DNA from: a virus
Taxonomy: Duplodnaviria; Caudoviricetes
DNA: 64,000 bases
Virus record (IMG/VR): IMGVR_UViG_3300028624_000003
Span: 1 to 64,000 of that record
Strand: one strand, 5' to 3'
Positions within the stretch are counted from its first letter, which is position 1. The number at the start of each line of letters is the position of its first letter. Under the pieces are notes generated by a model. That model had not been told where the DNA came from and did not search any database. It saw only the letters and a list, made by a program, of their open reading frames with translations. The position numbers and the translations under genes were made by a program. Below, in pieces: positions 1 to 64,000 of this stretch.

Positions 1-72
1 GCCGAACATGTGATACCAGAACATAGTACATTAGTACACACTGCAGGGATCCCTGCAGTGTGTATCTCGAAA

Positions 73-642
73 TTACTCGACAATGAGCTTGCGAAGAACT
101 TCCGCAGGAATTGCATCTGCTTTACTGATGTAAGAGATCGCATCATCGAAATAAGTGCGATATGCACAAACCAGACGACGGACCGACTCACAATCTGCAT
201 GCTGGTCGAGAACCTTTTGTTCGAGAGACTCTTCCGCCATTTTCGAAACAAAACGGTTCATACATACCGCCATGTTCTTATCTGCGAAAGATCTCACACC
301 ATTCTCAGCTGCAGAACACGCACAGAATGTACGAAATGCACGTTCGCTGAATGTGGACTGTCCACGAAAAGCTTCCACAAACAGCTGAGCAAGCTCGTCC
401 TGAAAAGATGTGGGAAGCATATTGAGCTTCATGATCTTTTCGCCGGCTTCCATGATTTCAGTACGAAGTTCCGAAAGCTTCTTTCCGTTTTCATGCTGCA
501 TCTTGGCATACTCGATGAGTACAGACGCCACGGCAGCGGAACGAAGGAAAAGCTCACTCGACAGAGGAAGAGACTTACGCATGGCAATTACGTCTTTCTC
601 TATGACAGGATCGATTGACAGCTTTGTGAGTTTGTTCAGCAT
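73..642 (-). CDS. hypothetical protein, divergent from DNA polymerase
   Basis: 189-aa ORF with a GAGG RBS upstream; ends just before the 30-bp palindromic hairpin at 35-64. Confidence 0.7.
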   Translation of the reverse strand: MLNKLTKLSIDPVIEKDVIAMRKSLPLSSELFLRSAAVASVLIEYAKMQHENGKKLSELRTEIMEAGEKIMKLNMLPTSFQDELAQLFVEAFRGQSTFSERAFRTFCACSAAENGVRSFADKNMAVCMNRFVSKMAEESLEQKVLDQHADCESVRRLVCAYRTYFDDAISYISKADAIPAEVLRKLIVE

Positions 643-735
643 TGAACCTACCTCAATTCGTTAATGTTAACAACCATCCTCTATGTCATAGAAGATAATT
701 GAGCTACCAAAATCTCATACAATGAGGTCTAAGAT

Positions 736-2856
736 ATGCCTGGTGTACAACGAGAAAGTTTACTTGCTTCTTACGTGGAAAATCAGCTGGCGTATTTGAA
801 AGCACTACATCCTCAAGTAACAGAAGAAAAATTGAGGGAGTTCGTACACAAGCAAGTACACGATAAATTAAAGCGACCCCGTGCTAAACTGATAGACCAT
901 CCATCTCCAGGAAATACCGAACTAAAAGAAGTCGATTTGCTCACACACATTCGAGCAAATCAATCACGCATCATTACCCCAAGTGGTACGATATACAAAT
1001 CGACGGATGAACTAGTGGCATTTGACAAACAGTTCATCGATGCGCTACGAAATCGACGAGACGTAGCAAAAAGAGAAATGCTATCGTTACTTGCGGAAGG
1101 AAAAACAAAAGAAGCAGCGCTCAAGAACTTCGTGCAAGCACTTAACAAAATTCTCGTTAACTCGATTATCGGTAGTAATGGGAATGACAAGAACGCAATG
1201 TACGACCTAGAAGCATTCGGTGGTGTTACATCGATGGCACGACATGGTGTCATCATGGCTTACGCATACGTCGAGAGATTTCTGACATCCAATTTTTATT
1301 TCCCAGACATGGAACACGTGATTAACTACATTGTTACTACCAAGAAGTTTGCACCGTCCAAAGAAGTCATGCGTGAGCTTACTGCCAAGTATCAAATGGT
1401 TAATCCACTCCCATGTGAAGTCGCTGATATGCTGTGCAACAGTCTTAATCAGTACACTTCGTCACATACCAGAAACTTGCACGAGCTGAATCGCATTCTA
1501 GAGTGTCTACCCCAGCACGAACTGACCTTCATCTACTACTCCAGAAACCTTTACAATCTTTTTACTACCAATGAGCATTTCTGGAAAAAGTGGATGAATG
1601 ATTTCTGGAACACGCACACCGAAGTCACGAAAGAAGAACTGGAGTATACAAGTCCTGCATCTTTACGGAAGATAGATGGCGATCTTCTTCAGGTTATGGC
1701 CACAATCCACTCTGATGACTTGAAGGGTGTCCAGATAAAGAAGATAGCCGAGAAAGACGAAAAGATGGCGACATTCCTTGCCGCAGTCGGTGCAAGAATG
1801 CAAGAAAAGCTTAGCGCACTTGACGATCTTTTTCAGGTGTTTCTACACAACAAGACTTTTATCAGTCATATACACTCACAGCGTGCGATCATTCGCAAGT
1901 GCGTAGCTATCTCAGATACTGACTCCGTACTGTTCACCACGAAGCACTTGGTTACGTGGTATCTCGGAGGTGAGTTCAAATTCACCAAAGAAATGTACAA
2001 CTGCAATGCACTTGTAGTTTATCTACTCACTAAGTCTCTAGCTACGATCATCGAGCATATGTCACGTGCACGAGGTGCAACAGGTGACAACGTCGGTATC
2101 ATTGAAATGAAAAATGAATACTTTTACCCAGTAATGATTAAGACCAATCTGGGTAAGCATTACGCTGGAGATATCACGATCCAGGAAGGTAACGTACTTA
2201 CCAAACCCAAGACTGACATCAAAGGCGTCTCTTTCATGTCATCTAACCTACCAAAGGTTACGCACAACTTCACCAAGAAGATTTTGAATCAGATCAAAGT
2301 AGATATGATGGAGAAAACTAAACTCTATCTATCCGACTACATCGTCGATACGTACAATTACGAACAGCAAATTTACAAATCACTGAAGTCAGGTGAATTT
2401 ACATACTTCCCAAATATCGCCATTCGCGATAAGGAAGAGTACAAGAAACCTGAATCTTCTGTATATGTAAACTACGAACTGTGGCAAAAAGTATTCGCGC
2501 ACAAGTACGGAGATATCAAGTTACCTACAAAGGTACCTATCATTCCGATTGATCCGAAAGCATTCCGAGATGCGAGATATCTTTCATGGCTTCAGGGCCA
2601 AAGCAAAGACATTCATGACAAGCTAGTTGCACACATGGATACACTTCCTAAGGGGAAGAAGATCGGAAGAATTCCTTTGTCTAGCGATCTGACGAAGGTC
2701 CCTGACGAACTCATTCCGATCATCATGATGCGACCTATCGTATTTAAGAATCTCCAGCCAGTGCAACTTGCACTAAAATCGATAGGTCTTGATCTGGGCA
2801 ATGCTAAGAAGTGTCCTCTAGTATCCGACTACTACTCGATCAATACCATTAACTAA
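736..2856 (+). CDS. family B DNA polymerase, polymerase domain (phiKZ gp50-like; exonuclease domain encoded separately)
   Basis: Motif B-like KILVNSIIG, motif C SDTDSVLF, KHY and IKG motifs; 706 aa with no evident Exo I-III motifs. Confidence 0.85.
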   Translation: MPGVQRESLLASYVENQLAYLKALHPQVTEEKLREFVHKQVHDKLKRPRAKLIDHPSPGNTELKEVDLLTHIRANQSRIITPSGTIYKSTDELVAFDKQFIDALRNRRDVAKREMLSLLAEGKTKEAALKNFVQALNKILVNSIIGSNGNDKNAMYDLEAFGGVTSMARHGVIMAYAYVERFLTSNFYFPDMEHVINYIVTTKKFAPSKEVMRELTAKYQMVNPLPCEVADMLCNSLNQYTSSHTRNLHELNRILECLPQHELTFIYYSRNLYNLFTTNEHFWKKWMNDFWNTHTEVTKEELEYTSPASLRKIDGDLLQVMATIHSDDLKGVQIKKIAEKDEKMATFLAAVGARMQEKLSALDDLFQVFLHNKTFISHIHSQRAIIRKCVAISDTDSVLFTTKHLVTWYLGGEFKFTKEMYNCNALVVYLLTKSLATIIEHMSRARGATGDNVGIIEMKNEYFYPVMIKTNLGKHYAGDITIQEGNVLTKPKTDIKGVSFMSSNLPKVTHNFTKKILNQIKVDMMEKTKLYLSDYIVDTYNYEQQIYKSLKSGEFTYFPNIAIRDKEEYKKPESSVYVNYELWQKVFAHKYGDIKLPTKVPIIPIDPKAFRDARYLSWLQGQSKDIHDKLVAHMDTLPKGKKIGRIPLSSDLTKVPDELIPIIMMRPIVFKNLQPVQLALKSIGLDLGNAKKCPLVSDYYSINTIN

Positions 2857-2910
2857 GACAAATGGGGAGGGTCGCAGGACCCTCCTATAACTACAAAATG
2901 GATAGTTATC

Positions 2911-3366
2911 GTGAGCAATTTTAACACAAATATAGGGATAACTGAGTACAAACTAGACGAACGTACCCACCATCTCACCGGATGGCTAGTCAATAGAAAG
3001 AGAATATCTGATGACTGGTCTGATCCTGTAGTAGATGGTGTACGGTATGATTCCAGCTACACTGATCGAATGTACTCACCTGAAAATGGTACAATTCACG
3101 TTAGGCTGGATACCGGGTATTTCGTACAACTCATAAAACCTAAAAAGGAACTTGACATGGGGATGCACAGCACACTCGGCATCCGTGAATATCGAAAGAA
3201 TCCAAATACTAAGATAGTCACGGGTGTCCTCTACAAGAAAGATGAGCGCACTGAGGAATGGAAAGAACTCGGTTCTTACACTTTCTTAGAGATAGCCAAA
3301 AAAGAACATCAGGACAAAACCACGGTGATCACCGAAAATGGTACGTACATTGACATACTCGAATAG
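2911..3366 (+). CDS. hypothetical protein
   Basis: 151-aa ORF between two hairpins; weak internal duplication (GITEYK.D..T..LTG / GIREYRK...T..VTG). Confidence 0.7.
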   Translation: MSNFNTNIGITEYKLDERTHHLTGWLVNRKRISDDWSDPVVDGVRYDSSYTDRMYSPENGTIHVRLDTGYFVQLIKPKKELDMGMHSTLGIREYRKNPNTKIVTGVLYKKDERTEEWKELGSYTFLEIAKKEHQDKTTVITENGTYIDILE

Positions 3367-3420
3367 ACTGAAGATACTACTCAGGTAGACCCTCGAGGGT
3401 CTACCTGAGCTATTGGATAT

Positions 3421-3891
3421 CTATCTCGAAAGCTGTTGTACTGCATGCTCTGCCAGATCGTCGGCTGCTTCATTTCCGGGATCTCCGTTATGTCCTTTGA
3501 CCCATTCGAATGAAACTTTCGTGTGGCGCTCAATCTCGCTATTAAGTTCTTCCCACTCGTCTCGATTCTTTACTGGGGCACCAGTCGATGATTTCCAGTT
3601 ACGTTTCTTCCAGCTGTCCATCCATCCGTCAGTAAATGCTTTTGTCACGTACTGACTATCGGACTTAACAATTATTTCACGTCCGGGTTCTAGCTGAGCG
3701 AGACCTCGTGCTACTGCTGTGATTTCCATCTTGTTGTTGGTGGTATCAGTATCGTTACCACAAACTACCACACCTACGTCAGGCGCAATCGCAGCATAGC
3801 CACCTTTTCCGTCAGGATATGCACTGCCGTCAGTATAGATGACAATTGGGTCGGAATGGGAAACTTTGGGAGCTTTCTTTTTTCTGGCCAT
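3421..3891 (-). CDS. rnhA: ribonuclease HI
   Basis: IYTDGS, TNNKMEI, SDSQYV and WVKGHNGDPGNEAADDLA motifs; start placed at MARKK after a GGAGG RBS. Confidence 0.95.
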   Translation of the reverse strand: MARKKKAPKVSHSDPIVIYTDGSAYPDGKGGYAAIAPDVGVVVCGNDTDTTNNKMEITAVARGLAQLEPGREIIVKSDSQYVTKAFTDGWMDSWKKRNWKSSTGAPVKNRDEWEELNSEIERHTKVSFEWVKGHNGDPGNEAADDLAEHAVQQLSR

Positions 3892-3993
3892 ACTCGCGAT
3901 ACCTCCATGGTTCGTAGTATTGTCAGACTTATTACTAAAGTACATCATCAGACTAGTACAGGCTCGAAAGCCTGTACTAGGTGGATATTTTTG

Positions 3994-4572
3994 CTACTTC
4001 ACAAACTTCGAGAACAACTCCCACAGGGTGATACAACCTGCAGCCACGACAATGAGTGCGCCCCATGTCGATTTGAAGAAACCAAGAATGGTACAGATCA
4101 CATCTTTGCTCTTCTGTATTGCATCGATTTTTGTCTGAAGAACTTCGACCCGCTCACTCAACTCACGGTTGATCTTTTGCTGGTTTTCGTTTTCAGCTTT
4201 GAGCAGCGCGATCTCTTTCGATAGTTTTTCTATCTTCACAGCTATGACACTGAACTTCTTAGGACAATCCTGACGATCGCCGTCTATATCCTCAATTTGT
4301 TTCTTGAGAACTTCGACTTCAGTGCATACCGTGTTAACTTTCTGTTCGAGTGTGTTTACAAATGCTTGGATTTCGCGAATGGCATTCGAATACGACCTGA
4401 ACTTATCCGTCAACTTCGTGACACTGGTGTGCAACGTACTGGCTTTGATTACCAGATCTTTGAGCTGCTCATCTGTGCGCGTCTGAAGCTCACGAAGAAT
4501 CCCGCAGTCCTTTACGAGATCTACCATCGCTTTCTGTGCCCAGGCATCGTCAGTTTTGCTGTCGATAGGCAT
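3994..4572 (-). CDS. coiled-coil protein with C-terminal membrane anchor (lysis-associated?)
   Basis: Heptad-rich body and C-terminal hydrophobic segment WGALIVVAAGCITLW; lies downstream of the holin and endolysin. Confidence 0.6.
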   Translation of the reverse strand: MPIDSKTDDAWAQKAMVDLVKDCGILRELQTRTDEQLKDLVIKASTLHTSVTKLTDKFRSYSNAIREIQAFVNTLEQKVNTVCTEVEVLKKQIEDIDGDRQDCPKKFSVIAVKIEKLSKEIALLKAENENQQKINRELSERVEVLQTKIDAIQKSKDVICTILGFFKSTWGALIVVAAGCITLWELFSKFVK

Positions 4573-4627
4573 ATTCCACCAGTCCCGCCTTATCACAATT
4601 GTGTGGTTTAACCGGATAACTGCCCCA

Positions 4628-4885
4628 TTATGTACGACACCAGATGGTGACACATTCTGAGTCTGATTTCCGTTTCATTGCTGATGTCGTGCGTTCAATA
4701 CTCAGACTATCTTTCTCAACTTCGTTTATAAACGCGCACACTACAGAGTTGGTCTTATCGGAAACCTTACCAAGTAAGATTAACCGATCCAACTGCTGTT
4801 GAGCAATTTCTGCAGTGTCGCGTATTAGCTGAGAGACCTGTCGAATACTGTCTGCCGACAATTGGGTGTCTGTGGGGTCGGTCAT
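4628..4885 (-). CDS. hypothetical protein
   Basis: 85-aa ORF with a GAGG RBS, in the lysis operon. Confidence 0.6.
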   Translation of the reverse strand: MTDPTDTQLSADSIRQVSQLIRDTAEIAQQQLDRLILLGKVSDKTNSVVCAFINEVEKDSLSIERTTSAMKRKSDSECVTIWCRT

Positions 4886-4903
4886 TTAGGCGATCCTCAT
4901 TCG

Positions 4904-5542
4904 TCATCCGACGATGGGTTTGTCGTCTCCCCCTTCAACTTTAGCATCCCCCGATCTATCGGTGCGACGACGCTGTTGCATGCTAGCATATTTCATACCT
5001 AGGGCACCACCAAAGAAGAAGCTGACCAGTATCAGTAGAAGGTTACTGTTTGTACTGATGATCTGGTTAACGTACTGTGCCTTGTCTTGCGGTATATTCA
5101 GGAAAGTCACAAGAAACATGAATAGGAAAATAAACGTAGTAACCACCAATGCATAGATGTAAATAAAGTTGGCTGCAAACCATGCACTTCTGATAGCAAA
5201 GTCGTCACCTGTTTTGGTAACTTCCAATGCGGTCGATAGTGCCGTAGACTGAAGATCTCGTGCGTTCTTTGTATCGCCTGCATCGAGCTCCATCTTTCGT
5301 ACCAAAAGACTTTCGAGTTCCTCTCGTTTGCTGGTGACGAGTTGTACTATCTTTTGGATTTGTTCTTCTGAGAGTTCAGTAGGTTCACCCGCTCCGTCAA
5401 CTAACGGAATGCCCGTACGTGTTTCAATGAACTCTTTCGTTTTTTGGATTCCCTCATCGGTCGCACCTTTAACAAGGTCGGAGAGAAAACCAATACCTCT
5501 CGATGCCAGAATCGCTAGTAACGGCGTGATGATCGGATCCAT
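4904..5542 (-). CDS. putative holin (3TM/GTA-holin-like)
   Basis: DTKNARDLQ motif, two C-terminal hydrophobic helices ending FFFGG, basic tail; adjacent to the endolysin. Confidence 0.65.
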   Translation of the reverse strand: MDPIITPLLAILASRGIGFLSDLVKGATDEGIQKTKEFIETRTGIPLVDGAGEPTELSEEQIQKIVQLVTSKREELESLLVRKMELDAGDTKNARDLQSTALSTALEVTKTGDDFAIRSAWFAANFIYIYALVVTTFIFLFMFLVTFLNIPQDKAQYVNQIISTNSNLLLILVSFFFGGALGMKYASMQQRRRTDRSGDAKVEGGDDKPIVG

Positions 5543-5634
5543 GACTACCCTCCCATTTAAGGCGTCAGCATACTATTTTTAATATTTTACACGATGTATC
5601 AGTAGCTCACCTCCGAAGAGGTGAGCTACTGTGA

Positions 5635-6126
5635 TTAGACATTCAGAGAAATGATACTCCCGTCTTCGTTGAACGAGTTGTAGATGTCCATATGGAACCA
5701 CGAAATGGGTTTACCATTCAACGTAGATTCCACGCGATGGATGTACTTGAAGTGCTCAGCCCCCTTCGGTGTGTTGTACCGGAATCCAGGATCAAAGCAC
5801 CCGACTTTCTTCATCTCTTCTCGTATTTCTTCGGCAGTCGCATTTTTGAATGACATGTCCAGTGCACATCCAAATTTGTGAGCACTGAAGAGAGCACCTG
5901 TCGAGGTATCAGGGTCACGAAGACCACGTTCTTTCAGAGTACCACCGACCTTCCAGTTATTGATAGTGGCAGGTCCATACTTCTCACGAAGTAAGTCAGC
6001 AGTCATCAGCAGGAAAGGGTTGAACACATAGAAGAGTCTGCGTTCAGCATTTGCCTTGATTGCTTTGTTGTACATGACAGGACCTACGAGTTCGTAGGTT
6101 TTGAAGTACTTCGGAGTATACACCAT
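5635..6126 (-). CDS. peptidase M15-family endolysin
   Basis: YFKTYEL..LREKYG..INNW..RGLR..SAHKFGCALD..WFHMD: SxH-x6-D plus HxD zinc ligands. Confidence 0.85.
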   Translation of the reverse strand: MVYTPKYFKTYELVGPVMYNKAIKANAERRLFYVFNPFLLMTADLLREKYGPATINNWKVGGTLKERGLRDPDTSTGALFSAHKFGCALDMSFKNATAEEIREEMKKVGCFDPGFRYNTPKGAEHFKYIHRVESTLNGKPISWFHMDIYNSFNEDGSIISLNV

Positions 6127-6782
6127 TAACCTCCCTGCTGCATTTTCATTATGTCAGCCGCAGACATCCCACCGAGAGATACTGTGTTTTGGTAAGGATC
6201 CGTCAGACACGGGATCCATTCAGTTGCGGTAGATCCTTTCTCGATTTTCATTCGAGTAAGTTTAGCAACCGCCAAAGCATCGCTGGTGATATGTTCGATA
6301 CAGAGGAATCCGCCTACGATGTCCGCAGGAGTCATGAACTTTTTCTGTACTCGGAGTTCTTTCGCGAACAATTGTTCAAACAAAACGGCCAATCCACTTT
6401 TTGCGGCATGATCGTTCAGTTGCTCTTGTTTCTGGAAAAACATCGTCATTCTCAGCGTGTTTTGTGCCAGAAAAGTCCCGCTAAAGACGTACTCGGTACT
6501 GGGCTCCAGAGGTAGCGAATAACTGGAGAATCCTGCGCCTTCAGTACTTCCGGTCATCAGGAAATAGGAGAAATCATCGATGATGAAATCATCCCGAAAG
6601 TTTATCACTTTATCGGTATTGATCCATCCACCGAGATTCATCATACCTGTGGAATTGTAGAGCAGATTCGGGTTTATGATTTTCGGTACAGTAGCGTCGT
6701 GCATGTCACTTCCATGTACACGCATTTCACCACCACCAGAAGAACCACCACTTCCTGCCCAGTTATTGGTACCCCAAGTCAT
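6126..6782 (-). CDS. tail-associated carbohydrate-binding-module protein
   Basis: NLLYNS...KIEKGSTATEW signature typical of phage tail CBM-like domains. Confidence 0.6.
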   Translation of the reverse strand: MTWGTNNWAGSGGSSGGGEMRVHGSDMHDATVPKIINPNLLYNSTGMMNLGGWINTDKVINFRDDFIIDDFSYFLMTGSTEGAGFSSYSLPLEPSTEYVFSGTFLAQNTLRMTMFFQKQEQLNDHAAKSGLAVLFEQLFAKELRVQKKFMTPADIVGGFLCIEHITSDALAVAKLTRMKIEKGSTATEWIPCLTDPYQNTVSLGGMSAADIMKMQQGG

Positions 6783-6794
6783 TTGGTACTCCTT

Positions 6795-7241
6795 CTAGAC
6801 GAAAAGAATGTGACCGAATGTGGGGTTATCTACTTCGTTTTCGTCGGTGTTCTTCACGACTACCCACACATATCGAGAAATCGGTACCGAAATCATTTTG
6901 TGCAACTTGGACTGGGGAGGGACTATGATGCTATCCGGCATCTTGAAAACCATTCCCCCACCAAGACGCGAATTGTTGATATTGTCCGGGTCTATATCAG
7001 CAAAAACACCCCGAATTTCATTGGGTATCTTTTTCCAGTTGGAATAGTACACGTCTATTGTGCAACCTTTTTCGGAAACACATTGAACAGACATCGATCC
7101 CATAACAGTGTTCGTCACTTGGAGATCGATTTCTTCAATCACCTTTTCAGCATGTCTGAGACGTACAAACCCTCCAGAGGGGTTCGTGTTCTCAAAAGAT
7201 TCTGGATTACCTTCGCCAAATGCACGAACATAAAAAGCCAT
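6795..7241 (-). CDS. hypothetical virion-associated protein
   Basis: ORF starting MAFYV after a GGAGG RBS, within the fibre cluster. Confidence 0.6.
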   Translation of the reverse strand: MAFYVRAFGEGNPESFENTNPSGGFVRLRHAEKVIEEIDLQVTNTVMGSMSVQCVSEKGCTIDVYYSNWKKIPNEIRGVFADIDPDNINNSRLGGGMVFKMPDSIIVPPQSKLHKMISVPISRYVWVVVKNTDENEVDNPTFGHILFV

Positions 7242-7347
7242 GGAGATCCTCCAGATAGTTACTGTTAGTATTACTTGAAATTGCATAACATAAAAGAGGT
7301 GGGACCCGAAGGACCCACCTCTTTATTAGACGTTGTAGTTTTTTGGA

Positions 7348-8034
7348 CTACGGGGTGACCATACCAGCGAGTTCGGCCGCGGTGGGACCAGGGATGAACA
7401 CGACGTGGTCATCACGGATGGCATGAGCCTTGAGGTCAGCCAGGTCAGCACGCTCGGTCTTCAGCATGAGGCACTTGGTGTCGCCATCGATAAGGACTTC
7501 GACGGTGTCGGAGACCTTGTGGTAGGGAGCGAGCATGGTGTCGAAGTTGATGTCCATCGACTCAGTTTCGCCGACCTTATCCCACTTGGAGCCGTCCCAG
7601 GTGTACTGAGCGGAACCAGCAGAGACGGTCGAGTCGGCGACGGCGTCGATGACGAAGATCAGACCGTTGCGCTGATCTCCAGCAAGGGCGTCACGAGCAG
7701 CGATGTCAGCGACGTACTTCACGGCACCAGCGACAACGCCGGTAGGAAGCATGGACATCGAGATCTTGCCAGTACCGTCGAGGGTGGCAACACCATCAGC
7801 GGCGCCTGCCTTGTCAAGCAGGGTCTTCTGGGCCTGAGACAAGGGGGCGTCGATCTTTGCGGGAAGCTCGGACCACTTCTTGACGCCGTCACCGATCTTG
7901 ACCACACCGGTGTCGGTGTTCATACCGAACTGGCCCTTGAAGAGCACCGCGTCATTGGCGGCCCAGCCAGCAGTGGTGTCGTTGGCGATACCAACGGCAG
8001 CGTGAAGAGTCTTCACATCGGGATTCAGAGGCAT
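7348..8034 (-). CDS. fibre/decoration protein with Mtd/hyaluronidase-like N-terminal domain
   Basis: WAANDAVLFKGQFGMNTDTGVVKIGDGVKKWSELP motif and GVATLDGTGK fibre motif; strongly C/G-ending codons. Confidence 0.7.
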   Translation of the reverse strand: MPLNPDVKTLHAAVGIANDTTAGWAANDAVLFKGQFGMNTDTGVVKIGDGVKKWSELPAKIDAPLSQAQKTLLDKAGAADGVATLDGTGKISMSMLPTGVVAGAVKYVADIAARDALAGDQRNGLIFVIDAVADSTVSAGSAQYTWDGSKWDKVGETESMDINFDTMLAPYHKVSDTVEVLIDGDTKCLMLKTERADLADLKAHAIRDDHVVFIPGPTAAELAGMVTP

Positions 8035-8134
8035 AGTTGTACTCCTTGGTACTTTTCAGATTTAGTCAGATAGTGTAACGTCTCTGACCTTCTATAGAAT
8101 TACTCTACAATTACACAGTGTAGTTGCAGAGAAT

Positions 8135-8653
8135 TTATCCAGTATACACCACGTCAATGGCGGACAACTCTTCGATACTCTTGGCAGCTACCACCAATTT
8201 CTCTTTACTTTCTTGCCAATAGAAGCAGTAATCTGCATGATCGTTAACTGCGGTGTACAACGCATTGAACATCGTAGCAGTCAGATCGACCCACACACCA
8301 TCACTGGCTCGCCACCTTTTTGTCAGTGACGGATCATCACGAAATTCGTTCTTCAGGTTGGCGTAGCTCGTACGTGCATTGAGGTCTGTATCGTATTTGA
8401 TACCATCCACCACAATACCACTATCACGAACACGCTTCTTTTCTTCCTGAATGAGAGCATACACCCGTTTCTTCGCAATTGCGAGTATCGCAGTGTCTAT
8501 CTGCTCAGGTGTGGGCTGAGGATAAGGAAGATTCCAGTCCACTATAACTGGAACCATACCAGTATCAAGTGAAGACTCTACCGTCCACGATCCTGGAGCC
8601 GCCTCGGGAAAAAGCTCCAAAAGTACTTCATGAAGACTGATGTCGATCATCAT
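8135..8653 (-). CDS. tail fibre assembly chaperone (XkdW-like N-terminus + DUF4376-like domain)
   Basis: IVDWNLPYPQPTPEQ and GIVVDGIKYDTD..WRASDGVWVDLT motifs; directly follows the fibre gene. Confidence 0.7.
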   Translation of the reverse strand: MMIDISLHEVLLELFPEAAPGSWTVESSLDTGMVPVIVDWNLPYPQPTPEQIDTAILAIAKKRVYALIQEEKKRVRDSGIVVDGIKYDTDLNARTSYANLKNEFRDDPSLTKRWRASDGVWVDLTATMFNALYTAVNDHADYCFYWQESKEKLVVAAKSIEELSAIDVVYTG

Positions 8654-9462
8654 TTCTTCTCCAACGTAAGTGTGCAGAAGGTGGAACCTGCGTACAGCTT
8701 AGCTGCACCACTGACCGCCTGCGCATACACATCGATGATGTCACCAACGACCCCGCGGAAAGTCACGTTCAATTCCAGTGCCATCCACGTACCAGTTACT
8801 GCCAACCAGTCTCCAGTCTGAGGATTTATTGCACTGTTATTTCGACGAACCTGAGTGTACACGCCTGCTGCAGGGTATCTATTTGACAGAAGATTGACTC
8901 GTGCCGTATACATACCCGGCTCAGTCAGAATCATCCTCAGTGCTTTCTTGTTATTAGGATCTCTCCAGTCTTCTCCACCATCAATTACGGGAAGCTCGAG
9001 AGTAGATACAAGCTGAGTCCACACACCGTTAGAAAGAGCAAACTCTCCATTCGATGTATTGAATCCAATCTTACTGAACTTAGCAGTACTTGCACCAAGG
9101 GCATCGAGTGCTGCTTTAAGTCCTGCAGGTGTAACTGCACGTGTATTGTCCGTACCAGCAAGAGCCATAGCAGTCGTCGCAAGACGAACTATACCTTCTG
9201 TGGTGGTGTCCGCTACAGGTATGGGAGTATCGAGATACGTGGGAAGCTGTGCCCAAGTGTGCACACCGTCACCCAACTTGATGTAAAGCGGAGATACTGC
9301 AGGATTATTCGCCTGCAGAAAGTCGTCGATAGAGATACCTGCACCTGCAGCTATCTCAATACCGATCACTCCTACAGGGAGTACGTAGTTACTTTGTGCA
9401 AGCCACCCGTCAGTCGTATCGATGGTGTGACCGACTACTGCGTTCAATATTTTTGGGGGCAT
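8650..9462 (-). CDS. tail fibre protein
   Basis: Mtd-N-like KLGDGVHTWAQLP, fibre repeat ADTTTEGIVRLAT..AVTPAGLK, C-terminal beta-sandwich (C1q-like). Confidence 0.75.
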   Translation of the reverse strand: MPPKILNAVVGHTIDTTDGWLAQSNYVLPVGVIGIEIAAGAGISIDDFLQANNPAVSPLYIKLGDGVHTWAQLPTYLDTPIPVADTTTEGIVRLATTAMALAGTDNTRAVTPAGLKAALDALGASTAKFSKIGFNTSNGEFALSNGVWTQLVSTLELPVIDGGEDWRDPNNKKALRMILTEPGMYTARVNLLSNRYPAAGVYTQVRRNNSAINPQTGDWLAVTGTWMALELNVTFRGVVGDIIDVYAQAVSGAAKLYAGSTFCTLTLEKK

Positions 9463-9632
9463 TATCTCCACCTCACATGAAGTTTTCAATGGAGTATATA
9501 CAGATCTCCATATATGTTGGATGTGGTCACATTAAGCGCATATGATGTGTCAAATGAGGTCCCCAGAGAGGAGAGCCACTGGCTCTCCTCTCTGGTGCAG
9601 TACGGGCTAGCATCTTGCCCTGTTTGCTCGAC

Positions 9633-10487
9633 CTATTTCGATTCCTGACTGTTCTTCGTCAGTGACACCGCAGCGGCGGCGATCTTTTCCCGTTCGAGAT
9701 ACTGAGGTCTCTTACAGATACGCTTACCTTCTGGGCAGTAGCCGAGTCGTATGCACTTGGCACCGGCGTTGCCGAAAACTGTAGGATAGTGTGCGTTGCA
9801 GATGTCAAGCATCTGACTGGCCATGTCGCGGATTTCCCACTGTGCCCGATTGCAGCAGCGTTCAGCAAAGAAATGAAGAAGAGACCTGAAGTTCATCGTG
9901 ATGGTAATCGCAGATGCGGCCGCTTGGGGTGTAGCGTATCTCGCATCCTCTGCAGGGATGCCTTCGTCGACAGCGAAGCGATAGAATTGTTCGATCTCCC
10001 TGATCACATTTTCAAACCGCTCGAGTACAGCGGGATTGGTATGGTTGCGGATCGTTTCGGGTAGAATGAACGGAATGTCGCTGAATTCGACGTATCGTTG
10101 CGATTGTTGGGAGTACGAAGCGATGCGGTGACGAACGAGTTGATGTGTAAGCGCACGAGACACACCACTGATGTGGAACGTCAGAGATGCATGTTCCAGT
10201 ACCGAGACGTGACCTGAGTCGATGACCGACTTTATCAACTTCTCGATCTTCTGGAACTTCAGGTTCATGACATCAAGTTCTGCCATGGTACTTCCTGTTA
10301 AGGAATCGATCTCTTCGATTCCGGCTAGGATTGCCGGATCAGTGATGTCTGAGGTACATGTTTTGCACCCGATGTAGATCTTCAGAAGATTCACTCGAGT
10401 CATTTCTTGACGTGATATCGGTACGATGTCGTCAAGAAGAGTCACCTTCAATTTCGCTCTGTGCATTTGGGTTGTTCCTTTGGCCAT
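9633..10487 (-). CDS. thyX: FAD-dependent thymidylate synthase
   Basis: GHVSVLEH, ThyX motif RHRIASYSQQSQRY, EDARY, AQWEIR; the start may be at 10466. Confidence 0.95.
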   Translation of the reverse strand: MAKGTTQMHRAKLKVTLLDDIVPISRQEMTRVNLLKIYIGCKTCTSDITDPAILAGIEEIDSLTGSTMAELDVMNLKFQKIEKLIKSVIDSGHVSVLEHASLTFHISGVSRALTHQLVRHRIASYSQQSQRYVEFSDIPFILPETIRNHTNPAVLERFENVIREIEQFYRFAVDEGIPAEDARYATPQAAASAITITMNFRSLLHFFAERCCNRAQWEIRDMASQMLDICNAHYPTVFGNAGAKCIRLGYCPEGKRICKRPQYLEREKIAAAAVSLTKNSQESK

Positions 10488-10643
10488 GTGGTAAACAAGT
10501 ACGAAGTATGCCCATCACACCTTGTACTTGTTAGAACCGGGTATTTTTCATATCACACCTCACTTGTGTAAAGTTTCATAATTCCAATTCTCACGGGTGT
10601 GAGAGTGGATTCATACTATCATGCAATTCATTTGAAATTAAGA

Positions 10644-10661
10644 CATATATTACAATACTGA
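10644..10661 (+). promoter_or_regulatory. phiKZ-type early promoter
   Basis: CATATATTAC-AATAC-TGA; matches six other copies upstream of genes. Confidence 0.75.
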
Positions 10662-10693
10662 TCACTAACACTCTAACCGTTTAGGAGCTCAGT

Positions 10694-11332
10694 ATGTTTA
10701 ATTCAGAGATCATCGTGCCTATCTTCAAGCTGAACGAAATGTTCGTCGTCTACAATGTTGATACTGGAGATCTGGTGCACCCTGATGCAATTCCTAATGT
10801 ACAGGCATCAGATCGGTGGATCTCATTTTGTACCAGTAACGGAACTCCCGCATTTCTGTATGGCGATGGAGGTGTGACAGATCTGTGCGGTGCTATTCCT
10901 CCTACTGAACTGCACGTACTGAATGACAGTCGAAAAAGTGCGACCAGATGGCTCATGACGTGTCGTACAATCTTCGAAAGGACTTTGAATGAAATTCGTC
11001 ACACTCAGACTACGGAGCCGAGCTCTGGACGTACAGGATGTGTTCAATTCCATCCTGACTACATCAACAAGATCGAAAATCTTCAGCGTGCTATCGCACC
11101 AGGATCAGATACCAAGTTTTCTGTGCGGGGCATGCTCGCAAAGCAGGTGATGCGCCAGGTCATCAGCAACGAAAATCTTCCCGACCTCATTCGTCTCGCT
11201 TACATTCAGGCCACAGCGATCTGCGCGCTCCAGATGCACCTCGCCAGATTGCGCATGATAGAGATAGCGATGGCTTCGCCGTGCATTGTCAAGAACGGTC
11301 GAGACCTCTACCCTCTTCTGATCCAGGACTAG
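10694..11332 (+). CDS. hypothetical early protein
   Basis: 212-aa ORF with an AGGAG RBS, early promoter upstream, terminator at 11346-11384. Confidence 0.75.
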   Translation: MFNSEIIVPIFKLNEMFVVYNVDTGDLVHPDAIPNVQASDRWISFCTSNGTPAFLYGDGGVTDLCGAIPPTELHVLNDSRKSATRWLMTCRTIFERTLNEIRHTQTTEPSSGRTGCVQFHPDYINKIENLQRAIAPGSDTKFSVRGMLAKQVMRQVISNENLPDLIRLAYIQATAICALQMHLARLRMIEIAMASPCIVKNGRDLYPLLIQD

Positions 11333-11415
11333 TCTCTAGCAACACTGAGCAGGTGGGAATCTCCCACCTGCTCATATTTTTTTAAACACATCTGTAAAAT
11401 ACTGAGCAAAATTAT

Positions 11416-11449
11416 ATCTAGATGAGGTTCTGCAGAACCTCATCTAGAT
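11416..11449. repeat. perfect 34-bp palindrome
   Basis: ATCTAGATGAGGTTCTGCAGAACCTCATCTAGAT equals its own reverse complement. Confidence 0.95.
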
Positions 11450-11640
11450 GATGGGTTCAGTCGTCATGACTACCTTCATTTCTTTTTGGTATAAATACTA
11501 CTTAGAGAGATTCCCTAGTGGGAATCTCTCATTGGTGTATATTGTACATTTACTCTTTGTTTGTATTCCTCCCCACCCAACACTAGCACTATGCACTATG
11601 ACTACCCCTCCTTCCTCTACTACTTTATTGAAGAGGAAAT

Positions 11641-11790
11641 AAGGATGTCGAGTACTCCGTACTCTCCTCTTAATACAAACAGACTTCGTCTGTCTCTGTG
11701 GTTTTCGAGGGTTCTTCCCCCTTCTCTTACGAGAAGAGTGGAGTAGGTGTGTTTACATTTTATTACTGCAGATGTAAATTTTTACAACAA
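11641..11790. repeat. dispersed hairpin-rich element, copy 1
   Basis: 11641-11694 is identical (54 bp) to 58986-59039; diverged similarity continues for ~100 bp. Confidence 0.9.
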
Positions 11791-11912
11791 TACAAAATGT
11801 TAATTAGATTAATGAATAAGCTCACAATGAGACACTCACGTGTCTCGTGTATTCTAATAGTCGTCCTTGCGATAGTATGCATTCGATCGTAAATTATGGA
11901 GGTATGCCACTC

Positions 11913-13049
11913 ATGTTGGATATTCCTGAGAAAATAAATGTACTGAGAGAACTCTCAGATGGTGTAGATCAGTACATAGCTAGTGGCATCTACTTAGGTA
12001 ACAGTCCTGAGATGGATGCGGAAGCAGATCTGGTCATCTACCAGGATTGTCTTCTTATCGTGATCAAAGAGCTGAGAGAACTCGGTATTCTGTTCATGAT
12101 GGATGATAGTGAGCTCATCACGGATGGCTATCAAGCTGATGCATTGATCGAAATACGTCGTATGTTCGATCGTCACAACTTGAGAGAACGGCTCGTAGCT
12201 AACAGGAATGTCATTCCTGCACTGGAATCTATTCTCGAAGCTGAATTTGACGAAGATGAGTATTACAGCAATGTAATTGACCATCTTCGCGTAGCCTGGC
12301 CAAACTTGAATAAGACATTCGAGACCATGGACAGACTGCGCAGCATCGTCACGAGCAACATCCTGTTCAAGAGACACCTTCTTGCGGTGATCGATGTATC
12401 TGTACCTAAAGCAACTCTCGTCGAAGATAGTGAGATACGCAAAGCTTATCTGAAGAAGATCTTGGCAGGACGAAAGTTCTATGAATACATCGTACGATAC
12501 TTGATCGACAACAAAAGGATATTTCCACCCGTAGGATACGATAAAGAAGACGAGCAAGCTTGTATCGCGAGTCTTGAACACAGTATCAATCTCTACGATA
12601 TGGATAAACTGACCGGATCGAATCTAAGTGAACTGATCTGGGCAGTTATGACAGATCCCAACACGCTCCATCCCGATATGGTGAAGGTACAGGATCAGAT
12701 CATTTATCGACACAAGAGTAACGCTACGCACCACATCGAGTACTATATAGCGCGAAGACAGAAACCTACACTGTCGCAAATGTATGAGTTGGCTTGCCAC
12801 ACATTCGAGCCACAGCTCACCCCAGATACTGCACTGGCCGCAATGCGTGAAGAACTTGACAAATTGAAAGATGCTCAGTATCTTCCGATACAAAAAGGAG
12901 ATGCTCCTGAGTATATATTCGACAATGAAGCACGCAAAGAAAATATCTCCAACGAACGTCACTTCTTCGATCAGTTGTACACGTCGTTCGCCGCTTTTAT
13001 TGAAGAGCACGAAGACGACTTTCACAAATTGGTCGCATCCGTGTTGTAG
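11913..13049 (+). CDS. hypothetical protein (possibly virion structural)
   Basis: Long ORF with a GGAGG RBS, 9 bp upstream of the RNAP subunit gene. Confidence 0.75.
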   Translation: MLDIPEKINVLRELSDGVDQYIASGIYLGNSPEMDAEADLVIYQDCLLIVIKELRELGILFMMDDSELITDGYQADALIEIRRMFDRHNLRERLVANRNVIPALESILEAEFDEDEYYSNVIDHLRVAWPNLNKTFETMDRLRSIVTSNILFKRHLLAVIDVSVPKATLVEDSEIRKAYLKKILAGRKFYEYIVRYLIDNKRIFPPVGYDKEDEQACIASLEHSINLYDMDKLTGSNLSELIWAVMTDPNTLHPDMVKVQDQIIYRHKSNATHHIEYYIARRQKPTLSQMYELACHTFEPQLTPDTALAAMREELDKLKDAQYLPIQKGDAPEYIFDNEARKENISNERHFFDQLYTSFAAFIEEHEDDFHKLVASVL

Positions 13050-13058
13050 GAGTAAGCC

Positions 13059-14462
13059 ATGAGCTCAAATCTGACAATAGAAGACCGCCAAGCGTTCGCT
13101 GCATGGTTTACTGCCGAAAAACGTAGACCTGCAATGAAGAATCGCGCTAAACTCTTACATCTCTTTGCAGTGACGAAGAAAGAAGAGTTTACACACAAGT
13201 TGCAGAAAGGTTCGGGTGGTGTAGCTGCTACTGGTAATGTAGTTATGACCCCTCAGGAATATCAAGAATACATGACTACCCATGTGGTGGTAATGTACGG
13301 AAATCTGCAATGTGGAGTAGAAGTCGGTGACTATGACGAAAGTACAATGAGCGTCGACGTCACGTTGGTCACAAATGGACGAGGCGCGGATGTTGCCGCT
13401 ATCGACATTTACCAACCATTCTTCCTTAAGCGCGGAATGATCGAAAACTACGTTTCTGAGGAGACTACCACATACGGCAGATATCTTCTCAACTATGTAG
13501 TATTGGCCTCGATATTTGGGGACAAAATTCCGTATGTGAATACTACGTTCAATATCTCGAAAGTAGAGGAACAAATTGCTACGAAGGTACTCTCAGAAGA
13601 AATCACCGCTGCGCAGGTTGGTGCGTATCTGGACTGGGGATTTTTCTTAGGTACCATGTCAGAAATCTGCGTACCAGTATTCAGTGAGAAGTCGTTGGTT
13701 CCTCCTCCAGGAATTGATGAACTGAAGAAGAAGCTTCTGAAAGAATTTGCGGACAAGCTTGACGATCCAGTCGTAGGATCTATGATTGAAGACCAATGCA
13801 TTGCATTGGACAAGGAATGGCTCAAAGGAGACCCGTCTATGGGTTTCTATGGTTCCGATGGTAAAAAGACCAACGTGCATAGAAAGCGACAGTACCTCAT
13901 GTTCGGTCTTGTCCCTAAGTTCCAGAAAGAAGCAGGTGCGTACGAATTCGTGACTTCGTCTCTTACTGATGGATGGGAACATGAAGCAATCCCTACTTTC
14001 TGTAACGATATTCGTATGGGGTCTTACAGCCGTGGTATTGAAACTGCTAACGGTGGTGTAGAAACCAAACGCATCATTCGTCTCCTGCAGAATCTTCATA
14101 TCGTCGCAGATGACTGCGGTACGTCCAGAGGTCTTCTGGTGCATCTTACAGAAGCAAATATCAAAGACTATCTTGGACGAAACGTAGTGTCCGGCAAAGG
14201 GTACGTTACGATTACTTCGAGAAATAAATCTACTTTCATTGGTAAAACATGGACTCTGCGTAGTTTCATGTATTGCCAACAAGAAGGTGGATATTGCTAC
14301 ACGTGCGGAGGTGAAAACTACCGTACTCTCGGTGTAGACGCAATCGGTACTCTTGCACTTGATCTTGGTGCTGCATTTCTTACCATGTCAATGAAAGCCA
14401 TGCATGGTACAAAACTTTCGAACTTTGTCATTGATGATCTCGACGAGTTTGTCATTGACTGA
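13059..14462 (+). CDS. virion RNA polymerase beta' subunit, middle fragment (phiKZ gp80-like)
   Basis: SYSRGIETANGG (bridge-helix-like), DDCGT, LRSFMYC..YCYTCGG zinc site, SMKAMHG trigger loop. Confidence 0.85.
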   Translation: MSSNLTIEDRQAFAAWFTAEKRRPAMKNRAKLLHLFAVTKKEEFTHKLQKGSGGVAATGNVVMTPQEYQEYMTTHVVVMYGNLQCGVEVGDYDESTMSVDVTLVTNGRGADVAAIDIYQPFFLKRGMIENYVSEETTTYGRYLLNYVVLASIFGDKIPYVNTTFNISKVEEQIATKVLSEEITAAQVGAYLDWGFFLGTMSEICVPVFSEKSLVPPPGIDELKKKLLKEFADKLDDPVVGSMIEDQCIALDKEWLKGDPSMGFYGSDGKKTNVHRKRQYLMFGLVPKFQKEAGAYEFVTSSLTDGWEHEAIPTFCNDIRMGSYSRGIETANGGVETKRIIRLLQNLHIVADDCGTSRGLLVHLTEANIKDYLGRNVVSGKGYVTITSRNKSTFIGKTWTLRSFMYCQQEGGYCYTCGGENYRTLGVDAIGTLALDLGAAFLTMSMKAMHGTKLSNFVIDDLDEFVID

Positions 14463-14498
14463 TTGTATAGACAACAATAACCTTCATCGAGGTGTTTC

Positions 14499-15119
14499 AT
14501 GGGCAAGACGATGAGTCCTACGGAATTGGCAAAGAAGCTGCAGGAATCTTCCAATGTGGAGCAGTCTGCTCCCGAAGAAACGACTCCTGAAGTGAACGAG
14601 GTTGAAACTCCTCAGGTAGCAGAAGGGAAGAACGAGCCTCCCGTAGCTACTCCTGAACCTGCACCGGAAGTTGAGCCAGAAGTCAAGCAGGAACCGAAGA
14701 TCGAACCTGCGGTGGTTCGTCCGGTTGCTGCTTCTCCGAAGAGCACTGCAACTCGTATTCTGGAAGACATGATCGGAAATTATCTCAGTGCATCTCGTGA
14801 GATCATCCCCGTTCAAAAGAAGTGCTGTGCAGCACTCCATGGGGTACTGCAGTACGTGATCTCCCAGCAGAATGATCCTGAAGTTCTGCTTACTTTCTAC
14901 GAATTCATGACCGAGCTCGGTAGCTCCAGGCCATCTCCTGACTGGGTGTTCATGCACATGGAATCCATGTCGAAGCTCAGCAAGGATCGGGTCAGTGCAC
15001 TCTACGTACTGGTGTACGAGTTGCTGTCCGATCGTAAGCCTGCGATCGACTACGAACACTGCCAGCGGCTGTTCGGTGGTGATGCTCTGGTAAACTTCGT
15101 ACAGAGCAGAATGCGTTAA
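14499..15119 (+). CDS. hypothetical protein with Pro/Glu-rich N-terminus
   Basis: GAGG RBS; followed by the hairpin at 15145-15176. Confidence 0.75.
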   Translation: MGKTMSPTELAKKLQESSNVEQSAPEETTPEVNEVETPQVAEGKNEPPVATPEPAPEVEPEVKQEPKIEPAVVRPVAASPKSTATRILEDMIGNYLSASREIIPVQKKCCAALHGVLQYVISQQNDPEVLLTFYEFMTELGSSRPSPDWVFMHMESMSKLSKDRVSALYVLVYELLSDRKPAIDYEHCQRLFGGDALVNFVQSRMR

Positions 15120-15314
15120 GGTACATCGGGTATACTGCATAGGTGCTACAGGAGGACCGTGAGGTCCTCCTGTAGCTAGAGTCGGGATATGGAAACCTGA
15201 GCAGAAAGTGATCATCGGGTTCGGGCCGATGTCGTTTTATCGCCAAGGGAGTAGCTAGCTCATGACGATTAACGAAACACTTCTACCTATACAATCAGGT
15301 AGTGGATGTAACAG

Positions 15315-15818
15315 TTAACTCAGATCGTGCGGATCTGCTCGAGTCACTGTTTCGGCTATCGGCATATCTTTGATTCTGGAATCAAGTTCTTCCAGTTCCT
15401 CATGCTTTATCTCGCGCGTCTGATTTCCACTGAAGTCACGTACACTGATGTTCTTAAGAATCTCGATGGCGACCTTACCCATGTTCGATTCTTGTTCGGT
15501 GGCCTTATTACGCAGTCTCTGCGTTATGCGACGTTCCATGGATTTTTCACGTGCATCTAGCATAGATGTCAATGCAGTGGCAGCAGTCAACTTCTTTTCA
15601 CAGTCATCGAGACTGTCGCAATTGAAGTCAAAGTTTATACCCATGACAGCGGTATGAAGCTTATTGATGATCTGATCACGTACGATAGCGTTGATGTTTG
15701 CTACTTCATCAGCTCTATCCAGATACTGGTTGATAGTTGTAGGATTTTCGGGATCGTTATGAATTATATCAGGAAGCTGTGGGGTGTTTCCCGTAACGGC
15801 ATTATTTTCATTTTCCAC
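15315..15818 (-). CDS. hypothetical protein
   Basis: Helical ORF; probable GTG start after GGAGG. Confidence 0.65.
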   Translation of the reverse strand: MENENNAVTGNTPQLPDIIHNDPENPTTINQYLDRADEVANINAIVRDQIINKLHTAVMGINFDFNCDSLDDCEKKLTAATALTSMLDAREKSMERRITQRLRNKATEQESNMGKVAIEILKNISVRDFSGNQTREIKHEELEELDSRIKDMPIAETVTRADPHDLS

Positions 15819-15872
15819 GATGACAAACCTCCGCGTATTCGGTGTTCTGCATATCATGAACTAGAATACACG

Positions 15873-15890
15873 TATATATTACTAAATTGA
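15873..15890 (+). promoter_or_regulatory. phiKZ-type early promoter (gyrB)
   Basis: TATATATTAC-TAAAT-TGA. Confidence 0.75.
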
Positions 15891-15958
15891 TGTACTTGAT
15901 CGAATGTTATATTAGACAACTCAGATGAATTGTATATAAAGAATCGTGGAGGTTGATT

Positions 15959-18481
15959 GTGGCGAAAACGACTACTCCTACTTATGGCGATAAAGACATC
16001 AAACATCTGTCTGACGCAGATTGGGTCTTACTTCGTCCTGAAAACCACATCCGCACAACTGACCAAGACGGCCAGCTGCACATCATCAAAGAAATTTTCG
16101 ATAACGCACTCGACGAGACTGAGATCTCGGAGGGTGGAGAACTCGAGATTCTTCTCTTCCTCGATCGTAGGAACAAGACCTACCAAGTCATTATCTCCGA
16201 TAATGGCCGTGGTGTACCACTCGGAAAGCTCGAAGACTCATTCACGAAACTGAAGACTTCTGGTAAATACGACAAGAATGCCTATCAGACTTCTGGCGGT
16301 CTTAACGGCATCGGTGGCAAAGTCGCAATGATTCTCTCTGAGAATTTCAAGGTCATTACCTTGCGCGACAATAAAGTTGGTCATCTTGTATTCCATCGCG
16401 CAGAAACCTTGTGCTCCACTATCACAGATTATCCCAGCAAACATACTGGGACTGTGGTGGCCATGGAGCCAAGGCACGGATTCTTCACAGGGGTTGATAT
16501 TTTTGTCGAGTCTCACTACGACCACCTCGTGAAGCTTTCTCTCATTCTCGGTATGTTCAGCCAGAACACCCGCATCGTCTGCCGTGCAGTATACGAAGGA
16601 ATCTCTCCTGAGTTCTGGACGATGAATGCAGTGAATGCTCTCGACTATCTGAACACAGTAGTCGAAAATAAAGCAGTCGTACTCGCAGATGGTGCTGACA
16701 ACGAAGCGGTCATGCATCACCTGAGAGAAATGTGGCAGGTGGACAGCCAGTTCATTTGGAACCTTCTTCAGGTGTCCAGTGCATCTGTGCCACACCTCGA
16801 GCACCAAGAACAGGAAGTGAACGATCCGTTGCGGGGTGTAAGAGAGCAACGTGACGTAGAACTCTCGTTCAAGTTCAATCTGTACTTGCCGAAGATATTC
16901 AGAGGGACGTTCGTTACTTCCGTCGTGAACAACATCCCAATGAAAGACATGACGTCTTCTCACATCACCGGGCTAGTCACTGCGTTGAAGTTCCGGCTTG
17001 CGTCGCGAATTGAAGATGAGGAAATTCGGAAGTTCTTCATTGATCTGTATCGCATGCCGATATGTGCAGCCATCTCCATCAAGTATGGTGATGTACGCTA
17101 CACCGGTCTGGCAAAGGATGGCTTCAAGTCATCTGTATTCGAGAAGCGTTATGTGGAGATGCTCCGCATCGTATTTCAGGAGTATTCTGATGACGTTTGG
17201 GCTGAATTGTACAATCATCTCGCGATGGACGTGGTGACACGTTATCACGAGTACTACAATAAGCCTATGTCAAAGAGTGCATCCAGAAAGAACTCGATGA
17301 CACTCGATAAGCATTTCTACGAATGCAACACACCAGATCGATCCAAAGCGGAGCTGTTCATCGTCGAAGGTGTTTCTGCTGACCATATCCGGTTGGCACG
17401 TACACCTGACGGGACCCAAGCGGTATTCATGATCAAGGGTGTCCCTTCGAACGTATCCAAGTCATCTACCGGAAAACGGACTCCCATTGAGCGAATCAAC
17501 AGTTACCCTGCGTACAAACAACTGTCCGAGATCATCGGGATTCGTCCTGGTCAGACAGACTTGTCCACAGCGAGATACGGAAAGATCATCTGCACGAATG
17601 ACGCAGATATCGACGGGGGTCACATTTGTGCATTGCACATAGGCGCACTGTATCACTTGAATCCCAGAATCATCGAATCTGGTATGGTGTACATCGCGAA
17701 CCCCCCGCTCTACGAAATCTTGCTTGAAGGAAAAGACGCACGAAAGATCTTCGTCCGAACCAAGTCGGAATTCGTAGACTTCCGCTGCAGCTGTCTCTAT
17801 CAACCGACCTTGGATATATATGTCGACGATGTCGACCATCGTGTATTTGGTACTCCCCAAAAGCTTACGGGAGACGAGTACATTGACTTCTGCAAGATCG
17901 TGGTTCTGGTCGGAGAAATCTACACAGAACTCGAAAAGAAACTCGGTATTGATGCCGGGATCATCGAGAAGCTCACGTACCTTACCAAGTACATCCAGCC
18001 AGGTCGCGTGGATGGAAATACATTGCGCGCAGCGTTTGGTTCAAAGACAATCTACGATCCTACGTTGAACATTCTTACTGTCGCCGGTCGTGGTGATGAG
18101 CGCGACTCGTCGTTCTCGCTCGACGGTGTGGCAGAAGCAATGTACGAGGAGCTTCTTCCTGTACTGTACAACCTGCAGTGGAAGAAGCTAGAGATTCGAG
18201 TAACTACGAAGCTGACGGACTCGCTGAATATGGTGAAAGTAACCATGTTCCAGCTCTACAAGATCTTTGAAACCTTGAACGGCCGACTCAAAGTAGACCG
18301 TAACAAGGGACTTGGTGGTATGACAGAAAAGGATCTTGAGCTGACCTGCATGGATCCTGCCACCCGTCATTTGCATCAGATCACGAGTCTCGGTGATGCT
18401 GAAAAGATCCTCGACCTTCTCGGGGATGACAGCTCTACGAGAAAGCGTATTCTGGAAGATCTGGGACTTCTCGAATCTTAA
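15959..18481 (+). CDS. gyrB: type IIA topoisomerase/DNA gyrase subunit B
   Basis: GHKL motifs EIFDNALDE, DNGRGVP, SGGLNGIG; TOPRIM ELFIVEGVSA and DADIDGGHI; C-terminal NKGLGGM..TCMDPATR. Confidence 0.92.
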   Translation: MAKTTTPTYGDKDIKHLSDADWVLLRPENHIRTTDQDGQLHIIKEIFDNALDETEISEGGELEILLFLDRRNKTYQVIISDNGRGVPLGKLEDSFTKLKTSGKYDKNAYQTSGGLNGIGGKVAMILSENFKVITLRDNKVGHLVFHRAETLCSTITDYPSKHTGTVVAMEPRHGFFTGVDIFVESHYDHLVKLSLILGMFSQNTRIVCRAVYEGISPEFWTMNAVNALDYLNTVVENKAVVLADGADNEAVMHHLREMWQVDSQFIWNLLQVSSASVPHLEHQEQEVNDPLRGVREQRDVELSFKFNLYLPKIFRGTFVTSVVNNIPMKDMTSSHITGLVTALKFRLASRIEDEEIRKFFIDLYRMPICAAISIKYGDVRYTGLAKDGFKSSVFEKRYVEMLRIVFQEYSDDVWAELYNHLAMDVVTRYHEYYNKPMSKSASRKNSMTLDKHFYECNTPDRSKAELFIVEGVSADHIRLARTPDGTQAVFMIKGVPSNVSKSSTGKRTPIERINSYPAYKQLSEIIGIRPGQTDLSTARYGKIICTNDADIDGGHICALHIGALYHLNPRIIESGMVYIANPPLYEILLEGKDARKIFVRTKSEFVDFRCSCLYQPTLDIYVDDVDHRVFGTPQKLTGDEYIDFCKIVVLVGEIYTELEKKLGIDAGIIEKLTYLTKYIQPGRVDGNTLRAAFGSKTIYDPTLNILTVAGRGDERDSSFSLDGVAEAMYEELLPVLYNLQWKKLEIRVTTKLTDSLNMVKVTMFQLYKIFETLNGRLKVDRNKGLGGMTEKDLELTCMDPATRHLHQITSLGDAEKILDLLGDDSSTRKRILEDLGLLES

Positions 18482-18540
18482 TGCGTTAAACATGTCCCGG
18501 GGAAATGTTCGGACTTCCCCGGGACAGTCATGAGGTGGAT

Positions 18541-19182
18541 ATGGAACCATTCGCAAAGGAACCGCGAACATCGCAAAAACCTCAAATGACATTCGTGGAT
18601 AACTTTTCGTGTAAGACGGATGTCACACAACGCAAAGCTATTCCAGCTCCTGAAAGAAAAATAAAGGAGCCTGAGAACATCGCACCTAGTCAGGATTCTG
18701 AACTTGACTGGCTGGCAAAATCGTGCAACATCGCCAAGACGATGAAATGGAATGCACCCACTCGTGTACTTTCTGGCGAACCGATATTCGAACCTCAGGA
18801 TATCGGGAAGGTGATAAACCCGATCGCAAAGATCGTCAGAATGCTCTTCGTAGACGAAGATATCACGAAAGAAGAATTTCATGCACGACACACTGAGTTC
18901 TGTTTACGTGGTGGTAGACTCAAGAAGGATATCAACACTGATCGGAACAATCTCGTACGGACATTGAAACGTCCTAGAGTCACAGTGCTTGCATTCGAAA
19001 AAGCGTTAGCTGTTCTAGGGTTGAAAATCGTGGACACATCGTACACGATTCAAAATACTCGCACAGGAACAATAACGACTTACAAATACAGTGAAGCCGA
19101 CTTCTTCGCGGATGAAAACTTCCGAAGGAACCGGCAAGAACTCGAGTTGCTCGATCTCAAGAGTGACATCAGTCGCCAGTAA
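18541..19182 (+). CDS. hypothetical protein (possible DNA-binding)
   Basis: Basic helical C-terminal domain; start placed at MEPFAK after GAGGTGG, downstream of the hairpin at 18493-18526. Confidence 0.7.
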   Translation: MEPFAKEPRTSQKPQMTFVDNFSCKTDVTQRKAIPAPERKIKEPENIAPSQDSELDWLAKSCNIAKTMKWNAPTRVLSGEPIFEPQDIGKVINPIAKIVRMLFVDEDITKEEFHARHTEFCLRGGRLKKDINTDRNNLVRTLKRPRVTVLAFEKALAVLGLKIVDTSYTIQNTRTGTITTYKYSEADFFADENFRRNRQELELLDLKSDISRQ

Positions 19183-19221
19183 GTAGTATTCGTGTAATTA
19201 ATGACGCGTACTGCTTATTAT

Positions 19222-19505
19222 GTGTGACAACACAAGTCTGAACCAAGCTCTGCACTGGTCGCAGTTCTGCGTGATCCGGATAACACCAGGAATCGCAACG
19301 AACATCGAGTGGCTAGAAGACTCGCGACAGGAAGTGTGGAGTTTATACGGAGCGATTCCGCCGAATCGTTCCAGGAACTCCGGACTGGATACCATTCAGT
19401 TCAGCATTGTCCTTGTTTTAAGGGGAATACGAATTTTGGCAGTACGGATTCCGAGCATAGACCGACGGGACTGGAGAGGGCACGAAAGTGCGCCTCTCCT
19501 ACCCT
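19222..19505 (+). ncRNA. candidate ~280-nt structured ncRNA
   Basis: Multiple nested helices with G-U pairs on the + strand; TATG late-promoter core at 19219-19222; closing GAAA-capped hairpin at 19473-19499. Confidence 0.5.
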
Positions 19506-19649
19506 AAAATTATGTTGCATGTTATTATAGTCGTGGAGGGATCTCCACGTGACTTATATTTTTCGATTTCGATAAAAATAACATCCACGCTATCTGTATA
19601 TTTTTCTACTAAATACAGGTATCGTATAAGTTCTAGTCGGAGGAGACTA

Positions 19650-21857
19650 ATGGCTAATTTCGCATTCAAAGAGAAAACGTACACTGCGGAAGAAGTGGTT
19701 CGATCGAGGATGACCGACTTCGGTGCAGCTGTCGCTGCCGACAAAGTTGCATCAGTTGTCGATGGTCTGAAGTCAGGATATCGGCGAATACTTTGGGCTG
19801 CAAGAAAGCTCACTTCGCAAACCGTACTTTCTCAGTTCGCTGGTAACGTCATTGAAGTCCATCCAGTAGGGGACAAGAGCATCACTGATGCGTGTATCCG
19901 TTGTGCACAGGAATTCTCTCTCGGTGTAACACTTATCGAAGGGAAAGGTAACTTCGGTAGCTACGACTCGGACGATGCTGGTGCACCACGATACACGAAA
20001 GTCAAACTTTCGAGTTTTGCACAGGAAGTTTTCTTCGATGGTGTCAACGAAAAGACGATACCAATGAAAGAAACTGAAAACTTCATGAGTATCGAACCTA
20101 TATGGCTCATTCCTCGTCTTCCCACTACACTGCTGTTCTACAGCATGACTCTTGGCTCAGGGTTTCGTACGGAATCATATCCCCGAAATCTGGAGAACGT
20201 GTGCACCTTGGTAGAGATGCTGGTGGAATCACGCAGTCAAGGAATTCCTCTTGACATGAATAAAGTGGCTCCGCTGCTCATTCCTGACTTCCCGATAGCT
20301 AACGTGATTCGGAATAGTGGTCAGGTTCAGCAGCAGTATGCTGCAGGTAACTTCAAAGTACCTCTCAGTGTAGATGGTCTCGTAGACATCGACGGAAATG
20401 AAATCACGCTCAAGACATCAGCTTACAGCCTTCCATTTCCTCGAGTGTTCGATTCTCTTAAAGCAATGCTCGATGACAAGAACTCATGGATTCACAACGT
20501 CGCCAACCAGTGCGAAAACCTCGGTAACAGATCTTACGAAGGGAGAATTGTCGTTACGGTTAAACGTACGGCAAATCCGTTTGACGTGGCGATTCGTCTG
20601 ATCAAAGATCTCGGAATAAACCGAGTGATGCGCGAACGTCCTACCTTTGTCACTCGGAGTGGTGGTCTGGTAGAAAAGACACCACTTGAACTTCTGAACA
20701 TCTGGTACAACATCAGAAGAGAGTCCATTGTCTCGGGTGTTCGCTATGACCAGATCAACGTATCGCGACAGATATTGGAGAAAGAAGTATCTCTGCTCGT
20801 CGCAGACCGCTGGGACGAAGTTGAACGTATTGTTCGTGACAAATCGAACAATTACGATCAAGTGATAGAAAAGCTTATGGATCGCTTTGAGCTTTCCAGA
20901 ATGCGTGCGAAGATTCTCGCAAACACACCGATCATTAACGCGAACGCGATGACTCGTGATAGCGTGTATGAAGAAATAGAAGCGCTTCGCAAGAAGGCGC
21001 TGATCATCAAGTCCAGACTCGATACGGCACAAGACGTGATCTATCGAGATGCAGAACAGTTCAAGAAGAAGTACCGTAAACCACGCAGAACCAGAATAGA
21101 TCCATACATGGGCTACATTCTGGTGAAAGGTTGCGACATCCATCAATTTGCAGATCTCGACGAATGTAAGAGGCTGTTGAAATCTTTTCCAGGATCTCTG
21201 GCATTCATGTACTACGATGTCAAGAAATTGGCACCGAAAATGTACGCAGTGGATGGAGTACCTTCGAGAACAGTGGAGCACGTTCTTCCTCGCATCCTTC
21301 ATGCTACCAGAATCTATCAGATTCCTACGACAGGTCATACATACTCGGTCTGCATCACTGACGAAACCGCGAGCATCGCTAACAGTGTAATGGAACCCAA
21401 GGAAGGGGTGAGTTACATTGTGGGTGACCGATTCTGTGGTATCTTCGTTGACGGTACTGTAGAGCAGATGACATCGAAGAGTCTGACCAAACGTAGAGGA
21501 GAAGGTAAAAGAGGTGCCAGATCAGATCTGGCGTTTGTGATACCTTCACAGATAGGTGATTGCGTCGTAGCTTACATGAACAAGTTGGACAATGCTACCT
21601 TGTTCCTGAGTAAGATCGATGCGAATACCACAAAGATTCCGCTGTCCCTGATGGATAAGACAGAATTCCTCGAGATCATTCCTCTCAAGAGTAAGACCCC
21701 GTGGATTCTGAATCTTCCTGAATGGGCTAACGGTAGCTACACTCATGCGATCGTTAACGATATCTCTGCGACGATGGATGGGAAAGCTACACTTGCAGTC
21801 AAACTCGGTCGAAAGATGGAAAAAGACTACGACTTGAATTCCGCGATCACGATCTAG
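19650..21857 (+). CDS. gyrA: type IIA topoisomerase/DNA gyrase subunit A
   Basis: DGLKSGYRRIL, HPVGD, GNFGS, catalytic APRYT, PDFP; GGAGGAG RBS. Confidence 0.92.
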   Translation: MANFAFKEKTYTAEEVVRSRMTDFGAAVAADKVASVVDGLKSGYRRILWAARKLTSQTVLSQFAGNVIEVHPVGDKSITDACIRCAQEFSLGVTLIEGKGNFGSYDSDDAGAPRYTKVKLSSFAQEVFFDGVNEKTIPMKETENFMSIEPIWLIPRLPTTLLFYSMTLGSGFRTESYPRNLENVCTLVEMLVESRSQGIPLDMNKVAPLLIPDFPIANVIRNSGQVQQQYAAGNFKVPLSVDGLVDIDGNEITLKTSAYSLPFPRVFDSLKAMLDDKNSWIHNVANQCENLGNRSYEGRIVVTVKRTANPFDVAIRLIKDLGINRVMRERPTFVTRSGGLVEKTPLELLNIWYNIRRESIVSGVRYDQINVSRQILEKEVSLLVADRWDEVERIVRDKSNNYDQVIEKLMDRFELSRMRAKILANTPIINANAMTRDSVYEEIEALRKKALIIKSRLDTAQDVIYRDAEQFKKKYRKPRRTRIDPYMGYILVKGCDIHQFADLDECKRLLKSFPGSLAFMYYDVKKLAPKMYAVDGVPSRTVEHVLPRILHATRIYQIPTTGHTYSVCITDETASIANSVMEPKEGVSYIVGDRFCGIFVDGTVEQMTSKSLTKRRGEGKRGARSDLAFVIPSQIGDCVVAYMNKLDNATLFLSKIDANTTKIPLSLMDKTEFLEIIPLKSKTPWILNLPEWANGSYTHAIVNDISATMDGKATLAVKLGRKMEKDYDLNSAITI

Positions 21858-21947
21858 TGGATGATAGGAGAGTGCCTCGAGGCACTCTCCTATCCATAGA
21901 TTCTATGCTATCATTTTGTACGTTTACTCCACACCGAGGGTTCTATA

Positions 21948-22625
21948 ATGGCTAAAAATTCACGTAAACTCGCGGAAGAGCACATACTGAAAACCATCAC
22001 ACTGATGGATCCTAGTGGGTTCAACACTGAAAGGTATAAGAAATTTTTTTCATCGATGAGTGATGCTCAGTTCGATGACTACATGAAGAAGCTCAGAGAC
22101 AAAAAGGTAAAACTCATTGTGTCTGCACCTAACCTGAAAGTATTCCTAAAGAATGCTGATCTACTTAAGGCTGCAAATGCACTAAACCTGAAGTTGTTCG
22201 AACGTCTCAAGTTAAAGGACGAAATAACTGGTACTGAGTACATCACCCCGCACAAGTACTTAGTACTCAAATTACCTGTGCGTCGAGCTAGGCAGTTTCT
22301 CATGCACAAACTGTCGGTAGCAGAGAGTGATAAGAAGATAGACGTACTTACTGGTCAGGTAACCAAACCAGACCAAGCATCGTCTATCTCATTTGTTGAA
22401 GCAGAACTACTTCATTCCCGTGGACTCGATAATACTCTACTTGAGTTCATGAAGATTCGTGGTGGTGATATCCATGCATTTGCTTCGATGAAACAACAGT
22501 TGGAAGACAACGGAGAAGTTCATCTCGCTTCTATTGACCAAGCGTCAGTTCCTCGTAGTGCAATTGTCATGAAGATCGTACTACAATGTATGTACTTGGA
22601 TAACAACTTTGTGGAAGGAGTCTAG
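21948..22625 (+). CDS. virion RNA polymerase beta subunit, C-terminal fragment (phiKZ gp149-like)
   Basis: YLVLKL..IDVLTGQV..SISFVEAELLHSRGLDNTLLEFMKIRGGD parallels the RpoB C-terminus (YMLKL..SLVTQQP..GEMEVWAL..LQEMLTVKSDD). Confidence 0.75.
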   Translation: MAKNSRKLAEEHILKTITLMDPSGFNTERYKKFFSSMSDAQFDDYMKKLRDKKVKLIVSAPNLKVFLKNADLLKAANALNLKLFERLKLKDEITGTEYITPHKYLVLKLPVRRARQFLMHKLSVAESDKKIDVLTGQVTKPDQASSISFVEAELLHSRGLDNTLLEFMKIRGGDIHAFASMKQQLEDNGEVHLASIDQASVPRSAIVMKIVLQCMYLDNNFVEGV

Positions 22626-22627
22626 TC

Positions 22628-23989
22628 ATGGGGATCGATGATCTCATTCAGGGACTTGCAGATAAACTGAGGTCTACTCCTTCTGCCACGAATATGCTGA
22701 AGACCTCACCGAAAGATACTGCGGCTGCGCTAGGGACTACCGCAAGTTCATTTGGCTCTTCGAGAAGTACTGACATCGGGCTAGGTGGTACTTCGAGCGA
22801 ATCTAAAGCGAAAGCCGCGACTATCGCTAATTCACTGAAGACAACTCAGCAGGGTGTTTCAGGAAAGAATGAGTTCAGTGCAGTTGTACCAGAAGTGGCA
22901 TTTGTTACATCTACCAATCAGAAAGCCATAGACAACCCGGAACTGGTAGCAGCAGAAAATGCCATCGATGTGAAAGCATTCTCAGATGCTGACATGGCTA
23001 AGATTCGGGAAATGTCTGGAGAGGATCAGCCAAAGGACGATAGTGTCTTTGGCTGGCTGAAGAACTTTCAGCAGACGTCTGCAGGACAAACAGGTGATCT
23101 CGACGAAAATATGCAAGCGGCTGACAAACCAGAATTGTCGCCCGTGCAGTCACTCGGAAGAGCTGCAGGAAGTACATTAAAGACAGCTACAGATCCTCGT
23201 GCAATGAGCCAGAAGGCAGAAGAGAACCTCGAGTTTCTTCCTCCGAATATGCGTTCGTCAGTAGGTGGGATCGTAGGTAGATCTTCTGGGCAGATAGCAG
23301 ACAGAGCAAGCCGAGTAACCAATCGTATCAGTGCCGTCAATGATGCAGGTGCGAACATTGCGACGGTACTCGGTATGGGTGAATACTATCCTGAAGTCAC
23401 TGACGAATACGGTAGACCCGTCAAAGGTGTCGCAGGAAAAGATGCATCATATCGAGCAATCGATGGGCTTTACAACGATGCGTCTTATCTCTGTTCTAAC
23501 GTAGGCAAAGACTTCAGTGAATTTGGTTCACTCAAGGATGCGTACGATATTCTTCTTGCTGCAGCAATGGGATCCGGTCTAGCCAGATTGGTGCGTCAGT
23601 TGATGGAGTGTGATAAGTACTACGATCAAAGATCGAATACTGTCGCATACCAAGGAAGCCGAATGGCCATGTATCGTGGCGATCCGTATACTGTCAATGC
23701 AGGACAAGACATGTACGGAAGAAGTCGTGCGTATGATCCGAGGTATACTTCGCGCACCATGATATCGAACATGGAGTATGATCAAGACAACCTCGACGAA
23801 TACGACAACTATCTGCGTAGTCACAACCTTACCAGACGACAAGTACTAGAGGATGAGTACGCTCCTCCCGGTACTTTGTCTGCCCGACAAATGTCTGCGA
23901 CGTCAGTGAATAACTCACGATTTGTCAAAGACACTGTAGGCGGTGATACCGCTAGCATGGGTCTCAGTTTGCTGAATATGTTCGGATGA
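22628..23989 (+). CDS. putative virion structural/internal protein
   Basis: 453-aa Ala/Ser/Gly-rich ORF starting 2 bp after the vRNAP subunit gene. Confidence 0.6.
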   Translation: MGIDDLIQGLADKLRSTPSATNMLKTSPKDTAAALGTTASSFGSSRSTDIGLGGTSSESKAKAATIANSLKTTQQGVSGKNEFSAVVPEVAFVTSTNQKAIDNPELVAAENAIDVKAFSDADMAKIREMSGEDQPKDDSVFGWLKNFQQTSAGQTGDLDENMQAADKPELSPVQSLGRAAGSTLKTATDPRAMSQKAEENLEFLPPNMRSSVGGIVGRSSGQIADRASRVTNRISAVNDAGANIATVLGMGEYYPEVTDEYGRPVKGVAGKDASYRAIDGLYNDASYLCSNVGKDFSEFGSLKDAYDILLAAAMGSGLARLVRQLMECDKYYDQRSNTVAYQGSRMAMYRGDPYTVNAGQDMYGRSRAYDPRYTSRTMISNMEYDQDNLDEYDNYLRSHNLTRRQVLEDEYAPPGTLSARQMSATSVNNSRFVKDTVGGDTASMGLSLLNMFG

Positions 23990-24041
23990 TTCTTATACGG
24001 ATGAGTGGAGGCCTGCCGCCTCCACTCATCTGGTCTTTACG

Positions 24042-24059
24042 TATATATTACTTAGTTGA
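24042..24059 (+). promoter_or_regulatory. phiKZ-type early promoter (nvRNAP operon)
   Basis: TATATATTAC-TTAGT-TGA. Confidence 0.75.
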
Positions 24060-24106
24060 TGAGCCTTCCGGATTTGTTTTAGCATTAGCTGAAAAAGGAA
24101 TTCCCC

Positions 24107-25396
24107 ATGCACACGCAGCCCACGCGCATCAAACTCCAATCTGATAAAGTTGCGTATCCTCCACACCGCGACAAGAACAGTGCGCTGTTCTACGAGCTAG
24201 CCGTGTACAATTATACTGACAGTGATGTATTTATGTCAGACTCGACAGGGGTAGTTCACGCTATCCCTGCGCGTACCGGTTACACGACAACTGCTCGTTA
24301 TCTGAAGATAGTCTTGCGTGCGACCTTTATGACTGACCGTGCGTTCGACCGACAAAACGTAGAGATTCCTGACCCCAACGGTACTGAGGTGTACAAGTAT
24401 GAAGTCTCTCAGTATGATCTAAGAAGAAGCGCTGGGGCTTTTCTCACGCAACTGGCTTTACTTTTTGCTGCCACAGAAGTAAAGGCAAAGAACAATCATC
24501 CGTATACAAAAGATGCATTCGAAGCACGAGTAAGAACCACAGTAGCTGCAGAATTGGATGCGTATCATGCTGCACCACTGATGTGCATCGCGAACGATCC
24601 GACAGGTAGAGTCAAAAAGTTACATTTCGCAATAGGTGATGCGATGTATTGTGCAGATGTTCGTAACGACATGGAACGAGCATCGACTTGTGATTTACGT
24701 ATTCTAGGAGATCATGGAGCATATGACGTCGTGTCGTTCAATATGAACGACGTGGCTAAATCCATTCAAACTTTAGTGTATCAGGATCTGGAGCTGATTG
24801 CATCTGCGGACATAATGGAGATTAGGTCATATCTCCACGAAAAGAAATTGTCGCCAGATCAGACAATCACCAAATCCATGCACGAAAGGTTACTCAAACA
24901 AGGTCTGAACGATTTGCAAACGGAATGCAGTCAACTCAAAGTCAAACTACAAGATGCAGAGTTTAAACTAGCTTCCGCGCAGAATACTTGTAAGACGCTC
25001 AATGAGCGTATCATGATGATCGAGCAAGCAGACGACCTTGCTCGAAAAAGATCGGATGACCGTCAGTCCGCAGAAATAAAACAACAGACGGAAGAAATAA
25101 AATTGACCAAGGAGCGAGTGTCTGCAGCATCTGCAGATATCGGTGCAGCAGGCAGTATCATCAAAACTGCAGCAGTCGCAGTCCCTGCCATGGTAGGGTT
25201 TGCTCTTTGGACAAAATCCACCGCACAAGCTGCAGGACTTGTAGCTTCAGCTGGTGTAGGACTACCCGCTGTAGCGACTGTTGCGATCGGTGTCGCAGTT
25301 GCTGGGGTTGTCACGACGTGTGGTAAAGATATCTGGGATGGTGTTTGTAGCGCGGGCAGATCTATCTGGAACGGGATATGCTCGTTATTTTCTTAG
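24107..25396 (+). CDS. early coiled-coil protein with C-terminal hydrophobic hairpin
   Basis: Coiled coil followed by Ala/Gly/Val-rich helices and a repeated IW.G.CS amphipathic tail. Confidence 0.7.
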   Translation: MHTQPTRIKLQSDKVAYPPHRDKNSALFYELAVYNYTDSDVFMSDSTGVVHAIPARTGYTTTARYLKIVLRATFMTDRAFDRQNVEIPDPNGTEVYKYEVSQYDLRRSAGAFLTQLALLFAATEVKAKNNHPYTKDAFEARVRTTVAAELDAYHAAPLMCIANDPTGRVKKLHFAIGDAMYCADVRNDMERASTCDLRILGDHGAYDVVSFNMNDVAKSIQTLVYQDLELIASADIMEIRSYLHEKKLSPDQTITKSMHERLLKQGLNDLQTECSQLKVKLQDAEFKLASAQNTCKTLNERIMMIEQADDLARKRSDDRQSAEIKQQTEEIKLTKERVSAASADIGAAGSIIKTAAVAVPAMVGFALWTKSTAQAAGLVASAGVGLPAVATVAIGVAVAGVVTTCGKDIWDGVCSAGRSIWNGICSLFS

Positions 25397-25415
25397 CACC
25401 TAAGGAGGACTTACC

Positions 25416-27083
25416 TTGGAAAGAACACCAGAAGACGACATTCTGGATGCGTGTGCTGCGGCATTGCCTGCACCGAATGAGTACCTACTCAAAATGTACC
25501 GCCAGGATCAGATCAATGGATGTCTCCGATTCATGGAGATGGTGTTCGTAGAAGCCACCAGACTTTTCGGAGGATCGGTTCAGTACCTCGGGAGTAAAAT
25601 CCTTGGCCCTGCAGAACAGCTGGAAGTGATGAATAGCAAGTCGCGAAATGCGATGACAGTTGACATCGTACCTTCCGAACTCTCCTTGGCGAATTTCGAG
25701 TTCGCGTATCTGTACGAAGAAAATGGGATCTCCCGTCGAGAGACGTTTAAGATTCCTCTCTATCTGCCCTATCTGAGAGACAACGCCATCATCATCAATG
25801 GCTCCAAGTACTACATCCAGTTCGCTCTGACAGACAGAGTCTTTTACCACATCGAAAAAGATGATGGAATCGGGATCAAGGTACTTCGGGCCCACTTGCG
25901 GTTCTGCCGAAGCATCCGGCATCAATACGCCAGTCTTTCAGGACAACGCTATTCCGACCAGATCATTCAGGTTCAAGCGCACATGCACAAGTACAAGTAC
26001 ACCGTGGAAGACATTCGTCCCGCGTTGTTACTTTACCCGTTATCGCAATGCGGGTTCAACGCTACGCTAGCCAGATATGGCATCGATCCTGCGGACGTAG
26101 ACATCGTGAAGTTCTGGAACCGAGAGGATACTGCCAACGAGTATTTTGCAATCCGTAACAGTGATGGTAATACTCCTGGGCTGTACCTCAAGGTCAATAG
26201 CAACCTGATTGAAACAGGAGTAGATACCCAGTCCCGAGTATCCTCCAGAGTCATCACATCGTTGCATTACGTTTTGCAGTATTTTGCGAGATGTAAGAAG
26301 ACGATGTATACCGATAACGAAACCCTGATTCCGCTTATTAAGAGCGAAACGAACTTCGACATATGGCGCATCATTCTAGGCCGTGCAATCTACGGATTGA
26401 ACTACGGTAACGAGGCGCTGGTGTGCAACTACACCGAAAACCATCTGGACAGTCTGCGCACGTACATCGACCCGCACACTGCACAGAAGTTGAACGATGA
26501 GGGAGTGGAATGCCGGGACATCCTCGACCTCATGGATTACGTGTTCCTGAACATCGACTCATACGTCGTGGCACATAAGCCATCGAATCTGTTCCACAAG
26601 CGGATCAACGTACTGGACTTGCTGTTCGGTAGTGTAGTTCGTAGACTGTTCACAAAGATCTACAAACACACTAACAACAACAGGAAAGGACGAAAGATCA
26701 CTGTGCGACATATCGAAGCACTCTTCCGAATCCCTCCGCGAGCTTTCACCCAGATGAACCGTGGTGGTGCAGTTGTTGCGATCAACCCCGCAAGGTATCA
26801 TGACAACTATCTGATCACAGTCGGCGGAAGAAAGATGCGTGCTACACATAGCGCGAATACGGGTGGAAATAAGAAATCCAAGAGTGGTGGCAGTCACATG
26901 TCATCGCCTGAGCATTGTTATCATCCGAGTTGGTTGTACGTCGAGTCGTACGGTGAAGTGAGTCACACGAATCCGGACATCGCAGGTACGATCAACATGT
27001 TCCTACCGATCACGCAGAAAGGAACAATCATCGTCGAAGATTACGGAAAGTTCATAGATCAGGTCCTTTCCGAATACTTATAA
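25416..27083 (+). CDS. non-virion RNA polymerase beta subunit, N-terminal fragment (phiKZ gp123-like)
   Basis: IPLYLPYL..IIINGSKYYI, NLFHKRI and YHPSW..VES..NP match RpoB N-half motifs (IINGTERV, HLGNRR, VHPTH..IETPEG); early operon. Confidence 0.75.
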   Translation: MERTPEDDILDACAAALPAPNEYLLKMYRQDQINGCLRFMEMVFVEATRLFGGSVQYLGSKILGPAEQLEVMNSKSRNAMTVDIVPSELSLANFEFAYLYEENGISRRETFKIPLYLPYLRDNAIIINGSKYYIQFALTDRVFYHIEKDDGIGIKVLRAHLRFCRSIRHQYASLSGQRYSDQIIQVQAHMHKYKYTVEDIRPALLLYPLSQCGFNATLARYGIDPADVDIVKFWNREDTANEYFAIRNSDGNTPGLYLKVNSNLIETGVDTQSRVSSRVITSLHYVLQYFARCKKTMYTDNETLIPLIKSETNFDIWRIILGRAIYGLNYGNEALVCNYTENHLDSLRTYIDPHTAQKLNDEGVECRDILDLMDYVFLNIDSYVVAHKPSNLFHKRINVLDLLFGSVVRRLFTKIYKHTNNNRKGRKITVRHIEALFRIPPRAFTQMNRGGAVVAINPARYHDNYLITVGGRKMRATHSANTGGNKKSKSGGSHMSSPEHCYHPSWLYVESYGEVSHTNPDIAGTINMFLPITQKGTIIVEDYGKFIDQVLSEYL

Positions 27084-27109
27084 CTCAATTACCATAGAGG
27101 TGAGTTAAC

Positions 27110-28633
27110 GTGAGTTACTACCGCAATTCGCAGCAGCTGTCCGATGTCGAGTATAACCGCATGTGCGATGGTGTTGATCAGGTCATCGAAAGTGTGTGCG
27201 GTTTCATGCGAATCCCCCGACGAGAAGCTGACGACATCCTGCGACATCTTCGGAATACCCTGGACTACGAACGGTTGGTTCTGGGGTGCACCGACAGTCG
27301 CGGACGTGTGAACGAACAAGAGCTGGCTGCAAATCTGGAAGTAATCATCGAAGATCTGATCGCACCTTCGCGACCCCGAGGACGTGGTATCGCTCCACAG
27401 TTTCCTCAGCAGCAGCAAACCAGGGGATTCGGGAGTGTCACAATACCGACACGAAGCGATCCCATGGAAGACAAGCTCAACCCGTTCGCCAAACCTGCTC
27501 CGCAACGATCCGCAGAGCCAGCAAATGCTGCGGCCACTCCTCCTCCGCCAAAGATAAAAGCGTGGGAAGTGAAGGACGCAGATGCTGATCTCCTTCAGAG
27601 CCTCACTGTTGCGGATATACCGAATTCCGGAGTGGTCGGCAGCGATCTGTTCACACTGGCAAACTCTGTGCGATTCGACTCACGTATCGGTGTGGTCACG
27701 TTTGCAAACATCATCACTCCGCATGCGACTCCGTCGCCTGAAGATATGTTCAATCTCGTACGACATGCGATCCCGCATGTGGTGTCTGCACCCAAGTGGT
27801 GCATCGCTCTCACGTACTTCCAAGTGGAGTATGCCCGAGTAGATAACTACGCCGGAGTCCAAGTCAAGAACATCATCGATGATCTTTCGCGCAAGCTGAG
27901 AGATTGCAAGAACTTCCCCGACCTGCTCTCTTCGGTAGTCCCGATACTGAACAATCCGACGACGCCGAAGATCGTGAGCAAGCGGCTCATGACTCTCGTT
28001 AACCGATACCTGAAGACCTTCTTCAGATCGACCGAGAATCCCACCAAATACCCAAAGATCAGTGAGTGGAGCGATCTGTACGAGTTCACGAATCGCGGAT
28101 CGACCATACTTCGCGAATTCATGATCATCGACGGCATCGAGAAACGTATCTGGAACGTGATGCGTTCCGCGTTCGAAATTGGTCTAGGTTCTGACAGACT
28201 GCGAACCATCGTGACCACGGATGACGAGAATATGAGTCTCATCGCAAGTCTCCCGCTTCCGGTGCTTTCTGGAAAGCATCCGTTGAGGGATTACTTCATT
28301 GTACCGTCGGAAACTCAGAAAGATCTGAAGCTTCAACTGGATCGCGACTGGCTGATCATGAAGTCCCCGACAGTTCTGATGATCACGAACATCGAAAAGG
28401 AGCACATCCTCACTGATGCACACGCGACGGTTGTGCTGCCCAAGGGATGGTCCAGCCATGTACATGGCATGGTAAATGACATGTTCGAATTCCAGTACCA
28501 GGTCACCGAGCAAGGGGGTTTCGCGTACCCTCCTGTTACTTTGTTGTGCGGCTGTGACGACAACTACCGCACCAAATGGTCTACCATGATCTCGCATAGC
28601 GTGGACGGTGCATTCGTGTACTCGAAGATCTAA
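27110..28633 (+). CDS. hypothetical protein
   Basis: 507-aa ORF with a GAGGTG RBS; GCAA-type hairpin at 28635-28665. Confidence 0.75.
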   Translation: MSYYRNSQQLSDVEYNRMCDGVDQVIESVCGFMRIPRREADDILRHLRNTLDYERLVLGCTDSRGRVNEQELAANLEVIIEDLIAPSRPRGRGIAPQFPQQQQTRGFGSVTIPTRSDPMEDKLNPFAKPAPQRSAEPANAAATPPPPKIKAWEVKDADADLLQSLTVADIPNSGVVGSDLFTLANSVRFDSRIGVVTFANIITPHATPSPEDMFNLVRHAIPHVVSAPKWCIALTYFQVEYARVDNYAGVQVKNIIDDLSRKLRDCKNFPDLLSSVVPILNNPTTPKIVSKRLMTLVNRYLKTFFRSTENPTKYPKISEWSDLYEFTNRGSTILREFMIIDGIEKRIWNVMRSAFEIGLGSDRLRTIVTTDDENMSLIASLPLPVLSGKHPLRDYFIVPSETQKDLKLQLDRDWLIMKSPTVLMITNIEKEHILTDAHATVVLPKGWSSHVHGMVNDMFEFQYQVTEQGGFAYPPVTLLCGCDDNYRTKWSTMISHSVDGAFVYSKI

Positions 28634-28697
28634 TGACATGGGAGGACGCAAGGTCCTCCCGTGTCTCAGCAGCGTCTTATAGCGACGGATGTCGCTC

Positions 28698-28830
28698 CTG
28701 TCTCTCAGTTCAGTCGGATGACTGCTAGGAGAAAGATAACTACCACACACAACGCACATACAGTGAGTTAGTGTAATGGAAAGTGTCTTTTTCCTAGCAG
28801 TCTCAGAATACTGCGAGATGACAGTTTTTT
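28698..28830 (+). ncRNA. candidate rod-shaped small RNA or ligase leader
   Basis: 19-bp helix 28720-28738/28784-28802 (2 G-U), outer helix 28698-28709/28810-28824, then T6. Confidence 0.4.
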
Positions 28831-28907
28831 CTCCTAGCCTCACTTCAAATCTTACGGGGAGTGATTACTCTATACGGGTATACTCACAACTCACGGAGAT
28901 TTCCAAA

Positions 28908-30974
28908 ATGACCAGCGACATAGAGGCTCAAATCAAATCGCTCAGACGTGAAATAGGTGACGCAGATATCGCCTACTACATCTACAATGATCCAATCATG
29001 TCTGACTACGATTACGACATGCATGTCAGGGAACTACGTGCATTGGAAGAGGCATACCCGGAATACCGTGAAGGCTCATCACCTACGGAACGGGTGAACG
29101 AATCGGTTAAGGATGGAGCAAAGAAAATAGCTCACGCTACCAGAATGTACAGTCTGGATAACATTTACAACGAGGAGGATTTTGATTCATACGTAGAATA
29201 CTTAATCGGTGCGGGTATTGATCCCGTGAACACCGCGTTCGTACTGAATGACAAATTGGATGGCGCAGCACTGGAACTGAAATATGTGAAAGTGAATAAT
29301 GGTCCATCTGGTACGGATAAGAATATCTTTGAGCTCGAGAAAATCGTGACCAGAGGTGACGGATATGTAGGCGAGGATGTCACCGAGTATGCTAAAGCGT
29401 ATTTGGATACCCCACTACATATCGCACTTCCGCACGATGCAAAATACAGTACATTCCGTGTACGTGGAGAAGCTACAGTAACCACGACTATGTTCAAGCA
29501 GGTCAATGAGTTGCTGGAAGGTTTGGGATTCCGAACTATGGCGTCTCCTAGACACATGGCTGCAGCATTGCTTCGCACAAAGAACCACAAAGTAGAGATA
29601 CCTGAAAAGTGCATCTGCTTTATGGGATACGGTATGGATGACATGACTAGCAGTAACGTGTACGGATACAAATCCTATCACGAAATGGAGACCGCTGTGT
29701 CATCCACAGGCATTCGATTTGTCAAAGGTATGCTTCTTGTAGGTACCGATCAGATCAAGAATGTCTATCAGAAAGTAAAGTCATCTCGAGCCAAACTTGA
29801 TTACCACGACATCATGACAGACGGACTCGTATTTCGTATCGACGAGTTCGAATTACAAGACTTGCTTGGGTTCACCAACAAGTCACCCAGATTTGCGAGA
29901 GCAATCAAATTCCCACCTGAATCTGGATCGTCTGTCGTCAAAGACATTCTGATACAAGTGGGTAGAACAGGTATTTTGACTCCAGTCGCTGTGGTAGATC
30001 CACCTATCCTACTGGGCGGTGTGAGGGTAGCGAGGGCAACCCTACACAACTACGACTTCATCCAGAAAATGGATGTGAGAATAGGAGATACCATCACGAT
30101 CGAAAGATCGGGCGATGTCATTCCTAAAGTCACTGGGGTCATCCAATTCATGAGACCTGAAAATACCGCACCATTCAAGTTCCCCGACGTTTGCCCTGAA
30201 TGCGGCTCACCTACCGTAAAGCAGGCTGACAAAGTGGGAATCTTTTGTGGGGACCCCGCAAGGTGTCCTGCTGGTCGTGTATGGTATCTGACGTATGTAG
30301 CATCACGTCCGGGACTCAACCTCATTGGGTTTGGGGAATCTCTGGTTTCATCGCTCTACTCGGGTGGCAGCCTAGTAGACATGACCAGCTTCTTCGATCT
30401 CAGTGTATCTGATCTCATCAAGGTCGGAGTAGGTAAGAGACATGCCGAGAAACTCATTCGAACCATCCGTGAAAGAATGGCAGTTCTGACACTGGATGAG
30501 TTGGTTAGGGTTATGGCAATTCCGGGAGTAGGTGCAAGTACATCAAAGATACTGACAAAAGAGTTCAGGTCTCTGGACAGGATACAGTCTGCTACAGTCG
30601 AAGACTTGCAGAAGGTTCCTGGTATTGGCAGAGTCACTGCAGAAGCTATTCGTCAGTATTTCGAAGACCATGACTGGGTGAAGAAACTCGCTCCGTATGG
30701 ATTCGATCTCGTGGCGAAGTCAGTCGAAGCAGACAGGTCGTCCCCGTGGTACGGAAAGAGAGTACGTATTACGGGCACCCTTGATAAGCCTAGAGATAGC
30801 GTAATGACCCAGTTGGAACAGCTAGGAGCGATTCCGACTAGCGCAGTCTCGAAGCTGGACGTCCTGATAGTGGGAGAACATCCTAGTGGAGCAACTCTCA
30901 AATCGGCTAAGGATGCTGGCGTCAAAATCATCCACACAACCAGTCTATCCGACGTGGTTTCCACAACACCATAA
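28908..30974 (+). CDS. ligA: NAD-dependent DNA ligase
   Basis: YY..NDP.MSDYDYD, KLDG adenylation motif, TRGDG, QVGRTG.LTPVA, CPECGS zinc finger, HhH repeats, BRCT. Confidence 0.97.
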   Translation: MTSDIEAQIKSLRREIGDADIAYYIYNDPIMSDYDYDMHVRELRALEEAYPEYREGSSPTERVNESVKDGAKKIAHATRMYSLDNIYNEEDFDSYVEYLIGAGIDPVNTAFVLNDKLDGAALELKYVKVNNGPSGTDKNIFELEKIVTRGDGYVGEDVTEYAKAYLDTPLHIALPHDAKYSTFRVRGEATVTTTMFKQVNELLEGLGFRTMASPRHMAAALLRTKNHKVEIPEKCICFMGYGMDDMTSSNVYGYKSYHEMETAVSSTGIRFVKGMLLVGTDQIKNVYQKVKSSRAKLDYHDIMTDGLVFRIDEFELQDLLGFTNKSPRFARAIKFPPESGSSVVKDILIQVGRTGILTPVAVVDPPILLGGVRVARATLHNYDFIQKMDVRIGDTITIERSGDVIPKVTGVIQFMRPENTAPFKFPDVCPECGSPTVKQADKVGIFCGDPARCPAGRVWYLTYVASRPGLNLIGFGESLVSSLYSGGSLVDMTSFFDLSVSDLIKVGVGKRHAEKLIRTIRERMAVLTLDELVRVMAIPGVGASTSKILTKEFRSLDRIQSATVEDLQKVPGIGRVTAEAIRQYFEDHDWVKKLAPYGFDLVAKSVEADRSSPWYGKRVRITGTLDKPRDSVMTQLEQLGAIPTSAVSKLDVLIVGEHPSGATLKSAKDAGVKIIHTTSLSDVVSTTP

Positions 30975-30984
30975 CACACCAAAC

Positions 30985-31024
30985 CAGATGGGGGCCTTCG
31001 GGCCCCCATCTGTAGTCTCTTTTT
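30985..31024 (+). terminator. intrinsic terminator
   Basis: 12-bp stem, cUUCGg loop, downstream T-rich tract. Confidence 0.8.
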
Positions 31025-31047
31025 GTCAATTTTTTGGTGGAATACAA

Positions 31048-31422
31048 ATTACTACAGACGTCGATGACTGGGGGAGCATAACTCCCTGTGACCAGAATGG
31101 AACTCCAGTCGGACCGACACAATATCTACCTGGGAATTGTGTAAATAAGCAGTATCTTGGCTATACCTGGACTGCACCAGTAGGACCGCTCATCAATGGT
31201 TACTACTATTACAGAATACAGGTGGATGATGTACATGGCGGAAGGTGCGGTGGGTTTAGAATGGACAAGAACGGTGTATCGTGCGAACTGGTACAGATTC
31301 TTCAAGGTCAGTTTGCATGGTTAGGTGGTGGAGGGTTCTGTTGTGGTAGTTGGTGCCATCATGGCCCGTGGTTTCGATGCTATCGTACCACAGCGATCGG
31401 TATATTCAGACTCAAAGCATGA
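31048..31422 (+). CDS. orphan Cys-rich beta-domain ORF without a canonical start (5'-truncated or ATT start)
   Basis: Protein-like open frame from the ligase terminator to 31422, followed by its own hairpin at 31428-31463. Confidence 0.45.
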   Translation: MTTDVDDWGSITPCDQNGTPVGPTQYLPGNCVNKQYLGYTWTAPVGPLINGYYYYRIQVDDVHGGRCGGFRMDKNGVSCELVQILQGQFAWLGGGGFCCGSWCHHGPWFRCYRTTAIGIFRLKA

Positions 31423-31472
31423 TAGTACACTACGAGAGAGTCCCTTGGGACTCTCTCGTAGTGTATAAGGTC

Positions 31473-32312
31473 TTATTTCGAGAGAAGCAGCAGATCACCG
31501 TTACCAAGCAGGAATTCCCGACTACCATCGTACGACGGAGAGGTAATTGCACTGCCAATGTTGGTGATTTTGTAGTTCAGCTGAGTGTAGATCGATTCGG
31601 TATACTGAAACTCTACGTTTGCGGAGTCGGTACCATTTACCGTCGCGTCAGTACCCGAGTACAGACCAACCTCGCTGATCTTGGCGTAACGCATGTCTCC
31701 TTCGTACATCGCATTGATGTACTCAAGAACTTCAGCTCCGGTCCATGACAGACCGAGATGTACACCTACGTTCACCTTGATCGCACTGCCTGCTTGTTCA
31801 CCCGAGGTAGCAGGATTTCGGGGTACCGGATTGAGATCTGCCTGTGTGTATTCGTAAGGTTCCTGTGCACCAGTCAGAGGATTGGTCTGGGTGACTTGGA
31901 TCTTCGAATCAAGTACCTGGAGTTTCTTCAGGTAGTAGCAGTAATACCAAGTACCCTTGATATTCTTGCGAATACGCATGCGATAGTTAGCACGCTCTGC
32001 AGAGGACAAATCTTCGTCGATCGGTACGCAGCGAATCGGGATAGGTTCGTAGAGATCCAGTTCCGTATTGATCGGCTGATGGGGATTTGCGAGAATACCA
32101 TCGTCTGCATTCTTGAATCCCCGGATACCCAGACCAAAGTACTGCAGCCGAGGTACAGTTGGCGGAACGATGTCGTGACACCAGTTGTATTTTCGGTTGA
32201 TGGTGGTTTCGGTCTTAGGCGTGAACTGAATCGGAATTCTGGAAAGAAGTTCCAACTCAGATGCGAGTCCGGTCTTTACGACAAACTCGCTGGTCTTTTT
32301 GCTTGATGCCAT
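31473..32312 (-). CDS. virion structural protein (phiKZ gp127-like position)
   Basis: 279-aa ORF with an AAGGAG RBS; synteny with the portal block. Confidence 0.65.
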   Translation of the reverse strand: MASSKKTSEFVVKTGLASELELLSRIPIQFTPKTETTINRKYNWCHDIVPPTVPRLQYFGLGIRGFKNADDGILANPHQPINTELDLYEPIPIRCVPIDEDLSSAERANYRMRIRKNIKGTWYYCYYLKKLQVLDSKIQVTQTNPLTGAQEPYEYTQADLNPVPRNPATSGEQAGSAIKVNVGVHLGLSWTGAEVLEYINAMYEGDMRYAKISEVGLYSGTDATVNGTDSANVEFQYTESIYTQLNYKITNIGSAITSPSYDGSREFLLGNGDLLLLSK

Positions 32313-32324
32313 GTGTGAAACTCC

Positions 32325-34538
32325 TTATGCGATTGGAGTAGTGAATTCGTATGTTTCTGCACCGTTATCCAGTACGGTCACAGATCTTTCCGTATACACC
32401 GATCGGTCCACGATCTCTACGCTATGATAGTCTCTGAAGTACGTCACCTCACCAAACTTCCCGGTATCCAAAACTAGTGGTGTAGGATCTACTGTAGTGT
32501 GTCGATCTTTACTATCCACACGAAGAATGTCAGTATCATCTAGAGCTGAGAGGTCGAATCCGTCATACTCCCGGAACTTGGATGATATATCCTGACCCAC
32601 CGCGGAGATGATACCTTTGACAGTGTCAGTCCCACTAGTTGTACCAATGACAAGATGTGGCGGAGTGATGAACGTGATCGATCTTCTGTTCGTCTCCAGA
32701 AACGTAAGTCGATAACTGGTGAGCTGGATGAAGAGTCGTTTAAGTCCAGTATACATCGCAGACTTGTCTTTGTTGAACGCGGTGAATTCCTCAAAGATCG
32801 GGTCCTGCATAGGTACAACTTGCTCGAGGAGAATGTCACAGAGATCTTTGTAGAATATCGCCTTGTCTGGTAGCTTTTCATAAGCCGACAATAGCTGAGA
32901 GATCTTCGGAGTTGAGTCGATCCATACCTGATAATTCGGTGCATCCACCAACTGAATGTTGATGAATTCCTCTACTGTCAGGTACTTATACAGAGCATTG
33001 AACGCTTCGTGATACAGCAACCCGCCGTTACTCCGGAGACGTTCTATATGTGTCACCAAAACGCGGAACTGTTGTGCAGTTTTTGCTACAAAATCTTCAC
33101 GTGATTCGTATGGTCCAGAATGGAATGGAATCTCATTAAGTACCTTATCCACGTCCACGTAGGTATCCAATCTGTAGCGAACCCCATCCACATAAATCCA
33201 TTTCTGAATAGCAGATTTATTGGGGCGTACCAGCACATACGCATTGTCGATACATGCATGTATGGGAATTACGGTGAGATCTTCCCCACTTTCTTTCAGG
33301 TGCACGTATTGGAACAGTGCGAGTACTTCACCAAACGTCAACTCGATCGGGATGTTCGTATTCGGATCGGTGAAGTTTATTTTGTACTGCAGATTGCCCA
33401 GATACCACTGGTAAACCATGGTATCGAACAGGAACTGCAGCAATAACTTTTCGTATGTCGTGTCCATAATGGACTTTTCGAACTCTAGCAATCTGGTAGG
33501 AACGACGTTCGAAGACGCTTCACCGAATCTAGTAGTCATGCGTTCGACTACTTCCGCATCGAGATTGGGGAAATATCCCTCAGCTTCAATTCGACTAAGT
33601 ATCTGCCCCATCGACTCGAATGAACCTTCGTTTATTCCTTCCGCAGTGGTGTAGTTCACTACGCTATCAGAAAGAAACTCGGGTACAGTGATACACTCAC
33701 TAGCTCTCGTCGCAGTTTGCTGCAACACCATCTTCCCGACCAGTTTAACTTGTAAATCTTTCAGGAGATTCTCTGCTAGTATTTCGAGTGTACGCTTTGT
33801 GCCTTTATTTTGAGAGATGTATTCCATATTCCTATAGAGGAACAGGGCTTGCTTGTCGTTGAGTATGTCACGGTAACTTCTCAGCCCTTTCGAGTCCAGA
33901 TACTCCCAGATGTGAAAAGGATGCACTTGTGGGGTACGAATATTTCTTATCCTTTGTGCGAGTAGTGCCTGGGGAAGAATAGACCAGACAAGACCCATGA
34001 ACGTAGCAGGATAGAATCCTTCGTATATGTAGTCAGCTATGTACCATCGGTTTTCTATGTACCGGAGTACCCGGTCCATTTCTACCATCAGACTTTCACG
34101 TTCGTTCTGGTGAAGGAGAGTAGTATCTCCTGCAAGAACTGTGAAGTTCGGTGCACTGATTGCTAGTGCTATGTTCTCGACAGGATAGACGATCGACTTG
34201 ATCAATCCTACCTGATTCGGATATGTTTCACAGAGTCTGGAAAACTCTTCACTGGGCACTTTGTAAAGTGCAAATGTTTTTGGGTGAGTGATTTTCAAAT
34301 CGGTCGAAAATTTGACCTGTTCCCCAGTTTCCACTGCGGTGATGAACATATCGGTATCGAGCGGACTATACATACCACACAGATTCTGGTAGTATGGATT
34401 ATCCTCAGGACGCTCGACAATGATACCGAGTTCTTCACGCATGCGTTTTTCCATCACATCCGCAAACAACTTGAACTTGATCGTTACGGTCTGAAGAAAG
34501 TCCAAGATTTCTTTGCGGTAGACATCATTCTCGACCAT
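32325..34538 (-). CDS. virion structural protein (phiKZ gp128-like)
   Basis: ~737-aa ORF with YYQNLCGMY, HPFHIWEYL and LFLYRN motifs; divergent from the portal. Confidence 0.65.
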   Translation of the reverse strand: MVENDVYRKEILDFLQTVTIKFKLFADVMEKRMREELGIIVERPEDNPYYQNLCGMYSPLDTDMFITAVETGEQVKFSTDLKITHPKTFALYKVPSEEFSRLCETYPNQVGLIKSIVYPVENIALAISAPNFTVLAGDTTLLHQNERESLMVEMDRVLRYIENRWYIADYIYEGFYPATFMGLVWSILPQALLAQRIRNIRTPQVHPFHIWEYLDSKGLRSYRDILNDKQALFLYRNMEYISQNKGTKRTLEILAENLLKDLQVKLVGKMVLQQTATRASECITVPEFLSDSVVNYTTAEGINEGSFESMGQILSRIEAEGYFPNLDAEVVERMTTRFGEASSNVVPTRLLEFEKSIMDTTYEKLLLQFLFDTMVYQWYLGNLQYKINFTDPNTNIPIELTFGEVLALFQYVHLKESGEDLTVIPIHACIDNAYVLVRPNKSAIQKWIYVDGVRYRLDTYVDVDKVLNEIPFHSGPYESREDFVAKTAQQFRVLVTHIERLRSNGGLLYHEAFNALYKYLTVEEFINIQLVDAPNYQVWIDSTPKISQLLSAYEKLPDKAIFYKDLCDILLEQVVPMQDPIFEEFTAFNKDKSAMYTGLKRLFIQLTSYRLTFLETNRRSITFITPPHLVIGTTSGTDTVKGIISAVGQDISSKFREYDGFDLSALDDTDILRVDSKDRHTTVDPTPLVLDTGKFGEVTYFRDYHSVEIVDRSVYTERSVTVLDNGAETYEFTTPIA

Positions 34539-34563
34539 AGGAACCTCATGGAGGGCTAGTTCA

Positions 34564-37251
34564 ATGGATGGTATCAACAGATCGATACGGCAACTCCTGA
34601 CTGGATTCGGTATTGGCAATGCACGAGTACCAAATCCTTCAGCATTACCATCATCGGATCGAGTAAGAAAGAAGTTCACTGCAGCAGAGTTTGAAATTCT
34701 GGCCAAACGCCATTATGTAAAACCTGCAGCCACGATGAGTCATGGTGCAGACCCTGCACAGCTCATATCATACCTTTCGCCTACTCACGAAGGTATGGTA
34801 CGTCAGGTTCAAGACATAGAAAGAATACGTGCGCTTTGTCCTGAAATAGGTAAAGCCGAAAGTATCCTTGTGTCTTCTGTCATGTCTCCTAATGATCTAC
34901 AGTCAGTCGATCCTGACATTACCATCGACGAATACGATGGACTCCCTGAAGAAGTCATTCGAGAAATAGAAAAACTACTCACTCAGACTTTCGCGAAGAA
35001 ATACAGGCTAGGTAAGTCAATGGAAGAGTGGGCAAGAGAAGCACTATTTCGTTCAGGTGCAGCGGTATCGCTTGTACTTCCTGAAGCTACACTGGCACAG
35101 ATAGTGGGTACAGTATCTGAGCAAGGTACTGAAGCTCTTAACAGTGCTTCGGGCTGCGAAGATGTATTCATGCGTGCGCTCAAGAAAAAGATCTACAGCC
35201 CGCAGAGTGCAGTAGAATCTTTTCTGGTAACCTCTAAGCAAGACGAGAAGCCGACAATATCCTCCTCCTTGATACAGGAAATCAAGGATCTACTCGGTGA
35301 TAAGCTGCTCAAAACATTTGAAGAAGAAACTATCGGTGTAGAAAATGTTGCTGTAAATATAGTCACCGAACTGGAAGACGGCGACATACTGCACTTCAGC
35401 GAAAATCCGGAAATCCTTCGATTTGGTAAAAAGATCCGAGAATATGGAAAGAACAAGCTCGGTAAAGACTTGTCCAAATTCTACGATCAATCGAATCGGG
35501 AAATGAAGGAAAGAGACAGAACACTAAACGTGTCGCCAGACAAAATAGAACCAGTCATCGACCTCACTCCGTTTATCACGTCAGACAGTGAGAACATGAC
35601 TGATGCATACATCTTGAAACTTCCCTGTGAATCAGTGATTCCTATCTGTATCCCTGGTGCTCCGAAAGAGAAACTCGGATACTTTGTACTCATTGATGCA
35701 TTTGGTCAGCCGATTGAAGCATCCAAGTACTTGATGACATACATGGGTGGAACTACCAGCAATATGGTTTCGGCACAGTACAGAGCCATGTTCGGCGGAC
35801 GGCCCACTGCTAGCGGTGTGCAGACCAATCGGATGGGAGCTATTGCACAGTTCGGTACTCCGTGGGATATGCAGCAAAGTGCAATAACCAACGTGTTCAA
35901 TCATGTACTTGACGCACAGCTCAAGAAGAAACTTACGAGCATCGGACTTAGCGAAGTAGAGATAGGTGCGCACAACAATATCGCCGCATGTATGCTGTAC
36001 CGTCTTCTCCAGAAGAAGCGTACTGCTTTGGTATTTGTACCTTCTGAGGTCATGACCTACGTCGCATTCGACTACCATGCAAATGGTACAGGTAAATCCA
36101 GAATTGAAGACATCATGTATCTTCTTTCTGTAAAGACTACCATCGTCATCGCTAACATGATGGCGGCCATGAGAAACTCGGTAGCTCGAAAAGACATCGA
36201 AGTCACTGTCGACGAAAAAGAAACGAATGCTGAAGGTATACGTGAAGAAGTTCGACAGGCGGTTATTGCCAAGTACAAACTGAATCTCGACTCCGACCCG
36301 ACATCGATTGCACAGTCGATCATAAACCAGAACATGACGATCAAACTCAAAGGCACCAATGCTGCAGGGTTTGATATCAGTGCTCAGGATACACAGTCGA
36401 ATGTACCTAAGGCAGACACTGACCTACTCGATCAGCTCACGAACGGGATTGTCACTCATCTCGGACCTCCCTATTCGGTAATGAACGAAACGAGTCAGCA
36501 AGAATTTGCGAAGTCGGTGGCTACGACCAACCTGTTCTTCGCAAACGACTGCAGGACATTGCAGAGTACTCTGTGCGAAATAACTGCGAGCTGGTGTCGT
36601 ACAGTAATTCGGTTCTCTCCTTCACTGAAGAAGCAACTACTTGCGATTGTTCAGGGTGCCACAAAGAAGAACGCCGAAAAGCTGACTGCCCAAAGTGATC
36701 CAGAAAATCCTGAACTGAGTAGCGTACCGAATACACTCAACGACGGTGCTAAAGATAGCACCAACACACAGAATGCAATCGCTCAGCTTGGAGAAATTCT
36801 CCAGCATTTGAAGGTGAAGCTGCCTCTTCCCAATATCTCACCCGACAAAGCACAAGGCGAGGTATTCTCTGACTATATTCGTCTCGTGAATGACTTCGTC
36901 GATGCAGTACTCCCGAATGAGTTGGTAGCATCTGACTCTGATCTCTCGGACGTATTCAATGTGTTCAAGGCGAGAGTTCGTGCAGATCTTGTCATGGAAC
37001 TCGGTTCCTCTATCGGGATCAACAGCATCTTCGATGTGCCTGACTGGGAGGATTACTTCGTCAATCGTCGTGGAGATATCGCGAATCTGTTCCTCAAGCT
37101 GCGTAACCTTAAAGCAGGTCTTGATAAGGACAAAGTCGCGACTACGACCCCGACAGAGACTGAAGATGGTACCGATTCTGGTTCGGCGGGTGATACAGGA
37201 AGTGACTCCGGCGGTTCAGATTACGGATCGAGCGACGACTTCGGATTCTAG
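34564..37251 (+). CDS. probable portal protein (phiKZ gp129-like)
   Basis: 895 aa; ILVSSVMSPNDL, LPCESVIP..GYFVLID and G.GKS motifs; acidic tail; size and synteny match the phiKZ portal locus. Confidence 0.65.
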   Translation: MDGINRSIRQLLTGFGIGNARVPNPSALPSSDRVRKKFTAAEFEILAKRHYVKPAATMSHGADPAQLISYLSPTHEGMVRQVQDIERIRALCPEIGKAESILVSSVMSPNDLQSVDPDITIDEYDGLPEEVIREIEKLLTQTFAKKYRLGKSMEEWAREALFRSGAAVSLVLPEATLAQIVGTVSEQGTEALNSASGCEDVFMRALKKKIYSPQSAVESFLVTSKQDEKPTISSSLIQEIKDLLGDKLLKTFEEETIGVENVAVNIVTELEDGDILHFSENPEILRFGKKIREYGKNKLGKDLSKFYDQSNREMKERDRTLNVSPDKIEPVIDLTPFITSDSENMTDAYILKLPCESVIPICIPGAPKEKLGYFVLIDAFGQPIEASKYLMTYMGGTTSNMVSAQYRAMFGGRPTASGVQTNRMGAIAQFGTPWDMQQSAITNVFNHVLDAQLKKKLTSIGLSEVEIGAHNNIAACMLYRLLQKKRTALVFVPSEVMTYVAFDYHANGTGKSRIEDIMYLLSVKTTIVIANMMAAMRNSVARKDIEVTVDEKETNAEGIREEVRQAVIAKYKLNLDSDPTSIAQSIINQNMTIKLKGTNAAGFDISAQDTQSNVPKADTDLLDQLTNGIVTHLGPPYSVMNETSQQEFAKSVATTNLFFANDCRTLQSTLCEITASWCRTVIRFSPSLKKQLLAIVQGATKKNAEKLTAQSDPENPELSSVPNTLNDGAKDSTNTQNAIAQLGEILQHLKVKLPLPNISPDKAQGEVFSDYIRLVNDFVDAVLPNELVASDSDLSDVFNVFKARVRADLVMELGSSIGINSIFDVPDWEDYFVNRRGDIANLFLKLRNLKAGLDKDKVATTTPTETEDGTDSGSAGDTGSDSGGSDYGSSDDFGF

Positions 37252-37310
37252 CGTCATATACACAGTAGACAGAGGCACATGCCTCTGTCTACTGTCAGTA
37301 AACTATTAAG

Positions 37311-37328
37311 TATATATTACTCATGTGA
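37311..37328 (+). promoter_or_regulatory. phiKZ-type early promoter
   Basis: TATATATTAC-TCATG-TGA. Confidence 0.75.
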
Positions 37329-37353
37329 AATAACGTCAATCAATGAGGACACA

Positions 37354-37658
37354 ATGAGCTTACTTAAAATCTACGTGGATGGTGCACGTGAAGCAGCAAA
37401 CGATATTTCGGATATGTTACTGCTACTTGATTATACCGAAAATGTAACGAGGAAGTATAGCAGAGGCCACTCTCAGTTCGTATTGCTCGGGTGAATCGTG
37501 TGTCAGCATCTGTAAATATGGACCAGCATCAGTTGATTGTCATGGATGTGCTACATCGTGATGTGTCGATCAGTGCAAATCGCATATTCGACGATACTGA
37601 ACTGGTACAAAATGCAGTTCTCTTGGAAAGAATCAGAAAGGCCAATAACAAGAGGTAG
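37354..37658 (+). CDS. small early ORF(s): two GTGA-coupled ORFs or one frameshifted gene
   Basis: ATG 37354 to TGA 37494 overlaps GTG 37491 to TAG 37658; one extra G in the run at 37489-37491 would fuse them. Confidence 0.45.
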
Positions 37659-37663
37659 CTATA

Positions 37664-38098
37664 ATGGGATACGATCGCAATGTAGTGCTATGCATGACGA
37701 CAGATGCGGAAAAGAAATTTTCCAAATTGATCAAAAACTCGAAAGTGTTCACCACGACCGATGCGTATACCGATATGGTAACACTTGTTGAACAAGCTGA
37801 AAAATATACGGATACCTCCAAAAATGAGTCTCTATATCACTGGCCAGTAGTGAAGTGGTACAATGGGGATCGGTTTACTCCTGAACGGGCGCATATACTG
37901 GTTCTGGAGATGGTAATCAGATCTCTACCATCGGACCAGTTCAAGTTCATTGTGCTAGGTGGAGATCTCTCTGATACTACCATTGTAGGTACGTACGCCT
38001 CTGAAACATTTAGTCCAGAAATAATACGAAAAATAGGTTTCAATACACCTTCATGGGTAAAGAAGATAGAAGGAGAAAATCATGGGATATCGCAGTGA
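37664..38098 (+). CDS. hypothetical early protein, paralog 1
   Basis: MGY..V.LCM, W..VKWY and FKFIVLG.D motifs shared with the next gene. Confidence 0.75.
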   Translation: MGYDRNVVLCMTTDAEKKFSKLIKNSKVFTTTDAYTDMVTLVEQAEKYTDTSKNESLYHWPVVKWYNGDRFTPERAHILVLEMVIRSLPSDQFKFIVLGGDLSDTTIVGTYASETFSPEIIRKIGFNTPSWVKKIEGENHGISQ

Positions 38099-38471
38099 AG
38101 TGGCATTGTGCATGAACAAAGATGCGGTGGCTATCTTCCAAGAAAAACTCAAGCTCTGCGCCACTGTAAACCCGGAACTGCACAAAGCAGTCGTCAAGTA
38201 CTTGAATATCGCCAAACGACGGGAAGACAAGGATACCGGTGATGTACTGTACAATTGGGAATGGACCAAATGGTACGGTGCAGCGTTCGCGAAACTCAAT
38301 ATGGGTTATCCGGAAGTCGAAGAAATAGAACTCATAATCTCGGAACTTCCTGATCCTACGTACAAGTTCATCCGTATCGGAGAAGAATTCGAAGATATCA
38401 CAGTGGATGGCGAATACGAAAACAACGCATTCCACTTAGCAGTGGCAAGGCAGATAGTTGCAAAGTGCTAG
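38082..38471 (+). CDS. hypothetical early protein, paralog 2
   Basis: MGYRSEVALCM, WEWTKWY, YKFIRIGEEFED. Confidence 0.75.
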   Translation: MGYRSEVALCMNKDAVAIFQEKLKLCATVNPELHKAVVKYLNIAKRREDKDTGDVLYNWEWTKWYGAAFAKLNMGYPEVEEIELIISELPDPTYKFIRIGEEFEDITVDGEYENNAFHLAVARQIVAKC

Positions 38472-38646
38472 CACACTGACTAGTGAGCTGCAACTAGTCT
38501 GACTTGAACATCGAAACGCAGAGAGGTAGCCCACGTGGGCTACCTCTCAAGAAGTACAAATATTGATTCTTTTTAAGAAATATAATCCTACATGTTCAGA
38601 TCATATTTAAATGAAATAGCAAATGTATCACACAAGGAGAATGATC

Positions 38647-39687
38647 ATGCCTAAGTCCATTTTAGGACCAAACATACGTGTCGGTACTCACAATGGAGTG
38701 ATGCATGCAGATGAAGTATTCTGTATCGCTACATTGAAATTCATCAATCCCAACATCACCGTGATCAGAACTCGCGATCCTGAAATACTCAAATCACTCG
38801 AGTTTCGTGTGGACGTCGGTGAGAAATACGATCCTGATACTGGTGACTTTGATCACCACCAGGGAGGATTCGATGTACGTCATCCTTCTCCCAATCCGAA
38901 CAAGTTTGAAGTAGGACCGAAGAAAGCAGGTTTCGGTCTGGTTTGGGAACACTACGGAAGACAGGCAATTCGTGCAGTCCTCGCTGAAGTATTTGGTACG
39001 TTCGATGATGATGGTGTAGATCTCGCACACGAAACCATCACCAAGTCAATCGTTGCACCGATTGATGCACATGACAACGGGGAGAACCGTACCTATTACC
39101 TCAACACGGGTGCGTACAGAATCCCCTCAGCATCTTCCTATATTCAATCGCTCAATCCCACTTATGCTGAAACTCTTCACGGTATGACATCAGAAGAGTC
39201 TATGTTTAACGTGGGTGTCAATTATGCTCAGAATTACCTGCGCAGAGAAATCATTCGAGGCTACTCGATTCATCTCGGCAAAGGAAGAATACTCGAACAA
39301 GTAAAAGAACTTCCGGAACACGGTGTTCTTATCCTGGATACGTATATTCCATGGAGTCCAATTTTCTCACGGCATGCGGAAGAAACAAAGCACGTGAAGA
39401 TGGTGGTATTCCCTTCATCTGCAGATGACTCATGGATGTTCCAGAGTCCATATTTCAATTATCGTGTGGACTCTGCGATGTATAGTTCTACGATGCCTGA
39501 CGGTTCTCGTCGTCGACTGAGACATCCCACACCTGAGCATCTTTACGGTAAGAATGGTAAAGAGCTGCAGGAAATAACCGGAGTAGCAGATGCAATCTTC
39601 ATTCTGCACAACGGATTCATAGGTGCAGCACAAAGCAAAGAAGGTGCGGTGGCACTTTGCGAATACATCATCACACACCAGAGCTAG
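38647..39687 (+). CDS. MYG1-family (UPF0160, DHH-like) exonuclease
   Basis: THNGVMHADEV, RTRD, DVGEKYD, FDHHQ, GLVWEHYG, IDAHDNG, GFIG motifs. Confidence 0.9.
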   Translation: MPKSILGPNIRVGTHNGVMHADEVFCIATLKFINPNITVIRTRDPEILKSLEFRVDVGEKYDPDTGDFDHHQGGFDVRHPSPNPNKFEVGPKKAGFGLVWEHYGRQAIRAVLAEVFGTFDDDGVDLAHETITKSIVAPIDAHDNGENRTYYLNTGAYRIPSASSYIQSLNPTYAETLHGMTSEESMFNVGVNYAQNYLRREIIRGYSIHLGKGRILEQVKELPEHGVLILDTYIPWSPIFSRHAEETKHVKMVVFPSSADDSWMFQSPYFNYRVDSAMYSSTMPDGSRRRLRHPTPEHLYGKNGKELQEITGVADAIFILHNGFIGAAQSKEGAVALCEYIITHQS

Positions 39688-39775
39688 CATAACGGTAGTA
39701 TCAGAGGTCAGGTCCCCTGCGGGACCTGACCTCCTCAACCAATGACCTGAAGGATTTCTTTTTCCTTTAGATCGA

Positions 39776-40633
39776 CTAAGCGACCATACGGAAATCGCGA
39801 AGAGCTTCGTTGACTTCCTTGGACAGACCCATGCCGCTGAGAGCAGTGTCGACACCATTGAAGGTGAGGGCACGCGTGAAGTCCGGCTTATGCAGCTGCT
39901 GAGCCTGCATGATGAGCTTGCCAAGTTCGCGGGTGTTCTGGTTGTGCTGAACGAGAGCCTTGTAGGTGATCTGACGTTCAGGCGATTCACCGTTACCGCC
40001 GATTTCCTTCTTGAACCCGATGTTACCGGTTTCAGTAGGCATCATAGCGGTGTATACCGCAGCATCGATGATACGTTCAGGCAGACCAGTGGGGTCAGGC
40101 TGAATGACGATCATGGATGCAGAGAGAGTGGAAATCAACCACTGGGGCATCGTACCGTCATCGAGCATCGCGGACAGCTGAGACACCTGGGTGTCCGGAT
40201 TCTGGATGTTGGAGATCCACCAGTAGTGGAAGTTCCAGCAGAGGTTGCCACTGATTTCAGGCAAAGTCACCTGAGGGCTAACCGCGGTACGCTTCGAGGT
40301 CGTAGGCATGGGGAGCTGCTGACCGTCGTTGCTATTCTGCTGCTCGTGGAAATCGAGCGTATAACCGAAGTCAATGCCGCTCCACGACTTTGCGTGACGT
40401 TCCCAGAGAGCCTTCAGCGTACGCTGAGCGAGGACGTTTCCGTCCATGAACCCAGGGGTAGACAGCAGCACGATGATGCAGTTGTTCATGATGAGGGGAG
40501 TCGCCGCATCCATTTTGAGGATGTGAGGACCAATGCCGTTCTGAGCACCTTCGTCAATGTTGGCGATAGGCCCGAACGGAGTACCACCAAGCGATGCCGC
40601 CTGGTTGAACAAAAGAGCGTTAGGCATGGTCAT
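39776..40633 (-). CDS. tail tube protein (phiKZ gp30-like)
   Basis: 285 aa directly downstream of the sheath; high-expression codon bias. Confidence 0.7.
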   Translation of the reverse strand: MTMPNALLFNQAASLGGTPFGPIANIDEGAQNGIGPHILKMDAATPLIMNNCIIVLLSTPGFMDGNVLAQRTLKALWERHAKSWSGIDFGYTLDFHEQQNSNDGQQLPMPTTSKRTAVSPQVTLPEISGNLCWNFHYWWISNIQNPDTQVSQLSAMLDDGTMPQWLISTLSASMIVIQPDPTGLPERIIDAAVYTAMMPTETGNIGFKKEIGGNGESPERQITYKALVQHNQNTRELGKLIMQAQQLHKPDFTRALTFNGVDTALSGMGLSKEVNEALRDFRMVA

Positions 40634-40647
40634 TGTACATTACCTCG

Positions 40648-42669
40648 CTAGCTACCGTATGCGGAGTCAGGACGAACGATGAGATCGTTGATGCCGCAAC
40701 GGGCCGGATCAGGACCGTAGATCTCCGTACGAATACGGTACGTGTTGACACCATTGAACTCGTCCGCATTCCGGGAGACCGAAACCTTGAACTTGTACTG
40801 GTTGTCAAACGTACGGTAACAGAGGCGCTCTACTTCCTTCTGTATCGTACTGAAGAGATTCTCGAGAGGAGTGCGCACGCCTGCAAACTTCGCCCACACG
40901 TCGTCAGTGATGTACTTCGAGTAAGTGATAGCATCAGTGAACATGGTGGACGACAGCAGACTGGAATCCTGCTTGTAGATCGAACGCAGATCTGCGTAGA
41001 ACAGCTCGATCATTTTCTTGACTTCGAAGTAGTTGAGCGCATTGTCCCACAGAGTCTGCTTCTGATCCGGAGTATTCGGAACAAAGTTAAACTTGCGGTA
41101 AATGGTCACTTCGTGTTTGCCATCACCCAACGGATCGCCCTGTACGTACACAGTATTGTGCAGCATCGACCGCTTGAGTGCCATCCAGAACGTCGCAGGA
41201 ATGACATTCTTGATGGTGGTGTCCGTCAGGTAACCGCTTTGTGCAAAGATGTCTGCACGACATGCCCCGGTACCGTGGAATTCGGATTCGGGAGTCATGG
41301 AAACACGAGTGCGAATGGCGATACCGACAGCTACAGCTTCTTCCATAGTCTGAAGCTTGTTAGCCGAAGTCTGACATGCGAATTCGTATTTCACGTGGTC
41401 GTGGAGGCCTACGAACTTCGCGGCAGTCAACTTCGTATCGATGGAATAACCCACGTCGTAAAGATGGGTTACCGGATACCGTGCAGTGTTCTGCAGTTCG
41501 GGAACAAAATCGAATTCGAGCAGACTGCGATACATCTCCTCAAACTTCTCATCCGTAAGGTCACCATCGCTGCCGCCGGCAAGATAATGCGTGGTGATGT
41601 CAGACATGAGAGAGAAGCCGACGCCAGTAGTATCGAGAACCGCGTGATGGTAGGGATGGCCCTTCAGATCTCGCAGACTCAGTACGTCAACCATCCAACC
41701 ATCGGTAAGTTCCATGTTGTTGACTTCGACAGCCTTGACCTTGTCGCCGATTACCTTGAAGTTCTCCGAGTAGAAGAACAACTCATAAGGCAATGTCGAC
41801 ACCTGCGTGGAACCGATACCAGTCGTCGAATAGTTGTTGGTGATGATGTCATCGGAAGCAATACGACGCATCGTACGGCTATCGACCGAGCCTGGCTTCA
41901 TCACGAAGTTGACCACCGAGTTCTGGAACTTATCGCGCAGGACCCTGGCGATATCGCTATCGAACGGCTTCTCGTATACCGAGAAAGAATACAGTACTGC
42001 ACCGCTGGAAGCCAGCAGGTCTTCGTCCTGTGCGAACTGGTCAAAGAAGAACCGCAGACCTGCACGATCGCCGGCTTTACCAGGCGAATTGTACTTCGCC
42101 GCAACAAGCGGATAGATGATCGTGGTCTCGCTACCTGCAGATACCGTCTTCGGCTCGAGTTCATCGAACTTTTCGTTTTCTGCAAGAGGACGTACGACGT
42201 GACGAATCTTCACGCCGGGTTCCTTTATGGGGTTGTTACTGGAATCGAGCAGCGGAATCGGACGGTTCTGGGCGTCATAGACAAACGCACCATTAGCGTC
42301 ACGCTGATACTGCTGTACATCGACACCTTCCACGACATGTGCTTCGATCACCATCGTAGCAGCCGCCGCTGCAGGATCCGCGAGACGCACGCAGAACGCA
42401 CGCTGATTCGGGAATACTGCAAGTTCAAGGAAGGTCTGTTCGTTCCGATAGTAAGGACCGAACTTATCGAACGTGGCTTCGCCAAAGTACTCGAGTGCTT
42501 CGGCTCCACTTACCCAGACGATCTCACCGACTTTACCCTTCGCCGCGCGAAGAGGGAAGAGCGGGCGGTGTACAGGAAGTACGAATTCCCGTGCATTTTC
42601 GCGGATGGACTCGTCCTTTACCCGCGACATGCTGTGGGGATGCGTATATTCCCTGAAAATGTTTGGCAT
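40648..42669 (-). CDS. tail sheath protein (phiKZ gp29-like)
   Basis: 673 aa; YLAGGSDG, YDVGY, PESEFHGTGACRA motifs; synteny and codon bias. Confidence 0.8.
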   Translation of the reverse strand: MPNIFREYTHPHSMSRVKDESIRENAREFVLPVHRPLFPLRAAKGKVGEIVWVSGAEALEYFGEATFDKFGPYYRNEQTFLELAVFPNQRAFCVRLADPAAAAATMVIEAHVVEGVDVQQYQRDANGAFVYDAQNRPIPLLDSSNNPIKEPGVKIRHVVRPLAENEKFDELEPKTVSAGSETTIIYPLVAAKYNSPGKAGDRAGLRFFFDQFAQDEDLLASSGAVLYSFSVYEKPFDSDIARVLRDKFQNSVVNFVMKPGSVDSRTMRRIASDDIITNNYSTTGIGSTQVSTLPYELFFYSENFKVIGDKVKAVEVNNMELTDGWMVDVLSLRDLKGHPYHHAVLDTTGVGFSLMSDITTHYLAGGSDGDLTDEKFEEMYRSLLEFDFVPELQNTARYPVTHLYDVGYSIDTKLTAAKFVGLHDHVKYEFACQTSANKLQTMEEAVAVGIAIRTRVSMTPESEFHGTGACRADIFAQSGYLTDTTIKNVIPATFWMALKRSMLHNTVYVQGDPLGDGKHEVTIYRKFNFVPNTPDQKQTLWDNALNYFEVKKMIELFYADLRSIYKQDSSLLSSTMFTDAITYSKYITDDVWAKFAGVRTPLENLFSTIQKEVERLCYRTFDNQYKFKVSVSRNADEFNGVNTYRIRTEIYGPDPARCGINDLIVRPDSAYGS

Positions 42670-42779
42670 GGTTAAACTCCTTTCAGGACATGGTTGAGTG
42701 CCTATAAAATTTCCGCTAGTATAATGGATACTCTCTAAATTGTATGCAGAGCAGACAATACTACCAACGGAGAACGAGC

Positions 42780-43820
42780 ATGGCCAAACTCCTTTTGGAT
42801 ACCCAATACGCCCACACTGCAGGGCTTAAAGGGCAGATCTCACAAGTCGTCAAATTCCTTGCAATGAATAGGAATGTAGTCATTCCTCCCGGACAACTCG
42901 CACAGATATTCGCAAACCGGCCGATCATGTCGACCGGCATGAATAAACTGTTCGAGAAAATGGTCGAGACTCGTTACATCGATGAGTTCGCTAACATCCT
43001 TCCTGTCTCACAGAAAGGTGCACCGAAATTGTCACTTCCTGATCTTCTCGGATGGACAAACATCACGATCGATCTCAAAGGTGTACAGGATGCGCAGGTG
43101 CTGCATTCCTATCCTGAGATCAGTAACAAGATTCTCGCAAACATCGCATCCCTCGTTCGTATAGAACCAGGACGTACTCCACAGACAACGGATATCAATG
43201 AACTACATAGCATGTATGTTCGTGGTATGTTCGTCAGAAGTTTTGCAGTGTCTGATGGTTGGCTCACACCCATACTCTGCACCTTCCTGATTCAGTCCTA
43301 TTGTCTTCCCATTGCTTCGGTAATAGGAAGAATGGAAAACCTGAATGTGCAAGAAATCAATGTAGTAGCCACTCTGTTTGCACTGTACATGGCACAGATG
43401 CTCAGTCGACATACTGACGACAAAGCACGTCCTCCTTTGCTCTACAGATGTACATTCCTGGGAACCATGCGCGAACTTGATGATATAGCAAATCGAGTCG
43501 CACACATTTCTGGGAACGGGCTGAACATTGCTACAGTGTGCGAACTTGTGGCTGAATTGGGACCTAGCAGGTTGAACAAGTTCAACGCTCATAAGTTCTA
43601 CACCGTCTGCAAATCTCTTGGTCCCAATACAGATGAAATGTCTACTCGTCTCGCTTTCGAGTATCCTCCATACTGGCTCAGTCTGGTACTTCGCGCAGCT
43701 GATGGTTATCGTAGCGGCGCGATCACTGGTTTCTTGAAACAGCATGGTTTGCTCGGTCGACCCAGTGGCGAGTTTGTCAACGGCCTCCTGACTTGTCGCC
43801 AGATGTTCGAGGCGAGATAG
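42780..43820 (+). CDS. virion structural protein (phiKZ gp28-like)
   Basis: Divergent from the sheath; TATG late core upstream; size and synteny. Confidence 0.6.
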   Translation: MAKLLLDTQYAHTAGLKGQISQVVKFLAMNRNVVIPPGQLAQIFANRPIMSTGMNKLFEKMVETRYIDEFANILPVSQKGAPKLSLPDLLGWTNITIDLKGVQDAQVLHSYPEISNKILANIASLVRIEPGRTPQTTDINELHSMYVRGMFVRSFAVSDGWLTPILCTFLIQSYCLPIASVIGRMENLNVQEINVVATLFALYMAQMLSRHTDDKARPPLLYRCTFLGTMRELDDIANRVAHISGNGLNIATVCELVAELGPSRLNKFNAHKFYTVCKSLGPNTDEMSTRLAFEYPPYWLSLVLRAADGYRSGAITGFLKQHGLLGRPSGEFVNGLLTCRQMFEAR

Positions 43821-43923
43821 ACATTAGAGTAGAGGATTCCCTAGGGAATCCTCTACTCACAATACATGGCTGCCTGAGACTTATTCTATGCCCTTAGGCA
43901 CTAGAACTAAATGGAGATTCACC

Positions 43924-46575
43924 ATGACAGATATGGAGTCTACTCTTCTTAACTCACTTAACCGATTCTGTTTTGATCAAATCTGGAACGAACCGGAAAG
44001 TGAACTGCGTGCAAATATTGTTCCGCAGTTGGTACAGGATCGGTCGTGTAGTGGCTCCATCTATATTGGTGGAACTTACATCGATCTTCCTACCACGAAT
44101 GAACCGTATTTTCTCTACTACATCCCCGATCAGTTGATGTTCGCATTTTCTGCTCGTTCTGTACCTGACCAGTGGCACTCTGCAACTCAGCTCTGCAACG
44201 ATTTCGATATACTGATTCGTACGTACCACCTCAGTGGTAAAATGATGTCGTTCGGTAAGACCTACATCAGAAAGTACGGTACCCAGTATCTGTTAGCAGT
44301 AGCAAAGTCCTCTGCGATTCGTTTGATTCCTCACACCGAAATGAAGAACATTCGGATCACGATGTACTTTGACAGTGATACAGTGAATGCACTCACCATC
44401 AGAAGCTTTGTAGTTCCTACGATTGATGACAACTTGATCGTACGTAGACAAATACACGAGTTCATTCAGCAGTGCCCGCACAACATCGATCATACAACTG
44501 TGTACGTGAACGGATACGAAATTCCTTACACGGGTGTAGACTCGATACCGGTAAATTCTTTTGTGGATGTACTCCATGATGAAAACGAACTACTCTCGTT
44601 TACTGTGGACCTAACTGACCCTAAGAACAATCCCACTTTTTTGAGTGAACGAGACAAATTGCAGAAACTCATAGTGCACACACCTAAATCGCTTAATCCG
44701 ACGAATAAGGTGTTGACGCACAATACTGCAGAGATACATGTCAGAACTATGAATTCTGACGGTACAGTAGGTCGTGGTCTGTATCTTCACAGATGTGCAG
44801 AACATAGCGTAGATCAGCTCACGCATAACGACATCTCCATCCCTACGTATATTCTCGATGCATTTCGTGATTACTTGGGGACACAAGAGATCGCTCTAAA
44901 GATATCGTTCAAACAACACGACAAAGACAATGTACTAATCCGGGATAAGAATTACATCGACCTGCTGTACACGTGTGATGATGCCACAATCATCCAGCAT
45001 CTACTCGGACGTGTAAGTCAGAATCTGGATTTCTGGAAAGCATCGCATCTCGAAAGTAGCGAATACGTTCGAATGATGTTCGACATTCCTAATGTCATCA
45101 CTCCTGAGAACATGTGGGGATACGTCGAGGGTCTCGGTTATTATCACACGATGGCACTTCTGTGCAAGAAGATCATTCATACTGACATCAGTGCATGGTT
45201 CAGTGGAGGAATACATATTCCGAAACCACTACTATTCACTGATACACCCACGTATCCCGTATGTTACCGTAACGGACAAAAGATCAGAAACGATCATGTA
45301 CGTTATCTGGATAACATCCACACCAATGTAGAACTAGCATTTGACGAACACGTCAACTTCACTCCGGGTGATAAACTCACAGTGGAGTTGTTTGTCGATG
45401 GACCCAGTACATGTTTTACTATCGTTCCTTCCGAAGATTCTGCGGCAGTGATACTTCCGTACCATGACTTCGTAGTGATCGAAGAGTTTGATATGGCGTC
45501 CAGTCCTGTACAAGGACTCGATCATGTCGGAACCAAAGTGTATAAAGAGGTCACGAAATTCATAGGGGATATCGTACAGTATCCGACTGACACAGGCATG
45601 CGTCTTGTGTTTGGTCCAAGAATGTACGGAAGGAAGTTCATCATCCAGAATCGTTATTGTGTATACCGGGATGGGAAATATCTCGATCAAGATATCGTCG
45701 CAGGCAACCCGTTGATGGTTCACCTCAATGTGGGAATACGTGATGGCGGATACACTGTACCTATCTGGAATGCAAAGCATACAAAAGTGTACTTGAACGG
45801 AAAGTATTTGGTCGAAGGAGTGGACTACACGATATTCCGACCAAAAGATGCACTAGACCGCATCAGTGCGCAGCAACTCATTCTGAACAACGTAGAGTAT
45901 CTCGTATCCGAGAACAACTACCTCGAATGGATCGTTACCAGCGCACAAGAAGAGAACACCGTCAACGGGTGGGTAGTTAACAACATCGCAGCATCTGAAT
46001 CAGAGCTAGCTCTACTCTTCCCTGAAATGACCATGCTTCATGTCGATGGTCTCTATGAGTCTGCACCTATCGATAGAGGGAACAAAATAGAGCTTCCTGC
46101 TGGTAAATACAGAGAAGGAGCACCTTTCGAAGTGTGCACTACTGTACCTGACTGCATCGATGCGTTTCTTTCTAAGTATCATCCCAATGATGATCTGGAA
46201 AGGTTGACGATATTGAACGAATACTTCTACGGAAAGCAACCGCAGTATCCTGACATTGTCGTTATGCCGCATTCTCACAGATGCTTCAGCCCATATGTGG
46301 TGACCATCATCAGAGATATTCTCAATGGGACACTGCGAGGCATAAGTCTTGATCCTGACGTAGAAAGAATGAAGACACAATTTGCGGCGTATCAGTATCT
46401 GTACGACTGCGACTTGGTGATGCAGTTGAAGTACAATTTGGACTTCGTGGACGTCTTCCCACACTACCGGCAAGTGGTCGTTCCAGACCCTAACACATAT
46501 CGGATTCTGCAAGCATTTATCAATTCGGTGATGCCTGAAGACTCTGTGACCTCAGGAGAGGTGTTCTATGGCTAA
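43924..46575 (+). CDS. virion structural/baseplate protein (phiKZ gp27-like)
   Basis: ~883 aa; IWNEP, HNDISIP and YLNGKYLVEGVDY motifs; synteny. Confidence 0.65.
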   Translation: MTDMESTLLNSLNRFCFDQIWNEPESELRANIVPQLVQDRSCSGSIYIGGTYIDLPTTNEPYFLYYIPDQLMFAFSARSVPDQWHSATQLCNDFDILIRTYHLSGKMMSFGKTYIRKYGTQYLLAVAKSSAIRLIPHTEMKNIRITMYFDSDTVNALTIRSFVVPTIDDNLIVRRQIHEFIQQCPHNIDHTTVYVNGYEIPYTGVDSIPVNSFVDVLHDENELLSFTVDLTDPKNNPTFLSERDKLQKLIVHTPKSLNPTNKVLTHNTAEIHVRTMNSDGTVGRGLYLHRCAEHSVDQLTHNDISIPTYILDAFRDYLGTQEIALKISFKQHDKDNVLIRDKNYIDLLYTCDDATIIQHLLGRVSQNLDFWKASHLESSEYVRMMFDIPNVITPENMWGYVEGLGYYHTMALLCKKIIHTDISAWFSGGIHIPKPLLFTDTPTYPVCYRNGQKIRNDHVRYLDNIHTNVELAFDEHVNFTPGDKLTVELFVDGPSTCFTIVPSEDSAAVILPYHDFVVIEEFDMASSPVQGLDHVGTKVYKEVTKFIGDIVQYPTDTGMRLVFGPRMYGRKFIIQNRYCVYRDGKYLDQDIVAGNPLMVHLNVGIRDGGYTVPIWNAKHTKVYLNGKYLVEGVDYTIFRPKDALDRISAQQLILNNVEYLVSENNYLEWIVTSAQEENTVNGWVVNNIAASESELALLFPEMTMLHVDGLYESAPIDRGNKIELPAGKYREGAPFEVCTTVPDCIDAFLSKYHPNDDLERLTILNEYFYGKQPQYPDIVVMPHSHRCFSPYVVTIIRDILNGTLRGISLDPDVERMKTQFAAYQYLYDCDLVMQLKYNLDFVDVFPHYRQVVVPDPNTYRILQAFINSVMPEDSVTSGEVFYG

Positions 46576-48253
46576 CACGCCACTCTATCTTCTTAAAGAC
46601 AGACGACCTGACTCATGCTTCTTGGACCAGATATACGATCCAGATCGTGATGGTCCTCCTAGCGACGGAATGGCTCATGTCATTCCCAGAGAAGGTGCAG
46701 CTGTCTTCGATCGTGACAACAACTACGCAATCTACACTGTGATTGCTGTGGATCCGATCACGTACAAGTCGACGATCGCACCTGCGAAGATCGTTAAGAC
46801 GTCAGAAGGCGAAGAAATACGTGTCATCTCCTACGGTAACGACAAGTTCATGCTGTACTACGATGATCGTGTGAAGCCCACAGAACTGAACATCAGTGGC
46901 AACCTGATGCTGTTTGGTTCTTCGCTTGCTGACTACCGACTGCACCGAATTGGAGCGGACGGTAAGAAGGAATTCATCTCTTTGTATGTCGATACCAATG
47001 AAACATATAAGGGTGATCGCATTCCTCTCGCTGCACTCACTCCCGGAAGCCCGATAAAGAAGTGCACGAACTGTCACACTCTCAGCACATTGCGAGATGG
47101 TGAAACAGTCACACTTGAAATTCACGATCATGCAGGACTTCTTGCAGTAGAACTGCAACTGTTTGTAAAGAGAGGCATTCCCTGGAACGATCTTCTCTCG
47201 AACACCAGCGTAGTGGTGGGGTTCGATGCCACTGCCAACCAGATGCGCGGAAGTGATTTCTACATCCACCAGCGGCAGCCTGTGAACCAGTTGGTCATCA
47301 GCCCTCGATTGACCTATTCTGACGGAAGTACTGAAGATCTGGTCGTTGACAATGTCTCGTGTTTCCTCTATGGACTTGAAACATTTGTCCCTTCTTTCCC
47401 GGGACAACGCCAGAAGATTCTTCTGAAGAAATACCTCGGAAGAAATCAAGTATCTCCCAATCAGGAAGTTGTAGGGAAGATGCGGTTTCTCACTTTGTAC
47501 AAGTGGGTCACTGTCATCACCAACAAAAGTATGGATGGTATCAAAGTATCTGTCATGCCGCAGTGGAATCCTGCGACAAGAAAGTACGATCTGAGATTTA
47601 TTGCATACTCCGATCGTCGGGACAAGATCTACGATGTTACGCCATATGCCGAACTCATCACCAGCTTCGATGGTGGAATTTTCAACATGCCGCAAAACGT
47701 GCTGTTTGAAATCGATCTTTCGAAGATCTTCGGTGCTGAAGCTTCTGTTCTCTATCGTCAAAATGTTGTACTGAACTTGAAACACTATAACGAGTTTCAG
47801 CGGTACACCATCTCTGACGGAGTAGATTCTCCGTATACGTACGGGGTCGAATCGAGCGATATGCGGAGACCTGTGGTACATTACGATGGAACACTTCATC
47901 AGTACTACATTCCCACCTCACGGTTCCTGAACAAGGAAGCATTCATTGAAGCTTACTACACCGCCGCGATGCCTCCGTACGATCCCGATCTTGAACTTGG
48001 TCCGGTACCCCCGACCCATTTCACGATTCGTGATCCCGGAACGTTAGCGACGATCATCACGGATCCGATCCCTGTTGATCAGTACACACAAGCCTGGAAC
48101 ACTCTTTCCACAGGAGATCCTGGTCAGTATGTAGGTGGACAGGTCATCGTAGAGTTTCTCCGTGAAATGAGCGGACAATACCAGATGCTCTACGGAGTTC
48201 CGGTGGATGTTCATCTGAGTCCTTCTGGCTATAACACTGAAAATAACCCATAA
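46568..48253 (+). CDS. virion structural protein (phiKZ gp26-like)
   Basis: 561 aa, overlapping the previous gene; synteny. Confidence 0.65.
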   Translation: MANTPLYLLKDRRPDSCFLDQIYDPDRDGPPSDGMAHVIPREGAAVFDRDNNYAIYTVIAVDPITYKSTIAPAKIVKTSEGEEIRVISYGNDKFMLYYDDRVKPTELNISGNLMLFGSSLADYRLHRIGADGKKEFISLYVDTNETYKGDRIPLAALTPGSPIKKCTNCHTLSTLRDGETVTLEIHDHAGLLAVELQLFVKRGIPWNDLLSNTSVVVGFDATANQMRGSDFYIHQRQPVNQLVISPRLTYSDGSTEDLVVDNVSCFLYGLETFVPSFPGQRQKILLKKYLGRNQVSPNQEVVGKMRFLTLYKWVTVITNKSMDGIKVSVMPQWNPATRKYDLRFIAYSDRRDKIYDVTPYAELITSFDGGIFNMPQNVLFEIDLSKIFGAEASVLYRQNVVLNLKHYNEFQRYTISDGVDSPYTYGVESSDMRRPVVHYDGTLHQYYIPTSRFLNKEAFIEAYYTAAMPPYDPDLELGPVPPTHFTIRDPGTLATIITDPIPVDQYTQAWNTLSTGDPGQYVGGQVIVEFLREMSGQYQMLYGVPVDVHLSPSGYNTENNP

Positions 48254-48360
48254 ACAGATAGTCTGCTCACCGGAGTGAGCAGACTATCTGATCATTGTGT
48301 GAATGTCTAACAACGTCCGATATTTATTTTTTTGGAGTTTATAAAAAAATGGAGTAAACC

Positions 48361-49116
48361 ATGAGTCTGTACGTCAAAGGATCTAACAATAAATGGAGTA
48401 GGGTGAACTTGTATATCAAAACAGTCGTAGGCTGGAAAGAAATCAAGAACATCTACACGAAAACAATTTCAGGTTGGCGACCTATTTGGGTCTACAACTG
48501 GTTCACTGGTGACTGGTCTGCATGTTCAGCTAACTGTGGTGGTGGTACTCAGTCCAGAAGCGTGGTGTGTCAGAGAAATGATGGTGTGCGTAAGCCGGAT
48601 TTATTTTGTTCCGATATTGTAAAACCTGCTTCGCAGAAAGTATGTAACTCCCAGCCATGTGGAGAACTTACTACCAGATTTTCAGACTGCACATACTGCT
48701 GTCCACAATGGGGCTCGTGTATTTCAAATACGTTATACATGAATCTAGAAACTCCCATCGAAGTCCCTGGTGTTTATGGTCTGTATTTGGACTACAAATT
48801 GACGTACGAATGTAGGCGGCGATGCGGTGCTGGTGACTTGAGACTGATGGATACGTCAGGGATTCGTATATACCACAGTGTATCTTCAGATAAAACTAAT
48901 TGGGAGTTAGGAAAAATAAATCAGCACTGGGACGTATATGGTAAAGCTAACAATCCCATCTCAGTACAAAGGTATAATGAGTATTTGGGGGAAGTGTCAT
49001 TCACTCAGCCGACGTCTATGTTCGTATACAGAGCATGGACACAGAGAAGAGAGCACGACCATGGATTTGGTATTTGGGATATGGTAGTACGAGCGAGATA
49101 TCTTAGACCACTATAG
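48361..49116 (+). CDS. thrombospondin type-1 repeat (TSP1)-containing protein, probable fibre/adhesin
   Basis: WFTGDWSACSANCGGGTQSRSVVC..C..KP...VCNSQPC is a complete ADAMTS-like TSP1 repeat; the N-terminus has YxK..GWK virion-anchor-like repeats. Confidence 0.85.
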   Translation: MSLYVKGSNNKWSRVNLYIKTVVGWKEIKNIYTKTISGWRPIWVYNWFTGDWSACSANCGGGTQSRSVVCQRNDGVRKPDLFCSDIVKPASQKVCNSQPCGELTTRFSDCTYCCPQWGSCISNTLYMNLETPIEVPGVYGLYLDYKLTYECRRRCGAGDLRLMDTSGIRIYHSVSSDKTNWELGKINQHWDVYGKANNPISVQRYNEYLGEVSFTQPTSMFVYRAWTQRREHDHGFGIWDMVVRARYLRPL

Positions 49117-49190
49117 TGGACAGAGATCTACCTAGTCCATTGGACTAGGTAGATCTTTCTATGCTTATATACCTATTGGAGGCACGAAAT

Positions 49191-49441
49191 ATGAGTCTCT
49201 TCGTAAAAGATAACGCATCGAAATGGAAAAAGCCAACTTGTATACAAAAATTGCTACAGGTTGGAAAGAAGTAAAGAGCGTCTACGTAAAAACCACAAAC
49301 GGTTGGAAACCTATTTGGGCCTATAGCTGGAAAATAGGTACACGGGGTTCGCAGATAGAAGAAATTACCGCGGTCGTACATTCTACATTCACCGAGCCGG
49401 ACCTAGCTTCACCTGCTCACTTTAAACCACGTGAGGAGTGA
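49191..49441 (+). pseudogene. frameshifted short paralog of the TSP1 protein N-terminus
   Basis: MSLFVKDNASKWKK joins ANLYTKIATGWKEVK..WAYSW only after adding one A to the A5 run at 49227-49231; has its own GGAGG RBS. Confidence 0.7.
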
Positions 49442-49446
49442 CATAC

Positions 49447-50700
49447 ATGAACATACGTGAACTGTACGTTAAGCAAGGAAGGACCATCAGGACCCTATCT
49501 TTTGCTGACAATACACCAGAAGAAATACGCTCATTCTCGGCACTGAATACGTCGTTTTTCATCGACGTCGAGAAAGATGCAGAAACTGTCGTTACAGTGA
49601 ATCTGTCTCACTTGATGCTCGAAACTATCATCGGTCAGTGTACTACGTGGAATGAGATAGGTACACTACTCACTGGCGTGATGGTGGATTCTTACAGTAC
49701 AGATATTCCCAACCTCGATAATCCGAAGTTTGCAGTACGTACCACAGATCCTTTGAAAGCAGAAGAATTCGAGGTGGGATATACCTGCATTGACACACCA
49801 GAAGATCGAAACGTAAAGATCTTTCGAGATCGTCTAATAGATCTGGTAATCACAAAACACGGAGAAGGTCCGATAAACTTGGATACGTCTCTTTGTTTCG
49901 TGAATGGACTAGTATCTCGTCCGATTATGTACAAAGGAGAAATGCTCGTCTCCAGAGGAGCAGAATTCTTCTCTGCCAGCAGTAAGCTACGGCATCCTGA
50001 CATCATGTTGATGGACTTCAAGGAATTGGGAGATATCGAAATTATCCCATTTTCTGAATGCCGTATAAAGTACCGGAACAAAAAGAATACACCGGATCTC
50101 TACTCTGATATGGAGTTCATACTTCCTGAACAAGTAGACCTCAGAACATCTGTGGTATTTCCGGTATTCGCATACTCGATGTACTTTCCGAACGTACTGA
50201 CCGCAGTGACTCATCGATCTCTGGTAGTGAATCATGCTGATCTTTCTATCGGGAGATCTCTACTCAATGCCGCATACTCTTCGGCAAACTATCTGAATCA
50301 GTCTTACGTTATGGAAGCTGAGGCGATAGAAAAGTACGTCTACGAGACCATGTCGCAGAAAGACCACTATGGTGCATTCTTCGTGATAGTCAAGCATCCT
50401 TCGATATGGATCAAGGAAGAACCCCTTTGCAAATTCGCAGGGGATGTAGAAAGTGGTCTCGTTCGTGACGGTATATTGTTCAATGCAGCAATGCAGTCGT
50501 TTATGTCTTACAACCGAATGATGTATAACGACATCACTGACGTATACCACACACCACTCCCGTCAATTCTCGAGATAGACACCAACGAAAATGGTAAAGG
50601 TGCTCTTGCACTTGAATCTACTCGGTGTCTGCATGCCGGTGAGTATTTGCAAGACCATAGCACAGGTCAGTTCAGTATGATCAAGATCATGAAGCTCTAG
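49447..50700 (+). CDS. virion structural protein
   Basis: ~417-aa ORF with a GAGGAG RBS, in the late block. Confidence 0.65.
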   Translation: MNIRELYVKQGRTIRTLSFADNTPEEIRSFSALNTSFFIDVEKDAETVVTVNLSHLMLETIIGQCTTWNEIGTLLTGVMVDSYSTDIPNLDNPKFAVRTTDPLKAEEFEVGYTCIDTPEDRNVKIFRDRLIDLVITKHGEGPINLDTSLCFVNGLVSRPIMYKGEMLVSRGAEFFSASSKLRHPDIMLMDFKELGDIEIIPFSECRIKYRNKKNTPDLYSDMEFILPEQVDLRTSVVFPVFAYSMYFPNVLTAVTHRSLVVNHADLSIGRSLLNAAYSSANYLNQSYVMEAEAIEKYVYETMSQKDHYGAFFVIVKHPSIWIKEEPLCKFAGDVESGLVRDGILFNAAMQSFMSYNRMMYNDITDVYHTPLPSILEIDTNENGKGALALESTRCLHAGEYLQDHSTGQFSMIKIMKL

Positions 50701-50774
50701 ATGGTGTGGGGTGCTGAAAGGCACCCCATGACCTATTTTATGCGATATCACACTACGCACAAGGATGTCTAACT

Positions 50775-51455
50775 ATGGCTAGTATAGCTCCCTATTTTCA
50801 AAAAACTGGTGACTCATTCATCTTCAAAGGTAAGAAGCTCCTTGTAAAAATACCCAGAAGATATGAGACTCGTAATTTGCTGCAGGTCGGAGAAGATATA
50901 ACCACGCTCGCAGTTTTTGAAATGGTAATCGACGACAAAGTGACCTGCGGATTCTTTCTCCCCGCAGTGATTACCATGTTTCCTTCGAACACGTACACAG
51001 GTACTGAAGATGGTGTGGATCTGCTATATGCAGAATTTGTACAGGGTGACAAATTCATAGCTAACCGCACTGTTCTGAAGCGAAATTATATCGCATACCA
51101 AATGTTTGTGGAGTTTATCACATTGGGGAACTTCCCAAAATTCATAACCTACGAACATGTGCTCAGGATCTTTGGTAGATGCAAAGACATCTGCGATGCA
51201 GATCTACGTACCGATAGTAGCGTGTTTGAGTTGATTTACTCTCACCTTGCACGCGATCCTGACAATCTGAACATCAAGTATCGCATGTCCAATATGAAGA
51301 AGCCGGCAAAATTCATTGCTCTGAGTTCTGTCACTTACGGAGCAGACAGTACATCGGCCAAACTCATTGGCGCTTACATGTCGGACGGTATCAACTCGGC
51401 AATCGTCAACCAGTCGACTGAGCATAGTCAGCTGGAAGATTTGCTGCGCACATAA
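50775..51455 (+). CDS. virion RNA polymerase beta' C-terminal fragment (phiKZ gp176-like)
   Basis: ELIYSHLARD..LSSVTYGADSTSAKLIGAY..LEDLLR resembles the RpoC C-terminus; adjacent to the prohead protease, as in phiKZ. Confidence 0.65.
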   Translation: MASIAPYFQKTGDSFIFKGKKLLVKIPRRYETRNLLQVGEDITTLAVFEMVIDDKVTCGFFLPAVITMFPSNTYTGTEDGVDLLYAEFVQGDKFIANRTVLKRNYIAYQMFVEFITLGNFPKFITYEHVLRIFGRCKDICDADLRTDSSVFELIYSHLARDPDNLNIKYRMSNMKKPAKFIALSSVTYGADSTSAKLIGAYMSDGINSAIVNQSTEHSQLEDLLRT

Positions 51456-51480
51456 ATTCATATTTAGGGAGTTTACTACA

Positions 51481-52308
51481 ATGGCTATACCCTCGATCAT
51501 TCCCACGAACAAAGTGTACTTTGCAGTTCAGGTGCTGGACCAGTTGGACGGCAAAAAGCTGCGTGCTCTTCGTCCTGACGAAAATGGCTACTACCAAGTG
51601 GTTCTGGCGATGCTGGATGCCACATCGCGTAACAATGCCTATTACGACGTTGATAGTCTTGTAAGAGAAATCAACGAGCCTTCCTCTGTATTCAATCAGA
51701 CGCTTACGCAAGGTAACCTGCGTGGAGAGTGGGGTCATCCTCCGATGGATTCCACACTGGAACGTATCCAGACGATTGATGAAAGTCGCATCTCCCACCA
51801 CATCAGCAGACTGTGGACTGGAGACCGTACAGAGCGAGGCATTCCTCTCTACGGTTCAATCCGTCCTTCTGGTCCTTTCAAGCAGGTACTGGAAGACTCG
51901 CTTCTTAACCCCAAGGAAAACACCACGTTCTCGTTGCGTTGTCTGATGAAGCAGCGTGTAGATGCGGTGAACAAACGTATGCACCGTACAGTGACTCGTC
52001 TCGTCACCTTCGACTACGTGAACATGCCGGGATATATGGAAGCATCCAAGTGGTTCGCTCCTGGTACCGAATCGTTCAACGGTTATATGGCAGAGATCAC
52101 TCCTGATCAGATCTTCGATGACCAGGGAAAGATCGTCGGTCTTGAATCTTGGTCGGATCAAGAACTTGCAGATTTGTTCGGGGTTCATGAGGTACAGATC
52201 GGGAATCTGCGAATGAGTGCATATCGTTCTGGTACCGGTACCTACTATGACGAACGTGGTAACAAACGGTCCGCAGTGCATGCGATGCTGCGTACTCAGC
52301 GGAGGTAA
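51481..52308 (+). CDS. prohead (head maturation) serine protease (phiKZ gp175-like)
   Basis: LRGEWGHP, ISHHI, TFSLR and TFDYVNMPG motifs. Confidence 0.85.
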   Translation: MAIPSIIPTNKVYFAVQVLDQLDGKKLRALRPDENGYYQVVLAMLDATSRNNAYYDVDSLVREINEPSSVFNQTLTQGNLRGEWGHPPMDSTLERIQTIDESRISHHISRLWTGDRTERGIPLYGSIRPSGPFKQVLEDSLLNPKENTTFSLRCLMKQRVDAVNKRMHRTVTRLVTFDYVNMPGYMEASKWFAPGTESFNGYMAEITPDQIFDDQGKIVGLESWSDQELADLFGVHEVQIGNLRMSAYRSGTGTYYDERGNKRSAVHAMLRTQRR

Positions 52309-52310
52309 CC

Positions 52311-53027
52311 ATGCGCGGATTGAGACAAATTGTTCGTATGTCGAGCGAACCAGAAATACCGCACAGCGATGAAAATCGTGCGATGATGCTCGTAGGTATG
52401 GAGTCGATGGATTCTCGAGAAGAACCCAGCGGACATCAGCCGTGGCACGCATCGTACGATCTGGAGAAACTTCCTTACTGCCCTGTGTATTTCGTAGAGA
52501 CTGTCACGGAAAAGCATGCGGGGGGTAAAACCCACAAACTTTTCCGTGCACACATCACGTCTACGATAGAAACCATAGAAGAGTACTTCACACTTCTCGA
52601 GGTCCTGTACAGTATGGGAGAAGATGATATCATCGAGATACTCATCGACTCTCCTGGTGGTTACATCAACACCGGTGCAACTATCGCTACTGCGATCAGG
52701 TCTTGTAAGGGTAGAGTGATCACACATGCAGTCGGTCTCTGCGCTTCATCCGGATCCTTGATCTGGTCTGCAGGGCATGAGTGTGTTTGCTCGTCTATGG
52801 CTACCTTCATGTGGCACATGTCTTCGCATGGTAGTTACGGAAACTCTATCACTGTTCAACGTGACGCAGAAGCCCAGGTGGACTTTGTGAGAAAGGTCTT
52901 CCTCGATATTTCCTTCAAGAAGGGTCATATCACGAGAGAAGAAGTCGATCGTATCTGCTCAGTACCAGACGAAGCAGTCTGGATTACTGCAGAAGAAATG
53001 AACCGTCGTCTGGCAGCAGCTGCGTAA
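52311..53027 (+). CDS. ClpP-family serine protease
   Basis: IDSPGG, CASSGSLIW (catalytic Ser), FMWH (catalytic His), WITAEE. Confidence 0.85.
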   Translation: MRGLRQIVRMSSEPEIPHSDENRAMMLVGMESMDSREEPSGHQPWHASYDLEKLPYCPVYFVETVTEKHAGGKTHKLFRAHITSTIETIEEYFTLLEVLYSMGEDDIIEILIDSPGGYINTGATIATAIRSCKGRVITHAVGLCASSGSLIWSAGHECVCSSMATFMWHMSSHGSYGNSITVQRDAEAQVDFVRKVFLDISFKKGHITREEVDRICSVPDEAVWITAEEMNRRLAAAA

Positions 53028-53038
53028 GGTGGTGACAT

Positions 53039-53704
53039 ATGTACGATCTTAACGTAATCGAAGCGGACGATGGACTCACCGGGTTTGCGCAAGAAAACTT
53101 TGTACCTGAACACCTCCAGGGTATGAACAGTGTAGTAGGTTCTGGAAATCCACTTGCATATACCAGAGAAGTAAACCGAAAGCTGTGCAACGGTCCTGTT
53201 GAGTTTGTGCGAGAAGCATCTCGTCTGCATCTTCACAGTACCGACCCCAACAACATGCGACTGTACATTTCCCCCAAGAATTCGTACGGTCTCAGTTATT
53301 TCCAGAACAAACTGAGCACACTGCTGTACTCACTGAAGTCCGATCAGACACTGACAATTCTCATCGGGTCCGGTGTGGATGAGTGGTGGTCAGTACCTAC
53401 ACTGGGTGCGGTACTCACTGCTATGCAGAATTGCCGAGGCAAAGTTGTCACTGTGGTCACCTCCAGATGCACGTTCGTCGAAAGTGTACTCTGGCTTTTT
53501 GGTAAGGAACGTGAGATATCTCCTTATGGTGAGGTGATGCTGATGGGTGCAGAAGGTATTCTCAACTCTGAGGTACAATATCTGAAGCCCATCTACGAGA
53601 GGATTTATCGGCGTGCACAAGAACTCGGAATGATCTCACCTGAGAAAGTCGAGGAACTTTGCACATCGAAAGAAGTACTTCGCTTCGGAAACTACGAAGG
53701 CTAA
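53039..53704 (+). CDS. degenerate ClpP-like protein (catalytic Ser/His absent)
   Basis: AVLTAMQNCRGKVVT..CTFVESVLW..EVMLM aligns with TIATAIRSCKGRVIT..CASSGSLIW..TFMWH of the preceding gene. Confidence 0.6.
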   Translation: MYDLNVIEADDGLTGFAQENFVPEHLQGMNSVVGSGNPLAYTREVNRKLCNGPVEFVREASRLHLHSTDPNNMRLYISPKNSYGLSYFQNKLSTLLYSLKSDQTLTILIGSGVDEWWSVPTLGAVLTAMQNCRGKVVTVVTSRCTFVESVLWLFGKEREISPYGEVMLMGAEGILNSEVQYLKPIYERIYRRAQELGMISPEKVEELCTSKEVLRFGNYEG

Positions 53705-53776
53705 TCCACAGGGTAGGGGGCAAAACCCCCTACCCTATGACGGAGTTATACACCACTTAACAGCTGGGTTATTCTC

Positions 53777-55894
53777 ATGATCCTATTCGAACGTGAAATA
53801 GAAGAAAAAGGCGCATACATTCATACGAAGACATCGAACATGTCATTTCTTCGGATGTATGCAATTCTGAAGAAAATGGGCATCAGTAACAACAAGTTCT
53901 TCCTGACTACATACGACAAAGAACTACTTACGATAGATGTGCAAAAAAATACAGATCCATCCCAAGAGTTAGCTGCGCGTATTGTACGAGAGTGCAAACT
54001 CAATCCTTGGTACTATTTGCGTGAAGTGATTCTCATTCCTGGTGCAGGTGAAGATATTCGATACGAACTAAATCGTGGTAATTTAGCACTAACTTGGTCG
54101 TATTTGAGTAATATTGACGTGTATCTAGTAATGGCTCGTCAGTGCGGTAAATCGATGTCCACACATGCTATCGTGTCTTGGGTTATATTTCTAGTAGCTG
54201 AGAAGTTCAACATGGCTATGCTTACGAAAGACATTATTCTTTTACAAGAAAACGTCAAACGTGTGCGAGACATAAGAAATGCGCTTCCTAAATATCTCAT
54301 TCACAGAGATAAACTGAAAGATACCGAAAACAAAACAGGTTTAGCTTACGCCGCATTGAACACGCAGTATCTCACATTTGTGGCACAACCAGAAGTTATG
54401 GCTGCAGCCAAACTTGCCCGCGGTATGTCGATATCGTCCGAACACTGGGACGAATTCGAATACTTCAAGAACATAGATCTCTCATATCCGTCAGCGGTTG
54501 CTGCCATGGGTGCAGCTGCAGAACAAGCAAAAGCACTTGGTCTTCCTCACACGAACATCATCACGTCCACTGCCGGAAAGTTAAACTCTCCTGAAACTCA
54601 GTATGCGTTGAAACTCATCTCGCAAGCAATGCCGTTCAGTGAAACGCTATACGACTGCAGAGATAAACAGCATCTCCATGAAGTAGTTTCTACAAACTCT
54701 ACGAATAAGATGCTGTATGCAGTATTTTCGTATCTGCAGTTGGATAAATCACATGCATGGTTTAAGGAAACTACAGTTAAAACTGGTGGTACTCCTGAAG
54801 AAATTGCTCGCGACTATCTAAACCTACGTCAAGCAGGTATCGAAGGAAGTATTATTCCTGCTTTGACTTTGGACAAGATAAAGAAGTCACAAGAAGAACC
54901 AACGAAGACTACAATAATGGGCGGTTACGCTTTTCGTTGGTATCAGGATCCTGAGCTATTACTGAACAACAAACTGTATAAGCGACCGCTTATCATGGGC
55001 CTCGATACTTCCGAAAATATCGGACAGGACTTTACCACACTCGTAATCGTAGATGCGACGGACTTATCAGTGGTAGGTACTGCGAAGTGCAACGAAGCAG
55101 ACCTCATTAAGTTCGCTACATTCCTCGGTGAATTCATGGCCAAACACGATCATTTGTTCTTGGTGCCTGAAAGAAAGAGCACCGCCCTGATCATGCTAGG
55201 CATCATCTGTGCGATACTCCGCAAAGCGGGAACGAACCCATGGACCCGTATATTCAACCAAGTGTTTCAGAATCGTACATCTGAGCCATACTGCAAAATA
55301 GATGTCACAGATTCATCTGCTGAGACGGGAGCGAATAAGAAGTATCTCGGGTATGTGACTGCAGGTAGTGGAGAAATGTCACGAAACACTCTCTACAAAG
55401 TTACACTCATGAAGACATTGGAACTCAACGCTACTAGAATCAAAGACCAGTCTCTCATCGACGAGTTGTGCCAGCTGACACTGAAGAACGATAGAATCGA
55501 CCACAGTGCAGGCGGGCATGACGACATGGTCATCGCGTATCTCTTAGCCTGTTGGTTTGTACTCTATGGTAAGAACATCAATCTGTATCGACTCAACAGA
55601 AATGACTTCTTGTCAGGAGTAACCAACACTGGTGACAAAATAGATCCGACAGAAAAGAAAGCGCTGGAAGAAATTCGAGCGCGTGTAGAAGAAGTCAAGC
55701 AGATGCTCAGAAATACGAGATTCCCTGCAGTACGCAGTTCGTTGATCCGGGAACTGACGCACCTAGAATCATTACTCGGAGAAGAAGCAGAAAACTCTTC
55801 TGATGCAGTAGTACGAGAAGAAGATATCTCGGGAAAGATGCAGACCATGGATCCATCCGTGATGATTTCGGCAATTCGTGCAATGTACTTGTAA
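53777..55894 (+). CDS. terminase large subunit (phiKZ gp25-like)
   Basis: ECKLNPWYYLREV, Walker A ARQCGKS, Walker B HWDE, nuclease GLDTS and GHDDMV. Confidence 0.92.
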   Translation: MILFEREIEEKGAYIHTKTSNMSFLRMYAILKKMGISNNKFFLTTYDKELLTIDVQKNTDPSQELAARIVRECKLNPWYYLREVILIPGAGEDIRYELNRGNLALTWSYLSNIDVYLVMARQCGKSMSTHAIVSWVIFLVAEKFNMAMLTKDIILLQENVKRVRDIRNALPKYLIHRDKLKDTENKTGLAYAALNTQYLTFVAQPEVMAAAKLARGMSISSEHWDEFEYFKNIDLSYPSAVAAMGAAAEQAKALGLPHTNIITSTAGKLNSPETQYALKLISQAMPFSETLYDCRDKQHLHEVVSTNSTNKMLYAVFSYLQLDKSHAWFKETTVKTGGTPEEIARDYLNLRQAGIEGSIIPALTLDKIKKSQEEPTKTTIMGGYAFRWYQDPELLLNNKLYKRPLIMGLDTSENIGQDFTTLVIVDATDLSVVGTAKCNEADLIKFATFLGEFMAKHDHLFLVPERKSTALIMLGIICAILRKAGTNPWTRIFNQVFQNRTSEPYCKIDVTDSSAETGANKKYLGYVTAGSGEMSRNTLYKVTLMKTLELNATRIKDQSLIDELCQLTLKNDRIDHSAGGHDDMVIAYLLACWFVLYGKNINLYRLNRNDFLSGVTNTGDKIDPTEKKALEEIRARVEEVKQMLRNTRFPAVRSSLIRELTHLESLLGEEAENSSDAVVREEDISGKMQTMDPSVMISAIRAMYL

Positions 55895-56053
55895 TCACAG
55901 TAGAGAGGTCGGAGATCCGACCTCTCTACTATCGTACTTTATGTCAAAAATATAAGTCCTGTGGCGTACTCCAGAAAGTAACAAAAATTAACAAAACTAC
56001 TCCAATAAATCCCACACAGTGTGTAAGGATTATGTCATTCTGTCTAATTCAAA

Positions 56054-56071
56054 TATATATTACTAATTTGA
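56054..56071 (+). promoter_or_regulatory. phiKZ-type early promoter
   Basis: TATATATTAC-TAATT-TGA. Confidence 0.75.
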
Positions 56072-56107
56072 TCCCTATCCAAAATAATCAAACTCAAGGA
56101 GTTTACC

Positions 56108-56647
56108 ATGTTTAAGGAAACATTCAAATTTATCAGACTCATGCTCGCTCACATTGTCAAAGTCTACCATCGTCACCGGATCTCTACGCGGATTGAGAAA
56201 AGAATCCGCAAAGAGGAAGTCAAGCAAGTAAAGGGGATTTACATGGTAGTCGACACGGGTACAGTCGCAGCCGTGACCGGTATCACGGATGATCCGTGCG
56301 CTGCTGCGCTACAGTACAACGTTGTCGAAGCCACCGCACGCGGGTTCGTTCCTACGACTCGTAGGATCATCGTCATAAATGACGAACTAAATCGCACAAA
56401 TGATAAGACCCTGGTTGCCGCAATATCCCTCCACGAATTTGCCCACCACTATTTCGACCACTTGAAAGATGGTTCCCGAGAAGGGACCATCGAAGTGGAG
56501 TTTGAGGCAGACAGGTACGTATTCGATCATAACCGTGAAGCAGCGGTGGCACTCGAAGCGTATCTGAGAAAATCCGGAGAGAAGTACAACAACATCACAT
56601 CTCTCCGGAGAGCTACAAGATTAACGGCCCTGTTGGAAAGAGAATAA
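56108..56647 (+). CDS. HExxH zinc metallopeptidase-like early protein
   Basis: LHEFAHHYFDH and EFEAD (M48/ImmA-like). Confidence 0.75.
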   Translation: MFKETFKFIRLMLAHIVKVYHRHRISTRIEKRIRKEEVKQVKGIYMVVDTGTVAAVTGITDDPCAAALQYNVVEATARGFVPTTRRIIVINDELNRTNDKTLVAAISLHEFAHHYFDHLKDGSREGTIEVEFEADRYVFDHNREAAVALEAYLRKSGEKYNNITSLRRATRLTALLERE

Positions 56648-56707
56648 TGGCATGACTCGAGATAGATGGGGGTACCAAAAGTACCCCCATCTCATTTAAT
56701 TTTTGTG

Positions 56708-56725
56708 TATACATTACTACAATGA
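56708..56725 (+). promoter_or_regulatory. phiKZ-type early promoter
   Basis: TATACATTAC-TACAA-TGA. Confidence 0.7.
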
Positions 56726-56763
56726 ACCACTTCTTTAACCCTAAATATTTGGAGAGCTCTACC

Positions 56764-57252
56764 ATGAACGACGCAAAAGTAAACGTGAGTGCAGCAGCTG
56801 TTGAAGTGTTCGGTAACGTGATGGCCGGCGTAACTCAGGAATACATTCTTGCGAGTAAGGATCGTATCTACATAGTGGAACCGGTGAAGGATGCCATCAA
56901 GAAGGAAGATCTCTTCTACGTTCCTGCCACGCTTGCGCTCAGCATGTACAAGATCGTACTCGAAGCCATGAACCCGAACATGCTGCACCCCACTGAAAAC
57001 CGGGTAGTGACAAAGAAGGAAGCCGAGTCTCGCGTTTTCACCAAGCGGGCGGACCCTGCTACGATTCACAACCTCACTCACCGGTTCATTTCGGCTCTCG
57101 GTGATGTGGATCTGATAGAGATGCACTCATTGTGCTATCGTGCACTGTCTGAAATGATCACACTGAACAAGGCTGTGATCTCTAAGCCTGTCCGGATCAA
57201 GATGGTACAGGAACTCGTCGGTCTCATCAAATCCACGTTCAATGTCAACTAG
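56764..57252 (+). CDS. hypothetical early protein
   Basis: GGAG RBS; start placed downstream of the promoter. Confidence 0.7.
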   Translation: MNDAKVNVSAAAVEVFGNVMAGVTQEYILASKDRIYIVEPVKDAIKKEDLFYVPATLALSMYKIVLEAMNPNMLHPTENRVVTKKEAESRVFTKRADPATIHNLTHRFISALGDVDLIEMHSLCYRALSEMITLNKAVISKPVRIKMVQELVGLIKSTFNVN

Positions 57253-57295
57253 ACTGGCAGAGTTTGCGCACGCAATAAACAGGAAAGGAATACAC

Positions 57296-57808
57296 ATGAA
57301 CAAGCTCAGCAGTACGATACTGGACTTTCCGGAAATCAAAATCGTGGACGGAAGCGAATGCTGTAAATTTCTGTTTCCCCGCAGAAAAGCCGTATGGTGT
57401 GAAGAATACGGAGCAATGGTGTTTCATGAGGCAGGACGTGACGAACTGATTTCCCAAGTGCTGAGCGTTGGCGGGGAAAAGCTGACGCACGGCGACGAAG
57501 TGTATCTTAAGCTTTTTGCCAATACCATCGAGAGCGCAACGAAGGCTAGCGAAATCATCGCAGATCATGACGATGTCATAGAAGCTGTACTGACACGTAC
57601 CGTGAGTTTGCGCACGACTTGCAAAAACGTGGCAGTTATTTCGATTTACTACGAAGTGCGTGGAGACTTGGCGTGTATCGAGTCCATACATTTCCAGAAC
57701 ATCAGAGACAGAGCGACGTTCGAAGAACTGATCGACCCTGTCAAGATCTACAAGAAATACTTCAGCGCAAAATGGACGCGTTGCTTAGTGAGTACATGGG
57801 CCAAATAG
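57296..57808 (+). CDS. hypothetical protein
   Basis: AAGGA RBS; ~170 aa. Confidence 0.65.
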   Translation: MNKLSSTILDFPEIKIVDGSECCKFLFPRRKAVWCEEYGAMVFHEAGRDELISQVLSVGGEKLTHGDEVYLKLFANTIESATKASEIIADHDDVIEAVLTRTVSLRTTCKNVAVISIYYEVRGDLACIESIHFQNIRDRATFEELIDPVKIYKKYFSAKWTRCLVSTWAK

Positions 57809-57848
57809 GGCCCATGTACTCCACATCCCTCCGTAGTACATCTGGCAA

Positions 57849-58157
57849 ATGTACACAAGAAAAGACTCAGGAGAACTCGCGTGTATCGTTACGGAAATAC
57901 TCGCAGATACTGCGAAGTACTACAGGAAAGATTACTTGAGAAAAACAGACATCTCGCAGGTGCAGAAAGAGTAGGTAACTGATCCGGAATGCGTGATCGG
58001 GTTCTACGATAAGATCAATGGTTTGCACTGGGCGGTCAATCGTGAAGTACCCGAACCGTCGATGTTCATGAATGCTCGACAAAAACTGCAGTTACAAATT
58101 CTGCAGCGAATTCTGTACTACCGAGGACTCAACAGCCTTCAGCTCGAGTTCGATTGA
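57849..58157 (+). pseudogene. amber-interrupted ORF
   Basis: 102-codon frame broken only by TAG at 57972-57974; fills the gap in the operon. Confidence 0.4.
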
Positions 58158-58197
58158 GCGGCAGGATTTACTTCATCACTAAAAGAGGATACAACAA

Positions 58198-58731
58198 ATG
58201 CAGATACACGTAAAGACGGAAGAATATCGTGAATGGTACGTCACCTACATAAGGGAATACGAGCCTCGTTTTTGTATACCTAGAGGTAAAGGGGAGTGTG
58301 CCATCACAATGGCACACCCGGCCATAAACATCTCGTTAGGTCTTGCATTTTGTAAAGCGACTGAATCTTACGGTCTCACCGGATGGGAGTACAGAATGGA
58401 TACCGCAGAGCGTCTGTTCTATGCTGAGATCAATGATTGTACTTGCGCCGTTGGTGTGAGCATACTTCACACACTGCGTGATCATGCTTCACGTTGTATA
58501 CCTGAATCTTACGAAGACTTCAGATACACACAACTTCTTCATGCGCGTACAGTAGAAGAAGATTTTTCGGAGTGCACGATAGGCTCGAGTAAGGGAAGCT
58601 ATCCTTTCACTGAGCACAGGATCGATTTCGACTCCAAACGTAGCGAGATGTCTCTGTACAGGATGCGTGATGAGATTCAAAAAGATCACTTAAAATTGTG
58701 CAGGTCAATGTCGCCGTACTACGAAAGGTAA
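58198..58731 (+). CDS. hypothetical protein
   Basis: GAGGA RBS; hairpin at 58740-58769 follows. Confidence 0.7.
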   Translation: MQIHVKTEEYREWYVTYIREYEPRFCIPRGKGECAITMAHPAINISLGLAFCKATESYGLTGWEYRMDTAERLFYAEINDCTCAVGVSILHTLRDHASRCIPESYEDFRYTQLLHARTVEEDFSECTIGSSKGSYPFTEHRIDFDSKRSEMSLYRMRDEIQKDHLKLCRSMSPYYER

Positions 58732-58985
58732 AATGAATGGTAGAGAGGACCGGTGAAGGTCCTCTCTACTTGTGCAGTTGTTCTATTTCTTTTTATTTGA
58801 GACATGATTTCCATTTACTACAAATATGCTCAGACACACTGAGCATATCTACGCTACTCTCTTTAAATATCGACTAGCTTGATGCACTCTTCCCTTTGGG
58901 AAACCATGAGTATATATTCCTTTAGAGATAGACTCAGTAGAGTCTATCTCTGGTTGTTCTCAGTATACTTCTTCTCTTACCAAGA

Positions 58986-59142
58986 AAGGATGTCGAGTAC
59001 TCCGTACTCTCCTCTTAATACAAACAGACTTCGTCTGTCGCTGGGGTTTTCGAGGAGTTTCCAAGTTCTCCTCTTCTCGTGAGAGAAGAGTCGAGGTAGG
59101 TGCTTTCGCATTTTATAATTGTACATGTAAAAAATTACAACA
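58986..59142. repeat. dispersed hairpin-rich element, copy 2
   Basis: 54 bp identical to 11641-11694, same orientation. Confidence 0.9.
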
Positions 59143-59211
59143 GTGTACACCCTAGCTATGTATGGGTGCAATGCCCCAATGCTATGTATTCTCTACAACG
59201 GGAGCATAACC

Positions 59212-60483
59212 ATGTGTGCACAACAGCTTCGTACTGGATTCATGTCAATACCTGAGGTAAACACACCTATCTCAGTAGAGCTGATAAACAAAATTGACAA
59301 CTACTGCAGATATTTCGAGACCAGAGGTGAGAACGGTCTTGCTTTGAATACCCCATATCTTGGGGTTCATCAGATTTCTTTTACCAGATTCGATCGTGAT
59401 CTCTTTTACGCTGCAGTAGAAGTAGAAGAACCCGTAATCAAAGCGGTGATCAGAAAAGTAGACTACATCAGTCCCTCCTGGAATGTCCTAGGGGATCCGA
59501 TGAACCATCTGATCATTTATCTGGCTCACAGAACTATCACATCAAAACTCACTGCAGCTGAAATAGATAAGGGTCTGTTAGCTCTGTTCAAGATACTGCA
59601 CTACAAATTGTTCACATCACTTCTATTCAAGCGATTTGAACATGGTGCAAATCCTGACATCATGGAAGCTGTAGTAAACAGTTTGTCGAAGAAATTCGAC
59701 CTCATTGCTTACAAGACATGGAAAGGTGTAATCGAGGCACGCAGCCGTGCTGTATTTGATGCAGGGTCCGACGTAGACAAGGATGCATTGCACTTGACTA
59801 CTCTGCAGAACTATGACGACGACAAGAAGATCTGTTATGTCATCAGCGATATACAGACCAGACTCAGAAACAAGATTAATCTGATCACTGAACAGTATTA
59901 CAAATTCAAGGAGTCCGGGGATCGTATCGCATCTTACGGACACGTGGACACTATCGACGGTGAAAAGGTTATTGCAGATTCGTCCAACGTCATGGACTCA
60001 ATGCTCAGTTCCATGCTCGTCGAATGTCAGAACCCATCGAGGTTCATAGAGAATGAACTCATCCAAGTACTGAGCACGAAGTTTCAGTATGTCAACGAAG
60101 ACGCGATGAGATCAATACTCATACGGTTTGCTGAGCTCGGATCAGTCCAAGCGCAGTCTGGTGAACTGCAGAAAGTGGTCAAACCGCGCGGACAAGATGA
60201 GTACTACGTGGGGGTAGGTATTCTCGTGAGAGAGCTTCTCCAGAAAACGTACCGTCTCTGTCAGCTGGATAAAGTGAACATGAATTCGAAAGGTGCAATC
60301 CTTACAAAGGTAATGAACATCTATACGAGTTCACGTATCACTGACGATAACGTCATTAAGATCAAACGGAGTTTCTACAACTTTGTTTTGACATGTGGTG
60401 AATCTCGTCGAGAATCCACTAACGCATCACTCGCAATCGCCATGATTCTGTACATCATGATTCGATCGTTCCGATACCTTTAG
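59212..60483 (+). CDS. jumbo-phage protein of unknown function (probably virion structural)
   Basis: ~423-aa helical ORF, GGAG RBS, TATG cores upstream. Confidence 0.7.
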   Translation: MCAQQLRTGFMSIPEVNTPISVELINKIDNYCRYFETRGENGLALNTPYLGVHQISFTRFDRDLFYAAVEVEEPVIKAVIRKVDYISPSWNVLGDPMNHLIIYLAHRTITSKLTAAEIDKGLLALFKILHYKLFTSLLFKRFEHGANPDIMEAVVNSLSKKFDLIAYKTWKGVIEARSRAVFDAGSDVDKDALHLTTLQNYDDDKKICYVISDIQTRLRNKINLITEQYYKFKESGDRIASYGHVDTIDGEKVIADSSNVMDSMLSSMLVECQNPSRFIENELIQVLSTKFQYVNEDAMRSILIRFAELGSVQAQSGELQKVVKPRGQDEYYVGVGILVRELLQKTYRLCQLDKVNMNSKGAILTKVMNIYTSSRITDDNVIKIKRSFYNFVLTCGESRRESTNASLAIAMILYIMIRSFRYL

Positions 60484-60517
60484 AAAGAAACTGAGAGGGT
60501 CGCAGGATCCTCTCAGT

Positions 60518-61000
60518 GTGGGGAAAGTTGTGTGCAAAATAGTATTTTTGGATATTGATGGAGTGCTCCTCACATTCCGTCCTGAACGGTATTTCGATGA
60601 GGATTGCTACACCTATAACACGGATATTCTCGAGATCTTTATCAAGATGCTGGAAGAAACCGACGCTGAGCTAGTTCTAATCAGTGTCATTGCATCTCAC
60701 CCAAATCCGTTTGATTGGATCAGGAAGAGTGATTCCGCACTGGCGTACAGATTACGGGCTAGACTACATCCAGTATGGAAGATCGATGATGTAACAGTAC
60801 ACAGAGGAGCAAGTATCGGTAGATGGTTGAAGTGGAATGAGATCTCTCCGAAGAAAGCCGTAGTCATAGACGACTCGATACATGGACACGATCCTGACCA
60901 GTACGGATATCACTTCATAAAGTGCACAACAGAGTACGGTATGGGGTTTCATCAACTGGATGATCTGTACATGTGCCTCAAACAAAAAGATTCAGAGTAG
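60518..61000 (+). CDS. HAD-superfamily phosphatase (Swiss-Army-knife RNA-repair type)
   Basis: FLDIDGVL motif I, LVLIS, VVIDD motif IV. Confidence 0.8.
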   Translation: MGKVVCKIVFLDIDGVLLTFRPERYFDEDCYTYNTDILEIFIKMLEETDAELVLISVIASHPNPFDWIRKSDSALAYRLRARLHPVWKIDDVTVHRGASIGRWLKWNEISPKKAVVIDDSIHGHDPDQYGYHFIKCTTEYGMGFHQLDDLYMCLKQKDSE

Positions 61001-61034
61001 AGCAGATAGGGAGTCTCGCGACTCCCTATCTGTT

Positions 61035-61439
61035 TTATTTTTCTTCAGGTTCTTCCACATCAGGAAGCGGATCGAGTGTAAATTGGACCACAAGGATGTC
61101 GGGCTCTCCTGTGATCAGTGCCTTGAGTACTCGATGGTGGCCATCCATGATTCTCCCATCTTCTCCGAGGATGATGGGGTACTGAAGATCTGCAGCCATC
61201 GCTACACGAGCGTGGTATGCAATCTCAAGATAATCACCTTTACCTACCGTGGGGAACTTCGACTTCAGCTCGATCGCTCTTAAGTCTTTGATAGGAAGAC
61301 GGAATCTTGGTAGATCTGCAGACAGTGAGATCAGATTGTCCACGTACCACGATTTTCCTTCGTAGGTATGTCTCTGTCTTGATGTCTCTGCAGGCTCGAA
61401 ATTTTCCGGATCTTCCATGAGTCGTTGAATATGTTTCAC
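61035..61439 (-). CDS. ParB/Srx N-terminal-like domain protein
   Basis: ADLQYPIIL..GRIMDGHHRVLKA. Confidence 0.75.
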   Translation of the reverse strand: MKHIQRLMEDPENFEPAETSRQRHTYEGKSWYVDNLISLSADLPRFRLPIKDLRAIELKSKFPTVGKGDYLEIAYHARVAMAADLQYPIILGEDGRIMDGHHRVLKALITGEPDILVVQFTLDPLPDVEEPEEK

Positions 61440-61448
61440 TGTAGACTC

Positions 61449-62273
61449 CTATACTGCGTCCATGATTCTGGCACGACGTCTTTCAGGATCGAGTATGGTA
61501 CTGGCACCATTGAAAGCTCGCATGAGGTCGTTGTAACGATCTTCCTGGTCTGCATACGACTCACATATGCGCTTCATCTCGCCGAGCTGCTGACCACCTT
61601 CAAGAAATGCCAGTTCGGTTTTGATGATCAGTGTGTTATAGATGTACGACTTTACCGCACATGTCACGAGGTCTACGAGAGGCATTATTGCTTGCTCGTT
61701 GATGTTCGTGAATTCTTCGTCATACCCCAGCCGACACTCCAGTATCCAGTCTACATTCTGCAGCTGAGAAATGTTGTTGGGACTGAGCTGTACCAAGTTC
61801 CCAGAACGGAGTATCGGCGTAGGAAGTTCCATCACTCCTGAGTAGGTATGTGAACCCAAAATCTGTGAATTGAGTGCGTCCATGGTGGTACCAGAGAGTA
61901 CACTACCTGGGCCTCCCGATGGAGCTTGCAATCCGTCGTACAGTGCATACGGAAACCGCAACCCTAGTACTTTGGTAATTGGCTGATGCTCTCGTGCTTC
62001 CGGTGGTACACGATAAAGACTGAAGGTCATACTGTTTCCCCAGATAAAGGGAGATGGGGTGGATGATGGTTCTACCCATCCACTCTTCAGTACAATATCC
62101 TTACGTCGTCCACCCATCAGATTGCAGTCTTCCAATACTCGAGGAATGATCACCTCGTTGAGTATGGCGTCTGTCAATTTCATATTGGGACCGACAGGAA
62201 ATGCTTTCAATAGAATCTGTTCGGGGATAGAGTAGGTGATCTTTCTCATACACGCTTCAATTGCATTATGCAT
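61449..62273 (-). CDS. virion structural protein (putative)
   Basis: 274 aa with a GGAGG RBS; NAI...I...IP..IL..AF N-terminus resembles phiKZ-like structural proteins. Confidence 0.6.
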   Translation of the reverse strand: MHNAIEACMRKITYSIPEQILLKAFPVGPNMKLTDAILNEVIIPRVLEDCNLMGGRRKDIVLKSGWVEPSSTPSPFIWGNSMTFSLYRVPPEAREHQPITKVLGLRFPYALYDGLQAPSGGPGSVLSGTTMDALNSQILGSHTYSGVMELPTPILRSGNLVQLSPNNISQLQNVDWILECRLGYDEEFTNINEQAIMPLVDLVTCAVKSYIYNTLIIKTELAFLEGGQQLGEMKRICESYADQEDRYNDLMRAFNGASTILDPERRRARIMDAV

Positions 62274-62340
62274 CGTATTCCTCCAATGCAGTAGGTTCTA
62301 TAGGATTGACCCTTATCTGTAAATCCGTCAACATTTCGAG

Positions 62341-62358
62341 TATACATTACAAACGTGA
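62341..62358 (+). promoter_or_regulatory. phiKZ-type early promoter preceding a non-coding unit
   Basis: TATACATTAC-AAACG-TGA. Confidence 0.7.
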
Positions 62359-63369
62359 TAGGATGTATCAATTTGTTGGCAGTAAAATTGTACATGCTGT
62401 GCTAATGGTGTGCGCAAACTGCCAAGCATGCATGAGTCCTCTCTGACGACCATGCTGGTGGCTGAGACTCCTACATCTCAGCCATCTACTATAGTTCAGG
62501 CTGGTTCCCGCTATCCACGTCCAAGTCCCTAGCGCACATCAGCGCTTTGACGCCGGCGGTATTATCGTCCTTAACACGGAAATGAATATTGACCGATGAC
62601 GTGCTCGGCTATCGCCACGGCCGGGAACCAGTCTGACATGACCGGACCAGTGTCTTAACCAGTTAATCCACCTTGCGTCATGGCGTGTCTCCTTAAACCC
62701 CCTACCACGCAACAAATTCTACTAGATCACGTACAGAGATATCTCTCCCCTCTGTATATCGCAATCGCAACCGCACTGCGTGAGACGCGATCATTGGTGA
62801 CCTAGTGACAGGTGAAATTCCTGTCCTCGATAACGTCGGCAAAATGCGGACATAAATCGATGAGAATGGGATAAACGTCCACGGTTGCACAGAGACGCTG
62901 GTCCGGTCAAACTTTAGTGGTTTATCCTGGTACTCGCTGCCGCCCTCGCACTCCCCACAAGGAGCACCCGTAAAGGGATTCGGCCGCAGCCTTGCCAGGT
63001 TTGTGAGATGCCCAGCCAAGCGAGCACATCGCTCCATTCTTGGCGATATTAACCCAGATTGTGTAGCACAGGACCGCGAAGCGGTGTCCATGATCGTAGA
63101 CACTTCCATCGACTACATCATGGCGGATTATCCGTTTGAACCGATTTCGTTAGCCTACAGAGAAATGGTTGGCGAGTCGACAACATCGTCGTTCGCAGTG
63201 TCGAATGTCCGCGTCGATCAGCAGCTCGGTGAAGCCGGGCGTTAGCTCCGGCGGGACAATTCGGCTATGGGGGAATAATTTTAGATGGATTACCCCGTAG
63301 TCTACGCACTACCCGGACGAAATAATGGGCCTTCTAGGACCGGGAGCATGCCAGCTCCCGGTCCATTTT
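62358..63369 (+). ncRNA. candidate ~1-kb highly structured non-coding RNA
   Basis: No credible ORF; 15- and 17-bp long-range helices; many hairpins; mismatches resolve as G-U on the + strand; bounded by a promoter and a terminator. Confidence 0.75.
63337..63369 (+). terminator. intrinsic terminator
   Basis: GGACCGGGAGC/GCTCCCGGTCC 11-bp stem followed by ATTTT. Confidence 0.8.
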
Positions 63370-63415
63370 CCTAGCCTTATGTTCTTTTAAATTTTTGACA
63401 GCAGAGGAATATGAG

Positions 63416-63697
63416 ATGAACCGTATCGACGACACGTTTCTTACATTTCCTGAATTCGTGAAGCACATGAAAAAATTGGAAGGAGTCGACATCATCGACT
63501 ACATACCTGAAGAATTCGTGACTGACATTCATGTCATGCAACTATTCCCCAGATACAAAGAACCGTACTCTGTACGGAACCCCAACAAAACCATAGAAGA
63601 TATGATAAGAGATCGAGTGATTCCTGTAGTAGTAGCATTTGTGCACCTACCTAAGACACACTACGTAATGTTTTCTGAGCTTACAGGAACTGCGTAA
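63416..63697 (+). CDS. hypothetical protein
   Basis: GAGGA RBS; 93 aa. Confidence 0.65.
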   Translation: MNRIDDTFLTFPEFVKHMKKLEGVDIIDYIPEEFVTDIHVMQLFPRYKEPYSVRNPNKTIEDMIRDRVIPVVVAFVHLPKTHYVMFSELTGTA

Positions 63698-63716
63698 TAA
63701 AAAGGAGTTGGGTTAA

Positions 63717-64000
63717 ATGAGCAATGACGATTACTTGAACGACATCATGATGGCAGGAGTACATGCACGCGAAGACTATGTCATATCGCAGCTCAAAAAA
63801 GGCAAACCTGTAAACCATGCAGAAATGCGTCGTCGTGGAGTTAGTGCAAGTGAACGTGCTGCCACTTTCGGACTGACCCCTCAGGCACTTACCCAGCTTC
63901 TGACTCTTCCTGGAATGGGAAGGATGGAAATGAACCGACTCAACATGAAGATACAAGAATTTCTTGATCAAGATCCCCCTGTCTCGAATGACGTCTCACC
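63717..64000 (+). CDS. hypothetical protein (partial, runs off the window)
   Basis: AAGGAG RBS; frame MSNDDYLNDIMMAG... stays open to the window end. Confidence 0.65.
   Translation, partial: MSNDDYLNDIMMAGVHAREDYVISQLKKGKPVNHAEMRRRGVSASERAATFGLTPQALTQLLTLPGMGRMEMNRLNMKIQEFLDQDPPVSNDVS

Follow-up and report, generated by a model that had tools for sequence, protein, structure and literature searches.

What does a phage make from a locus that opens with an apparent early promoter, closes with an apparent terminator and holds no recognizable gene? The locus lies in the first 64 kb (64,000 nt; hereafter the window) of a 220,982-bp IMG/VR virus record that has direct terminal repeats and a G+C content of 46.9%. 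A preliminary description of the window had proposed that positions 62341-63369 specify one ~1-kb structured non-coding RNA, possibly of a new class, transcribed from the + strand.

The source of the record appears to be an uncultured phage distantly related to the nucleus-forming jumbo phages, because the gene that diverges from the locus (Table 1) belongs to the phiKZ gp042/PhiPA3 gp037 family. Its product matches PHROG 3179 (E 4e-38), PF24302 was detected on all relatives of this anchor protein, and tblastn found matches to the family in 188 phiKZ-like phages at ~29% identity; the assignment to gp037 agrees with the PhiPA3 annotation. ARAGORN identified no tRNA or tmRNA gene in the 220,982-bp genome.

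The gene-free stretch spans 62274-63415, and its longest ORFs encode 61 and 80 amino acids on the + strand and 135 amino acids on the - strand. None of the ORFs in this stretch matched Pfam or PHROG, and the sole match to the 135-amino acid - strand ORF among 5.8 billion proteins was the ORF itself. That the locus holds no credible gene, as first described, is correct for its first 600 nt, where the ORFs have neither family nor homolog. A pseudogene derived from proteins of related phages was also considered and dropped, since tblastx against the loci of all relatives was negative.

The promoter motif TATAYATTAC-N5-TGA occurs 19 times on the + strand of the genome and once on the - strand. The copy at 62341 reads TATACATTAC-N5-TGA and places a phiKZ-type motif immediately before the candidate unit, on the + strand. 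A weight matrix that leaves this copy out and is derived from the remaining 18 gives it 25 bits; genome-wide, the + strand has just 27 positions above 20 bits with the same matrix. For 17 of the 19 + strand copies, an SD sequence plus ORF lies 33-93 nt downstream; the copy at 62341 has no SD plus ORF within more than 700 nt downstream. These short leaders match those of phiKZ, which has 28-32 early promoters with an AT-rich consensus and transcript leaders of mostly 31-40 nt (PMC8244752). From the likeness to that consensus, we infer that the motif at 62341 may serve as an early promoter for the virion RNA polymerase. Both boundaries named in the preliminary description – this promoter copy at 62341-62358, bounding a + strand unit, and a terminator at 63337-63369 – were found again, the latter through its hairpin arms, which were recovered as an inverted repeat.

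The whole stretch from 62341 to 63369 folds to -398 kcal/mol, with z-scores against dinucleotide shuffles of -8.8 on the + strand and -4.3 on the - strand. Its + strand fold is thus better than the shuffled controls by which the preliminary description had proposed to judge it, and all the stems listed there are present in the MFE fold. The structure is concentrated in a core at 62351-62940, which has z-scores of -8.3 on the + strand and -3.5 on the - strand, compared with only -2.1 for 62941-63300. As a genome background, 13 random 590-nt windows gave a z-score of -3.0 +/- 1.7 with a minimum of -6.2. In a composition-regressed scan of the genome, the core had a residual of -3.2 standard deviations and ranked third of 334-335 + strand windows; one coding window (95201) exceeds it on this scale. 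Sliding z-scores over 300 nt are weakly informative here, as they split the long helices.

Two of these helices stand out. A search of the 221-kb genome for inverted repeats of 15 bp or more, allowing one mismatch and a spacing of 30-400 nt between the arms, gave only eight, and two of the eight are the adjacent 15- and 17-bp helices of the core, whose arms are 93% (15 nt) and 94% (17 nt) complementary, respectively. Read from the arms, the two helices have a GCTGGT(T)CC / GGA(A)CCAG core in common. We found no second occurrence of the arms anywhere in the genome and no paralogous copy of the candidate RNA within it, making the candidate single-copy. The predicted architecture is a closing helix around three 5' hairpins and two domains, each clamped by one of the long helices (Table 1).

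Table 1. Features of the locus and its neighbours, with positions in the window
Feature	Position	Strand	Remarks
Divergent neighbour gene, DUF7484 protein	61449-62273	-	Homolog of phiKZ gp042 / PhiPA3 gp037; synteny anchor
Promoter motif copy TATAYATTAC-N5-TGA	62341-62358	+	One of 19 + strand copies in the genome
Structured core, candidate RNA proper	62351-62940	+	MFE -220 kcal/mol; kept in window phage, L064, L117 and L002
5' arm of predicted closing helix	62355-62369	+	Pairs with 62919-62937; RNAalifold consensus of window phage and L002
Hairpin H1, G-U-rich	62372-62430	+	Five G-U pairs in consensus
Hairpin H3, 11 bp	62457-62486	+	-18.6 kcal/mol, z -6.0
Domain A, closed by 15-bp helix 62496-510/62622-36	62496-62636	+	z -5.3 on +, -2.5 on -
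Domain B, multibranch, closed by 17-bp helix 62639-55/62893-909	62639-62909	+	z -5.2
Variable 3' segment, ordinary folding	62941-63298	+	z -2.1; absent from L002
ORF remnant, last 62 codons of 98-aa orphan ORF	63060-63245	+	Complete ORF in L117 and L064
Intrinsic-terminator-like hairpin, 11 bp, 9 G-C, then ATTTT	63337-63369	+	Arms 63337-47/63354-64
First downstream protein gene, 93 aa, own SD	63416-63697	+	Same gene borders the locus in L002 and L117

The locus is known from four sequences with at least 93% identity to one another: the window phage, L064, L117 and L002. L064 is a 1,075-nt metagenome contig that matches the window at every position of the core. For L117 (7.6 kb), identity is 98.4% as far as 63059 and 94.7% beyond a 367-nt insertion, which L117 shares with L064 and which lies between 63059 and 63060. 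L002 (9.3 kb) has flanks that are 96-97% identical; it keeps the core and the terminator and is without 62515-62596, an 82-nt stretch of the domain A interior, and without 62941-63298. Its promoter carries two changes within the decamer and is weaker, at 19 bits, and closer relatives have a promoter-like site of 18-23 bits at the equivalent place. The terminator stem is conserved in L002 and L117, with a reverse-complemented loop in L117.

The insertion in L117 and L064 bears on the 3' part of the proposed RNA. It contributes an SD sequence, AAAGGAGGT, and, seven bases further on, a TTG start, together with the N-terminus that completes a 98-amino acid ORF. This N-terminus is signal-peptide-like, with two arginines, a hydrophobic run and then Ser-Ala-His-Gly. 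The ORF has no Pfam match and no usable Atlas match, and its only relatives among 1.8 billion representatives were two weak repeat-like matches. In the window phage, the ORF remnant sits within the 80-amino acid ORF, which has a GTG start and no clear SD. On the simplest reading, the L117 form is the older one, the window phage then probably lost the start of the small gene by deletion, and a larger deletion in L002 would have removed the whole gene. The last third of the proposed ~1-kb RNA would therefore be a gene remnant. The original outline of one ~1-kb structured RNA accordingly shrinks: it stands for the core (z -8.3), and the final ~360 nt, with a z-score of -2.1, drop out of it. The unit common to every form consists of promoter, core and terminator.

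The + strand is the likelier one, given how the promoter and terminator are oriented, the asymmetry of the z-scores and the behaviour of two hairpins. H1 forms only on the + strand (-21.4 kcal/mol versus -12.3 kcal/mol on the - strand), and in H3 a G-U pair of the window phage is replaced by G-C in both L002 and L117. The preliminary description had drawn its choice of strand from G-U wobbles; this argument applies to the five G-U pairs of H1, found on the + strand only, and fails for the 17-bp helix, where the lone G-U is U-U in L117.

The core evolves more slowly than the third codon positions of its neighbours. It has diverged from the window by 5.0% in L002 and 1.7% in L117, compared with 7.7% and 2.9% at third codon positions of the flanking genes; first and second codon positions have diverged by 1.4-2.4% and 0%. 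Pooled, there are 35 changes in 1,090 core comparisons and 105 in 1,536 third-position comparisons, a difference of an estimated ~4 standard errors that overstates independence because both comparisons share the window branch.

We then asked what these changes do to the fold. The 26 substitutions of L002 were reverted and re-dealt at random with the same base changes in 70 sets. Re-dealing raised the energy from -190 kcal/mol to -166 +/- 8 kcal/mol; the real L002 folds to -195 kcal/mol, a value that 0 of the 70 sets reached, and its own unit has a z-score of -7.0. The preservation is equally strong on the - strand, and the test therefore shows that the fold is kept, not which strand matters. 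The 10 substitutions of L117 gave a folding energy no better than random.

Pair by pair, the evidence is weaker. Two double compensatory changes appear in a consensus fitted to the window phage and L002, along with five switches between G-U and G-C or between U-A and U-G, and a 93-nt internal stretch of domain B is identical in the two. On the MFE fold of the window itself, 6 of 13 changes at paired sites break a pair in L002 and 6 of 8 do so in L117, where G62355A breaks the outermost pair of the predicted closing helix. With about half of the paired-site changes breaking pairs, proof by covariation is out of reach; the covariation that the preliminary description had hoped to see in the long helices is not demonstrable with L002 and L117, the only distinct diverged sequences.

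These data bear most directly on the possibility that the stretch is non-functional or decaying DNA – the remains of an RNA or small-gene island behind a promoter, with helices that are recent inverted duplications. Several observations fit such decay. Three indel variants occur in four close genomes, with deletions of 82, 357 and 367 nt that could be read as erosion; homologs are limited to close relatives; L117 substitutions break pairs predicted for the window phage; and the window phage is without tRNA genes while relatives have an island at the same position (described below). The rate and energy tests weaken this explanation, and we consider it unlikely. Third codon positions accumulate changes faster than the core (105/1,536 versus 35/1,090), random substitutions cost ~24-29 kcal/mol where L002 lost none, every large deletion spares the helix arms, and no tRNA or protein relic is detectable. 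Should the stretch be decaying DNA after all, its main value would be as a warning that shuffle z-scores of -3 to -6 are ordinary in this genome.

A different role is suggested by the small ORF: the core could be a very long cis-acting 5' leader, with control over stability, processing or translation, of an early mRNA for a small secreted-type protein, whose start has been lost in the window phage. The order in L117 and L064 fits this idea, running from promoter and core through ~490 nt, to which the insertion contributes most of its 367 nt, to the SD plus TTG, the 98-amino acid ORF and the terminator, with no terminator-like hairpin between core and ORF. Such a leader would nevertheless be exceptional next to the 33-93-nt leaders of the 17 other promoter copies and the leaders of mostly 31-40 nt in phiKZ (PMC8244752), and it would serve an orphan ORF without relatives. 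The idea is weakened by L002, in which the ORF is gone while the core is retained with an adjoining terminator and fold-preserving substitutions, and we regard it as rather improbable. Lastly, a DNA-level element (a replication or recombination site, a protein-binding array on the GCTGGT(T)CC repeats, or a MITE-like insertion pair) would suit the GCTGGT(T)CC / GGA(A)CCAG sequence contained in both long helices, the symmetry of energy preservation between strands and the flipped terminator hairpin of L117, which implies that palindrome-mediated DNA events occur here, but is very unlikely in view of the strand asymmetry (core, -8.3 versus -3.5; H1, -21.4 versus -12.3 kcal/mol), the same-strand promoter and terminator that frame the unit, and helix arms that are unique in the genome and so leave no repeat family, by which the MITE-like option was dropped.

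The remaining reading, and the one we prefer, is that 62351-62940 is a new structured RNA, and we searched for its relatives. The preliminary description had noted no tmRNA ends, RNase P, group II domain V or canonical group I J8/7. Consistent with this, Rfam 15, whose families include GOLLD, ROOL, OLE, tmRNA, RNase P, group I and II introns, 6S and Y RNA-like RNAs, gave no match at gathering scores in the whole window; with E up to 10, 62200-63500 gave only a chance miRNA match of 16.9 bits on the - strand. No family was found in L064 either, including its 367-nt insertion. A group I or II intron was ruled out, the flanks being non-coding and no intron family matching in Rfam; the 367-nt insertion has C instead of G as its last base and no GUGYG at its start. 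Relics of tRNA were absent from 62200-63500 at ARAGORN thresholds of 95, 90 and 85%. The 80% threshold gave one tmRNA-like call in this interval, at a level at which the genome gives 200.

Homology searches returned the same few sequences. The locus and 9 kb around it had no match in 50,697 phage records by distant blastn or megablast, and blastn and nhmmer searches of those records and of ~100 fetched loci found no homolog of the core beyond those at least 93% identical. A covariance model of domain B (R1) found only generic hairpins in the loci of 48 relatives, 4 of which were also searched with filters off. An exact 28-mer of domain B had no match in IMG/VR, a degenerate 18-base pattern gave 43 matches in metagenomes of which only L064 was real, and searches with single flanking proteins found no related loci. 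The homologs that the preliminary description had proposed to look for in jumbo-phage metagenomes thus came down to near-identical copies (at least 93%), and its suggestion of a possibly new class has as its basis only four sequences that are at least 93% alike.

To place the locus in a wider context, we compared the neighbourhood of the anchor gene in relatives whose anchor protein is 63, 60 and 55% identical and in 44 IMG/VR contigs with identities down to 25%. None of these loci has nucleotide similarity to the core. Three relatives with a 55% identical anchor (L007, L008 and L010) have, downstream of the same promoter position and in the same orientation, 4-8 tRNA genes plus a tmRNA gene (119-121 bits); a 350-nt structured leader lies between the promoter site and the tRNA genes. 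This leader is 97-98% conserved within the L007 clade, which is otherwise 88-95% identical, leaving too few changes for covariation. Unannotated spacers within the tRNA islands of relatives have z-scores of -5.9 and -6.2; the L008 island has such spacers at 1922-2685, 2762-3129 and 4726-5075.

Two further relatives have structured sequence at this position. In L003, the promoter precedes a 213-amino acid ORF, behind which lie 858 gene-free nt with z-scores of -7.3 (corresponding strand) and -2.3 (opposite strand). The L005 promoter leads into 580 nt of hairpins, where both strands have a z-score of about -9 (-8.8). Cultured phiKZ-like phages have ordinary small genes at the equivalent position. 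Since the same promoter position heads tRNAs, tmRNA and structured spacers in relatives of the uncultured clade, the position would seem to be, within the uncultured clade, an RNA-gene locus with rapidly changing content, and the locus of the window phage would be its version.

The candidate resembles GOLLD and ROOL in being of the 0.5-0.8-kb size class, multi-domain, phage-borne and of unknown function, the candidate being a predicted fold. GOLLD and ROOL are often found beside tRNA genes, and the counterpart here is the syntenic tRNA/tmRNA island in the candidate's relatives. They occur in Firmicutes-type prophages, whereas the candidate occurs in a phiKZ-like phage, and unlike them it has two near-perfect 15-17-bp clamps. 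The candidate is not a member of either family, as there was no relevant Rfam match at E up to 10. ROOL was described previously (PMC5737381), and cryo-EM has shown that both GOLLD and ROOL form RNA-only multimers (bioRxiv 10.1101/2024.12.08.627333 / PMC12286853). The candidate is known from only four near-identical sequences, too few for a covariation-backed consensus.

A second comparison is with the tRNA gene cluster of phage T4, whose RNAs C and D (species 1 and 2) are stable RNAs of ~120-140 nt and unknown function that are co-transcribed with tRNA genes and cut from the precursor. The candidate is far longer, at ~590 nt, and its phage has no tRNA genes. A third is with the large structured RNA of phage RaK2, of which we located three copies, at about 6.8, 191.3 and 279.7 kb. 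An nhmmer profile of these copies found nothing in the window genome or the loci of its relatives at E up to 10, and R1 found nothing in RaK2; the multi-copy RaK2 RNA and the single-copy candidate are thereby set apart by sequence profile rather than by a structure-level comparison. The likeness to GOLLD, ROOL and the T4 small RNAs is one of kind, not of family.

Taken together, these results suggest that 62351-62940 encodes a new stable structured RNA of ~590 nt, either independent or cut from a longer transcript, within a phage RNA-gene locus, a reading to which we assign a probability of roughly 55%. The preliminary interpretation was half right, with a core that makes a good candidate for a new large phage RNA and a 3' third better explained as what is left of a gene. 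The evidence stays below proof because all known copies are nearly identical.

Under this interpretation, the + strand would be transcribed from the phage-specific, phiKZ early-type promoter at 62341. The transcript of the window phage would end at the hairpin 63337-63364, after the small-gene remnant, and in the older form the RNA would have been co-transcribed with the small ORF. In rRNA operons and phage early transcripts, the sequences on either side of a structured RNA domain pair into long near-perfect helices that serve as RNase III processing stalks. By analogy with these operons and with those for phage tRNAs, the long clamps of the candidate may be stalks for double-strand-specific (RNase III-type) processing that frees the domains. 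At 15-17 bp, the predicted helices lie towards the lower end of the length range of RNase III substrates. The product might act in the takeover of RNA or translation early in infection.

Such a role would suit the biology of these phages. Nucleus-forming jumbo phages shield their DNA, and the first minutes of infection are therefore fought largely at the RNA level. We know of no large non-coding RNA described from this group. Transcriptome papers on phiKZ and 201phi2-1 report only small RNAs (PMC11512511, PMC8244752), one of them directly upstream of a tRNA (PMC11512511). A broader reading is that nucleus-forming phages have a new class of large, stable RNAs to which the candidate belongs, made by the virion RNA polymerase at the start of infection from a tRNA/tmRNA-type locus, with clamp-cut domains that interfere with or redirect host translation, RNA decay or RNA-targeting defence before the phage has made any of its own proteins; this we put forward as a speculative possibility, with the odds against it.

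If the preferred reading is true, a 0.6-kb folded RNA produced from an early-type promoter at an RNA-island locus would be a concrete object for study. The islands of the relatives hold unannotated structured spacers as well as a phage tmRNA, and the locus may yield further new phage RNAs.

Antisense to the candidate structured RNA lies a 135-aa ORF (window 62702-63109, - strand) that is present in the protein collection from the window contig only, so the public record evidently annotates it as a gene. Because a search of the protein collection found no homolog and the copy in L002, a near-identical relative, is disrupted, this ORF is probably a spurious gene call.

The 6-nt loop of the terminator hairpin reads ATGCCA in the window (63337-63364) and TGGCAT in L117 (2252-2279), another near-identical relative. 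The two loops are reverse complements and the hairpin stems are identical; judging from these sequences, the entire terminator palindrome appears to have been flipped at the DNA level between the two contigs.

In L003, a relative with 63% identity in the DUF7484 anchor protein used for synteny, a 213-aa ORF (L003:5234-5875, - strand) lies behind the promoter and has only faint matches (Ribonuc_2-5A, E 0.02; one PHROG, E 0.002). After this ORF come 858 structured gene-free nt.

Three relatives with 55% anchor protein identity (L007, L008, and L010) carry a phage RNA island encoded on one strand. The island includes a full-length tmRNA (119-121 bits, Rfam) that ARAGORN missed, and an HNH endonuclease gene is inserted in the L007 island but not in that of L008. 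No family match was found for the two unannotated spacers or the leader of the L008 island. A large GC-elevated non-coding element is present in three copies in phage RaK2 (NC_019526.1). Since the first copy overlaps the annotated ORF014w (6672-7325, - strand), this ORF may be a mis-annotation.

Features of the L008 RNA island and the RaK2 element (z, against dinucleotide shuffles, is one joint range for both spacers and the leader)
Feature	Coordinates	Strand	z
RNA island; tRNA genes (Gln, Thr, Gly, Pro, Lys, Arg, Met, Ser)	L008:844-5100	one strand	
Unannotated spacer	L008:1922-2685	island strand	-5 to -6
Unannotated spacer	L008:2762-3129	island strand	-5 to -6
Leader	L008:4726-5075	island strand	-5 to -6
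RaK2 element copy 1	NC_019526.1 6831-7460		
RaK2 element copy 2	NC_019526.1 191350-192030		
RaK2 element copy 3	NC_019526.1 279700-280400		

Other structured or repeated loci occur in the window phage genome (G000:C1). Perfect hairpins crowd a 514-nt intergenic region (window 11333-11846) that ranks second among + strand windows for structure in the composition-regressed folding scan, and part of it (11664-11789) repeats sequence at about 59009-59141 with 80% identity. Each of two promoter copies with identical flanks (95075-95560 and G000:C1:212555-213000) drives a small ORF, and the two ORFs, 143 and 127 aa long respectively, are paralogs; the former copy and its ORF fall within the scan's top-ranked + strand window (GC 0.54). 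Outside the window, a further locus with unusual long-range complementarity lies at G000:C1:130025-130550, where 3 of the genome's 13 long-range inverted repeats (14 bp or longer) cluster; these three share the core TTTCTCGAGGAT.
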